DNA of 61,807 nucleotides, filler included, from Sphacelaria rigidula (lineage: Eukaryota), in NCBI GenBank assembly GCA_964200075.2. It is 11 parts of 11 records of this genome, joined end to end, with 100 filler letters (N's around TTAATTAATTAA, not from the genome) between each part and the next. Parts side by side here need not be neighbours in the genome. Positions count along the whole stretch, not along the records: positions 22,514 to 28,041 come from CAXNAA020026607.1; 10 more parts are not named here. One strand, 5' to 3'. The translations under genes were made by a program, and so were the position numbers. Positions within the stretch are counted from its first letter, which is position 1, and each line of letters opens with the position of its first letter. Below, in pieces: positions 1 to 61,807 of this stretch. Under the pieces are notes generated by a model that made no database searches, was not told the origin of the DNA, and saw only the letters and a list, made by a program, of their open reading frames with translations.

Positions 1-177
1 GATATCGGTAAAATGCCCCTAACTCATGGGGAAAAAAAAAAAAGCTTGCGTGCGCCAGTATCTTTTTTTCATTATGCCCTTCTCATTGTCCATACCAAAT
101 TTCAGGGTTCAACTCCAAGTATTGGCCGTATAATGGGCCTGCAAACTGCAGAATCGCTTCTCGGCTGGCCCAGCTCG
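1..177 (+). mobile_element. Right end of TA-flanked TIR element (family A, Tc1/mariner-like non-autonomous)
   Basis: Ends ...CGGCTGGCCCAGCTCG|TA. Matches the right end of the complete copy at 48223-49077 (CATACCAAATTTCAGGGT.CAACTCCAAGTATTGG). Truncated at window start. Confidence 0.8.
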
Positions 178-179
178 TA

Positions 180-1059
180 CTGAAATTTTGAGTAGATCGA
201 GTACGACCTGCACTACTCTACTCGAATATTGAGCAAGCACTCTCAGTAATACTTGAGTATAGGGTATCACTTGGGTATGATGATTAATGTGACCGTCGGC
301 GACTTGGTGACATCATGTCACGGACTATGTTGAATACATGGGCGAACGATGGCCATCAATTAGATGAGTGGCGGTACGGCACGGGCTACAATGAGTATGA
401 GCGAATGATGGCTATAAAAAAACAGAAAAAGCGTGCAGGTGAATGAACCCACCTGCCCCAGCTCACCTGCCCCCACCCATGGCAGTACATACTTCATACC
501 TCTCAAACCCTTCGATATCACTTTCAGTACAGAGCGCTACCCATCATCATTGAGTAATCGAGTAGACGGGTGGTTGGGCAGGTATTATCAAAATGAGCGC
601 CTCTACTGGCCGCACATGTGACTCCTCCATGGGAGAGTTAGCGGTGGTTTTCAGGTCCGGCCTAAGATACCCTACTCAACTTTCGGGTTGATCGGGTATG
701 CCCTCAAATACTCTACTCAAATTTTGAGTAGATCGAGTACGACCTCAAATACTCTACTCAATATTGAGCAGATCGAGTACGACCTCCAATACTCCACTCA
801 GTATGAAGTAAGCACTCTCAGTAATACTTGAGTATAGAGTATCACGTGGGTATGACCTCAGCACTCTACTCAAATTTTGAGTAGGTCGAGTACGGCCTCA
901 AGTACTCTACTCAAATATTGAGTAAGCACTCTCAGTAATACTCAAGTATAGAGTATCACTTGGGTATGACCTCAAATACTCTACTCAGAATTTGAGTACT
1001 ACAAGTAGGACTCTTCGCAAATATTGAGTATCGAGTATACTCTACTCGACCTGCCCTTG
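180..1059. mobile_element. hAT-like non-autonomous element with internal tandem subrepeats (family B), interrupted by about 280-655
   Basis: Degenerate TACTCTACTCAA/TTGAGTAGATCGAGTAC subrepeats. Ends CTACTCGACCTGCCCTTG, the reverse complement of the TIR at 23801 and the same terminus as 13833. Confidence 0.75.
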
Positions 1060-1370
1060 AACTCTTGGGACACGAAGATATTATTCAGAGATAACCCGTT
1101 CTCCTTTTTTTTGTCTCTTTGGACTTTCAAACATCGTCGACGATGATTAAACCCAACCGAAAAAGAATCGAAACGAGGCAGAAGACACTCATCCTACACA
1201 ACGGAAAAGATAACCGTGAAGCTCCACCAACTCTCCTTCCGAGAAATCTACGCGAAATGATGAGACGCACGCTTCGACTGTTGTGAAATGCATCGAGTTT
1301 TGGCCCCGGAAGACGCTTCGTGTGATGCATCCATTTCATGCCTGCCGTTTTCGATAACCACATACACCAG

Positions 1371-1697
1371 TCGAATCTGAAAGAAGGCGTCGATGCAGTG
1401 ATGGGTGCCCTGGACGAGGTGGCTGAAGAGGCATCTACTAAAGCCGGTGACGCCAAGGATTCAGCTGTGGAAGCAGTCGCAGAGCAGACTGCGACGGGTG
1501 CGGAAAGGGCGGCTGCCGCGGAGGCATCCGCCCAGGAAGTCGTAAATGACGCTTCAGAGGTGGTGTCGAAGGGAGAGGATGCCACAGTAGAAGTCATCAA
1601 TGAGCTTGAAAAGCAGGCGGTCGAGGCCGTTGACCAGGCGGAGGCTCTTACGGAAGAAGAGGGGCAGGAGGCAGCCGCCGCTAGCAAAGAGTTGTGA
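1371..1697 (+). CDS. Probable terminal exon of an Ala/Glu-rich acidic protein ending ...AAAASKEL*
   Basis: CAG acceptor at 1368-1370 in frame with ORF 1338-1697; coding-like codon usage; stop TGA. No family recognised. Confidence 0.6.
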   Translation, partial: SNLKEGVDAVMGALDEVAEEASTKAGDAKDSAVEAVAEQTATGAERAAAAEASAQEVVNDASEVVSKGEDATVEVINELEKQAVEAVDQAEALTEEEGQEAAAASKEL

Positions 1698-3149
1698 TGC
1701 GTGTATGAGGGTAGTCATTGCTGGTGGTTTCTGTCATGCCACCAGCGGTTTGCACACACAACGGCTTTGACGCGGATTTTGAAAATGGGTATCGTACTTG
1801 GTTCAAGCGTCGCGAATATTGGGTGGTTATCCGTTCTGTGTACTGTATCGCTCTGCGACCCACTCCCAGGGGTATCCTTAGTTCTTTTGTTCGAACATTT
1901 TTGTCTTGTGCCTCATGCATGACCCATTCACCGTCATATTTGTGTGTAGTCGCACTCATCATTTTGCAACCACGTCGAAGTTTTTGGCATATTTGCGCGT
2001 GTCCCAGGTAGAAGCTCCCTCTGTTTTTTCTTGTTGTCATGTTGAGTATTGGGCTATATCATATTGGCAACTCGTGGGCTTGTCGATGCAAGCCGCGGTG
2101 TTTCTTGTTGTAAAAGTACCATGGTAGAGAAGTGTTGCTGACTGAAGCTTTCTCGGGAGCCGATATGCTTGATCCATGTGCGAGAATCGTGTGCTAGGTT
2201 GGGTATTGCGCGCGTATCTTTCCACATACGAGCTAGACTTCGTGCGAGGCGGCCGATGCCTTGCAGTAAGTCAGCAGCAAGAATTTTGTGTAGACATACA
2301 TTAGGCCACCGAGCACCGCGAGTGTACATGGGGGAAGTTTGTGTGGTGTTTTGGGCACGCGTGTGCAAACGTTTGTGAGGGTAGGATTTGGCACTTAGAG
2401 CAGAGGTTCATGAAGGCAAGGAAACGCACACAATTGCGAGATGTACAGCTGGACTAAATATGTTCGCTCTCCCCAATTGATGATTTTACTGTGAAAACAG
2501 ACCAATGCCGCGTGCACGTTTCGATAGACTGCATAGACTGCGCAGGTTGAACTCTTGCATTCTGATTGGTGTAGGGGGAGTGATGATAGTGGCACGCAAT
2601 TTTCTGATTGACTGAAAGAAAAAAAAAATGAAAAGTGATGGGCCGATGTTTCTTGGTCGACGGCTGACGTCAATCATGACCCTTTGGAGCGAATGGACGT
2701 TCGAACATGGGCATGGATGACGCCAACAGGTAGAGTTGGGTCCTTTGCCAGGCTTTTTGTGGGGGAGAGGGAAATATATCGGAAACTAATTCACCGAACG
2801 AAGTATGACATGAGTGAAAGAAGTGGCACGCAGGTTTCGAATTGGTGGGGAAAGTTGCCAACAAACGTCGGGCACCTCATGAGCTACCTGTACACTTCTG
2901 CTTAGTATACGGATCCGGATCGAGAGCTAGCTAATTTGGCCTCCTTTTGCCATATTTGCTTCCTACAGTGCGGACGCCGAGCCTGCGGAGAAGCGCGAAG
3001 GTAGCGCTTTGGATCTCGAACCCCGGTGTCACGTATTTTGTGTTCTTCGACAACGGATCTGATGGTTCGAGAGGAGGAAAAAAATGTTACATGTCTTCAT
3101 CTTTTTTTCCCTCATATATTAAATCGCTTCTTTTGTGGAGTTCAAGTTT

Positions 3150-3401
3150 TCAAGGGTGGGACAAATCAATGATTCGTCTGGAAATTAGTTGGTTCTAGTG
3201 TAATTGATTCGAATCGTACGAATCAATCCCCTAGGCTTTGTTTTCGGCGTTGCAATCCAGGTACACGCAGCCCAGACACAAGGAATGGCGCAAAAGTTTC
3301 GTGGATATTCCTTGGGCCAGCTGTCAACTTTTTTCTCCCTTTTGGGTAATCAGGCCGAAGAAATCGTGGATTTGGTGATACGAACCCGTGATGATTCGTC
3401 C
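3150..3401 (+). repeat. Dispersed repeat; inverted copy at about 11381-11630
   Basis: TTCTAGTGTAATTGATTCG...AAATCGTGGATTTGGTGATACGAACC...GATGATTCGTCC matches the reverse complement of 11381-11630 on a different contig. Confidence 0.75.
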
Positions 3402-3508
3402 TAACCGTGCAAGTTTTGCACGCCAACTAGAAGGCATGACTTTCCGGAGGCGGGGCTGTACTTGGTCATCAACTTCGGACTTACAGATTTTGCGCAAGAG
3501 CTATACTT

Positions 3509-3746
3509 CGGTAGGGGTTGCACACTTGGGCCGAGATCTCTCTCATTCAGGGGTTCCTAACGTGAGGAGCTACAGCAGATGAAAATGGGTCAAGACACTC
3601 ACGTTTTCAAACTCATTCGAGACATCGGTACCCCCATTGGAATGCTAATCGTGGCGTGCTCTCATATGTTTCATGAGTCGTTTTTTGGATTAGATACAGG
3701 ACTCCTGACAGTTCAAACCCCAGAAGATATTCGTGCACCCCTACCG
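3509..3746. mobile_element. MITE with CGGTAGGGG(T)GCAC TIRs (family C)
   Basis: CGGTAGGGGTTGCAC...GTGCACCCCTACCG|TA. Same termini and subterminal sequence as 38773-38990. Confidence 0.7.
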
Positions 3747-4543
3747 TAGCACCACTCGGTGCCTTTCACGGTTTCTGGTTGCTAAATTAATGATTGGTTG
3801 ATCTTATTGCTGGGCGTAGCTCTGGATTTACCTCGCCATCTTCCTTTTTGCTGCGAGAGTCTTCGTACTGTTTTGAGTTTTGCAAACATCAGGCTTACGG
3901 ATGATTCCGTGTTGTTCGAATGTATAAGCGTAAATTACAGCCGTGCGTTGCCACTCGCTCAAGAAAAACACACACCAAACAAACCAGCGTGCATTACCGT
4001 GGTGGCTGGTTCCGATACCAATTATGACCACTAGGGTGACCCGTGAAGATCCCAATAAAATCGTGCGCGCATACTATACGTAAGTAACCACTGAGCTGAC
4101 AGTCAGCGCTCACTGTTAGCTCAGTGCTCATCTATACTCCTAACAATAGTATAATCCAGGGGGCCGCTAAGCCGTCAGGCTACTGGGCCGTGGATTTCGC
4201 CAAGGCTGAGTAGGCCGTGGATAATGTCGAATGCAGACTATTGTAGGGTTTCCGGACCACGCCGCGCTAGCGTGTTCATATACAAAAATGAACAGCCCGC
4301 ATCGCATCCAAGTTGCACCTCTGGAATTGCTTGCCGCTGCGCTGTCAGTGCTGCTCTAACCTTCCTTCCGGACTACTTGCAGTTTTTCCGCAGCTTCTAT
4401 TTCGTCGTATTCGAACATATAAATAATATCCTGTTGAGGCGCTGACTTGCTTGACAACGGTCAGTGCCAGCTGCAAATTAAACCACTCCGACTGGTGACG
4501 GACCTCTTGTTGCAGAATACACTGCAAGCAGCAACAGGGGCGA

Positions 4544-4644
4544 ATGCGAAACAGCGGTCAGGAGCAATCGTCAACCACGACGTGTAGGTTCGTCGTCATC
4601 GGTGGTGGAATCGCAGGATCAACATGCGCCATCGAACTCAAAAG
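4544..4644 (+). CDS. PYROXD1: First coding exon of a FAD-dependent pyridine nucleotide-disulfide oxidoreductase, PYROXD1-like
   Basis: MRNSGQEQSSTTTCRFVVIGGGIAGSTCAIELK, then AG|GT donor at 4645. GxGxxG Rossmann motif resembles the PYROXD1 N-terminus (FVVVGGGIAGVTCA). Too short for the ORF track; other flavoprotein families are not excluded. Confidence 0.55.
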
Positions 4645-4955
4645 GTGGTTAATGAGCTGAAAAGAGCTACAGTAGTAGTTCAACGCCACAGACAGTAGTT
4701 AGAAGTAGACACCATGTGGTACCATCGTATACTACGCTGCGGCGAAACTGACTGCCCGCAGGCTGTTTTACTGACCGAAGGACGTGCGTCGTGTGCGGAT
4801 AAACTTCTGTACAGCATTGCGCCATCGGACGGCAAGACGAAAGGGTTGGCAACGCTGTAGGGCCATGTCTCATCGTGACCCGAAAAATCGGTTTCCAAAA
4901 CCAGTTTGATCTCTGATTGATAGTGGCGATACCACGACCCTCCGCCCCCCCCCCC

Positions 4956-5127
4956 AAGGAGGGGGATAAGATATTATGTGAAAGGTTTTTGTGTAATGTA
5001 TGGAAGAAGAAACGTGAGGAGCTACGGAAGAAAACGGAATAAGCGCCGGAATGTTGGAGGTGTCTCTATTAGGAGTAGGAACAGTGCTCGGTCTCGAAAG
5101 GGATGCGTGGTCAACGGTCAAACGACT
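4956..5127 (+). mobile_element. 5'-truncated LINE 3' fragment
   Basis: Aligns to about 27770-27911 of the LINE (AAGGTTTTTGTGTA...CTCGAAAGGGATGCGTGGTCAACGGTCAAACGACT). Starts directly after a C11 run. Confidence 0.8.
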
Positions 5128-5481
5128 ACTGTAGTATTCCACAACGACACTACAGTGTGAAGCTATACTAACAACACAAGAGGGGTCAGGCAGGCGGCGA
5201 AGACTACGACCAAAGAAAAAAGCACGTTGTTTGTGCCGATGTTATCTATGGTCGCATGGTCAGGACCAAAATGGAAAATGCGGCTAGACTGCGATGTATT
5301 ACTAGTGCATCTCAGTTCATCTCAGATGACCATTCTGATCAATCCCAGCTCTCAAAATGGTCACTCCGCTTCTCTCGGGCCTCGTTTGTGGCTTGGAATT
5401 TTCCGTGGGAAACTTCCAACACGCATGGTTGACTTCGTGAGCTTTTCAACTATAATGTGAGCCACACCCCACACTCCTGTC

Positions 5482-5519
<38 letters not shown>

Positions 5520-5529
5520 AGCCCACAAC

Positions 5530-5629
5530 NNNNNNNNNNNNNNNNNNNNNNNNNNNNNNNNNNNNNNNNNNNNTTAATTAATTAANNNNNNNNNNNNNNN
5601 NNNNNNNNNNNNNNNNNNNNNNNNNNNNN
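5530..5629. other. Artificial contig linker
   Basis: N44-TTAATTAATTAA-N44 (stop codons in all six frames). Confidence 0.98.
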
Positions 5630-5707
5630 AATGTTGGAGGTGTCTCTATTGGGAGTAGGAACGGTGCTCCGCCTCGAAAGGGATGCGTGGTCAATGGTCA
5701 AACGACT
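5630..5707 (+). mobile_element. LINE 3' fragment at contig start
   Basis: ATGTTGGAGGTGTCTCTATT...CTCGAAAGGGATGCGTGGTCAATGGTCAAACGACT, same family as 27834-27911. Confidence 0.8.
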
Positions 5708-6039
5708 CGATGCTGTCGCTCACACCACCATCACCGGGATCCTCACAACCGTCGCGCTCTGCGATGCCGTCACCGTCGCCGACATGAGATTCAGCTCCGC
5801 CGTCGTCGACGGGGAGCCAGTGTACTGGAAGGTCGAATTCTCGCTCCCCCGTCTCCTTCAGGCGCCGCACGGAATCCTTCTGTTCATCTTTTGCTCTCTG
5901 AGCGCCTGTGTCGTCTGGGAAGATGGAAGGGGACACGGGCTTAAGAGCGTCAACAATAATAAAGAAAGATCGAGGTGACACTGCCGCCAGCGGGATTGAC
6001 CACCCCAGAAAAGTCGGTGGGCAAGGAACAAGCTCGATT

Positions 6040-7170
6040 GCGGAAGGATCGTATGAATCGTCTAATCAAGGGGAAGGTACCCATCTGCTCAAAAATCTGG
6101 GCCATTTTTTCTCTCGTCGAGTAAACCTCATGTATAGTAATTCCTATACCTAGCCGAGATAGCGTCCACACTAAAATCTATATGAAACCCCGAACGATCG
6201 ATCAACCAGATGATGACGATTTTCGGTGTGGACCTTCCCTGGAGCACGGGGAGACGATAGATACCCTCACTTTCACCTAATTCGTTATCCACCTCGAGGA
6301 ATGGCGCACACAATAATCCATACTAAAATCAGTATATTACGGGCAGAGGCACTAAATGACCTAAATCTGGATATCGCGTCTCAGTTTTTGAGAGTTGTGC
6401 TATGAAATTTGATACGGAGAACTGCTAGTGCATAATGAAATAAGAACACAGCTTTTCCGGGGTTTTTTTCGTTTTTTTCTCATCTTTTTTCGTGTTCTTA
6501 GGGGGGTTTTGAGGAGAAATGAACATTGCTCTTGGACCTTATCTGACTTTTTTCAGCTCAATTTTTAGAGCTGTGACTTGAAACTTGGCATGGAGAACAA
6601 CAAAGGCATACTGCGTAAAAACAAAATGGGCCTTCATTTTTTCTTTTTCATGAGAAGTTCGGGCGTTCTCGTAAAAAAAAATCGTTACTATACTAAAACG
6701 CCCTCAATCAGTGAAAAATAATAATAAAACCCAACCTCATCCATTTTTCTCGGTTTATCACGACCTAGGAAGGTCCCGCACAAAGTTTCAACCCACAAAC
6801 ACCAAACGTGGACCGATAAACGGCCTGCAAAATACTGTTCCGAATTTCCGCCGCCTCGGTTTTTCAAAGGTGAGTTCGCAATTTTTTTCTTGGAGTTGGA
6901 AAGTGAAATTTGGTATGGACAACCAACAGGGCATCAAGAAAAGCTGTCTGTGAGGTCCTGGCGATATTTTTCTCTCGAATTAAGGTAAAAAAACGAGTAC
7001 TTTTAGTGAAATGCCCTTAACTCACGAAAAAAAAAAACGTTGGGACCTCACAGACAGCTTTTCTCCATGCCCTTTTGATCGTCCATACCAAATTTCAGTT
7101 TCCAACTCTAAGAAAAAAATTGCGAGTTCGCCTGCAAAGTATAAATCCAGTTGTAGGCTGGCCCAGCCTG
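6040..7170 (+). mobile_element. Family A TIR element, longer diverged copy
   Basis: 6040-6230 matches 48300-48490 and 6470-7130 matches 47420-48099. Ends TAGGCTGGCCCAGCCTG|TA. Left boundary approximate. Confidence 0.7.
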
Positions 7171-9706
7171 TAGTCGGGTGCTGTGGTCAGAAAAGACTCG
7201 CAAGGCGGACGCGTGCAGGTTGGGGCGATCAAACTGAGACAGCACGGAGCTGCTGTATCCCAAGCGGTTGATGGTCGCAGCTGTCTGCCTTTATGTCTTA
7301 TGTGATAGTCCTTTCCCTTATTTCAGACGGGTCCTCCTTTTTTGACGAGTGCCGATTTCTAAGCGCTCGGCGATGATCGCGCTTCGCGCAAAAATCTTGT
7401 ATTTCACCTCGAGTCACCCCTATCTGTGGGAGGTGCAGGGTGAGCCAGATTTTCAGACAGTTGTACAGATGTTCATCACTACTTTTTGAAAACGTTGGAC
7501 AGTGTTACCCAAGGTCGGCCTTCCGAGAAGTGCGTGCCCCGTTGTGCTGGACAGTGTTGGAGAGTTGGTAGGTGCATAGCCAGTGACGATTGAAGCTATG
7601 CCGAGAGCAGAAAGCGGCGCGGATCTGCTGTAATCGCCCCCACAAGCCGGCGGAGGAGAGCATATCAACACGGTCGTGGCGCACCCTCGACAGTACAGTA
7701 GACTATATGAATAAAAGTGTACTGCGTACAACAGTGCAGGAGCGGAAATACTGTTTCTCAGGTACCCGGTACACTTTTTCCCCCCGATGTGGGATGTTGC
7801 CCAGGGTGTCTCGTTTTTCAAAGCTGTGACCTCGGGAGTTGCCCAAGTCTCAGAGTTAGTCAGCAAACCTCATATGTAGTCGCATGTCTCTGTAAATGCT
7901 TTGGGGATCCAAAATCAATCAATCGCCGCTGTGTTGACACACTGCGGTTTTACGTTGTTCGCGCTAATCGTTGTTGTGAACAGTCAGCACTGTCTGTTGG
8001 CTGTGCTCCAGTCAACTAATTATCGGCACCCAGTACTCTTCTCTACACTCGGTTTCATGACGTGTGAGCTATTTCGTCTCGAGTCAAACGAACAAGGCGT
8101 TTACCAAACCCATCATTTGTGTGCTGTAGTTGTCGCTGTGCTGTTGAGCATGTAAACACTTTACGACGATCACGGTGCGATGTGCGCTAGAGAGTGCCTG
8201 AACACTTGAAGTGCTGCATGCTGTATTTCGGTCTGCAAACAAATGGGGTAGGATCTGAGTACGGTATTTATCGCCCTTTGGAGGAATCATACTTTGTTTA
8301 GGACTGAACACGGATAATCATACACTTTATACATCACGACCTGCTGTCTGTTACCTCGAGTTTACCTGAACGCTCCGCAAATATAGAGAAAATACTACTG
8401 GAGAAACCCTCACGAATTTACACCCACCCGCGCTCGAGCACGGACAAAGGCAGTAAGTATGTATCAGATTCTTCTAGGTTACGGTGTATCTTCGCTTGAC
8501 TCAGCGGCAGGGAACAGTGAGCGTGCATCATTTTGCACGGAACACAGTCTACTGCACGCTACTGGTGTCTCTGCTTCGTGTTCCACAACAACACTACAGT
8601 AAGTAGTGTGAAGCTATGTTGGCAACACAAGAGGGGTCAGGTGCCCATGTGATTCATGACTTGTGCAAAGTTGTGATCAAAATGAGTCTCCTACTGTAGT
8701 CTACAACAACTTCTGTGCAAACCGGATACACGTCACACCAATCGCTGTCTGTGTCAAGTTGTGCCCAACATACTATTTCTTTGTGCATAATATGTTGCTG
8801 TGCTGGCTTCGAGAAATCCACTGCCACACCATTACCTGTTCATCCGCCATGTTCTGGGCGTGTGCTCTGGTGTTTGCACAAGCAGCGAGGTGGCTAGTGT
8901 GGTGTGTGTTGTCGGGAGGACGGTTACACGTTACACGTCACGCCTGTTGGCCAATAGCGTCTCGTAATAAAAGTCCAAACCGAGCGAAATGCAACCATCG
9001 GACTTTGGACTGACCTTTGACTTCGGGGGAATTCTAAAGTCCAAGTCCTGACCCGAATTTGGTCTTCGCAAACACCGTTCGATCGAAAAAGTGGGGTGGA
9101 AAAAAAATATTCCGATCTGGCATGTCGTGATTTCTCCACCATCTTCAAAATAAACTGCGACCATCATAGTCGAAATCATGACTTATCATATTGAAGTTTT
9201 TCTTTTCGACTTCACATTTCCATGGAAAAAACATGTGTATAGTCACGCCCTGACAATCGCAATTTATGTTGACGATGATATTTGAAGTACGACCGGTCAG
9301 ATCGTAATCTTTGTTTTTCACCGCACTTTTTCGATCGAAAAATGATGTGCCAGGACCCGGGTCTTGATCATTCTCACCTGCGCCAACCATAAACTTCCCC
9401 AGAACGTTTCTGACCCGGCTGTATCTCGGGAGAACATCCCTCACCCCCCATTGATCTCCTGGTACATATGAGGAAAAGTACTCGGGTTATCTCTTCGCCC
9501 CATGGCTCTATTACCCCGCTTTGCGTTTCTCGGCAATAATACTCCTCCGACACAGTCAGCCGGAAAACACCGAGGTGGTCCAATTGTACATTTGTGATTG
9601 CAAAACCGTGATCGAGAGGACGACACATCCTCCTTGCACGCCTACTGTTGTGTCTGAGTGCTATCCGTTCGGGTTGCACTGTGCCGCCCTGTGGCTGACA
9701 GAAGTG

Positions 9707-9849
9707 ATGGCAAGCGTTGACGTAGAGATCCCAGCGCATCAGGACGGCGAGCTACCTACGACGGTGTTCGCATACACCACGAACAAGAGCTGTGAGGCCT
9801 GTTCTCGTGCGAAGAAAAGGTGTCACAGTGATGGCGTCAACCCATGCAG
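9707..9849 (+). CDS. Exon of a Zn(II)2Cys6 (GAL4-type binuclear cluster) transcription factor, first four Cys
   Basis: MASVDVEIP...NKSCEACSRAKKRCHSDGVNPC fits C-x2-C-x6-C-x7-C. CAG acceptor at 9699-9701 and AG|GTACAG donor at 9850. The exon with the remaining CxxxxxxC was not found in this contig. Confidence 0.65.
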
Positions 9850-11157
9850 GTACAGTAGGCCACTATAGCATTGCACTTGGCTTGAAAACACGGGGCGCCG
9901 ATACAACGGCGCCGTCGGAATGGTGTCGACCTCAGCCACGGTGACACATGAGAAATGATACGGAGCAGGAATGTACCAGCTGTACTCTGCTATAAATTTC
10001 AGTACCATGATTCCACAACCCACTCACTTAACATAGTACGAAGCACCTCCTGCATGTACCTCGTGTTGCGTTTGGACAATGCATTGGAGCTGTCGTTTTG
10101 TCGGTAGCACTCCTCAAGGCGTTCCGGCATACCGTAGGACCAAAACTAAACACCAGAACCCCTGAAGTGGACAACGACCGCGAGGAGGGTAGCCCATCCG
10201 GATCATGCATACTTTTCCCCACTGAAATTGATGCCTTTCGACAGATGGCGCACTCTCGGCGTTCAAATTTCAAATTACTATACTTTGAGCAGGAGGCCCG
10301 CGCGGTGAGGGCAGGGATGATTTCCAAGTCTTCTTTTTGCCGTTCACACTTCTAACCTCTCCCCTTGCTCTGGACGAGCCCTTAGTCTCAAGAGATCAAC
10401 TCATTCATCCTCCGGTACACGCTTTGTACCGCGGGTTGAATTAGCACCTCTCAGGGAGAGAACTGTCGTCTAACAACCTCAGCCAAAAAGACAGCAGACT
10501 CTTTTGCTACCCAACATGTACTCATACTTTCAACGATGGATACGAGAAAGCGGCCTAACTAGACGCATCTGGCGGGCATCGAACCAGCGTTTTCCCTGCC
10601 CTAATGGTGACTGTGGCAGCATCAGAGTGCCAGGGCGCGGCGGGAAAGGAGCAACACCAGGCTTCTCATGTGGTCCCCAACCGTAGTATTACCCCGGCCC
10701 GATGATACTCGACTTCGCAGGGCGGGCGGAATGAATAGTATCGATATTGTCCCGTGAAAGTCCCGTATAGGGGAGGCGTGATACGAGGGTTCCTCAGCTG
10801 GATGTGCCCTTCACGTATCTATGGTGAAGGTTTTCGACATATCAGGTCTACGTCACTCCGTTCCCCGTTCTCCAACGAAGGCAGTCTTGTCGGTAGAGCA
10901 ACAGACGTTACCAACTGGTCGGAAAAAATGGTTGAAATTAAAACGTACTCGTTCTAGTGTGAGTCGGGGCGATGGATGAAACCAACAGATACAGATGAGC
11001 AGTGGTGAGCAGTAGACCCAGCTTGTCCAGAACGTGTCTTGTCCCAAAATCGGCTGAAAGGCATCTATTTGAGCTCTGGAAACGCACACTGTGCCTATGG
11101 AGCACTTTTCACCCCCCTCGCCCGAGGGTTCTCGGTATGTCTTCGTCGTGGTCAGGG

Positions 11158-11257
11158 NNNNNNNNNNNNNNNNNNNNNNNNNNNNNNNNNNNNNNNNNNN
11201 NTTAATTAATTAANNNNNNNNNNNNNNNNNNNNNNNNNNNNNNNNNNNNNNNNNNNN
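11158..11257. other. Artificial contig linker
   Basis: N44-TTAATTAATTAA-N44. Confidence 0.98.
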
Positions 11258-11380
11258 CTTGCACTCTGTGACCACGGGTTCGAGAGATCGAGCTAATGTG
11301 ATGGATATAATATAATAACATGCGTAGCCACTCATGCGTGAGCGTCGTCCCCCTGTTATAGATGGGTTATTGAACGATTC

Positions 11381-11630
11381 GGACGAATCATCGCCGGTTC
11401 GTATCACCAAATCCACGATTTTTCAGGTCTAATTGCTCAAGAAAAAGAAAAAAGTTGACTGGTGGTCAAAGAGGTCTCCACGCAATTTTTGCGTCATCAC
11501 ACGTGCCTGGGCTGCTGCGCGTACCTGGGTTTCAACGCTCAAAACAATGCCCAAGGATTGATTCGTATGGTACGAATCAATTACACTAGAATCAAGTAAT
11601 TTACAGACAAACCATGAATTTGTCCGGCCC
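11381..11630 (-). repeat. Dispersed repeat, copy of 3150-3401
   Basis: Reverse-complement similarity to 3150-3401 over about 250 bp. Confidence 0.75.
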
Positions 11631-12355
11631 TTAGATTGTTGCCTACGGAAATACGAAGAGTACGCGTCAAACGATGGTGACGGTGCGGTGTACGGCACTC
11701 ATGCTTCTACGCTTCATGTGCTAGTGGCACCCGCCGCGACCCTGCAGGAATCGCAATACGGCCGGATATTTTCAGCTTTTGGGCTCTAGGTTCCTCGAGA
11801 AGATGATGTTGGACGAGTAATAACGAAAAGAGGATGACGAGGCAGAAATCGTCCACAGTAGCTTAGTAGCTGAAAATATAGCCAGGGTTAGCACCCAAGG
11901 ATGTAATTGATTGATTGATTGATTGTTGCACTTGAACTGACCACCCATGGACCCACCCGTGGTCGCATGATGGACGTACCCAAGAAAAGCAAGAGTCAAG
12001 CACTCGTTCAAGAAAATGAAGGAGCAGAAAGAAGTCGAACAGAACGACATAGCAGATTAAGACGTGAATAAAAATACAGAAAGAGAGAGAAAGAAGAAGC
12101 ATCGAAAGCAAAGCACAGAAAGAGATGGCCGACCTGAAAAAAAAAAAGGAGCAGAAGAAAAACCAAATGGAACAAAATAGTGAAGAAAAGGGAAAATTTG
12201 AAAACGGCAGAACTCCGTGCCTGCTCCGACCGTGAGTGGGCGATGTTGAATCTACATGATCCATACATACACCGGCTAGTCAAGAAAGTATTGTCATTGT
12301 ATTGTGCTCGCTCATGCTGAGATGGCCATCTTAAGCATGGAGCTCTCGCACCTAC

Positions 12356-12356
<1 letters not shown>

Positions 12357-12398
<42 letters not shown>
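12357..12398. repeat. (GCT)14 microsatellite
   Basis: Perfect trinucleotide run. Confidence 0.95.
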
Positions 12399-12401
<3 letters not shown>

Positions 12402-12536
12402 ACCATTTGCTCGGCTGCGCTGTCGTGGCTGCAAGTGTCGTTGGAACTGAAGGCAGACGTTGCTCACTTGAGATCAATCGGATTAAGGACGTCGTTGTTG
12501 GCCCTCGTGTCCATTTGGAGTCCATTCACACCTTTC

Positions 12537-12960
12537 AAAGACGGAATTTTTCAAATTGAGAATAGATTTTTCTTGTGGATGAACCTTGGGAGCCGTACTG
12601 TAGTAAGCGTCGAAATATTATCGAGAACAAGGCGCAGATTTAGCTATCCGGCCGTGATGTGTGGCCTCGCTCATCCTAGAAAATAGAATCCATCTGCAAC
12701 CTGTAGAATCCCGTCTTGACAGTGGGTTCTGACAAATGAGGATAGTGTTTAGTACGGTAATGAACAGAGGTCGGAATCGTTGGGTAAAATCACAGGATTT
12801 TACAAATCGCGAATGGGTTCTTGTGAGGATGAGCAATGCCACTCATCAAGGCCACAGAGTGCATTCGGGTTGTTGTTTCGACAGTACTTCGACGCTTGTG
12901 AAGGTTCCCAAGGCTCATCCTTGAAACAAAATCCATCCTCGAGTTAAAAAATCCCATGTT
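12537..12960. mobile_element. MITE-like element with about 55-bp imperfect TIRs
   Basis: GAATTTTTCAAATTGAGAATAGATTTT...GGATGAACCTTGGGAGCC is inverted relative to GGTTCCCAAGGCTCATCC...AAAATCCATCCTCGAGTTAAAAAATCC. No clear TSD. Confidence 0.55.
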
Positions 12961-13411
12961 TACACCTGTACGCCTAGTTTCGACGGGCGGGACGGGACCG
13001 CCACTTCTTTGCCAGAAGAAACACGAGAACAGACGCTACGAGGGGTTGAGTGCTAATCAGTGGACGGGGCTCACACTTCGGTGGCCACAAAGTGCATGAT
13101 TTTTTTTCCATGAGCGACAACCTGGGTGTGAAAGAGTCGAGCAGAGGGGACGGTGCGGTGGGCAGGAATGGAGGTGTGGAGGGCGCGTGAAGAGAGGTGG
13201 TGGTTGTTCATCCGGCCGTTGATGTTCTTATCCGCTAAATCGATACTCATGCGTGTGTACAGTTTTGACGGCAAGTAAAGTAGTGTTTTGCTTGTAACTC
13301 TTCCCGGAATATAACCAACCGACTCCTAGTACCATCGGAAGCTAGAGCCTAAGGCGGGATCATACACATGAGTGGGAATGAAACGAGCAAACTTTTCCCG
13401 ATCAAAACATC

Positions 13412-13833
13412 CAAGGGAAGATCGGGTAGAGATACCCAATACCCGATACCCGGGTATTCAGGAAAGTCGTGCAGTTAGTACCCAAAGTTTTGGGTATAGT
13501 ATTGAGGTTCACTCAAATTACTCAATCTTTGGGAAGAGTATTGAGATTATATCAACTCTACTGTACCCCAACCTTGAGTAAAGTATTGAAGTCATACTCG
13601 GGTGATACTCGATACCCGGGTATTGCTGAGATTGCCCACCAATGCTTTGAGCAGGGTATTGAGATCATGCTCAATTCTATCCAAAATTCGGTAGAGTTTT
13701 GAAATCATATCCAATCCAAAAGTTGGAATAGAGTCTTGTTATCGTACCTAATGTATCCAAACCTTGGGTGGAGTAAGTACCCGGGTGTTATACCCGTGTA
13801 CTCAAAGTACATACCCTACCCGACCTGCCCTTG
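13412..13833. mobile_element. Family B hAT-like element in the intron upstream of a PPR exon
   Basis: TIRs CAAGGGAAGATCGGGTAG / CTACCCGACCTGCCCTTG. Flanks AAAACATC / AAATCAAC match at 6 of 8 positions (possible decayed 8-bp TSD). Internal subrepeats present. Confidence 0.75.
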
Positions 13834-13848
13834 AAATCAACGGCACAG

Positions 13849-14106
13849 ATGAAGTCAGCCGGACTAGAACCAGAGGTGATCACCTACAACGCCGTCATCA
13901 ACGCATGTGGGGCCGGAGGACAGTGGAAACAAGCTCTCGCTGTACTCTCTGAGATGCAGGACACTGCGAGATCTACATCAACATCTGCAGTCACAGAGGG
14001 CGGAACGGGTGTCAGGCCGGACTCTAGGAGCTATGGTGCAGCGATCACCGCATGCGTGGCTTGTGGGCAGTGGGAGCGAGGTCTGGATGTTTTCAGCGAG
14101 ATGAAG
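13849..14106 (+). CDS. Pentatricopeptide repeat (PPR) protein, internal exon
   Basis: CAG acceptor, phase 0. MKSAGLEPEVITYNAVINACGAGGQWKQALAVLSEMQ...GVRPDSRSYGAAITACVACGQWERGLDVFSEMK, then AAG|GT donor. Canonical P-type 35-aa motifs. Confidence 0.9.
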
Positions 14107-14513
14107 GTGTTCGACTGCCGTTGCGTCTATGTTCTTATTTTTCGCACGCAGGGTCCACACACCCTTTCTTCGTTGTTTTAGAGAGCTTTGTGCCGGACTA
14201 CCAACGAAGATATATTTTTTCATGCAACAGATGTGTCGATTTTCAAGTTTCAGGGCCCTGGTGTGTAGAGGTGCGAAATATGCAGGGAGATTTGGCTTGC
14301 AGTTGTGAGCCCATTTCAGGCTGTTGAAAAGGATGCGAGGGATTCACCACAACCCTAGTATCATGCCTGAATGACAGGGGGTTCGGGTGCAAGCTAGCCG
14401 AAGTCAAGTTCGTGATGGCCCTGTCAACCTCGTGCACTCTCCGATCTCTCAATAACGGATTGCCATCGCTTCGCAATTGCTTCTCTTGCCTTTGTGTTGT
14501 TGTTCAGCCGTGC

Positions 14514-14820
14514 TGGTGGTGGTGGTGGTGGTGGTGGTGGTGGTGGTGGTGGCGGCCGTGGTGTTGTTGCCGTTGTCGTACTATTCGTTGTTGTTATTGT
14601 GGATGTTAATGCCTTTATCGTTAAAATATTGTTATCGTTATCGTTATCGTTATCGTTATCGTTATCGTTATTCTTATTAGTATTACTGTTATTGTTATTG
14701 TGGTCGTTATTTTCTTGTTGTCATTGTTACCGCCATTGTCATTGTCATTGCTTTTGTCCTTGTTTTTATAAATGTTAATGTTGTAGTTGCCGCTTCTGTC
14801 GTTGTTTCTATTCTTATTGC
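14514..14820. repeat. Compound microsatellite (GGT)n, (GTT)n, (TATCGT)n in PPR intron
   Basis: Direct inspection; source of spurious poly-W/V/G/RY ORFs. Confidence 0.9.
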
Positions 14821-14828
14821 TGTGGCAG

Positions 14829-15011
14829 GCAGCGGGCGTCGCACCACAACGGCACCAGTACAACGCCGCCATGCAAGCCCACGCGGCCGGTGGGCAGTGG
14901 CAAATCGCCGTAGACGTGATGAGACAGATGTCCGCGGCGGGTGTCAGACCCGACGTAGTCAGCTATACTACCGCCATCAAGGGTTGTGGAGAAAACGGGC
15001 AGTGGCAACAG
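14829..15011 (+). CDS. PPR protein, next internal exon
   Basis: CAG acceptor joins in phase 0 to 14106. AAGVAPQRHQYNAAMQAHAAGGQWQIAVDVMRQMSAAGVRPDVVSYTTAIKGCGENGQWQQ, then CAG|GCGAGT (probable GC donor). Confidence 0.88.
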
Positions 15012-16785
15012 GCGAGTGTTTTCTACCAATTGTCCTATATATTCCAACTGTGGAGACCACATATGTATGGGCATAATGAACATCAGAACACACATGTAAG
15101 CCGGAGAATCAGTCTCAGGAACGGGGGCCGCCGATGACATACATGAGCGGACTCGAAATGTTCAAACTTGTGAAACTGGATCTTTGGCAACCTAGACAAC
15201 GGGGTCTCCGGTAGAAGAGCTCGGAATAATAGGGCCACCGCATGAACCCTGGTTGAGCGTTGTCGGTACTGCCGTACCGACTCGTTCACTTTTTCTTCTT
15301 GCCTACCATCGGTCACGGCCATATTCTTGCCTAAATGACAAGAGAGAGAATTACGCCTCGCTCTGGAGATCCTTCGGCAGCAGAGTACGACAACGTTCTT
15401 CCTCGGGACCCGTAACTCTACTGCCTCACCCCAGCGAAGCCTAGTTCACACAATGTCTAATAGACCCTGTGAAGAGGCAACAGTGAAATAGACCTCTCTT
15501 GGCGAACTACTCAAGAAAAAAAACTCCATGATTTACACGCATACGTGCAGCATATTTACCACATCTGCACCAAAACAGGTCATGATTCATGCTGCATATT
15601 CCCAACACACGCATTAATGTTGGGGCGGTTGTTTTCTTTCTTCCTTGCGCACTTTGGAGTGCCTCCGTATCTTCGCACATGAGGACGACTAGCACAGGTG
15701 TTTGGGCGGGACGATGCACATTTAATCGTGATTTCGTCAGGTCTAACTGCAGCACGTAGCGAATTTGACCGATTGTAAAAGAATATTCCAATACGTTGAC
15801 ACTTTTGCCGCCGGAACCTTCGGGCCGACCATATATGGATATCTGCAAAACGGCAGCTTTGCTTGCATCAAAAATGCCATATTACGCGAGCTAAAATGGC
15901 GGCATCGAAAGTAAGCGGGTGACATGGAAGTATACTAAAACCAAAAAAATCACATATGGATTTGTTGCTTGATGTTTGAATGGGCCAGATGGCCGACTCT
16001 GTGGCAACAGCCAAATCGAGCAACAGGTTTAGAACGTACGTTCAACGTCACAATTGCCTTTCACGGGCTTGCCTGGGAGCGCTTTGATGACAGCGATGTG
16101 CAAACATGGGCGGAAGGAGAGCAATGGCGGACCACTGTACTGTATGCACTTATTTTTATTTCCCTTGAAACAAGGAGGAAACCTTACCCAGCACTTATCC
16201 CGCAAGCGGGTTCGTGTGCCGGTGCTCCAAACATGAGATGACGACAAGATGATGTTGACTTCTTTCGCAGGACTGTCAGTTTGAAATATTGGACCGAAAC
16301 GAGGCACAGCGCTCGAAGGGTTCAACAATGAGGGGGGCAAGGTATATACTCGACAATCTGAACCAACGTGAGGTGGAGTGGGGCAAGGGAAGGCAGAGTT
16401 TGTACCTGCTTTGATCCCTTTTCACCTTCCCTACACGGACCAGTTGCGAGAGACTGCTGCTCTCGTGCTACTTTGCTTCCTATGTCACTAAGGCGACGCC
16501 CATGATCAACAGCATTTTCGTGAGATTAAGACTAAAGCGTTTATTGAGAGTAAGTTTTATCACTCACTTTAACTTCACCAGTTTTTCATTCTGTGTATGC
16601 TTTTTTTTGCTTGTAACACTGGCGTGTGCTTACTACAGTACACAACGCGTATCCAACACTGACCATATAGAGTTGCTCTAGCTTTAAACCTGGAGAGAGG
16701 GGTGACAAGCAGAATTTTCCACGGTTAAGACAAATAATGATTCGTCAGGAAATTACTTGGTTTTAGTATAATATGTTGACTCGTG

Positions 16786-16885
16786 NNNNNNNNNNNNNNN
16801 NNNNNNNNNNNNNNNNNNNNNNNNNNNNNTTAATTAATTAANNNNNNNNNNNNNNNNNNNNNNNNNNNNNNNNNNNNNNNNNNNN
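16786..16885. other. Artificial contig linker
   Basis: N44-TTAATTAATTAA-N44. Confidence 0.98.
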
Positions 16886-16889
16886 CCTG

Positions 16890-17930
16890 GACAATAGACT
16901 ATGTAATAGAAGATTGGCGCTGCAATAGCCCCGAAAATTTGACTGTCAATGTTAATTGTCAGTCATAACCTACTGGCATCAAAATCTATCGATAGCTATT
17001 GTAGGTGACAATAGATTCGGGGCGAGAGACGTGATGTATCGTTGCCGTGACAATGGAGGGGCCCAGATGTCTATCGATACATTATATTTGTTGCAATAGG
17101 CTCTGAATTGTGGCCACCAATGTTCATTGCCGATCACAATAGGATCTACCACGCGGCCACCAATACATATTGTTGGTCACAATAGGATACCAATTGCGCC
17201 CACCAATATCTATTTAGGATCACAATAAAATCTGAATCGCGGCCACCAATGTCTACCGCTGGTCACATTGCAATTTGAATCGCGGCCACCGATATCTATT
17301 GCTGACCACAAAGGTAGCTGAATGGCGTCGATCACTAGCGCAATGTATGCACATTTTTCGATATATATTTCCCGTTGATTCCACAGAAGCTATGGCCAGC
17401 TATCGCCTCAGGTCGTTGCGTGTTCATGTGTAAGGGATATTGCCGTTGATATCATGAGACCACTGAGTGAGGAATCTATTTTTCAAAACCTATCGTTGGC
17501 GTCACTGGCTGTCGATAGCTGCTCCCGAGAGCAATCGATTGTTGACGGCAATGCCCATATTGGTATATACCAAAAAATGCATTGTTGGCGGGAGAGGCTA
17601 CCGATAGACGGCTCATCAAATCTATTCATAGCGGTAATAGGTATTGATGGATAACTCATTTAATCTATTGACGGCAATGACTATCGATGGATGGCTCACC
17701 AAACCTATTGATTACGGCAATGGTTATCGATACATACAACCCAGAATCTATTGCGGTACACGATGCCCATCGATGGCGAGTGATCTTTATCTATTGTAAT
17801 TGCCAAAGGCTATCGATCGACTATTGCAACATCTATTGTCCCTTGCAATACATATCAATAGATGTGTTTCACCATATATCGTGTTCGATAATATACATAG
17901 ATTTTTCCTCGAGTCTATTGCTGAAGCAAT
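16890..17930. repeat. Decayed element built of CAATAGAT/ATCTATTG subrepeats, with an about 43-bp tandem unit at 17100-17320
   Basis: Repeated GCGGCCACCAATATCTATTGCTGGTCACAATAGGATCTGAATC-like units. Motif orientation is mostly opposite at the two ends. Confidence 0.6.
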
Positions 17931-18358
17931 GAAGTATTATTGTGTCCATTGTCCAGAGCGTGCTTTTTCTTTTTCATCTCACCATCATATTACCTTGTTG
18001 CATACGACCAGTTTCTTCCTTGTAATTTTACTTGCTGCGGTCTTGCCCAGTTGCTCCCATCCTTTTAAGTTTCGCTCCTGTCTGATCCCTGTCTATTTCG
18101 GTATGAGCTGCACGTGTGCTTTTCAACAGGTCGGGATATTTCGCTGCATGCTTGGTCATTTCCCTTAGCAACTCTCGCTGCTTTTACTTCATTCCTAGTT
18201 TATCCATTCTCCATCTAAACAGCTTCCTACCGCGCCTGTTATTAGTAAGTCTGGTATGTCGGCTGTCTGTCCATATTACATGGTCATCCACAGTTTCTAC
18301 TTGCGCTGCGCATACATGTACTTCCGATTCCTTCTTGCTTTAATATGCTAACACTATA

Positions 18359-18990
18359 CGAGCTAGGCCAGCCTAGAAGCGGATTCGTAGTTTGCAGGCC
18401 CAATATCACCTCAATTTTTAGGGTTGGCCCCTGAAAGTTGGCATGGACAATGAATGGGGCATAAACGAATAATGAAAAGCGAAACCCATTCTTTTTTTCC
18501 CTCATGATTTACCGGCATTTTACTGAGACCTGAAAAGCGATTATGGCCTCCAATTCATGGAAATTAATCATTGGGTCTGGCGTTCCGTCTTTAAAGTATG
18601 CCCTCTTCATTGTACATACCAAGTTTCAGGAGCCAAGCCTATAAATTGAGGTGAGAATGGGCGGTTAAGTAACCTGGTCTGTAGAAAACTGGAACAGTAT
18701 TTTGCAGGCCACTTACCGGCCCGCGTTTGGTGTTTGTGTATTGAAGTTTTGGTGTGAGACCTCGCTAGGGCTTCATGAACAAAAAAAAGTGGGCCCGTAT
18801 ATTTGTCCCAACTGGTTTTGGGCGTTTTAGAATAGAACGACCACTTTTTGACAGGAACGCCCGAACCTCTCCAGAAAAAAGAAAACTCGAAGGCTCATTT
18901 TTTTATTCGGCATGATACGACTGTGGTTTTCCATGCTAGGTTTCACGTCACAATTCTAAAAATGAGCTGAAGAACTAAAGATGAGGCTAT
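18359..18990 (-). mobile_element. Family A TIR element, inverted partial copy
   Basis: TA|CGAGCTAGGCCAGCCTAGAAGCGGATT... is the reverse complement of the family A right end. Internal similarity continues to about 18990. Confidence 0.75.
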
Positions 18991-19580
18991 CGGGGCAGGA
19001 GTGATTTGAGCGGATATGCATACAGGTGTGCATCAACTTTGCGCTTTATTTTTACTTCGGATTATTCTACGATGCTTGGAGGGGGTTGTTTGCGAATTCG
19101 GCCCAAGATCCGTGCGGAACACGCTTGGCGGACACTTCTAGGGACTGTGAGCCTTGGCAACATCTGAATAGATGTGATTATGCTCCAGTGTGGTCCATTT
19201 TCAATGATATGGAGACATTTCAGTGCATATCAACTTCTGACGCGGGGGTTGCATGTGAACCGGCCGTGCTCAGCGGCGTGAAATGTGAGGCACGCGGCCT
19301 TGGAAAAGAGATGTCCACATCAGCACGGGAAGCTGGCGCTACAGACAATGTCGGTGGCTGAGTAATCTGGATGGCGAAGGATGCATGTCACTGTGCAGGG
19401 AGGGAGAGCTCAATATGCGAAACGTATCATGCGTCTGAAAGTAACGACTGAGTTCGCACTGTCTGATTCGAGCCTGCAGGATTGCACTAACTCTACAACG
19501 CGGACCACGCCTCGGTAAGGCTGGAATTCCCGCGATTCATCCTTGGATATTGAAAGTTGCGCCCGGTCGCCCGCTGAGCG

Positions 19581-20317
19581 CACGTGAAATGGTAAAAACA
19601 AACTCCGCGAAAAACACGGGATATATAAAAATCACGGAATGGTTTCTTCTTGGGGGTAGGCGACACACACGCCACGGCTGGATATTCCAATCGCATTTTT
19701 TCGAATTCCGATGCTCGGGAGACCGTTTCTCATGGTTCGAAATTTTTGGGGTCATGTTTTCCACTTTTGGGACATTGGAGACGTTTTTGACCCCCAAACA
19801 GGGAGCATCGCCATCATTTGCCTCGGATACTTTGCACTGCCCCAACGAGAGGAGTCTGGCCAACTTTTCGGATTCTTCGGGCTCCGAGGTTTCGAGAACG
19901 GCCTCTGCACCAAAATACGTCTCCAAGAAAATGGAGTGTTTGAAGGTAGTTCCCAGTTAAAAAATACCTGCAGACATCGCATTTTTTGCTTCCAGCCGTG
20001 TGTTTGTCCTGAGGTCAACCCCAAAACGTCGGAGCCAAGCAAGTCTGAAACGTGGGCTAGACTCCTCTCGGGGGAGCAATGCAGAGTTTCCTCGGCAAAT
20101 ATTGGCGATGTTCTCTTTTGGGGGGGCCAAAGGCCGTGTCAAAGGTCTCAGAAGTGGAAAATACGACCCCCAAAGAATACGAGCCGTACGAAAATGATCT
20201 GAAGGTTGCCAAGGTTCGTCTTGGAAAAAAAACCATCCTCCATTTAAAACCTTTGTATGATCCCATGTTGAGACGTCGACCAGGCGAACACCGGAGAGTG
20301 CTGAAGATATTCACGTG
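19581..20317. mobile_element. Foldback/palindromic element, diverged relative of 45165-45654
   Basis: 19750-19905 and 20010-20170 are inverted copies. Outer CACGTGAA...TTCACGTG. Shares CACTTTTGGGAC...CCCAAACAGGGA...GGGCTCCGAGGTTTCGAG with 45212-45347. Confidence 0.7.
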
Positions 20318-22046
20318 GCACTACCGTCGAGGAAAATTCCAGGTTGATTATGAGAGAAAAAGACGATAGATAACAGAAACTGCCCCCCTCGTGGTTAGTC
20401 TGTCGTGAGATCGGGTCGCGAGCTCTGGTACTGTCTGTAAGGGGATATTGTCCCCTTTCCGAACAGCTGCACAGTGGTCCTTGACTGAAGACACTCTTCT
20501 GTTTGACTCAACTGTACGGCCATGCACGTCTTGCACGAGACGGCGTAAAAACCCCACGGGCAGCAACCTCAAAGATTTGACGAAACATGATGATTGCTAT
20601 ATTTGCACTACGAGCGTCGACCGATAAGCAAACCGAGTTAAGCGGCCATGCTGGCAAGATCTGCCGATGCCACCGCGCCGATTTGATATCGTTCCCTGTA
20701 CAAGTGGATTTGGAAATCAAAAATGTTCCGAAATGGGTTCCAACATCGTGCATATAATATTCATCCTTTCAAGCCACCCAGCGCACGAAATGCCTTGGTT
20801 CGCCGATAATTCTGTTCCGTCAAACCTACTTGCGACTTCAACCTACATTTTCGTGAAGTGCCAGCATCATCAGACGCCGCACACCTAGCCTTCGGAAATA
20901 CCGCCTCCAAAATCCACGAAGTGCTCAACAACAGATCTGGAGAGCTTAGGTCGCGTCAACTCCGTTGAATTTTCTGCTGAGTTACAAGCGCAAAATCCAG
21001 AGCGAAACTAATCCCCAGCATATACCTGCCTTTGCCAGCCGCCGAAACTGCCTCACCACAATATCAGCCAAGCATGTGGGTCGCCGAACTCGCTTGACGT
21101 CTATCGCTCATCATTGCATACCTCAGTAGTGAATAATGTGCGGGTGTCGACGGTGCGTGTACCTATCACTGTCCTAGAGCAGCCCATTTCTGCAAACGAT
21201 ACACATGTTGGACGAGTCATAACTCGTCGAAACGAGTGCACTCGTGAATGTTTTTTGAGAAGACAACGAGCATGACTCGTCGAAATGAGCCATCACTTTT
21301 TTTTACAACGGGCAGTGACTCGTGTGCTCTAGTCATTACTTCTTTTACCACGAGCAATGACTCGAGTGCTCGCCCTATTAATTGTTTTCACAACGAGCAA
21401 TGACTCGAGTGCTCACCCTAAAAACCCTTTTGCATAGGACCGACCCCTCACCAACACAAGGTTGACCAGTGAAATAATTGAAAATAAGACAGAAAGCGAC
21501 CTGCCCAATCACGGCGAGGCGAAATTTATCGACCAGACCCGAACGACCAGCGGGGACTGTTGCCGAGTGTGATGTCATCGCAAAGATCGTGTGGGGGGGC
21601 TATCCCTCGCCCAGATAAGCCTTCCCAGGTTTCTAAAGCCAGGGTGCTCGGAGCATGGCTTGTCGTATTACTCGCATTCAGTATAGCGCTCCCGGGGTTT
21701 CCCAGGAGTTTTTCGGGGTCGCCAGCCTATACTTAAAGGTACTGATTACACGAACACAAGGTGGCGTGGGAAAATCGGGAAGGAGTGTACATGCCACAAT
21801 GTGGTCATTTTCACGAGGCACAAAACCCAGGTGGGCAGTGGAAAGACAAAATGAGACACTGTCATGAATTATGCTTATCTCTCGGCCGGTGCGACTTACA
21901 GAACACTGTGAACATGTATGTAGTGGGCGGGGATGCACAAGCTGTGTATAGGCAGATGATCTCCGCCGCTGAGAACTGCCCGAAACGTGCAAGGGAGTAT
22001 GCAGCGCGGCAGCTGCTCCTACAGTCGGAGAGGCGTACTGCACTTA

Positions 22047-22091
22047 CTGTACTGTACTGTACTGTTCTGTACTGTACTGTTCTGTACTGTA
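22047..22091. repeat. (ACTGT)n pentanucleotide microsatellite
   Basis: ACTGTACTGTACTGT(T/A)CTGT... Confidence 0.9.
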
Positions 22092-22413
22092 TGTATGTGC
22101 GCCGCAACGCCAATACCCTTTGAAGAGAATTTGTTGCATACAACAAAGAGGGAAATGGCGTCCCACCCCGACCACAAATAAGGGCTGTGTGGTAAGGTGA
22201 TGGGGGACATTATCATCACCCAAGGCCACAAGTGGCGAACGGCCCGCGGTCGCTGCATCCTGTTGAAAGCTCTCTACCGCTACCCATACCGCGCTTGCTA
22301 AATCAGATGTACATAACCTAATGCGCACCCTGCACCTGAAAATAGATTGGATGGAGCTTTCGGTCTTCTTCATAACACTGCGGTTATACATGCGACACTT
22401 TCTACGATAGCCC

Positions 22414-22513
22414 NNNNNNNNNNNNNNNNNNNNNNNNNNNNNNNNNNNNNNNNNNNNTTAATTAATTAANNNNNNNNNNNNNNNNNNNNNNNNNNNNNNN
22501 NNNNNNNNNNNNN
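22414..22513. other. Artificial contig linker
   Basis: N44-TTAATTAATTAA-N44. Confidence 0.98.
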
Positions 22514-23719
22514 CCCCCGATATATTAAATTCAAATGGAGGTTGCGGTCTCGCGGTGAGATACCCGTGAAGCTGTGCCGGTTTTCATTGATGGTTGGAAA
22601 TCTTGTCAGATGTTTTCCTGAAATTTCCGACGTTAGGTGCAAAAGGCGTCTCATGAAGGCAAGGGGTAGATATTGCGTGGCATAAACGTCATGGCCTACT
22701 GCACTCATAAAAAACACCTTACTAGCAACCGACCACATTACCTGCGAGAAGGAGCACCAAGCCTTAAGTAGACTCCTTGAGATCTTGAAGGATACAAGCT
22801 GGTGCAAAGTGTGGGAGAATCGTTAGCCAAGCTTTCGGTAGCGAAGGTTTACTGGGGAGCGTTATAATAATAGCGACCTATGGTGAACCGTAAACGGAGA
22901 GGGAAGACGTGATGATGTAGGGAATATCCCGATGTGAGTAAGGCCCTGTGTTATGCAAGCCGTTCTTGAGGCTTCCACAGTGAAAAATGATCTCCCTGGA
23001 AGAAAGTAACCTGTGCAGCAGCAGGGCAAGAAGATAGAAGATACGATCGTGGGATGCCTGGATAGTTTTGCCATGAAGATCGTCTGGCACAAACGTGGGG
23101 TACTTGTTTCCAGGGTGTTGAACTTGGCTTCAGGCTACGAGCCCATATTGGGGACATCATTTAGTGTCAGTGAGTCAGCAAAAGAAGTGCAAGGCACCAG
23201 ACAACATGTAATAGGATGGGGGTATCCGAGTACCTTGACTATATGCCACCGCGATGCTTGAAACGAAGAAGCTGGAGATTCTCTCGAAAGAGATCGAGAG
23301 AGAGACGGTAAGGAAGGGCGGATGGAGAAGTAAAGAATGGACGGGTAAATGACTAGAAGTGCTGGTATTCGGAGAGCGTAGCGTTATGACGAGAATAGAG
23401 TTGGACACTGTTTGACAATAGGAAAAGTAGGAAGGGAGGGAGAACACTTCCGAGTCACGCAAAAACAGAGCGCGAACAAGGAGTAGGGACGGATAGAGAC
23501 ACGTAAGTTGTCGGCATGGGTTGGAAGGGTGGGATGGAACGGAGGGAAGGAGAAGCAGGAACAAGTAAGTGCCCGGAAAGGACAGGGGAAGGGAAGGGGA
23601 CACAGCTACCCGAACCAAATAGTCGAAGACCAAACCAGAAACGGGAAGAAAAATCAAGCAAGGGAAAATAGAAGTAAAAGCGACGGAGAGCGAACAGTAG
23701 ATAAATGGAGAGCAGGTAA

Positions 23720-26700
23720 TGATTCGGAACGGTGGTTGAGAATAAGATCGTGAAACGTGTGTGGATTCGCCACAGATGAGCGCAAAGTTATAGAGATATC
23801 CAAGGGCAGGTCGAGTAGAGTATACTCAAAACTCAGTATTTTCGAAAAGTCATACTTTCAGTACTCATGTTTTGAGTATAGTATTTGAGGCCGTACTCAA
23901 TCTACCCAGCATTTGAGTATAGTATTCGAGGTCATACTCAATCTACCCCAAATTCGAGTAGAGTATTGAGATCATACCCAAGTGGTGCTCTATACTCAAG
24001 TATCACTGAAAGTGCGTACTCAATATTTAGAATAGTATCGGAGGTCCTACTCGATCTGCCCAACGTTCGAGTAGAGGAGTTGAGATCATATTCAATCTAT
24101 CCAAACTTTGAGCAGAGTACTAGGGTCATACCCAAGTGATGCTCTATACTCAAGTATTACGGAGAGTGCTTCCTCAGTATTTGAGTAGGGTATTGGCGCT
24201 CGTACTCAATCTACTCAAGATTGGGGGAAGTTATTTGAGGTCATACTCAATTTATCCAAAACTTGAGTAGAGTATTGAAGTCATACCCAAGTGATACTTT
24301 ATAGTCAACTACTACTGAGAGTGCTTACTCGATATTTGAATAGAGTATTGGAGGTCGTACTTGATCTACTCAGTTGTTGAGTAGAGTGTTTGAGGTCGTA
24401 CTCAATCTACCCAAACGTTTAGTCGAGTATTTGAGGCCGTACTTAACCTACTCAAGAATTATTTGGAGTAAATACTCGGGTATTATACTCGAGTACTTAG
24501 AAGTATGTACTCTACTCGATCTCTCCTTCGAGATATCCCAACAAGTAGACGCGACCTAGATATAGTAGGAATCCAAGAATCATCGGAGGGAGAGGGGACG
24601 GAAATACGATGCAAAGTTGAAGACTACGCATGGATAGGGAAACGGCGGAAGTGACAGAACCCCGAGAACGGGAAGAGACGGGAGTAGGATTCTTAGCCAA
24701 GGAATACCTGTGTGACATCATAAAAGTGATCAAAGACAAGAATTTCGACGAGAGCACGTGGAAAAGGGAACCAAGAGAGCGGGGAACGACTGACTCCTTC
24801 GGAAGGAATATCTTTGTCCTCCCCGTAATCGAAGAGTAGGTCAAACTATATACTGCGGAGGTTTGGAGAGATAGCAGCAGATGTACACAAGTATGAAATG
24901 CGAGGAGGAGTAATATAAGTGGGATATAATAATGCAAGGGTTGGAAGAGCAGGTGAGCCGGATGAAATCATTGATAATATTACGGGGAAGATAGGAAGAA
25001 CACCAATGAAGTGAAGATGCTCAAGTTCCTCGAGGATAACGAGATGAAGACGCTGAACGACAGACCACAAAAGCCAGAGGCGCAATGGACATGGACGAGG
25101 AAATGCAAAGACGAGAGGGAACGCCGCGTTCTTGACTACATAGTGGTAGAGCATGGGAATAGTAAAGAAATTGAAGTATATGCATGCGCGGACGACGTGG
25201 GAATCACAGATCATTGCCTAATATGCACAGGAAGCAAACAGAGGAGAGCTAAAAGAAATAGGTGGGGTAAGAAGTTGTACAAATGGAGAGGTAATGGACT
25301 AGAAATGAAGGAGAAACAACAGGAGTTCCTAGAAGAGATGGTCAAAAATGCAATGAAATTTTCTGAGTTGTTGCAGAGCGTAGGTACAGTTGATACCGAA
25401 ATGGAAATGGGAGCGGGCAGGAGCGGAAATTATAGAAGGATGGAAGCGGTCGGTCACAAACACATCGAGTGAAGTCACGAATTTAGAGAAGGAATCGATT
25501 GTACGCAACAGAGCAGTAATATCGTGGGGCGAGGAACTCCAAGAAGCTATAAGAGTAGGGAGAGAGGCCCACACAAGATACATATCGAATGAACTACGGT
25601 AGGATGGGAGGAGTATACTGAAGCTCGAAAGGAAGTAATGAAAATGGTACAGAAGAAAAAGAAAGGAATATCGGAAGATGTAGTGAATGAAACAATTGAA
25701 CATTCGATGACGAGATGAAAGAAATGTGGGTAGGGATAAAAAGGGATAATGGGAGACCAGGCGGGGAAGATAGACAAGGGGATAGCCACACGACGAGCAC
25801 AGAACAGTAAACTGGTTAGTTGTTCAAAGGGGAAGAGATGAGCGCTAGTAGAGCCCTACCGTGAACTACGAAACCCAAAAAACTAAAAGGAGGTTCGACA
25901 CGTAATTCGAAAAATAAATCAACACGTGGGCAGAGGCAAATGTATAGGCGTCAAAACGGGAGGATAATCTCTCAGGAGAATTGCAGAGATAGGTTACCAG
26001 AGATGAAGTAAAGAAATGTGTAGCTAAACTCAAGAACAGAAAGGCAGCAGGGGCAGAGAAATAGTGAAGGAATATCTCAAGTACGGAGGGAGGGAATTAT
26101 CACCATGGTGGGTATGTTGTACAACTGGATATGGGAAAACGAGTACACACCCTAGAGGTGGAGAGAAGGATAAGTAGTCAACCTCTTCAGGAGAGGAGAC
26201 AAGGCTGACCCAGGGAATCGTAGAGAGATACCGCTACTGAGCACCATAGGGGAAACATTCTGTAAGATTCTGAACAATAGAAAATGAACGATGCTAGAAA
26301 ATGTAGAAAAAAACAGCGAGGGGCATGCAGGTTTCAGACCAAAACGTAGTTGCGTAGACCAAGTGTACACACTAGGTGAGATTATTCAAGGTAGGGAGGA
26401 CGCCGGACTGACAAGGTACTATTTCTTTGTGGGCGTAAAAAAGGCCTATGAAACAGTATGGAGAAATGGGCTGTGGGAAGCGTTGTGTGAAACTAGGATC
26501 AGGCAAAATATGTGAAGAATGGTAAAGGAGATGACAGAATGAGCCAAAAGTGCTATGATGCTGGGCGGGAAAATATCAAAGCATTTCGAAATTTTACCAG
26601 GAGTTGCAAAAGGATGTACGTCATCACTCACTCTTTTCACGGTATTCATCAATGACTTGATAAGAGCAATAGAAGCAGCAAAGTAAGGAGTCAAGGTGGG

Positions 26701-27934
26701 TGAAAATATGGTATCAGAAATACCGCAATGGCTGCACAAGCAAATAGAGAAGGCGCTAGACTACACTGGGAAATGGAGAATGGCAGCGAACGGTAAAGAA
26801 TGCGCAGTAATTAAATGCAATGAAGAATATAAAATTTGGTAGAGCTCTAATGGAAGTAGGAAGAAGAGGAGCTGCCGATCGTAGACCAGTATACATACCT
26901 TGGCGTAGAGAACTCAAAATATTGTTTTGGGATGCACGCATACATGAAGTAATAGAAAATGGTAAGGCACAGATAGGAAGGATGGACGTGATCCTCGGAG
27001 ATTCGCACCTAGGTACTAGGATTAAGACATGTATCCTGATGAACGTGATTGTACCGAAGCTGGAATATGCAGGAGAGATAAGGGAGGGTAACGTGAAGTT
27101 GGTGGAGGGGTTGGAAACGGTACAGATGGCTGCAGCTGAGAGAATACTTGGTTGCTCGATAGCGACGAGTGATACAGTTTTGAGAGTAGAGTTGGGAATG
27201 CACTCACTTGAAACAAGCAGAGACATGAGAAGATTGAGATGGCGATATAGCGTAAAGCAGACGCGGATAAATAGATTGCCAGCTATAGTTGATGGGGCTG
27301 TTTGGAAGAACTGGAATAGGGTGGAATAGAGAAATCGTGAAAATATGGAAGGAGATGAGAGGAAACCAAGACGAGAGATGCTGTCGGTAGATAAATGTAC
27401 GGGGTACAAGACAAAACTAAGAGAAATGATGGAAAAAAGTAGATGAGGAAGAACACCTGGAGATATACAGAGGGTTGAGAGAGGGGATAGGGATGGAAAT
27501 ATATCTGCATGACCCGGTGAACGCGGCGAAAACCTTGAAACTGCGATTTCCGGTGGATGACCTGGACAGAACTGCCGCTGTGGCAAAGCAATAGAGAGCA
27601 GAAGTCGAATAGTGGCAGAATGTGAGCTATACAAGGAGGAACGGGACGTGCTATAGGGGGAAATGCGGGGCGTGAACAAAGGTGGCGTGTAGTCGTTCGA
27701 TGTACCAGAGAGTAGGAAGAAAACGATTGCTATGCCAGGAGATAGACGGTGGCCACAGATGGCGGAAGAGGGTGGGGTAAAATATGAAGAAGGTTTTTGT
27801 GTAGTGTATGCAAGAAACGTCATGAGCACCGGAATATTGAAGATGTCTATATTAGGTGTAGGAATTGGTGCTCCGTCTCGAAAGGGATGCGTGGGCAACG
27901 GTCAAACGACTGAGGCAAGCAACAAAAGAGTACG

Positions 27935-27970
<36 letters not shown>
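23720..27970 (+). mobile_element. Degenerate non-LTR retrotransposon (LINE): APE endonuclease, reverse transcriptase, C-terminal zinc-knuckle remnant, 3' UTR and C36 run
   Basis: APE motifs LRIRS*NVCG, DLDIVGIQES, VLDYIVV, TDHCLI. RT motifs KAAGA, VVNLFRRGDKADPGN, AGFRPKRSCVDQVY, VKKAYETVWRNGL, GVAKGCTSSLTLFTVFINDL. CRCGKAIESRSRIVAECELY near 27575. Many stops and frameshifts. A possible ORF1 remnant lies upstream (about 22860-23700). Clade not resolved. Confidence 0.92.
23801..24529. mobile_element. Family B hAT-like element inserted in the LINE APE domain, perfect 8-bp TSD
   Basis: GAGATATC (23793-23800) | CAAGGGCAGGTCGAGTAGAGTA ... TACTCTACTCGATCTCTCCTTC | GAGATATC (24530-24537). Excision restores ...KVIEISQQVD... 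Confidence 0.88.
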
Positions 27971-27971
<1 letters not shown>

Positions 27972-28041
27972 CCCAACCCCCCCCCCCCAGCCCGCGACCG
28001 ACACCTAAAAATGACAGCAAAATAAAAAACACACATGAGAA

Positions 28042-28141
28042 NNNNNNNNNNNNNNNNNNNNNNNNNNNNNNNNNNNNNNNNNNNNTTAATTAATTAANNN
28101 NNNNNNNNNNNNNNNNNNNNNNNNNNNNNNNNNNNNNNNNN
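28042..28141. other. Artificial contig linker
   Basis: N44-TTAATTAATTAA-N44. Confidence 0.98.
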
Positions 28142-28807
28142 TCCATCTAGGACCTCAACATTTCGCTGATCGACATCCAATTTTCTATGGCGTGTAGCAG
28201 TTGTCAATAGCTATCAGTAGGTGACGAAATGGAACCATATTTCGAAGATTTGGTGCGGATACGAAGATATCAATTCTCCGCGTTTCTTATCCCCAATAAA
28301 AGATCCATCCCCAATATGTAAGATTCCATGTTGGAGGCAAAATCTTCGCGTAAACTGAAATGGAAATGGCCGAGCACAACAAGCAGCTGGGAATTCGCAC
28401 GTTTGTGTTCGTTTTCGCCAATATCGCCCTCATACGGCGCTTCATGCAGCCTGAACCCAAACATCAGGCGCTGTATGGCCATTTTTTCGTAACACTTTTG
28501 GCTGGTTTGGGGGGCGGGCTGTCGTAGAAAGTGCCCCTGCCAGATTGGTCCAGCTTGGCGTTTTGGTCAGAACAATCTATTATTCACGTCGTTGACAACG
28601 CGAGGACAACAGTATCATATATATGAAAATGTTCGGCTGATCTTGTTACAAGTCAATCGACGTGGTGCGGGGGGAATGCTGATCCAGTCCGCCATACCAA
28701 ACTATGGCGACGAGTGTACCGGGAGAGAGATGGGTCGATCCCGTGAGGCCTCGGACCCATCCCGAGCAGGGGGGGGTGTAATCATGATTATCGATACCAA
28801 AGACTGC

Positions 28808-29045
28808 TGCCGAGATAGCCCCCCCCCCGAACCAACGAAAAAAGTGCACGGAGGCGATGGTCATAAATGCCGTTATAGCTGGTTTCGTGCTGCACGACGC
28901 AACTGATTTGGGTGTTATAGCTCATTTCGGACTGCTACACGCCTTTCATGTGAGCGAAATCGCTGTAAACGAGCCCAACCGTGGGATCGCAGCCGGTTCG
29001 TCGAATGGTCTCCGGTGCACTTTTTGTGGGGAGGCTATCTCGGCA
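28808..29045. mobile_element. MITE-like element with about 40-bp imperfect TIRs
   Basis: TGCCGAGATAGCCCCCC...AAAAAGTGCAC versus GTGCACTTTTT...GGGGAGGCTATCTCGGCA. Confidence 0.55.
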
Positions 29046-30211
29046 TTAGTCCAAAGTCATAAAGCCATTGACCTGACATCCCCACAAAGCCGGGACGGAA
29101 GACGCCGGGGGGTTTTGCCGGACCAGGCCCGAGGAAGGGGGGAGGGGTAGAGAATGATGATAATTCCTTCAAAGAACATCCAATCTCGGTGGAACACGAT
29201 CAGGCGGCTACATCGATCGTGCTTAGTCACCCTCAAGTTGCTTGCGGACACCGTGCGTTGGCGATGCCTATATATTGTTGCCCCAAGTTTTGTTCCCATG
29301 TGTTCCTGCCGTATTCCCCCGGGCATATGTACCCGCGGCTGCCGTATGCCTCACGTGGTGTTGACCCATGATATACAACCCGTCACCACGACCCTCCACA
29401 GAACCAAGCCTGAGCCGGCCTATTTCTTCGGGCGACTCGTCCACCCTGTCGCGCCCCGTCTTGAACCCGCAGAAAATCCGCCACGTTATGAAGAAGCGTG
29501 TCGAAAAGGCGGCCAGCATGAACTGCGACGCCATCCTCCCCAACGCGATGATGGTGAGAAGCCGACTGATTGCTACAGAACGTAAAGCAGAAAATGCGCC
29601 GCCGTCTGTCCGTAGTCGAGGGTGCGTGTGCGTGCTGCGGTTGGTCGTTTGTCTTCAGTTTGGCTAGGAGGTGTGTGAAGAAGGTACTACTGTACACAGT
29701 CGCTCGAATGAGTCCTCACTTCACCGTTCAGCACGCTGCGTGCTACTAACAGAGTGGTAGCCGAGAGAAGGATGACCGAAGAAACCAACCAGGTGTTTCG
29801 GGAATGCTCAGGCCACACACAAGCGAAGGCATCAGGCACCCGAAGTTAGAGCACGGTCGTTTTCTGGCACCACTAGGCCCGATACACGCTCTGGCAGAAC
29901 AAAAACACAACACACGCGCGCCAGCGCAACGGGGCTATATTGTGTGTAAAGACAAGGTTGAGATTTCGCGTCCGAAGGTGGCGTGGTTTTGATTCCGACG
30001 ACTGTAGCGAATTGTGTGATTATCAGTATAACTAGTTTTCGCCCAGACTGCGCATGAAATCTCCCAGGAGCAGTGAAAGGGCCACGTTTCATGTAACAAT
30101 ACTGAGATAAGGAAGTGTGAAGATAGGCGCACACGGATAGGGCAATTCAAACCATGATTTGTCGATATTCATGTTTTGTACGTGTCCTTGAAGTGGTTCG
30201 TGCAATAGCAA

Positions 30212-30590
30212 CTGTTTCCACGTGAAGCGTCTTGAACTCGTCGTTCGTGCAGCGCGACTCGTTCCACCACTCTACCCGCGCTTGATTCGCACGGAACGAT
30301 TCTTCCCGACAGTATTCCTCGCTTGATTCATGCCGTACGAATCTTCAACATTTCGGCCATCCTTGATTTGTACGCGGCAACTCTTGCCCAAAGGTTCCCC
30401 TGCCATCGATTCGGATAAGGAAATATTGTGAGAAGGCAATCTCGACATCAGATTCAAGCAGCATGCTTTTGATATGCATTTTCCCTGCATAGTCGATTAA
30501 TACACCACGAATCAAACCCCCTCCCCCCCCCTTCATGGTTCACATGGGACGAATCGTACGCATCATGACTCGTTTCATGTGTGGAAACAG
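30212..30590. mobile_element. MITE-like element with CTGTTTCCAC TIRs
   Basis: CTGTTTCCACGTGAAGCG ... CGTTTCATGTGTGGAAACAG. Confidence 0.45.
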
Positions 30591-30874
30591 CCAAACCTGA
30601 CGCCGTTGTCGTCGTGATAAGGTGGCCAGCCACCGCAGCCATTCAGATGGCGGGGTACTAGGAACGCGCCGAGTCGAGTCAGTACCAGACCTGGCCCTGT
30701 ATGTGGCCTAATACAATATGTCCATCTGACCGTGTCGCAAATATTCGTCGTGCAGTCAATGTATAAGAGAAAACGTTTGAAACGATCGTTGGACCAACCT
30801 CCGCACCCCGTTCCTTCGTTTCCTCTCTTCTACATTTTCCTTCTACGTGCCTATCTCCACGCGTGAAACAAAAG

Positions 30875-31183
30875 ACCTACGCCGAGGAGGACACAGGAGT
30901 GTCCATTTCCAAAGCAGAGCAAATCATGTACAACATCTGGTTTGCGAAGCTGGTGCATGACCACGGCATGTTGGTGGGATTCAAGGACGCGCGGGAGCTT
31001 GTGCCACTCTGCTACGGAGACTTCGATTTTGCCATTAACTTCTCGTGCTTTGAGTTCGAAGAGTGCAATGTGTACAAAAACACGTTCATCAAGAACGGCA
31101 AGCCCGTGTTCAACGCAGAATTCGAAGCGGAGTTGGACCACTGCGACGATGCGAACAAGCTGAATATCGACTCTATTATCAAG
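30875..31183 (+). CDS. Glycoside hydrolase family 114-like (endo-alpha-1,4-polygalactosaminidase fold), C-terminal half, internal exon
   Basis: AAG acceptor after a pyrimidine tract; AAG|GTAGGA donor. DTGVSISKAEQIMYNIWFAKLVHDHGMLVGFKD...DFDFAINFSCFEFEEC...FIKNGKPVFNAEF matches the GH114 pattern TG..l...dQ..Yn..lA..aH..Gl.vGlKN...fDfavNEqC..y.EC...Fi..gKPVf..EY. Confidence 0.85.
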
Positions 31184-31486
31184 GTAGGAAAGGGCTGTGA
31201 GACACCGTTTGAAACAGGAAATTATGAGACCATGCTTTGGCGACGTGTGTGCGTAGCAGTTCTCGGGCGTCGCGGCTGTCTATCTGATCAGGCTTGTCTT
31301 CGCATGCTTGCAGATGCCAGATCGTAAGCGTGCGTAATGTGGGTCTGAACGTCATCCAGCTGCAGCACATCGCTGTTTTGTATGTCTCCTGACTGGCACC
31401 CTCCCCGCCCCCTCCCGTTGCCGATTCGTGCCGTCTCCGTCTTTCCCTCTTACTCGTTTGCTTGCGGTCCATATACCCTGCCAAAG

Positions 31487-31766
31487 GACGTGAGCCTGGC
31501 GGCACCGTTCTGCAGTTGCTCGCACCCGGGCAACGACCAAGACTGCAGCGCTGTCCTGGATTGTTACTCTGGATTTGACGACGGGACAGGGGGAGGGGGA
31601 AGTTGCGCAGATTACGGCGGAGACCTCACCAGCGGATCGGTCTGCTGTCCGGCGGCATGCGGACAGTGTGGCGGCGAAGGCTGCGGAGGTCCCGAGGAAG
31701 GGTGCTGCACGTCCGACGCTAAGGATCTGTGCTCCGACGGCGTCGGCGCCCCTTGCCTTCTCGATG
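31487..31766 (+). CDS. Next exon of the GH114-like gene: Cys/Gly-rich extracellular module
   Basis: AAG acceptor in phase 0 (IIK|DVSLAAPFCSC). VCCPAACGQCGGEGCGGPEEGCCTSDAKDLCSDGVGAPCLLD. Ends at G|GTGAGA donor (31767) or reads through to the stop at 31786. Confidence 0.75.
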
Positions 31767-32745
31767 GTGAGACCTGTTTGCGTTGATGCCAAACGGAAAG
31801 TGCAGGGGTTTTTCGCCACAGGAAACAGTGCTGTGGCTAATGTGAGGTCGTCAGAAACGCACAACGACGGGAAATTGTCGTGATGTCGGCGGACAAAGTC
31901 CGTCGGTGGCGCTGTACATAGCCATGCTTAATTTTCTGTATGTCCACTTGGGTGTACATACGGATTCTCGTCTACAGTAGAGGTTGAACAAACCTGTGGC
32001 ATGAAAGCATCAACCAAGCAAAGACAGGTAGGGTGATTCAAAACAATGACCTAGAGTATACCGCCTGCATCATCCATTTCACTAATGACGTTGGCATTCC
32101 TACTCGACGTGGTGGCCGGTGTTTGTCATCTCTTTGGATGCATGAGAACACACATACTCGACACGGACGCGCGATTCAGGAATAATACCGTCGTTTTTGT
32201 TCCGCATCTAACAGAATTTGGTGGTTTCCCCATTCATGCGATGTCGCCTTCTCCGTGTAGCTTAATGCATGTGTTGGAGCGACGCTTGGCGGAGGACGAC
32301 GAGCGGCTGACAGCTACTTCGCCTCTGCGTATCTTCCAACGAAAACCTCCGTCGTGTAAGAGATGAGAGGGTCGTATCACCTGTGAATGCTGCACGCACG
32401 CCACCATTGCTGACATCGTATAGGTTTGACCCCGAAGTAGTCGTAATTGATCAAGTAGCACCTCTCACATGAAAGGCGAGATGCCCAACCGCCAGGCCTG
32501 CTTTTCTGTTGTTTTAGACGTGGCGATTTAAGTATGCGTAAGTGTTGCAAGTGTGGTGCGATCAGTACGTTCGTTATCAATATCTCCGGATAACATCGGA
32601 AAATATAGTCGATATACTGTCCGTTCGACCAAATTTAGTGTTCATCTCAAGATGACTGAGGGATATTACTTCCTTCGCAAGTCCGGACTATCACTGTTGT
32701 CCCAAGTTGTAATACTTGGTTGGTCACATGGCAAGATGGGATACT

Positions 32746-33130
32746 TGTAAGATGCGGTACATCTTGGGTATATTCAACCCAAACGTGGAGTGTAATTGCT
32801 CCGGTGTGTACGTTCGGAGTAGTGATGATTTTACCAGGGTGATGGTATAGATTTTTGCAAGCGATCAGTGATGTTCGGTTGTTTTAGGCTTCACGATGAG
32901 GGTGTGTACAAGTAGTGTTATCTGTACTCGGTTTGTGGTTTCGTCGTATCTTGATCTTTGTTCGTGTTGGAGTTTAGTAGTATCTTTATCTTCGTTCGTG
33001 TTGGAGTTTAGTCGTATCTTGATCTTCGTTCGTGTCGTAGTTTAGTCGTATATTGATATGTTTGTTTTATCGTTTTGTCGTACATTGATCTCTGTTCGTT
33101 TGTAGTTTGGTTGTGTCTCGATCTGTTCGT
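32746..33130 (+). repeat. Possible solo LTR with an about 33-bp degenerate tandem array (32937-33130)
   Basis: Starts TGTAAGAT with weak similarity to the copia LTR start at 55045(-). Repeated GTCGTATCTTGATCTT.GTTCGTGTTGGAGTTTA units. Confidence 0.4.
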
Positions 33131-33669
33131 TATGTTTGTCTGCTGGCTAGTTGGTGCATTTGCAAGAGGGATACAGTAGTATTCATTCTCACATTTGAAG
33201 AAGAAAGATTAAATGTAAACTCCATATCGAGTGAATCACGGGCGGCCCAGTCATCGGGGGTCCTGCCACGTTTCAGCCCAGACTCTTACTCTTCGGTATT
33301 TTCGGTCGACCGAGCCTATCCAGATCTTGACACCCTGCTGATAAATGGAGTCTTTACTCGTATCACCCGATAACACCAACTAACACTGATGTGGGCACTG
33401 TGTTTCGATAATGATCTGTTTATTGTACCAAGATCTACCGACTCTAGCAATTTCAAGTCCTATCGTAGAGTAGCACGCGAGGAAAAACCCCAAAAGACCC
33501 CGAGTAGTTAGACCGCCCACTACTGTAGGTGCGTCCTACCAATACGCACGAAGAAAGCAATAAGCAGAGTAGGGAAGGGATATAGTACACCCAGGAACTG
33601 TGACGCTAGCAGGTTTGCTAGTACCCCAGCGTCTAAATGCTGTTGAGGGACTCCCCAGCTCTTCTTCTG

Positions 33670-33769
33670 NNNNNNNNNNNNNNNNNNNNNNNNNNNNNNN
33701 NNNNNNNNNNNNNTTAATTAATTAANNNNNNNNNNNNNNNNNNNNNNNNNNNNNNNNNNNNNNNNNNNN
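33670..33769. other. Artificial contig linker
   Basis: N44-TTAATTAATTAA-N44. Confidence 0.98.
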
Positions 33770-35437
33770 GCAACGGCAACGGTCGGAGGAAGACACCTGA
33801 TTGTACAGTCTGCGCCGTTCGCTTCAAGCGTTTTTGCTCTAATACGGGATCCGGTCGGTGTTCATCTTCGTTTCCGAGCCGCAAATCGCAGATCCGGCAA
33901 TGGTCTGATGTTGTCTTCACATGATGCCGTTCGGGCTGGTGTGTCGGCAAGATGTTCACCCATGTTCGTTGGATCTTTGTGAACTCCGGTACACAAGCGA
34001 CCTGTATGCATCGTTGGATCTTCCAGGTCTTCGGACCGACCAACAGGGGGGCTACACTTCTCTGGTCGTTGGGCTTCCGCCTTTTGTGGTGGGATATAAT
34101 TTTACCGAAAATGGCTATGATTGTGACTGCTAGGCGTAACTTGTGCTGAGACGGCGGTACGGTCACCACTTCACAAAAAAGGGTCACCACTTCACAAGAG
34201 AGGGTCAACAGGAAAGCAAAAAAGGGTAGATATAACTTTTTAGCAGGGGGCAGGGTGTACCCTCCTGGTTTGCTTACAAAAAAGGGTACTCTCACAAGCT
34301 CTCATTTTCGGCGCCGTAGTTCAGCCCAGTAGCACTTGTGAAAATGAAAAAAAATGGACGGGTATGCTGCCCAGGCACCTCGGGCGTGGGGCTGAGGTGC
34401 TGGAACGTGTTTTCGAGGTGTTCAGCCAGCGTGCAGCGCCGCGCCCCAAAGCGAAAAAAACGTCACTCTTGTTTGTTCCAAAAGCACCAGGGCGTACCCT
34501 TTTTTGTATATTGCCCTTTCTTCAACGTTCTCCCAAAATGAAGCGGCGAGATTTTTTCGCCAAGCCTTCACGTTCGGCGAATGCCTAGTATTTCGGACCC
34601 CAGCAAAATACTCCGCAGAGCTGCCCTTGGCGTACGCCGCGGCGCTCGCAAGCATGCGAGAATCATCAGGAACCTTGCTAGTGACACCCGGGGCTATGTC
34701 GCAGAGTAAAAAGCACCGGAGGTTGGCGGTATCTATCTCCTTAGACGGTGTGTGCCCCGGCAGCGGTGTTGGAGCTGTTGGGGCCAAGCACGGTGGTCGT
34801 TGTTTGCAGACATACGCACTTTCGAAGCGAAGAGCAGAAACAATCCAGTAGCTACCTACCTGCCAGCAGTGCTGCTACGAGGTTACGCTACCGCGCCGTC
34901 TGAAGAGTGTATAGCTGGTGGTTTGATTGGGTGTATCTGCGCATACAACTCACAGAAAGCAAGCATGCTGCAATCTATGCACGGGGCTTTCTACAGTCAG
35001 TATGTTTACTCATGTGTGCTGCTGCAGCATCCTGAGAGAGCCGATCGATCACGCCCTAGCCTGTCCGACTGCCCCCCAGTGTCACAGAGAGGTAGTGAGA
35101 AATATGTTTACCACAGTGGTTATGAACGCCATACACGGGCAGGTAGCATAACCCTGTCCTTTATTTGCCGGCGAAAGCAAGCAAACGACGAGATCAACAC
35201 CATCTGTAATGAAATATCTAACAGCCACAGTAGATATAGATAATAACGAGCCCTCGGCGAATGCCGAAATTTCAGGCCTTCCAAGGGGCAGTTGAAGAGT
35301 AAAATCGGAACACGTGGGCCCCAAGATCGAAAATTCGAATTTTTGAGGGGGGGGGAAGACACCAAGCCGTGTGTCCCCTCGTTTTTTGCCGAAGCGTTGG
35401 CGGATGCGGTCAGCTGCCGTAGACAGTAAAGATCCGT

Positions 35438-35860
35438 TAATATAATATATTATATTTTACTATTATATTTTATCTATTATATTTCGTATATCATATTTCG
35501 TATATTATATTTCCTGTATTATATTTCATATACTATATTTTATACATTATATTTCATATAGTGTATATAATATACTATATGTCATATACTATATGTCATA
35601 TACTATATATCATATAGTATATTTCATGTATTATACATCATATAACATAGGTCTATATTATTGGTCTACATTATACATATTCTTCTCCTTAATATATATT
35701 ATATTTTTTTATAATAATATACAATATATATATGTAATATTTTATATATATAAATATTCATCAAGGGGCAGTATATGTTATATCATGTATTTATCTATAT
35801 AAAATATATGCGCTAAAATATATAGGATCCTTATATTATATATTATATGTAAATATGTAG
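35438..35860. repeat. AT-rich low-complexity (TA/TATTATAT) tract
   Basis: Direct inspection. Confidence 0.9.
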
Positions 35861-37587
35861 AGGAGCAGAAGCAAACGTGTACACCCCGCAAAGCCCACCA
35901 AAATTTTTGGATTTTGTCAATGTTCATTGATCAATTTCTTGCAACAAAATCAACATAAATAATCAAAACAGTGTTTATTGATCACTTTCTTACGAAAAAG
36001 TTGACAAAAAAAATCGAAAAAATCCTGACAATTTTCGAAAAAATGTCCTTCGGGGGGGGGGAAGTACTCATGGGGGGGGGGGGGGGGGGGGGGGCGGGGG
36101 CCCCGGTTTTTTTTTTCTGCCCCCTGGGCCCCCCCCTCTTTTTTTTTTTTTTGTCAATTAAANNNNNNNNNNGGCTGTGGTGCGTTGGCGGGGGGGGGGG
36201 GGGGGGGGGGGGCGGTGGGTGGGGGGGGGGGGGGGGGGGGGGGGGCTACGTGTCCCGGATTTTTTTCAGCTGCCCCTTGGGCCATCTCCCATTTTGTTTT
36301 TTTGTCGATAATAAAGGCCCTTATTACCGGATACAACAACTTTCAGCGGTCGGATACATGGAAATTCCGGGATATTTTATTCTGTATCCGGGCCCTCATG
36401 GTTGGGAGGGGGTTATACCCCTCCTCGCGGGCCCCCTCATCAGCACGCAGCAGAGCACACACGCGTGCACACACACAGCACACCACACCACACTCCACAG
36501 CACCACGGCACCACAGTAGACCAACAAAACACAAAGACCGATTGCATTGTAGTGTGGGAGAGAGCAAAACGATAGACAGGCACTAGCAGTGACAGCCCAC
36601 AGCGTACCAGTACAGCATACAGCATACAAGGAAGCTGCTTCTAAACAGGAAAAATATCAAAACAATACGTTATATAACACCCCGGGGACGGGACGTTTTC
36701 GTCCCCGATCACAGCGGATATTACCGGTCGGAAACGTGAAAAATACCGGATGTCGACATCCCTGATTATCCAGGATCATCTGTTATGGCGTGTAGCAGTT
36801 GCCAATAGCTACCAGTAATCCGCGAGACTGAGGTGTAAGGCATGCACGGGGTAGAGTCGACTTGATCCCTTGAGACCATCGACTCGTTCCATGAAACGGG
36901 AGGGGTCTAGCTAGTGTGACGGGGAAAAAACGTGAGTCAGCCTGTAAGGCAGTCCTGATAGTAAGTAAGTATAAGACGAAGGTGCACGATGGCATGCAGC
37001 ACGATCGTAAGCCTCTCTACAGTAAGAGGCAGTTAGCCTAGGGCTGGTTACAATGCAAGCCTGCACAATAACTCCTCCCCAGTAACCAACGTATACCTAC
37101 CTTCTACCGATGTAGATAGCTGGGTGCAAACCTTTGTCCTCTTGATACATCTGTTGCAGTTCGTTGTTCCCCCAAAAACACATGAAGTTACGATTTGCTA
37201 CACATGTTCCCATGGGCTGCACGCGCCACGGGTTTACAATAAGTAAAGCAAATGAGAAACTAAACAAAGACCCAGCACGTAGGCAAAGCCATACTGGTGT
37301 TACAGCTATCCTTCAAGTACCAGAAGAGCAGTTCCTTCTTTGTCTATTCTAACCAACGCCCTCCGCTTTCTCAGGACGAGTCCGTGGTCTCAAGGGATCA
37401 ACCCGTCTGTCAAGCGGTACACGCCCTACATTTTGGTATTATCACGGATTGGATTATTAGCACTCCCGCACCACGTCGATGGTCCTTCAACAAACTCAAC
37501 CAAACATACTGTTTTCGCTACTCATGTACCCACGCTTTCAATGACAGAAATAGCCACGTACTTGTGAGAAAAACGCTCAACTAGATT

Positions 37588-37655
37588 CATGTGGCGGGAT
37601 TCGAACCCACGCTGCCGTAGTGATGTTGTTTGAGCGTAGACTACTGGGACGCGAT
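37588..37655 (-). repeat. Possible tRNA-derived SINE head or tRNA pseudogene
   Basis: Minus strand has a B-box GGTTCGAATCCC and a weak A-box-like CCCAGTAGTCTA. No full cloverleaf. Confidence 0.35.
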
Positions 37656-38772
37656 TGTGAACCACCGAAACCTTCACAAGCGATTGACGTACTTAGCCCA
37701 CCTGATCAAAACCATTCTCGCACGCAACACTGCATTCCAAGATTGTTGCTCTCTATTCCTCTACTGCTTCTGCTGCTACTGCTGAACTTGCCGTCGCACT
37801 TGGGTCAAATGTTGCCTCTCCTCTGCCTATCCGCTCGGTGACAAGTAGTGGAGGTTTCATGAAAATGGATGATGACAAGAACATCTGAAATCGTTGCTGG
37901 TGCGCAACCTACTTCCGCTCAGACCCGTAGTTGTTGAATGATTCCCGAGGAAAGCTTTCATGGATCGAGGAAGCGAGTCTTGGTGACGGCAGCAAAGTCA
38001 TCCAACTCGTTTAAGCAGTCAAAAACAATCGGACACGAGCTACCTCGAGTAGTATCACTATTTGTCTCAAATGGGGAAGGATCCGATTATTATGTAATTC
38101 CTACGACCAGTACTACTACTACTGCTCCAATTCAGGGAAAATGTGGGCAAGCTGACTCGAGTCATCGGTCGTCACTACTACAACAAGTGACTCTTCTTTC
38201 TTCGTTTTCTTCGATGCGGAGAGGTCTAGTTTGTGTCGCCACGACTAACAATGATTCAGAAATGTTTGGTTGAGCTCGATTCGATTCATCACGACTGCTA
38301 GTAGTCGTGTGCTGTGCTGTGTGTGTGTGTTGCCATCCCGTCTATTCTGGGCGCCAGTCTTCACTTTTTGGTATATGTAGGCGTATCAGCGGGGGTCAGC
38401 GGGGGTCACACAGGAGGAAGTTCAACACAGACACGAGTTTCAATTTTTATATGTTATAGCCCTTCACCTTCTTTCTGCGGTACTGAACTTCCTTCATATA
38501 GCGAAAAGAGTCAAGTGGGCCCTTTCCCTCATCGACCGCGAAGAAGTCGAACTCGGTGCATCCGCGACGAAGGAGGGAACCTTACCCATTGGTCGTAAAC
38601 AATGAGGGGTACTATATTGAGGTGCCGCCAACCCTGACGCTCACCCTAACCCTAATCCCGACCAAGCCGTACCGAGAACCTGCGGGGAAGTGGAGTGCAG
38701 AGTGTTCCTTTCCTTTGCGAGACCTCAAATCGGATTTTGGACAAAAACACGTTCTGACGAAGAGTGATGCTA

Positions 38773-38990
38773 CGGTAGGGGAGAGGTTGGAATCGTTAGC
38801 AGCCCTTGATCTCATCCTAAACACGACTTATGGAAATACGTGAGAGTACGCCAGGATTACTATTCAAATGTGCTGGGGATATCCCGACTAAATTTGCAAA
38901 CGAGGGTGTCCTGGCCCATATTCTTGTGCATCTAGAATCGTTAGGAGCCCTGAACCAGACAAGATTTCGCGCAAAAGTGCACCCCTACCG
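38773..38990. mobile_element. Family C MITE (218 bp) with TA TSD
   Basis: TA|CGGTAGGGG ... CCCCTACCG|TA. Related to 3509-3746; a further terminus lies at about 53762-53776. Confidence 0.8.
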
Positions 38991-39297
38991 TAGCATTGCT
39001 CACGAACTGGGAACCTCGGGACTGTCAGCCCCTGTCAAGATCCGAATATCGGAGTCAAGCTTTAGACAGCAACCCCCCCGCTGGTTGACTGAGATCAGAC
39101 ACTCCACTTTTGGGGTTCAGAATCATTCCTTTGTCACAACTCAAAACGCCTACTCTACGGTGGAAGGGACCGGGAGTGCATAAGAGGCACATAATTGTGA
39201 GAGTCATAACACAGACCGCATATTTTTGCTGTGCAGTCTGTTGTGTATCGTGCCGCAGCTGCACGTGCGGTCTGCAGCGTACTGGATCTTACAGTGT

Positions 39298-39397
39298 NNN
39301 NNNNNNNNNNNNNNNNNNNNNNNNNNNNNNNNNNNNNNNNNTTAATTAATTAANNNNNNNNNNNNNNNNNNNNNNNNNNNNNNNNNNNNNNNNNNNN
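39298..39397. other. Artificial contig linker
   Basis: N44-TTAATTAATTAA-N44. Confidence 0.98.
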
Positions 39398-40134
39398 CTA
39401 TTCTCCTTTTAATTTTAATTTTTTTTTTCCATTTTTTCCCCCCTTTTCCCCCCCCCCCCCCTTTTTTTTTGTTATCATTATTCTCGCCGTCGAGTTGGCA
39501 CATGGCGTCTTCATGTTGACGCCTCGACGGTCACCATCATTGAAACAAGGTTGATATTCCATCAAGCGTTTTGGTATTGGCAATGGAAAAAAATTGTGTG
39601 GATTTTGGGGTGCTGTTTTTTGAAGGACATGTGGTCAAGTATCTACCATTATCACGCCAAACGATCTTTCCGACCCATGTTTTTCAGACCCGTATAGAGA
39701 TGTGTCCCCAGTGCTGCACGGGACTTCGTACATGAAAAATAGACAGGTGATGCCGATCGTTGTTTGTGTAGACTTGGCAGGCACGCGAGTGCCAGTCTTG
39801 GCTGTGTGCACAAACTTGAACAAACTTGACCCGTTGCGTCCCTTACCGGACAAGAAGAATCTTACTGCACCAGGGTGACAATTTTGGTCCGCGAATGGTG
39901 TATACTGTTGGATTCTTACCTGTGGCCTTCCGCCGTGAAAATGGTTGCCGTCGATCTTTTCTGTCCTCCCTTCTTTTCTTCCTTGTCAGGGCTTGAAATA
40001 ATGAGGTGTCCGGCCTGGGGACGGAAGGGAAGGGTCCCCATAGTCTTGAAGGGTGTGTGCATATTGTAGGACATGTACTCGTACAGCATGCGCACCCAGA
40101 TGCACGACCATCCTTCCAGCGTAGAGGAATGGGG

Positions 40135-40200
40135 GCGTACTCATTTGTTGCTTGCCTTGGTCGTTTGACCATTGACCACGCATCCCTTTCGGGACGGAGC
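40135..40200 (-). mobile_element. 66-bp 5'-truncated LINE 3' end with 14-bp TSD
   Basis: Minus strand: GCTCCGTCCCGAAAGGGATGCGTGGTCAATGGTCAAACGACCAAGGCAAGCAACAAATGAGTACGC. Flanks GTAGAGGAATGGGG (40121-40134) and GTAGAGGGATGGGG (40201-40214). Confidence 0.88.
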
Positions 40201-40782
40201 GTAGAGGGATGGGGCAGATACAAGATCAATGGCGGGTATAACGCCCCATATCTCCGTATTGTGCAGGAGGAGCTTGATGAAGTTACAGTGGCGACCGCTG
40301 GGATCACTCCTCCCCCCGTCCCCTCTCCCAACTCCGTGGAACATAACCCTAATGTAACACGGGCGCAGACTGGTACCTACCGCAATATGTGCATGAGGGT
40401 GTGTGTGTATTTTTTTTCTTGGCTTTCTCGCATTCAACGACTCGCCTCTTGTGGGTGAGTATTCATGTTTCCAACGAAAGCAAAAAAAGTCACCGAAGAT
40501 CGTATGTACTGCATAGTCTGAAGATGGTTTTCACACCCCCAGAGAAGAGATGACAATGTCAAGAAAAGTTGTACTGCGTACAGTATGGAATATGTTGCCT
40601 ATTAGCAATAGACGCGGCAGTTGATACTGTGCGCAGTACACTTTTTGACAGCGTAATATATCGTCATTATCCAGGGTGTGATGGTTTTGCAAACGCGCGC
40701 GCACGTGTTTTCAATCATTCCGTTTCGTTGGTGTTGTCGGTGGTGGTGGTGTGTGTGTGTGTGTGTTTGTTGGGACATGCAG

Positions 40783-40926
40783 GAGTTCATAAAGCGGAAT
40801 GGGCAGTTTACCGTGAACGTGGGGCTGTGCGAGGGGGGCGTGCCGATTCTGGGGGTGGTGGGTGTCCCTGCCGCAGAGGAGCCCCGAACGTACCTGGCAG
40901 TGAAGGGAAAGGGTGCGTTCGTCGAG
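40783..40926 (+). CDS. cysQ: CysQ-type 3'(2'),5'-bisphosphate nucleotidase (inositol monophosphatase superfamily), internal exon 1 of 4
   Basis: CAG|EFIKRNGQFTVNVGLCEGGVPILGVVGVPAAEEPRTYLAVKGKGAFVE|GTAAGT; matches CysQ EFIKRNGEFTVNIALI..G.PILGVV. Confidence 0.92.
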
Positions 40927-42174
40927 GTAAGTCCGTTGATGGAATAGTTGCATCATCGTTGGTACATGGTGAATTAATCCGCCACGACTCTTCTTGCCGT
41001 GGTGAAAAAAAATGTTTTCGAGGTGAAGCAAACGACGGAAACGAAAACACTTACCCAAAGGAGAAAGAAAATGAGGCAGGGTAAAATGGAGAGGAGAAAG
41101 GGGCGTAAGACACACCAGAAGGGGAAAAGTTAGGGAAAGGGTGAAGTACAGCGACATATTACAAGGTCAATGTCCATCTAGCTTCCTTTTAGGGCGTGAA
41201 ACCACGTGGGAGCTCCAAAAAGGCGCTTTTTCACATTTTTATTTTTGTCTGCTATGAGGAGCGGCCGGAGGGTAAAAACGTCCGTGCACCATAGTAACCC
41301 CATTTTCACTCAACAATGCCCAGACCCAGACCCCTTGAAGGGCCCATCACACTTTGTGTATCGCCCCCCTCCCCCCTGTCCCTGTCCCTCTGATCCCCCA
41401 GTCGTTACCCTTCCACTGCGCGTAGGTCATTCCCCAGTGACCACGTGTTGTCTGTACCAACATTTCCGTGGCTCGACTGTCGTTGTTAACCCCGTCTTGA
41501 AGTAATTTTCTGAAGGTGAAGATGATGCTGATTCAACAGATGAACGCCCCCGGGCGGCTCAACGCGTAAATAATATATACATATGTTTCACGACACGTGA
41601 AATCGCGGGATAGTCGTTGAGATCGGACGGGCCATCCCGTCTTGTCTCTTCCCATCGAATTCTCAGGGTCACACCTCCCGTCCGTTGTCGTCCCGTGGAA
41701 ACCCGTGAATTATACGGTTTTGTTTTGCGATTTCATTGGTATGGTCCTCCGTCATTTGTTTTTTGCTTGAACAGCAGTAAAAGATCCCGCTGCCGTCGCC
41801 GGCGAAGGGACAAGAGTAGGATTGACTGGGTCTTGGCTGGCCGTCTCGGGCGCGAACAGAGACGGGTCCTCCATCTAGTAAAGCGAGTCATTTTCCAGAG
41901 AAAAAAAGAGGGAGAGGAGGCAAGAGGAGAAAATGACGGGATTTTTTTTTACCTATTCGAGATATATGGACATAGCGATGCCCAAGGCGCTCTCCCTCTC
42001 ATTACATACTTGGAAGTTGCATAGGGTTCTTGAACTGACGAACCGCTTACTGTTCCTGTAGCTCTGACCGTAGCTACGCACCCTACCTTTCCGCGTGCGT
42101 GTGTTCGCCGGCACGACGTGGGTGTGTCTCGTCATGGCGTACGCTTATTTGCAAACCTCGACGGCGAAACGCAG

Positions 42175-42214
42175 ACGGACAAGGAGAAGGTCCGTACTCC
42201 GATCAAGTGCAAAG
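42175..42214 (+). CDS. cysQ: CysQ-type nucleotidase, 40-bp internal exon 2 of 4
   Basis: CAG|TDKEKVRTPIKCK+G|GTGAGT. Phases 0 to 1 link exons 1 and 3 exactly. Confidence 0.8.
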
Positions 42215-42671
42215 GTGAGTCATGCAGCAGAAAATAACTAGGAAAACTTTTACGTAGCGCCCCCTCTCCCCTTCCAAGGTTTGGCGTCGGTTGGCAACGG
42301 CGCTGTAAAACACGCCACTCATTACTTCAGCCAGACAATTAGGTCACCGTTTTTTTCTACTTGCGGGAACCGAGATGGTGGTGAAGTTGGGTCATATTGT
42401 GCGAAGGGGATGATGGTACTACGCAGTGGAACCATGGCGGGTGAATGGTGAGACATTCATGCACCAGAGTGGAACCCGTGGTTGTCTCTGCAAGTGGCGG
42501 TACCAGAAAATTAAGGAACTCAGTGTAGGATGTCATCCGCATGCGAGATAACTAGTTGACTTCGGACTGAACAATCTTAGCAGGATGCAGCTCACCCTTC
42601 ATTCGACTCGCCGCACACATCACGGCGCTTCGCGCTTGGTGATCGAGTGCGAGCCTGGTCCGGCGAAAACC

Positions 42672-42722
42672 CGGCGTGCTCCGTCCCGGCTTTGCAGGGA
42701 TACGAGGTCAATGGTCTGATGA
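42672..42722 (+). mobile_element. LINE 3' fragment, variant subfamily
   Basis: GGCGTGCTCCGTCCCGGCTTTGCAGGGATACGAGGTCAATGGTCTGATGA matches 56130-56180(-). Confidence 0.65.
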
Positions 42723-43154
42723 TACTGAAATTTAAAAAAAAAAAAAAAGAGGAGAAAAAACGGCAGATTTGCGGCTAGTGTTTGTATCTGTATGACATGT
42801 CATTAATATCCCATCGTTTTTTTTTCGGGAATGTTTTTCGAGCTGTTGGTTGTTATCCAGTGTAATCGGGAAATCCTTTACTACACACGCACGCGCATGC
42901 ATGCATGCATGCACACGTTTGTTATTTTTTCAACATGAGATAATAAAATGAAAAATATGCAGTGTGTGACGGAGAGGCGGTACTACGATAGGATCTGAAA
43001 AACGTATATCCTCGCCACGCCGACTGAACGTGGCAGTTTCGAGAAGATTTTTTCAAAAGGGCCCGCTCGCACACAAAAGCCCATTGTCCATGTAACTTCT
43101 TTTGTTCCCCCTCTCCATTCGATTTGTGGTCTCACCTTCCCCCCCGTGCCCCAC

Positions 43155-43273
43155 CGCCGAAATGTTGAAGATGTCTGCACCAGGAATAGAAACGGTGCTT
43201 CGTCTCGAAAGGGATGCGTGTTCAATGGTCAAAGGACTAAGGCAAGCAAAAAATGAGTACATCTTCCCCCCCC
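43155..43273 (+). mobile_element. 5'-truncated LINE 3' end in a cysQ intron, flanked by C-rich near-duplicates
   Basis: AATGTTGAAGATGTC...CGTCTCGAAAGGGATGCGTGTTCAATGGTCAAAGGACTAAGGCAAGCAAAAAATGAGTAC. Flanks CTTCCCCCCCGTGCCCCACC / CTTCCCCCCCCTCCCCTCC. Confidence 0.85.
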
Positions 43274-43315
43274 TCCCCTCCCCTCCTCCTGATGCAATCG
43301 TTCGTCACATTCCAG

Positions 43316-43397
43316 AGTTCAGCGAAGAGGACGAGGGGCTGTGCATAGTGGCTTCCCTGTCTCACAGCTCGCCCGAAACGGAAGCATTTATTAACAA
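43316..43397 (+). CDS. cysQ: CysQ-type nucleotidase, internal exon 3 of 4
   Basis: CAG|(E)FSEEDEGLCIVASLSHSSPETEAFIN(K)|GTGAGG; corresponds to the CysQ V.SRSH segment; phases 1 to 2. Confidence 0.88.
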
Positions 43398-43448
43398 GTG
43401 AGGAAAAGCAGCGCAATCGCCTCCCCTCTTGGTAACGCACTTGTGTTA

Positions 43449-43483
<35 letters not shown>

Positions 43484-44512
43484 TATCGTTTGATTCTTGC
43501 GTAATTTTTTTACTAGATACATGAGCCGCAATAAATTGAAGGTATTTTTGCACGGGGTCATCCCATCCATGTGCCACTTGGAAAAATTAGTTTGTCGTGT
43601 GTGATTGTGATTGTGATTGTGATTGTCGTACTTTTAGCGACCCCCCCCAGAGATCCAGCTGTTGTCAAATGACACACGTACCTGGGATGAAAACAAAATG
43701 GAGATACGCGATGAAGAGAAGTGAACAGCACAGATTGGTGGAACAGACCGAGAAAAAGAGAGATGTCATATAAAAAGGGTGTGTATTTGTGTTTTTTTCC
43801 TTGGGGGAGGGGGTGGCGTCCACATTCAGCGATGGATTCGGGAAAAAAAAAAGTTTTTTTTTTTCTGCTGTGTCACCACGACAAGTCATAATAAGACGTA
43901 ATCGTTCTGTACATAGTACACCCATCCATTATATTCATTCATGAGGCCCCTTGTTTCGGGCAGCGATCCATCAACAGCAAAAACCACTCCTAACTACAGT
44001 ACCGTGGCATGGTTCAATCACTTGCGACGGTTAAGCGATACGAGTATACGCTATTATACCACAAGCAAACGGTTGTATGCAGCCTGCGGCACCGGATCTT
44101 ATAGGGTCAGTATCACTTCAGCTTATAATATCACGCCCGCGTTGATTTTCTCTGGGTCTTTTTTTTTATACTAACTTTTTTTTTTTTCTCGCCTTGTTTT
44201 AGGTAGTTGGCCTGTGACCACCAGGGAAACGCGTCCGCACCAGATGCCCCGTACTACAGGAAGAAGTACTGTCTGTACTGCGCAGATATCGAAGCCTGTA
44301 TATAACAGGGTAAAGACGACAACAAACGAACATGAATACGAACGATTATGTGGTCCAGAAGTCTCTCTTTTTTTCTGCTTGTTGATTGTGAGGGCGTACG
44401 AGAGTGTTGGAGACCGCCAGGGAAAGCACATTCCCGATTTTCCTTCTGATTTTTTTTTCTTCTTTTCCTGTGCCCGTACACTGTACACGTCTTCAATGCG
44501 TTGTCGCTGCAG

Positions 44513-44589
44513 GTACAAGAACCCAGCCACCACATCAATGGGGTCGAGCCTAAAGCTTCTTCTGGTCGCGGAGGGAAAAGCGCACATCT
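44513..44589 (+). CDS. cysQ: CysQ-type nucleotidase, internal exon 4 of 4
   Basis: CAG|(K)YKNPATTSMGSSLKLLLVAEGKAHI+T|GTGAGT; matches CysQ TTSIGSSLKFCLVAEG.A..Y. Confidence 0.92.
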
Positions 44590-44925
44590 GTGAGTGGCGA
44601 GGGATGGATATCCCCGAACTCCTGCACTCGGAAAGAAAGAACGTTCGAGTGAAAAATTTCCCCAATACAAATATACAAACTACCTTGGTTCTTCTCGACT
44701 CGAAATTTCGGCACAAAACTCCCGCAATCGAACAGGGCAAAAAAGTTCTATTGCAAAGTGGAACTCTTGGATGGTCCAGCTTGTAGTAGGGCAATGATTC
44801 GGGCTAATAACGTGCGTAAAGGTTGTTGTAGAACGTGTTCAAAGTGAGAAAAGTCGGGGGGGGGGGGGGGGGTGCTTTTGTGTATTATTGTATTTTGTTT
44901 TAACTGTTCTGTTACTGTAAATTAA

Positions 44926-45025
44926 NNNNNNNNNNNNNNNNNNNNNNNNNNNNNNNNNNNNNNNNNNNNTTAATTAATTAANNNNNNNNNNNNNNNNNNN
45001 NNNNNNNNNNNNNNNNNNNNNNNNN
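44926..45025. other. Artificial contig linker
   Basis: N44-TTAATTAATTAA-N44. Confidence 0.98.
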
Positions 45026-45164
45026 GAGGTCACGTACATGCAGATGCACGTCCGTGGCAGTGGATCCAGGTGCAGAGGGTATGACTATTGACTACTGCCT
45101 GCACTACGCGGTACTACACGTGAAGGCTTCACTTTATTGACTGTGGGTGTTTCAGAAAAAAAAA

Positions 45165-45654
45165 GTCAGGCCGGATGTTATGGCACACAGATTTTTGGCC
45201 CACGAGTTGTTCACTTTTGGGACGTTTGACACACCTTTTCACTCCCAAACAGGGAAAATCGCCAGCACACGTCTCGGACACGTTGCATCACCCCACAGAG
45301 AGGAGCCCAGTCTGCTTCTCAGATTCGCTGGGCTCCGAGGTTTCGAGGTTGACCGCTGCACAAAACTTCGTGCCCAAAAGTCTGTGCTTGCCGATCCACA
45401 GATTATTGGGCAAACTGGCGGGGATCGGCAAGCACAGATTTTTTCCCACGAATTTTTTATCAGCGGTCAATCTCGAAACCTCGGAGCCAAGCGAACCTGA
45501 AAAGCAGACTAGGCTCCTCTCTGTGGGGTGATGTAAAGTGTCCGAGACGTGTGTTGGCGGTTTCCCCTGTTTGGGGATCAAAAAATGGGTCAAACGTCCC
45601 AAAAGTGAGCAACCCGTGGGCCAAAACTCTGTTTGCCATAACATCCGGCCTCAC
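45165..45654. repeat. 490-bp imperfect palindrome (two 233-bp arms, 24-nt loop); foldback element
   Basis: 45165-45397 is the imperfect reverse complement of 45422-45654. Mirror-image ORFs 45175(+) and 45644(-). Relative at 19750-20170. Confidence 0.93.
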
Positions 45655-45785
45655 CTGACAAAAACCTGTATGAAACCTCCGATCGAAACATTCAGCGGGT
45701 GAGGATGATTTTTGGTGTGTACATTTCATGAGGCACGGAGATACGATAGATACCCTCACGTTTACCTTATTCGTAATCGCCTCAG

Positions 45786-45935
45786 GGATGGAGTGTTCCG
45801 CGAGACGCGCGAGGGCAGAGGCCAGCCGGCTTCAGCCAAGGGCATGGTGGCGGGTGAAGCCTGCTGTTGTTCGTGAAGGGGGTGGGAAGAAGAGTGGCGA
45901 AGAGAGTACTGGCGGAAGAGGGGCGCACGCCACTC
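45786..45935 (+). CDS. Candidate exon of an unknown gene (with 45026-45069 and 46554-46613, all phase 1)
   Basis: CAG acceptor and C|GTGAGT donor. Spliced frame stays open: ...CTSVAVDP|GMECSARRARAEASRLQPRAWWRVKP...AHAT|LVPSRWKITAIECECRGVHG. No family recognised. Confidence 0.35.
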
Positions 45936-46553
45936 GTGAGTCGAAGCCATCACCAGCGCAAGTCGGTACTACGATGCGCACAAAAATCTGAGGTTGCGCT
46001 ATCGAGTACTGGTCACAGGCATACGGGCATATGTACAGCATCGATCGAAACTCCCTTGATGATTTTCACAGGCGTAGGGGCATATACACGCCAAAACACT
46101 CTTCACGGATGGACAACGCAAGTTCGGGTTCAAATCTGTACTTTCGCTGTGTTCACTTCGCGGCGCAAATGTGGTTTCAACACTGTCCCACGTATATGGA
46201 TTATATTTGGGCAGGTTGCATCACCAACGTTCCTCGGCAATGTTCCTCATGATGAGGATTGAAGGCAACAGTATGCACGAGACAGTTGCAACAACAGCTT
46301 GTCTCATCCGTGTTGTTGTGTATGTCACGGCCCGTATCTCGCCGCGACCTTCCCGTTTGCAAACACAAACAGCGCGTACCGGCGAACTCGGGTACACCCG
46401 CTCGTTCCGTGGCGCACCTGCACATCGCCCCTGAAAAGTAGAGCTTGAACATACCCTAAGTGCAGGTGCTTCCGCGAGACGAAAAAAAACATGATAACCG
46501 CACATCACCCACCCCCCGCCTCTCCAACAACCCACCTGTATCACACCTCACAG

Positions 46554-46613
46554 TCGTTCCCTCAAGGTGGAAGATCACAGCAATCGAATGCGAGTGCAGA
46601 GGAGTTCACGGAG
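46554..46613 (+). CDS. Candidate 60-bp exon of an unknown gene
   Basis: C-rich tract plus CAG acceptor; GAG|GTGAGT donor; length divisible by 3. Confidence 0.45.
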
Positions 46614-47399
46614 GTGAGTAGGAACCAGCCTTGCTCCGGTTGCTGGATGCACACTCGCTGGAGCGGGCTTGCACAGTCTTGAGCTCTGATTTGAACTTCT
46701 TGTAATTGTCTCCCGAGTCAGCCTCCTTCAGACTTGCGGTATTTCGCTCGAGACGACAAACGTCGATTGTAAAAACAACCGACTTCGCCCCTCTTGACCG
46801 GTACAGTAGGATCTGCCTGTACTGTATCGAGTCGCTGGTGAGGCCGCTCCGTTCAACAGACAAAAATAAAACCCCGAAAAAGTTGCTCACCTCCCATAGA
46901 TAGGGGTAACTCAAAGTGAAATAAAGTATTTTCGCGGCAATCGGGATTATGGCCGAGCATTTTAAACCGCCACTGGGCAAAAATCGAGGACCCATCTGAA
47001 ATCGGGGCAAGGACTATCGAATGGCGCATGCGCTGTATGACTGTGCTGTACCACAGATACACTCATGGTCTGCCTTGCGCGTTGTAGGTGTCGCTACGCT
47101 GTGGCGTCTTCAGGCCTTTGTGGAGACGGTTTGATCTCCGGTGGGAGTGCCTGATTTGCTCAAACTATTGTTGACACGCAGTGCTCTTTACACACAGTTA
47201 AAACTTTCATGGGGTGTTGGCTGTTTCCTCTCGAGTCAAAGGAATGAGGCACTCCCCAAATCCATCACCTTCCCCCTCAGATGGCGTTCGTGAAATACCT
47301 CTGGAGGGATTCGAAAAGTCCGGTGGGCTTTGCGGGGTTCGTTAAATATCTGTCTCTGCTCCTTGCACCCTCTATCCCCATGACTTCAGGCATGGGGAA

Positions 47400-48099
47400 A
47401 ATTCGAGAGAGCTTTTTACCTTCATTTTTGCATCTTTTTTCGTGTTTTAGTGGAGTTTTGGGGATAAACGAACGTTGAACTTAAGCCTTATCTCGATGTT
47501 TCGGCTCAATTTTACAATTATGATTTGATACTTGGCACCGAGGACCACAAAGTGTTGCGAATAAAAGAACAAGTGGGCCTTTATTTTCCAAGTTTTTTTC
47601 GTGGAGGTTAGGTTGTTCATGTGAAGAAATGGTCTGGACCATACTAGAACGCCCTAAACCTATGAAAGAAATATACAAAAAACTGACCTGCTTCGTTCTG
47701 TTGATTTTGCATTGGAGAGCACCCACGCAACATTTCAATAAACGAAAACCAAACGTCAGCCGGTGAGTGGCCTTCGGAATACTGTTCCGAATTTCGACCG
47801 ATCCTGTTTTTTGAAGGCCCATGCTCCCGCCAATATTTAGAGTTGGACCCTGAAATTTGGTATGCACAACGAACGAATGGGACATGAAAAAAAATACCTC
47901 GGTGTCAAAATAGTTTTTTCAACAGTCCAGGGCAATAATCATTTTTTAGCTATCAGTGAAAATGCCTTCAACTCCTGAAGAAAAAAAAACTTTTGGTACC
48001 GAGGTCATTAATTTCATGCCCTTTTCATTGTCAATTCCGAATATTGGCGGGATCATGGGCCTGCAAAGTTCAAATCCGCCTCTAGGCTGGCCGAGCTCG
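47400..48099 (+). mobile_element. Family A TIR element, partial copy
   Basis: Ends TCAAATCCGCCTCTAGGCTGGCCGAGCTCG|TA; collinear with 48500-49077 and 6470-7170. Confidence 0.8.
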
Positions 48100-48222
48100 T
48101 AAGAAGCGGCCTGAGTGGCGTGCTAGAGTAGGTCGGAGGATATCGTGAGACGGTCGACCGTAAACGTTGCGGGATATATGACAGACTAAATCCCGAGCCC
48201 AACCGCCGACACTGCTGCTGTA

Positions 48223-49077
48223 CGAGCTGGGCCAGCCTAAAAATGGATTTGAGTTCTCAATGTAATATCTCATCGACACAGACGAGTTGGGCCGTGATCC
48301 GCATATCGTATCAGTCGTCTAGTCAAGGGCAAGGTGCCCGTCTGCTCAAACGTTTGGGTCCAAATTTTCTCGTTGGTTAAACCCCATGCCTAGTAATTCC
48401 TGTACGTTAGGGGGATAGCGCCAATACTAGAATCTCTATGAAACCCGATCGATGTATTTAGCGGATGGCGACGAATTTTGGTGTGGAGGACACAAGAAAA
48501 GTGCCGAATAAAGAACGAAATGGGCCTTCATTCTTTTTTTTCGCAGAGGTTGAGGCGTTCTTGTGAAGAAATGGTCTTTACCATAGTGGAACGCCCTAGA
48601 CCAGTGATCAAAACTGAAAAAAAAGCAACCTGACCCACTTTGTTCTCTTAATTATGCGCTTGGTGAGCGCCCAACCAAAATTTTGATACACGAAAATCGA
48701 ACAGAGGCCAGTGAGTGGCGTGCGAAATAATTTTCCGAATTTCCACCGACCCGGCTTTTTGAAGGCCCATGCTCCCGCCAATGTTGTAGGGTTGGACCTT
48801 GAAATTTGGTATGGACAATGCATAGGGCACGAAAAAAATTTACATCGTCACCAATTTTTACTTTTTATTTGATGAGGTAAGGGCAAAAATCAGTTTTCAG
48901 GTGTCAGTAAAATGCCCTCAACTCATGAAAACAAATAATAAAAACTTTTGGTGCCGATGTAATACTTTTTTTCACGCCCTTTTCATTGTTCATACCAAAT
49001 TTCAGGGTCCAACTCCAAGTATTGGCGGGAGCATGGGCCTGCGAATTTCAAATCCGCCTCTAGGCTGGCCCAGCTCG
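48223..49077 (+). mobile_element. Complete 855-bp family A non-autonomous DNA transposon with TA TSD
   Basis: TA|CGAGCTGGGCCAGCCTAAAAATGGATTTGA ... TCAAATCCGCCTCTAGGCTGGCCCAGCTCG|TA. TIR is perfect over 17 bp and imperfect over about 30 bp. No transposase. Confidence 0.9.
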
Positions 49078-50553
49078 TACCGTATTGCTGACTGCGCTCA
49101 AGTGTGACGTGCGCTGTATGACACAGACCATGATGCTACACTCTACATTACGATCCGAAGCAGCAGGCGGCTGCCGGAAGAGTCCATACGCCTGCTCTTT
49201 CGGCAATCACTTCAATTGTTGCCAGGGGTCGGGTATGTGTATGCGTGTGTATGTTTTTGTATCCACATGTAAGCGGCCTCGGGGCAGTTGCTGTCGCCAG
49301 CACTTTTTAGGGCTAGTTTCTCCCACTCTGACGATTTTCACACGGTCGTGGCTCACGAAGAAGTTTATGTCGCCACCACACCTCGTTGGCACTCCGCATC
49401 ACTCCGGCGGGATGGGTCTTCCCAACTTTTGCGACTCGCACGTAAGTGTCCGGGGTTCGATCATGAGCTTTGGAGATGAACACCACCGCGGAGTGAGAAA
49501 AAAAGGTATATGCAGGCAATCCGTGCACCCTTTTTTGACGGCACTTTTTTGGCAAGGGAAATGACTACACGGTTCCTCGCTTTCTCGCCACGACTCAACA
49601 TTGTTACAAGATTAGAGGACACAACGAAGTAATGCAGTGCAGTCTACCCCGTAACGTACATACAGCATCTGTCGGCGAGGCCCCCCCCCTCTCCCCCCCC
49701 TGCACGTGCCTTGCGTGGTGATACATGTTGGGACAAGTCTCAGCCAAGCTTCGAGCGGGGATCATCGAATTCAGAGTGCTCCTCACAGTGATCGGTTGTG
49801 GTGAATCTGTCATGACGTCGGGATCATCGTACTGTCGTCGGACAGGTTTCTCCTGGCGGGATATGTAATGGGGTTCGGGGTGGAGAGCACGCAGCTACTG
49901 GAGGTCGCTCTCGAGCTTCATCGTCCCACGGAGCTTTTCCTCCACATCCGCGGTCTCGCGACCGAGGTTGAGGGCCGTATGGAGGGGGCCTTCGAAAAGG
50001 CCCTTCTGTCGGGGATGTCAAAGGTAAGCCCCCGTGAAACCGAACACTTGCTCGAAGTATCGCGATCCTTGGTCCGCGTCTTTGGCCAACGTGCAGGTAC
50101 TGGATCGGATTTGACCACCCGCGACTTATATCTGATGTGCCAGATGTGGCTTACACCAATGACCCCGACCGCGCGTGTGCTCATGTGTCACCTTTGACGG
50201 CAGTATGATATCAGCGGCGAGGTGTACATGGGGCCGACACTACTCCCATCCGCGCTGCCCGCGGACACTACGCCACGAAGATTGCTGGTTCGGGGTCCAG
50301 GGGACACGATCGAAAAGATCGTGACGGGTGCTTCACAGACTTTCGGCTACAAGCTGGAGGTGAGAACAGCGTTGCATGGGGGGCGATAAAGACACTGTGA
50401 CCCCGTAGTCCTCTCTTCCCTCGCCTTTTACCGCCGTTTGCGTCCTGATATGTACGCGACTGTCTCACGATTTGAAGACACGTCGGGGGTGCACGAGAAA
50501 AAAAACGCACACCTATGAACCCCCCCCCCCCTACCCGAACGGGACGGCACGGG

Positions 50554-50653
50554 NNNNNNNNNNNNNNNNNNNNNNNNNNNNNNNNNNNNNNNNNNNNTTA
50601 ATTAATTAANNNNNNNNNNNNNNNNNNNNNNNNNNNNNNNNNNNNNNNNNNNN
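50554..50653. other. Artificial contig linker
   Basis: N44-TTAATTAATTAA-N44. Confidence 0.98.
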
Positions 50654-50948
50654 TTATTGTACATGGATGTGTGTGAGCGTTGCCGGCATCCGAGGTCATC
50701 GGGACAGGGCAGGCAAGGAGCAGAAGAAGCAAATATACGAACCTCGCAAAGCCCGCCAGACTTTTCGGTTTTCGTCAGTGTTTGTTGATCAATTTCTTTC
50801 ATCAATTTCAACGATCACATGAAAAATCTCCAAGATCATGACATTAAAAAAAAAATGCCGTCCGGGAGGGGAGGGGGGACCTCCGTGTCTGATTTTTTCT
50901 CTCTCGACAGACCCTTGATTTTCCTGTACATCGTTCAAAAATGCGCAG

Positions 50949-51153
50949 TGCTTGCCGATGGGAATGCTGGGGTTTGGCGCCTACGCTGTCCCGACATGCG
51001 TCGATGCGTCGTCTATCTCCGGTGGACTCCCGCCCAGCTTGGATAGGGATCTAGGCGACACCGTGACCCGGTATCAGACCTACAGTTCTGATGATTGCGC
51101 AGATGCCGACCTTATGGAGACTGTTGAATTATATGGCTATCCCCACGAAGAAG
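50949..51153 (+). CDS. Candidate internal exon, unknown product
   Basis: CAG acceptor; CLPMGMLGFGAYAVPTCVDASSISGGLPPSLDRDLGDTVTRYQTYSSDDCADADLMETVELYGYPHEE; AAG|GTGCGC donor. Confidence 0.45.
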
Positions 51154-51528
51154 GTGCGCTTAAATGTACTTTTACAGGACTCTCTCTTCAAACCCGCCAG
51201 AGTCGCTGCACCAATTGTGCTGCACGATTCAGATATAAACGTTTTGTGATACAGATGCACTCCGCTACTAAGATACGGCAAATTGTCAAGAACCTAAGCC
51301 ACATTTTCTGAGACGGGATAATGGGCAGGTGAAGGTATACGTCATCGTTTTTTGCCACTTCAGGGTGCAGTGGTGAACAAGTTTTTTACGCACAGCGAAA
51401 ACGACGTTGGCATGACCCGGTTGTCATCGTTTTTGCCGAAAACACGCTTGTTGATTCTCGTCTATAATATATGTTCTTATTAAAGAACAAAAGAAAACAA
51501 GCATAGTGGTGACTAGTATTCTTGGCTC

Positions 51529-54500
51529 TGACATATTGCTGACACGCACACTGCGGTGATGGTGAAAAGTGTTGTCGATATTGGGAATGTGTCGTTAACC
51601 CCACTACATCGAGGAGGAGAAGAGAAAAGGAGACAAGACAAGAGCAATCACAGAAGGGGTTTCACCCAACCGCGTCGCAACAGAACACAGGAATACTCGA
51701 GAAAATTCAGGAAATGATCTAGAACACAACCGAAGAATCTTGAAGATATGTCGCGCTTCGATATCGCGTCCCTCTGCAATGTCCCGTTGTGAAGCCGTCA
51801 CTTAACGCACGCGGATACTGACTGCACTTCAACGGTAGCTAGAGCCATATCCAACACCCCCCCTAGTGATGTTCAATCTTGTTAACAGAGCTATACAAAA
51901 CCGTACCATATATATTCAGCCGAGAGCCCGAAATTTCTATCGTTGTCTCAAAAAAACTATTCTACTACTCAGCATACGGGAAACACCTGCTCAGAAGGAC
52001 AACAACCCCGTGCCTATACTACTCTCATGTTTACTCAATCACTATCCACCAAAGTTATATGCTTCAACGTCATCAAGCAATCACGATGCAGTTAATAAAA
52101 TCCTATCCCCACAACCTTCGTCATAGTGTCTGCATCTTCCCTGTTGCCATGTGACTATTCTTGATGTCTCCGCTACTGACCAAATAACGCAATAAATACA
52201 TGATGCCTGACATCAATGAATGTGCTTGGAGTTCGAAGGACTCGGAGGATAGTGGATAGTTGAATAGATTCAACATTATTCGACAATACGGTAATGGGTG
52301 TACCGCTAGTCTCAGGTACGAGGAACTTCAAAATACCCATGAAAAATAAAGGCTCCCTGACACCGTCACCCATCATTGCTCATATTTCTGCTTTACTAGT
52401 ATACAGAGGGACACAATTCTGCGCCCTAGAAACCAAGAAACTGAACCTCTACCACACATGACTGCACTACCAGACACCGATAGTCTATCATTTTTCTGCA
52501 CTAGCATAATGAGAACTGCGTATCTACTTTGATGTTGACACCTGAGCCTCTCTCCATCCTCAGCCCTAAGTCACTTGTTGCATTTAGGTAAGCCATAATC
52601 TTCGCAGATTTCAAATGCCCGGGCTCCGGATCGTGTGAATAAGGCACCGTCGCTCAAAACGCATTCATTATGCCCGGTCGTGTTTGGTTGGCGATTAACA
52701 TCAGGCTCCTCAGCACCTCTCTTAACGATCAACTTCTCGTCATCACCGTTTCCCGTCATATCCCTTACGTTGAATGACGGAGCGGCAGGGGCGGGTCTTA
52801 TGGAATAGACATTTAATGAGAACGCACGTCGTTAGTGAACGTAGTCTATGAAGTCTATAACGTACCCTTCCTCCTATCTCGCTCGTATTCACACCCAGTA
52901 TACCATGTTATTTCTACAGAATTCGTCGTGGGGAACGACTTGTTCAAGTCCGTGCACAGTGCGTCAATACCTTCCTTACCTTCTGAAACGATCATATCGC
53001 CCACGTGGACCGCTATCATCAACCTTACTTTCGCATCAACTGTCAATCAAGCGAAAAATGCATGGATCAACGTCACACTGTTTGAAATTTAGCTCCTTCA
53101 ACTTCAACGCTAGTAATCAATACCTCTGCCTCGATGGCTGCTTTAAACCATACAGTGATTTATTGAGTAGCACCTTTTCCCCCAACAAATCATCACAAAC
53201 TTGCGGTAATAGAGAGTTTCGGAAACGCCTTCCTGTCATTTCAGAGTGGAGTAACGCTACGATAGGGGTGGCGAGATTTTTCTGGGGAAGGATACTCGAT
53301 TGAGATTTGAGCAATGCGAAGATAGCTTCCCCCCCAAAAAACAGCGGAAAACTGGGCTGGATTGGAGGAGGACTATCGCGGCATTATACTTATGATCTTG
53401 AGAAGGTGATCTTGTACCGCACAGTGCTGTCTACACGTGCTAATTGTGTGTAGACTGAACTTGGACCAGCACCTAGGTGGCATCAACAAGCAGGATTGAC
53501 CGATGCCGAGATGATTCCCCCTTAACCAGCCCACTTCTTGACTGGTTTGGACGGGGTGCTATCACAGTATCAATCACTCGTTGACTGAACCACCACGCAC
53601 TCACGCCGATGGTGCTCTTAGGACGAAATTACGTCTGAGCGCAGTTGTTCGGACCTGCGGGCGGTACACGTTTGAATCTGAATGTTAGTCGTGGCGTCCT
53701 GTAGCTCGTTTTTCGAGTTAGACGGAGGACCCCCAACAATGTGAATTGCCCACAACAAGTTTGTGCGCCCCTACCGTTGCATCATTTCACGGCCGAGCGG
53801 AGCCCTCGTCGAGTGAGGTGATATCGGCTGTTGCAAGACGAGAACCTGCCAAGCAGCATTCAACGACCTCTGCATGAACACGCGACGAGTCGAATACAGA
53901 CACATCAGTAATAGCGTTTGTCAGACGAGACCAGGCACTACGTGCGATGTCTACGTCATCCAGTGAAAGTTGCTCCAGGAGCACTCTCTTGAGATACTCA
54001 CGACTCCAACATCTATTCACACGCCTGATGTAAGTACCGCACTGCACCCTAGACTACAGCGCATTTGCAAGCAACGTTTTCACCCATACAACGTACTCGT
54101 TTGCGCTACCGTTAAACGTTGGAAGAAATCTTCATGCACTACCTCGTGTACAATACTATATACCCTACGCAGTGGCGGTGGCGTGTGGGTTTTACGTGTG
54201 ATGCTCTCGCGTCGGCTGCTCTCTGCAACGTTGTCGTCGACAATCTTTCTGTCGACGACGCTTCCGGTCGGATCACCGCGGTCTTCAACCTCGCGCGCTG
54301 CAACGACTGCAGCTCTCGTACTAACGCCGAACTCCCTTTCTCGTCCACTCCTGAACTCCTTCCCTGCGAGCGACTGTATCGTGTCCTCGAGTCGATTTAG
54401 ACGGCTCTCCGTCTCAGCTTTCTCCTTGCTCAGGATGAAGGTCATTGCCCCCATCATCTTGATCATGCGGTATTCCATCGCATTTCCATTTTGGGCTTCG

Positions 54501-55045
54501 CCACCCTCTTCGGCTACCGTCTTGTACGTAGGATCGGATCGATCGTCATGCTGGCGTGTCCGTGATCCTGACGTATATCTGACACGCATACTGTAGTGTG
54601 ACGATGGTGTAAACTGTTGTCGTTGTTGTTATTACCTCGTTAATCCAACTACATCGAGGAGAAGAAGAGAAGAGAAGAGAACTCGCAGAGGGGGCACAGG
54701 GGCTACACTCAATCTTGTCGCAACAGAAGACAGGAATACTCAAGAAACTACAGGATATAATCTGGAACACAACCGAAAAAATCCAAAGATATTTCGCGAA
54801 CCGTTACTTAACCCTTAAACGGCGAGCGGATGCCATATGGTAAATCGGCATAGTTCCACTTGAAAAAAGTATGGATGATCCAGATGGACCACCCTCGCGG
54901 TCTCAGGGTTAATGGCCCTTGATACTTTACGATATAATATCCCGCTCTGATGCAATTTCGCGCTGCAATGTCTCCCTGTGAAACCGTCACTTTATACAGA
55001 CGAATACTGATTCCAATACAACGGTGGGTAGAGCTATATCTTACA
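51529..55045 (-). mobile_element. Decayed, internally deleted Ty1/copia LTR retrotransposon
   Basis: Diverged TG...CA LTR-like direct repeats at 51529-51856 and 54569-55045. Polypurine tract (AGGGGGGG on minus) next to 51856. RT remnants LNKSLYGLKQ and IAVHVGDMIV (degenerate YVDD), RNase H remnant IDVRHH, and a possible gag remnant at 54080-54560. No TSD seen, so the two LTRs could belong to separate insertions. Confidence 0.8.
54812..54908. mobile_element. 97-bp piggyBac-type MITE with TTAA TSD, nested in the copia LTR
   Basis: TTAA|CCCTTAAACGGCGAGCG ... CCCTCGCGGTCTCAGGG|TTAA; absent from the partner LTR. Confidence 0.75.
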
Positions 55046-56095
55046 CCTAGCACAGCTTCAAGCTCACGGGTATTTCACCGGAGCTGTCTTGTGCCCCAAG
55101 CTGACCCAAATCCGCAAGGTATACACATTATTACCTACTTTCCCCTGGTATTACTCTTCTGGCCAATGTTATCACTTTGTGAAATGAAGAAGGTACAAGT
55201 GTTCCTTCATTCTAATGTATCGTGCCAAACCTCGTTGAGCATATTACTGTATTCCAAAGAAGCCAATAACAACGACAAGGAGTAAGTTTTTCCGGCCGAA
55301 GTCGGTTTAGGAACTGCGCTTCCGTTGAAGACAGCAAATTAATTCCCGTTCAACGTCATAAGAAGCAACATGCTTCAACATCTCTACGAGACATTGAATT
55401 CTGAGCCAAGATTACGGTGTGCCATACCATCGAGCCTCCGAGGCGGTATTGGGTTTGGCCACATGGATTCGTCTGTGTAGACTCGTAGACTGCGGTGCGG
55501 CATATTTCGTTGCTATAGAGGCAGTAGCATTATACATATTCTGTCTGTAAAATGGACACTTCCGCATCTTAATTATTATTCATGACGCGTCCTCTCCCAG
55601 AGGCGCATTGTTAGTCGTATCTATGTAGGGCGCTCTATTTTTTTTTTCAGGTTGATGTTCCTTCACGTTCGGTTGCAAACGCTTTCGTGTCAAACCCCGT
55701 TGGGCGTAAGAGTGAACACAGATACAGGTACCGATACAGATAGCACGGGCACTCATCTTTCTCTCACGCTCGAAGACAAGCCGCGGCTATCTCTCTGATA
55801 ACACATGTTAGAACAAGACTGAAGACACCGCCGTAATTGAAAGGTGTAGAGACTTCAAATATGGAGACGCTGTGCAGCCTCGCCACGTGTCGTTGTTCGA
55901 TCTTGGTCCAGTTTCCCGACACTGAAAAAATTAAGCAAGCACAGAACCAGGCCTAGTCTACACCGAAATGTTATCAGAATAAACACTAAGACCAAGTAGC
56001 TCAAACATACAGCAAAATAAAATCGAGTATTTTGGTACAGATCTATCCCCCTTCCCCATCTCCTTTTGTACGGTTCAATGAAGGTTCGGGCCTGT

Positions 56096-56180
56096 GGGGG
56101 GGGGTGTACTCATGATCATGCATGCCATATTCATCAGACCATTGACCTCGCATCCCTACAAAGGCGGGATGGAGCACGCC
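56096..56180 (-). mobile_element. LINE 3' end, variant subfamily, with C9 run
   Basis: Minus strand: GTGCTCCATCCCGCCTTTGTAGGGATGCGAGGTCAATGGTCTGATG...CATGAGTACA-CCCCCCCCC. Confidence 0.75.
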
Positions 56181-56280
56181 NNNNNNNNNNNNNNNNNNNN
56201 NNNNNNNNNNNNNNNNNNNNNNNNTTAATTAATTAANNNNNNNNNNNNNNNNNNNNNNNNNNNNNNNNNNNNNNNNNNNN
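56181..56280. other. Artificial contig linker
   Basis: N44-TTAATTAATTAA-N44. Confidence 0.98.
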
Positions 56281-58089
56281 GTAGCTGTACTGGGTGCCGT
56301 TGTCGTCTGCTGTGGTGGGTGGGTGGGGGGGGGCGGGGGGGGGGGGGGGGGGGGGGGGGGATCCATTATTGAATGAAAATCGAACAACTATGCACGGTAC
56401 TGACGCTGAAAACAACGGGCTGTACAATGAAGAGAGTGTGTACCGTCCTTCCGGCCAGGGCATGGCAGGGGAGACACCTCTCCGTCTCCTGCTATAGGCT
56501 GGTTCAGGGTGAATGCCCAAAATTTGTTCCCCACGAGATACAGAACGCAAAACTGACCAGACGAAAACATTATTTGGGGGTCATGATGACCTCCACGAGC
56601 AAGGGAACGGTGTGACATAGCCAGAGCTTTCCTTGCGTCCCTTGCTGTGGCGCTAGTAGTATAGATGCTTCTCGGCCCATCAGGGGCCTTCAAATTGTCC
56701 TGGAACAAACATGCGAATGCACGACACAACTTCTATCCAATGTCTTCACGCTTCAAACCTTAGTAACCGCCATGAGCTACATAATCTAAAGCAATGAACA
56801 GATTTTGAGATGGTTTGTATGAGATCGAGTTATACCCCAAACCGTGATATTTCGGTGACGTGAAATTTTTGCGTCGTCCGACCTCCACTGAAAAATGCAT
56901 CAAAGCCGTAGAAAGGCTTTTGACGGTTTCCTTTATTCATGTCGTAGAAAGGCTGTGATTATCCTCAAACTTGGCACATTGGTAGATATGTGCTCCAGAC
57001 GGGGAAAAAATCGTTGTAAGGATACTACCAAGTTTTTTCGCTCTCTACCGGCTTTCGGGAGTCCCGGCGTGAAGACCCGCAGAAGCTGGTGCAGAGTGCC
57101 TCAGAATAAAACGGAAGAAGGCATTACCCGTCCCGAGGTCATCGAATGAACATTCGTACAAAGTTTCGTTGCATAACTCAAAAATCTGATCCCACACAAG
57201 GAAACGGTCGCTTTAATTATACAATGACATATTTTGGGGATTCAGCAGATTATTCTACTCTTGATCCCACATAGGGCAATTTCTTACCCGAGGTTTTAGA
57301 GTTTGACCCTGAACATTTACCAAAGTGTACTATTATATGAGATAGTGCGACTGTCGATGCTTTTATTTATTTCGCCAGGTATCCGGGTTCCCACGAGACA
57401 ATAGGGCGCCCGGGACCCCCGGGACGCTGGATATCTGGCGACGTTATGATGAATAAACCCGTCAGTCCAAGTTTTCGCCATATCCCATGGTGTACGTGCG
57501 CAAAATTTCAGGGTCCAACTCCAAAAACCTGCGTGTGAAATCATGATGGAATAATTTTGGGTGTTCACCCTGAGCCAGCCTGTAATGTTTGGAAGTACCC
57601 GTGTTTGTCCATCTTGTAACCCCTTTTTTTCCATCGTTTGACCCCGTTTTGTCCGTCTCCTGACGAGTTGAACGCGCATCGTCGTCATAGTGATCGTTGG
57701 CATTTGTTGTAGGGGGGAGAGGACATAACCGACCAGAACAAACTAAGGAAAATGACGCGCTTGTGGCGATAAGGATTCCAGCAGGCATCAGTTGGCCATC
57801 CCACTCATGAGCTTGAGCTCTTGCACTCAGTTCCACTACACTCACCAACCCCTTACTGACCTTGGTGGTCGCTGTGCATTTGAACGACCCGCACTTGCGG
57901 TAGTTCACCCACGCTTCTGTTCGATATCATGAGCTAGATACTACGCTGTGCAGGCAGATGGGCTCGCTGTTGCAGGTTTCGTCGCAAGTAATTTCGGTTA
58001 CAGAAAGGAAAACAAATAGTACCGTGAGTTGGGTTGGGCATCAAGGAGCATTCCCTCACACATGGCCGGTGACCTGAAGGCCTTCAACG

Positions 58090-58570
58090 AACGACTCGAG
58101 CTCCTCTCCGCCAGCATTGGGTGTGCCTCTCTTCGGTCAAAGTTCCGGGGGATGTACCCCCTGTTATCTATTGCGCTTTTGAATTTCACGAGGCAGCTTG
58201 TCAACTGACACAGTTGGAGCGGGAAGAATGCGGATTCGGTTCCCGCCAGACGCTTTTAAGTTTGTTCTTGGAAGTATCTAGATTCCGTCGTTGTGTGGGT
58301 TTGAGTGGCAAAATGAGATTGTTTGACGGAGATTGTTTGACCAAAGTCGACGCGGTGCGGGAGTGCTGATCTAGTCCGCGAGACCAGAGAATAAGGCTCG
58401 TATCGAGACAGGAGAGGGGGTAAAGGTGTGAAAAAAAACGGTGACGGGTTACTTTGAAGACCAGCAACGACTGACTCAGCCTCCTCTCCGCCCACATTGG
58501 GTGTACCCCTTTTTGGTCAAAGATCGGGGGAGCATACCCGTCTTTGTCGCCTTTTTGCATATTACAGGGC
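58090..58570. repeat. Two diverged, about 100-bp direct repeats (58090-58195 and 58470-58570)
   Basis: CTCCTCTCCGCC..CATTGGGTGT.CC..T.TT.GGTCAAAG.TC.GGGG occurs twice, 380 bp apart. Confidence 0.65.
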
Positions 58571-60800
58571 TATCTTTCATTACTGATCGACGAAGAGGCA
58601 CCCTCGGAAGATTTCGTGTTTTGCTGCACAAGCCTCGCCCTCCTGTACATATTTCATTCGCACGTTTGCCTAGGAGCATGCACCCCAATAAGTTGTACCC
58701 TAGGCAACTGGTCAGGAGCGCACGGCATAGCGCAGTCAGGAGCGTACGGCATAGCGCGTATTGCCGTTGGCATATTTTCAGCCGCTGCAAAAGGGGTATT
58801 GCGCCACACCCCTCGTCCCAGTAAAGAAAATTCTACGGTGAAGCCTTGAACAAGAAATACTGGCACATTTAACAGTTTTTCGCCAGATTGAGAGTGTAGC
58901 GTTTATTATGAAAATTGTGTCCAACAAGCAAGCAGGTTGACTCGATGTAGACCTCCTGCCGAAGGCCCAATCTCCGAAAGATTCAATCTCCGAAAGATCC
59001 AATCTCCGATGAACATCAGTTCGGAAGCAGAGACCCGTCGTGGATCGCGATCCGGGATATCTGGAGACGTCGTTCCCCGAAGTATACCGGCGCCACGCGA
59101 GATACTCAGAGAGTCATAACCTGTTGCTGTATGGGAATTGTGATGTGTTCTCACGCAGATAGGTGACAGAGGCTGACGCTCACCGACGTTAGTGATGTTA
59201 TGGCTCGGAGAGCTTGGAACAGCAGAAATACGGCAGTATTCTAGTGCAGAATAAGATGCTTCGATGTTGTTAACACGGCGCTTGCGGCCAACACAGACAG
59301 AAACAACAGATGGACTGATGGTAGTCTAGGCAGAACAGTGATGATACCCAGGATGTAGTAGGGACAGCTATGGTACCTAGAATACCCAGAGAGATCACAA
59401 AGAGTAAGACCTAAGTAATCGTCGAGAACGATTTTTCTACAGATGTTAACAATTATTCCACCGCATAGGTTACATGCCAATGACACTCATCATACCGATT
59501 ACACATGGGTCCACTACATGAACTGCGTATGACAGTACCACTGAAGATTGATCATGGACATGTAGAACATGTGCAGGCATTTCCATAACAGCGTTGACTG
59601 AGAGTGGGTCGCGTGATTTGCACTAACTTGACCAATTTTTCATTTTGGATGTGGTTTTTTGCCCAACACTGTCGTGTGCTTATAGATGCACGTCGATATC
59701 CTACTCGTGGATATCACAGGCTGCAGTAGAAAGCTACTGCAGAAAGCGTGTAAGGCTTCGAGGGGCATTTCGGAAGCGAACCTGTTTCAGGCATCGATGA
59801 ATCGTTTCGAAGAATTTGAGACGTAGATTCCTGTTGATTGACAAGGCTACTTCGATCAATATATACGCTGTATTCATCCCACGGCTAAGAGCTTTCATTG
59901 GAGTCGCAACACGCCTGACTCGGCGAAGTACTCCCCGATAAACACCGATCGATGAATAGTTTAGGATTCCCTTTTCTTTGGGTCCTCACTCTCAATCAAA
60001 CGCTAGACTCCCAACCTGGCCAATGTCCCATTATGTCATGTAAACGAATCATTCGACGCTTGCTCTCCTTCACACAACGTGCGCCGGAAGACCACACCGA
60101 TCAGCCTGCATCGCGTTGATTCAATATCCATGCACTGCACTCCCTCCCCGTCCACCTTTTCGTGCGCACCCTTCCCTCCCCCCGTTAACCTTGTTGCTCC
60201 TCCCCGGCTTGCAGTTATCAGCGTGCCTGGCATACCTGCGAGCGTGCCACTGCTACTGCATGTACTGCGCGTGCAAATACAGCGGGCGAAGTGATATGCA
60301 ATCGTCCTGTCCCGGGCCCAGCCGAGATGATCATGACGAGGAAGAGCTGTGAATAGTAGATGCAACGATTAGGTTGGACATGTTGAAGAGGTTGTTGGCT
60401 AGGTTGCCGGGAGGTGTTTGCAGATCCTTCGGCTGGGGCGTGCGGAAAACCTATTTCTGGGGGGCACCCCCGCTATGGCCAGCTACACGTACAAATGTGA
60501 ACAATTTTAACGCCACCGTGAAACTTGCAATGAATTTCGTGTGTTGAAGGATAAACGGTGTCCGTGTACATTCACTGGGTTTACAGCGCGCGTTGTACGG
60601 TTCTGGAGGGGCATTTTTTTGTGAGATTTGCTGAAGATGGCGTCCTCTCTGTGCGTCCAGATATGCAGTACTTGCATGTATACGATGCATCTGTGCAAGT
60701 GACGCAGCGGGATAGGGAGCCACGGTACTGTAGTCGGGGGTGAAGATCCGGATGGGTGCCACAAACAGGGGTGCCACGGCACCAGTACTGGCACTCCACC

Positions 60801-61746
60801 CGCGTCGTTTATTTCTGCACAAACAACATCGTCTGTCGACCACCTACAAGCAAGGCTTCTCCATCCTCGTCAGTCACGGACGTGTCTTGCACGTGAGGCT
60901 CCGAGCTTTGGCGTACCTCAACATATGATCTCTTCACACCGCGTGTCCGATCCGTAGCCACCGAACTACCGGGTTTTCCTACTCGAGGTGGTCACAAGGC
61001 GTGACCCAGGCTCCTCTCGAGACGTACAGTCATGCGGTGCTCTGCTACTGGCTTGGTTCCCTTCATCCAGTAATGGCAACTAGTTGCTGTTGTTTTTGTT
61101 ACGGAATGTGTCATGTCGGCACCAAACTGCTTGTACTTGGTACTCCCTTGGGATGTTCGATGTGTCGAGTGTGTGCTTGGTCGGAAGTGGATAGCAACGA
61201 CACCAAGAGACAAAACCAGGGGATCGCGGAATCGCAGAAGAGAAGAGAGAGCAGGGGATTATCGCTCGGCCCTCCCGCTCCGACGCCGGAGATCCCCGGA
61301 GGGGATGAAGCGCCACACGTGGTAGCAATAGATTCGCATCGTCTTGTTTTGTACATACAACCTCGTCTATCGCCCACCTACAACAAATGTTCACCGTTCT
61401 CGTTAAGTCATGGATGTCTGAGGCTTCGGACTTTGGCGTACCTGAATAATGAGATCGTTCCAAACCGCGTCCGATCCGCAGCCACCAGACTAACGGGTGT
61501 TCCTACTCTATGTAGTTCCAAGGCGTGACTCAGGCTCCTCTCAAGACATTCAGTCGTGCAGTGCTTTGTAACGCACTCGGTTTCCTTTTTTTTAGTGATG
61601 CCAACTAGCTGCTGCTGTTGTTATCTCGCGTCGTGTTATTTTGGCACCATACTGCTTGTACACGGTTCTCCCGCGGGATGTTTGATGCGTCGGGTGCATG
61701 CTTCGTCGGAGGTGGATAGCAATGACACCAAAAGACAAGCCAGGGG
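60801..61746. repeat. Two diverged, about 420-bp direct repeats (60801-61222 and 61336-61746)
   Basis: Collinear anchors CACCTACAA, TGAGGCT.CG..CTTTGGCGTACCT, GTCCGATCCG.AGCCACC, CAAGGCGTGAC.CAGGCTCCTCTC, ACTGCTTGTAC, GTGGATAGCAA.GACACCAA.AGACAA..CCAGGGG. Confidence 0.85.
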
Positions 61747-61807
61747 GGGGGGGGGGGGGCCACCCCCTTTGTTGCGTAATCGGGAGGGGGGGGGGGGGGG
61801 GAAAGAG

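Follow-up and report, generated by a model that had tools for sequence, protein, structure and literature searches.

Why does a brown-algal LINE end in a run of C rather than of A, and what does that run say about where the element inserts? The question arises at 27935–27970 (+) of the window, a 61,807-nt stretch of Sphacelaria rigidula DNA that consists of a row of 5.5-kb pieces with N or linker spacers between them (assembly of 244 Mb in 27,214 contigs). Here GAGTACG, the end of a long LINE, is followed directly by 36 Cs, as the original prediction had it and as reading the window sequence confirms. The tract comprises tail and target together, and its target site duplication (TSD) is not recoverable; with a contig end some 70 nt away, its length and the bases beyond it are unreliable, and the C tracts of typical copies are much shorter. 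The prediction went on to propose that the family is the G/C mirror image of L1, that a C-tailed LINE may not have been described before, and that it could seed or extend the long C/G runs of this genome.

The element and its C-terminated ends

Aligned to L215, an intact copy in a public metagenome record, the window LINE (22527–27934, +) is a near full-length, decayed copy with a 5′ UTR and one APE-RT ORF; identity is 75–85% over 22527–23798, 24543–27566 and 27566–27944. Its length is 5.4 kb, of which 0.74 kb is an insertion, and at least 95 nt are missing at the 5′ end. The remnant of the single ORF (23308–27926, +) was recovered by tblastn with residues 1–1360 of the relative P0005, in several frames, and is broken by stops and frameshifts; its end reads ...ASNKRVR, the ORF's own stop codon being mutated. 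To judge from its sequence, with many stops and frameshifts, the 0.74-kb insertion and the mutated stop codon, this copy is dead. The later insertion (23800–24542) shows as a gap against L215 and contains a tandem array of 155-bp period (23871–24436, TRF). It is kin to 174–1059 and 13409–13832, a dispersed repeat with a 155-bp-period array and a 41-bp sub-repeat.

The ORF remnant aligns along both P0005 and P0009, full-length relatives that have Pfam Exo_endo_phos (APE) and RVT_1 (RT) domains and the C-terminus ...MTKASNK. Named homologues of the element protein come from Ectocarpus, and two named Ectocarpus proteins fall into one 90% cluster with P0009. L215 has an intact ORF of 1,412 aa, its one long sense ORF, and measures 4,972 nt up to the element end on a 5.1-kb contig, its 5′ end probably cut off. 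At 150 scored places, no open frame exceeded 574 aa. The union of APE and RT in one ORF, seen in the Pfam domains, the alignment, the L215 ORF and the modelled fold, places the element among APE-type non-LTR retrotransposons, as do its 5′-truncated copies, variable-length TSDs and simple 3′ tail. L213 and L215 are relatives, intact or young, in other public records. In both, only GTACG separates the stop codon from a run of C7 or C9, so that the 3′ UTR amounts to five bases, and the C-run end is the same as in the genome copies.

Further copies aligned within the window behave alike. The minus-strand copy at 40137–40200 terminates in GAGTACG-C5, and a 5′-truncated LINE end of 106 nt (43155–43260) terminates in GAGTACATCTT-C8, its C tract reaching 43273 (43155–43273, +) and a C7 lying upstream. 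A fragment that starts at 4957 comes directly after C11 (4945–4955; together 4945–5128, +) and is without its 3′ end, as is a fragment at a contig start (5630–5707, +); an internal fragment lies at 17963–18366 (−). The C-flanked copies at 40137–40200, 43155–43260 and 4957 are those that the prediction had cited. The copy cited at 56096 does end in C9, as stated, but belongs to a separate non-autonomous partner rather than to the LINE. Elsewhere in the window, 30767–31327 (+) holds one exon of a gene for a family-114 glycoside hydrolase (Pfam PF03537, E 3e-21).

Are such ends a property of the family at large? The last 20 nt of the element have 4,150 exact copies genome-wide (reversed-pattern control, 0), which are a subset only, as exact matching omits diverged copies. 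One base of any kind and then CCC follow 3,334 of these ends (80%), when about 1% is expected by chance; one base and then three non-C bases follow 30, when about 45% is expected (both chance figures assume the window's C content of about 23%). The remaining 786 are followed by one or two Cs or by a contig edge. Among the best matches at 30 loci, 29 have a C-rich 3′ flank, the window copy included, and the thirtieth runs into a contig end. Contigs from four other runs, coded as four organisms, have C-rich loose ends at both sides of the element; viral contigs held no exact match to the end motif.

Poly(A), which the prediction had stated to be missing, is indeed practically missing: AAA follows the variable base at 1 of the 4,150 exact ends, A10 occurs within 60 nt of 2 of 126 ends, and the last 300 nt of the majority LINE end, L213 and L215 contain no AATAAA. 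The sequence past the C tract is heterogeneous among ends, so the run is terminal rather than internal. An internal C run preceding further element sequence is rejected, the commonest 14-mers past the tract being found at no more than 6 of 126 ends and being themselves further element ends. The C-terminated ends are real and genome-wide. CCA-like addition is unsupported: of the bases that interrupt LINE 3′ tracts 30 of 101 are A, against 22 of 81 in background runs.

Target sites and long C runs

We gathered 168 LINE and 93 partner ends from 212 loci and dropped 30 loci that had been picked for lacking Cs, together with ends that had short or N-containing flanks or more than 1,450 nt of element, leaving 97 LINE and 79 partner ends. 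TSDs were called at a score of at least 10 with at least three non-C bases, and 3,000 mismatched flank pairs that kept the C richness served as control. The threshold was reached by 25 of the 97 LINE ends (control 50/3,000, 1.7%) and by 20 of the 79 partner ends (control 27/3,000); about three quarters of the ends thus lack a TSD at this threshold, which would pass over duplications made up wholly of C as well as those of old copies and nested insertions. Median TSD length is 14 bp for the LINE and 13 bp for the partner, overlap left out, with a range of 8–19 bp and one of 31. Nearly all begin with C (43/45, LINE and partner together). In the window, the 64-nt LINE end at 40137–40200 sits in a 17-bp TSD with one mismatch (40118–40214, −; repeats 40198–40214 and 40118–40134, starting CCCC), and the last 3 nt of the upstream repeat overlap the element. 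Microhomology at the 5′ truncation was found in 18 of 25 copies.

The 5′ side tells the same story. In the 30 nt that precede the 5′ junction, 61 of 97 LINE and 53 of 79 partner ends have C5 or longer; in the next bin outward 6 and 4 do, and the background is 4%. G5 occurs in those 30 nt at one LINE end and at no partner end. Tails of older copies supply 10 of the LINE and 13 of the partner 5′ flanks that bear C5. The tabulation that the prediction had advised shows C runs both at 3′ junctions and at TSD starts.

Did these C runs exist before the element arrived? A MITE-like element of about 270 bp (L244:1500–1770; L216–L245) has 16-bp terminal inverted repeats with G/C runs of about 9 on their inner side, and its arm has 1,569 exact matches genome-wide. 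In 6 of 36 sampled arms, whose C tracts are about 9 long, a LINE or partner end lies inside the tract, with one more degraded end, and the duplication is visible in two of the six; empty and filled sites thus occur in one genome. Together with the TSDs, these empty and filled arms indicate that the C run precedes the insertion. The MITE is a recurrent landing site of LINE and partner, and the sequence past the L215 C tract resembles the same arm. At 28800–29050 of the window, two inverted copies of a motif are followed by a C run and AAAAAAGTGCAC, which is probably one more small element with inverted repeats and C-bearing arms; it adjoins a partner fragment without its 3′ end (29051–29131, −).

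Some Cs nevertheless appear to come with the element. In 7 of 25 LINE copies the TSD contains the whole target run, and 3–11 further Cs follow the element; in L134, L148 and L150 the target is CCC, the shortest run that suffices, and 4, 10 and 11 more Cs stand on the 3′ side only. Compared with the 5′ side, the LINE 3′ side has more Cs in 14 copies, fewer in 7 and as many in 4 (n = 25), an excess that is weak overall, the more so as C runs also change length after insertion. We take these copies to suggest that the LINE can, in some cases, add Cs beyond its target. For the partner the 3′ side has more in 6, fewer in 12 and as many in 2 (n = 20); since the count is mostly not higher, most Cs after partner copies would derive from the target. 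At L224 (G000:C35, ~4150–4230), a short run of TTAGGG-like repeats separates a 61-nt LINE end from the upstream TSD copy and may consist of telomeric bases that were added at the 5′ junction.

Is the LINE then the source of the long C runs? With 29,113 runs of at least 12 Cs in the genome and 8,767 of at least 12 As, long C/G runs outnumber long A/T runs by a factor of 3.3, and most of the C/G runs stand beside no recognisable LINE. By a strict count, 1,158 of the 29,113 (4%) stand directly after GAGTAY plus one base, and an element piece adjoins 4 of 30 C12+ runs sampled from the largest contigs. In the window, 4 of 25 runs of C8 or more adjoin an element piece, compared with 24 of 600 random positions. 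The proposed seeding or extension of C/G runs holds in so far as some runs have been duplicated or lengthened; as their main source the LINE is not supported by the strict count and the sampled runs. On these counts, it is enriched at long C runs and accounts for only a small part of them, and the mechanism proposed below leaves the 3.3-fold excess of long C over long A runs without explanation.

A shared 3′ end and its predicted fold

The non-autonomous partner is non-coding and about 566–570 bp long, is flanked by Cs and occurs in tandem or nested clusters, with 1,806 exact ends genome-wide. In the window it is represented by a 3′ end with C9 that is cut by a contig end (56096–56180, −, with the element itself at 56106–56180; 94.7% to the partner majority sequence), by a copy without its last ~25 nt (42278–42722, +) and by the fragment at 29051–29131. 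It shares with the LINE only its last ~52 nt, which are 82.7% identical. Its majority sequence contains a 48-bp direct repeat (4–51 and 471–518), and a short form of about 96 nt starts at the second repeat (for example L119, L094 and L126), an arrangement that suggests that the long form was built from a monomer. An Rfam scan of three loci with long partner copies matched no tRNA, 5S or 7SL head at E up to 1, a search that can miss diverged heads.

What do the two elements have in common at their 3′ ends? The last part of the LINE (27868–27933, +), which overlaps the last ORF codons, is predicted to form a three-way RNA junction of 66 nt, in which GUGCUC/GAGUAC is the closing stem and the arms are a GAAA-capped hairpin and a longer one; MFE and centroid structures agree. 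Folding energy is not unusual against shuffles in two of the three window copies (z-score of the window junction, −0.52). The majority ends of LINE and partner have the same predicted fold, and when they are compared segment by segment, their loops being unequal, they differ at 1 of 42 paired positions, with the pair kept, and at 13 of 26 unpaired positions, including both hairpin loops (Fisher p 4e-6, an optimistic value because these same majority sequences, which show no two-sided compensatory change, also supplied the folds from which the helices were taken). Since the partner is free of coding constraint, the conservation of the stems points to selection on RNA shape. In this model the LINE, unlike L1, appears to need a structured 3′ end.

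The same structure coincides with a striking distribution of 5′ truncations. Among 117 LINE ends with a visible 5′ flank (loci L043 onward), 65 start 59–71 nt from the end, with a peak at 64–66, whereas the 13-nt bins on either side contain 5 and 2; the peak falls at the 5′ edge of the closing stem. Its share is inflated because short-read assembly favours short copies, a bias that would not create a peak over a shorter bin. On contigs from the four other runs, the best-supported 5′ loose ends lie at the same place (L213 3711, 3713), with C runs before them. Of the 80 partner ends, only one starts at the position that matches the LINE peak; the partner has its own cluster at 90–99 nt (11/80), at the start of its internal 48-bp repeat.

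Two candidate explanations for the LINE peak are release of the reverse transcriptase after it has copied the structure and processing of the RNA. That the 65-nt copies form a separate subfamily was rejected, as no fixed diagnostic change was found between 53 short and 41 long copies, a comparison confounded by the long ones having mostly been found with the old window copy and the short ones with the exact pattern. A bolder version of the processing idea, which we consider distinctly improbable, is that the last ~66 nt are a self-contained RNA module of tRNA-like kind, cut from the transcript at the 5′ edge of the closing stem in an RNase P-like manner and retrotransposed by itself into G/C runs by a G-run-specific APE. 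Such a module would account for the starts at 59–71 nt and, if real, would represent a minimal signal of about 70 nt for poly(A)-independent insertion into C runs.

A model of insertion and its relatives

How might such an element insert? Target-primed reverse transcription (TPRT) runs from a bottom-strand nick through priming to the cut of the second strand. We think it likely that the element is a brown-algal APE-RT LINE that inserts by TPRT into existing C runs, with a nick in the G run priming on a short C tract. The ORF protein would bind the ~66-nt three-way junction at the RNA 3′ end. The endonuclease, to go by the TSDs, would nick the G-rich strand inside, or at the border of, a run of at least three Gs, and the freed ...GGG-3′OH would pair with the short C tract after the structure and prime the cDNA, with extra Cs sometimes arising through a longer RNA tract or slippage. 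The second strand would be cut about 14 bp along, so that the C run and the adjacent unique bases become duplicated; the duplication itself is visible in genomic copies. Given the shared end, the same protein may mobilise the 570-bp partner in trans, and poly(A) would have no visible role. Because each new copy leaves C runs as later targets, nested clusters would follow. Of the proposed G/C mirror image of L1, the geometry stands (TSDs that start in the C run, C runs on the 5′ side and next to no poly(A)), whereas a simple mirror that recognises its tail does not, the structured 3′ end being apparently needed.

Does the endonuclease itself choose the C run? Across 35 aligned relatives, three APE catalytic-motif positions (D153, N155, H248) never vary and four others (N7, Y116, D222, D247) are almost invariant. 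A model of the L215 APE domain (pLDDT 92.5) has the APE fold and matches the TRAS1 endonuclease (Z 22.3, rmsd 2.5, 205 aligned), with cellular APEs tying. The specificity hairpin has 9 residues between its anchors and differs among three aligned brown-algal proteins; the L1 hairpin likewise has 9, T192 to S202, according to PMC1950540. The loop, whose inspection the prediction had recommended, gave no diagnostic signal, and equal length says nothing on the target. The hairpin is compatible with a reading in which nicking is loose, or breaks already exist, and only ends in GGG pair with the C tract of the RNA and are extended. The genomic outcome would be the same, CCC would suffice as a target, and L1 nicking in vitro is described as less defined than the insertion consensus in vivo (PMC1950540). 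The conserved catalytic residues and the uniform TSD lengths nevertheless fit staggered cuts by the element's own enzyme, and we regard selection at the primer as a possible, if doubtful, explanation.

The C tract could also be no tail at all, the element ending at GAGTAC-R and all later Cs being duplicated target or the product of later slippage. This would suit the 13 of 20 partner and 7 of 25 LINE copies with zero bases between end and TSD, as well as the partner's longer C run being more often 5′. The three copies with a CCC target and 4, 10 and 11 Cs on the 3′ side only would then require one-sided slippage from three Cs to as many as 13–14, which seems to us implausible, and we hold this reading to be improbable. 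We give practically no credence to an artefact in which abundant C runs, or assembly errors at contig ends, mimic C ends. C12+ runs are indeed numerous and the cited C36 does lie at a contig end, but the excess of C flanks over expectation is large and strand-specific (C, not G), TSDs are present, and the same ends recur in independently assembled records and runs. If insertion by G-run priming holds, the element is a natural G/C counterpart of L1 T/A priming and would allow the contributions of the endonuclease and of primer-tail pairing to target choice to be tested. The question is tractable, with intact natural ORFs at hand (L215, P0005, P0009) and a likely cis signal of about 70 nt. C-run targeting would explain the pile-up of LINEs in C runs and the breaks in short-read brown-algal assemblies.

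Is the family new? In the tables of PMC12477816, RTEX-1_Ec32 of Ectocarpus sp. 7 is entered as 'single EN-RT ORF; (C)n 3′' and RTEX-2_Ec32 as '(C)n termini/TSD', with C-rich TSDs for all and lengths of 5.5–5.9 kb for RTEX-1/2. The C tail and C-rich target are therefore not new; in the one paper found both are on record only as table notes. By table description the LINE shares the single EN-RT ORF, the (C)n 3′ end and the C-rich TSD, and its size is apparently near (L215, 4,972 nt to the end; window copy, 5.4 kb with its insertion); the Sphacelaria copies are older, with about 85% identity to the window copy. Matched in this way, and with indirect support from the Ectocarpus proteins, the LINE is probably a further member of an annotated brown-algal group of the RTEX-1/2_Ec32 kind. 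The RTEX label itself was based on the best blastp matches, RTEX-4_NV and RTEX-1_BF (PMC12477816), and RTEX-1 is also named in Saccharina (PMC4421812). The partner resembles by description the non-autonomous RTEX-N1_Ec32 (604–607 bp), whose '60 bp 3′ end 83%' like the LINE in the table compares with 52 nt at 82.7% in our ~566-bp element; its table rows make no mention of the 48-bp direct repeat or of the ~96-nt short form. The terms 'C-rich', 'stem-loop' and 'secondary structure' are absent from the main text of that paper (PMC12477816). In a search that lay outside Repbase and most subscription journals, we found nothing published on TSD geometry, on the junction or on the truncation peak. 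What is added here is (i) the ~14-bp TSD geometry, (ii) the empty and filled MITE sites, (iii) the extra 3′ Cs, (iv) the shared-stem junction and (v) the truncation peak.

Likenesses to better-known LINEs are partial. As in mammalian L1, there are APE and RT domains, 8–19-bp TSDs that start in a homopolymer, microhomology at the 5′ truncation and new copies in the tails of older ones; the differences are C/G in place of A/T, one ORF and a stop codon 5 nt before the tail. The poly(A) tail of the L1 clade (relaxed type) is missing here at all but a few ends, and recognition of poly(A) alone, as described for L1, contrasts with a shared structured 3′ end (PMC3747384). In the LINE/SINE pairs of the stringent type (UnaL2, SART1), a 3′ stem-loop is common to LINE and SINE, which compares with the predicted fold shared here by LINE and partner, and green-algal RTEX elements have non-A tails such as (CA)n, (CAA)n and (CCAT)n (PMC3747384, Table 3); compared with all of these, the present element has a mononucleotide C tail that matches its C-run target, and its predicted three-way junction lies inside coding sequence. 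A further Ectocarpus repeat, unknown7-N1_Ec32, is tabulated with C-rich termini or insertion sites and 7–10-bp TSDs (PMC12477816), and may be another passenger of C-run LINEs.
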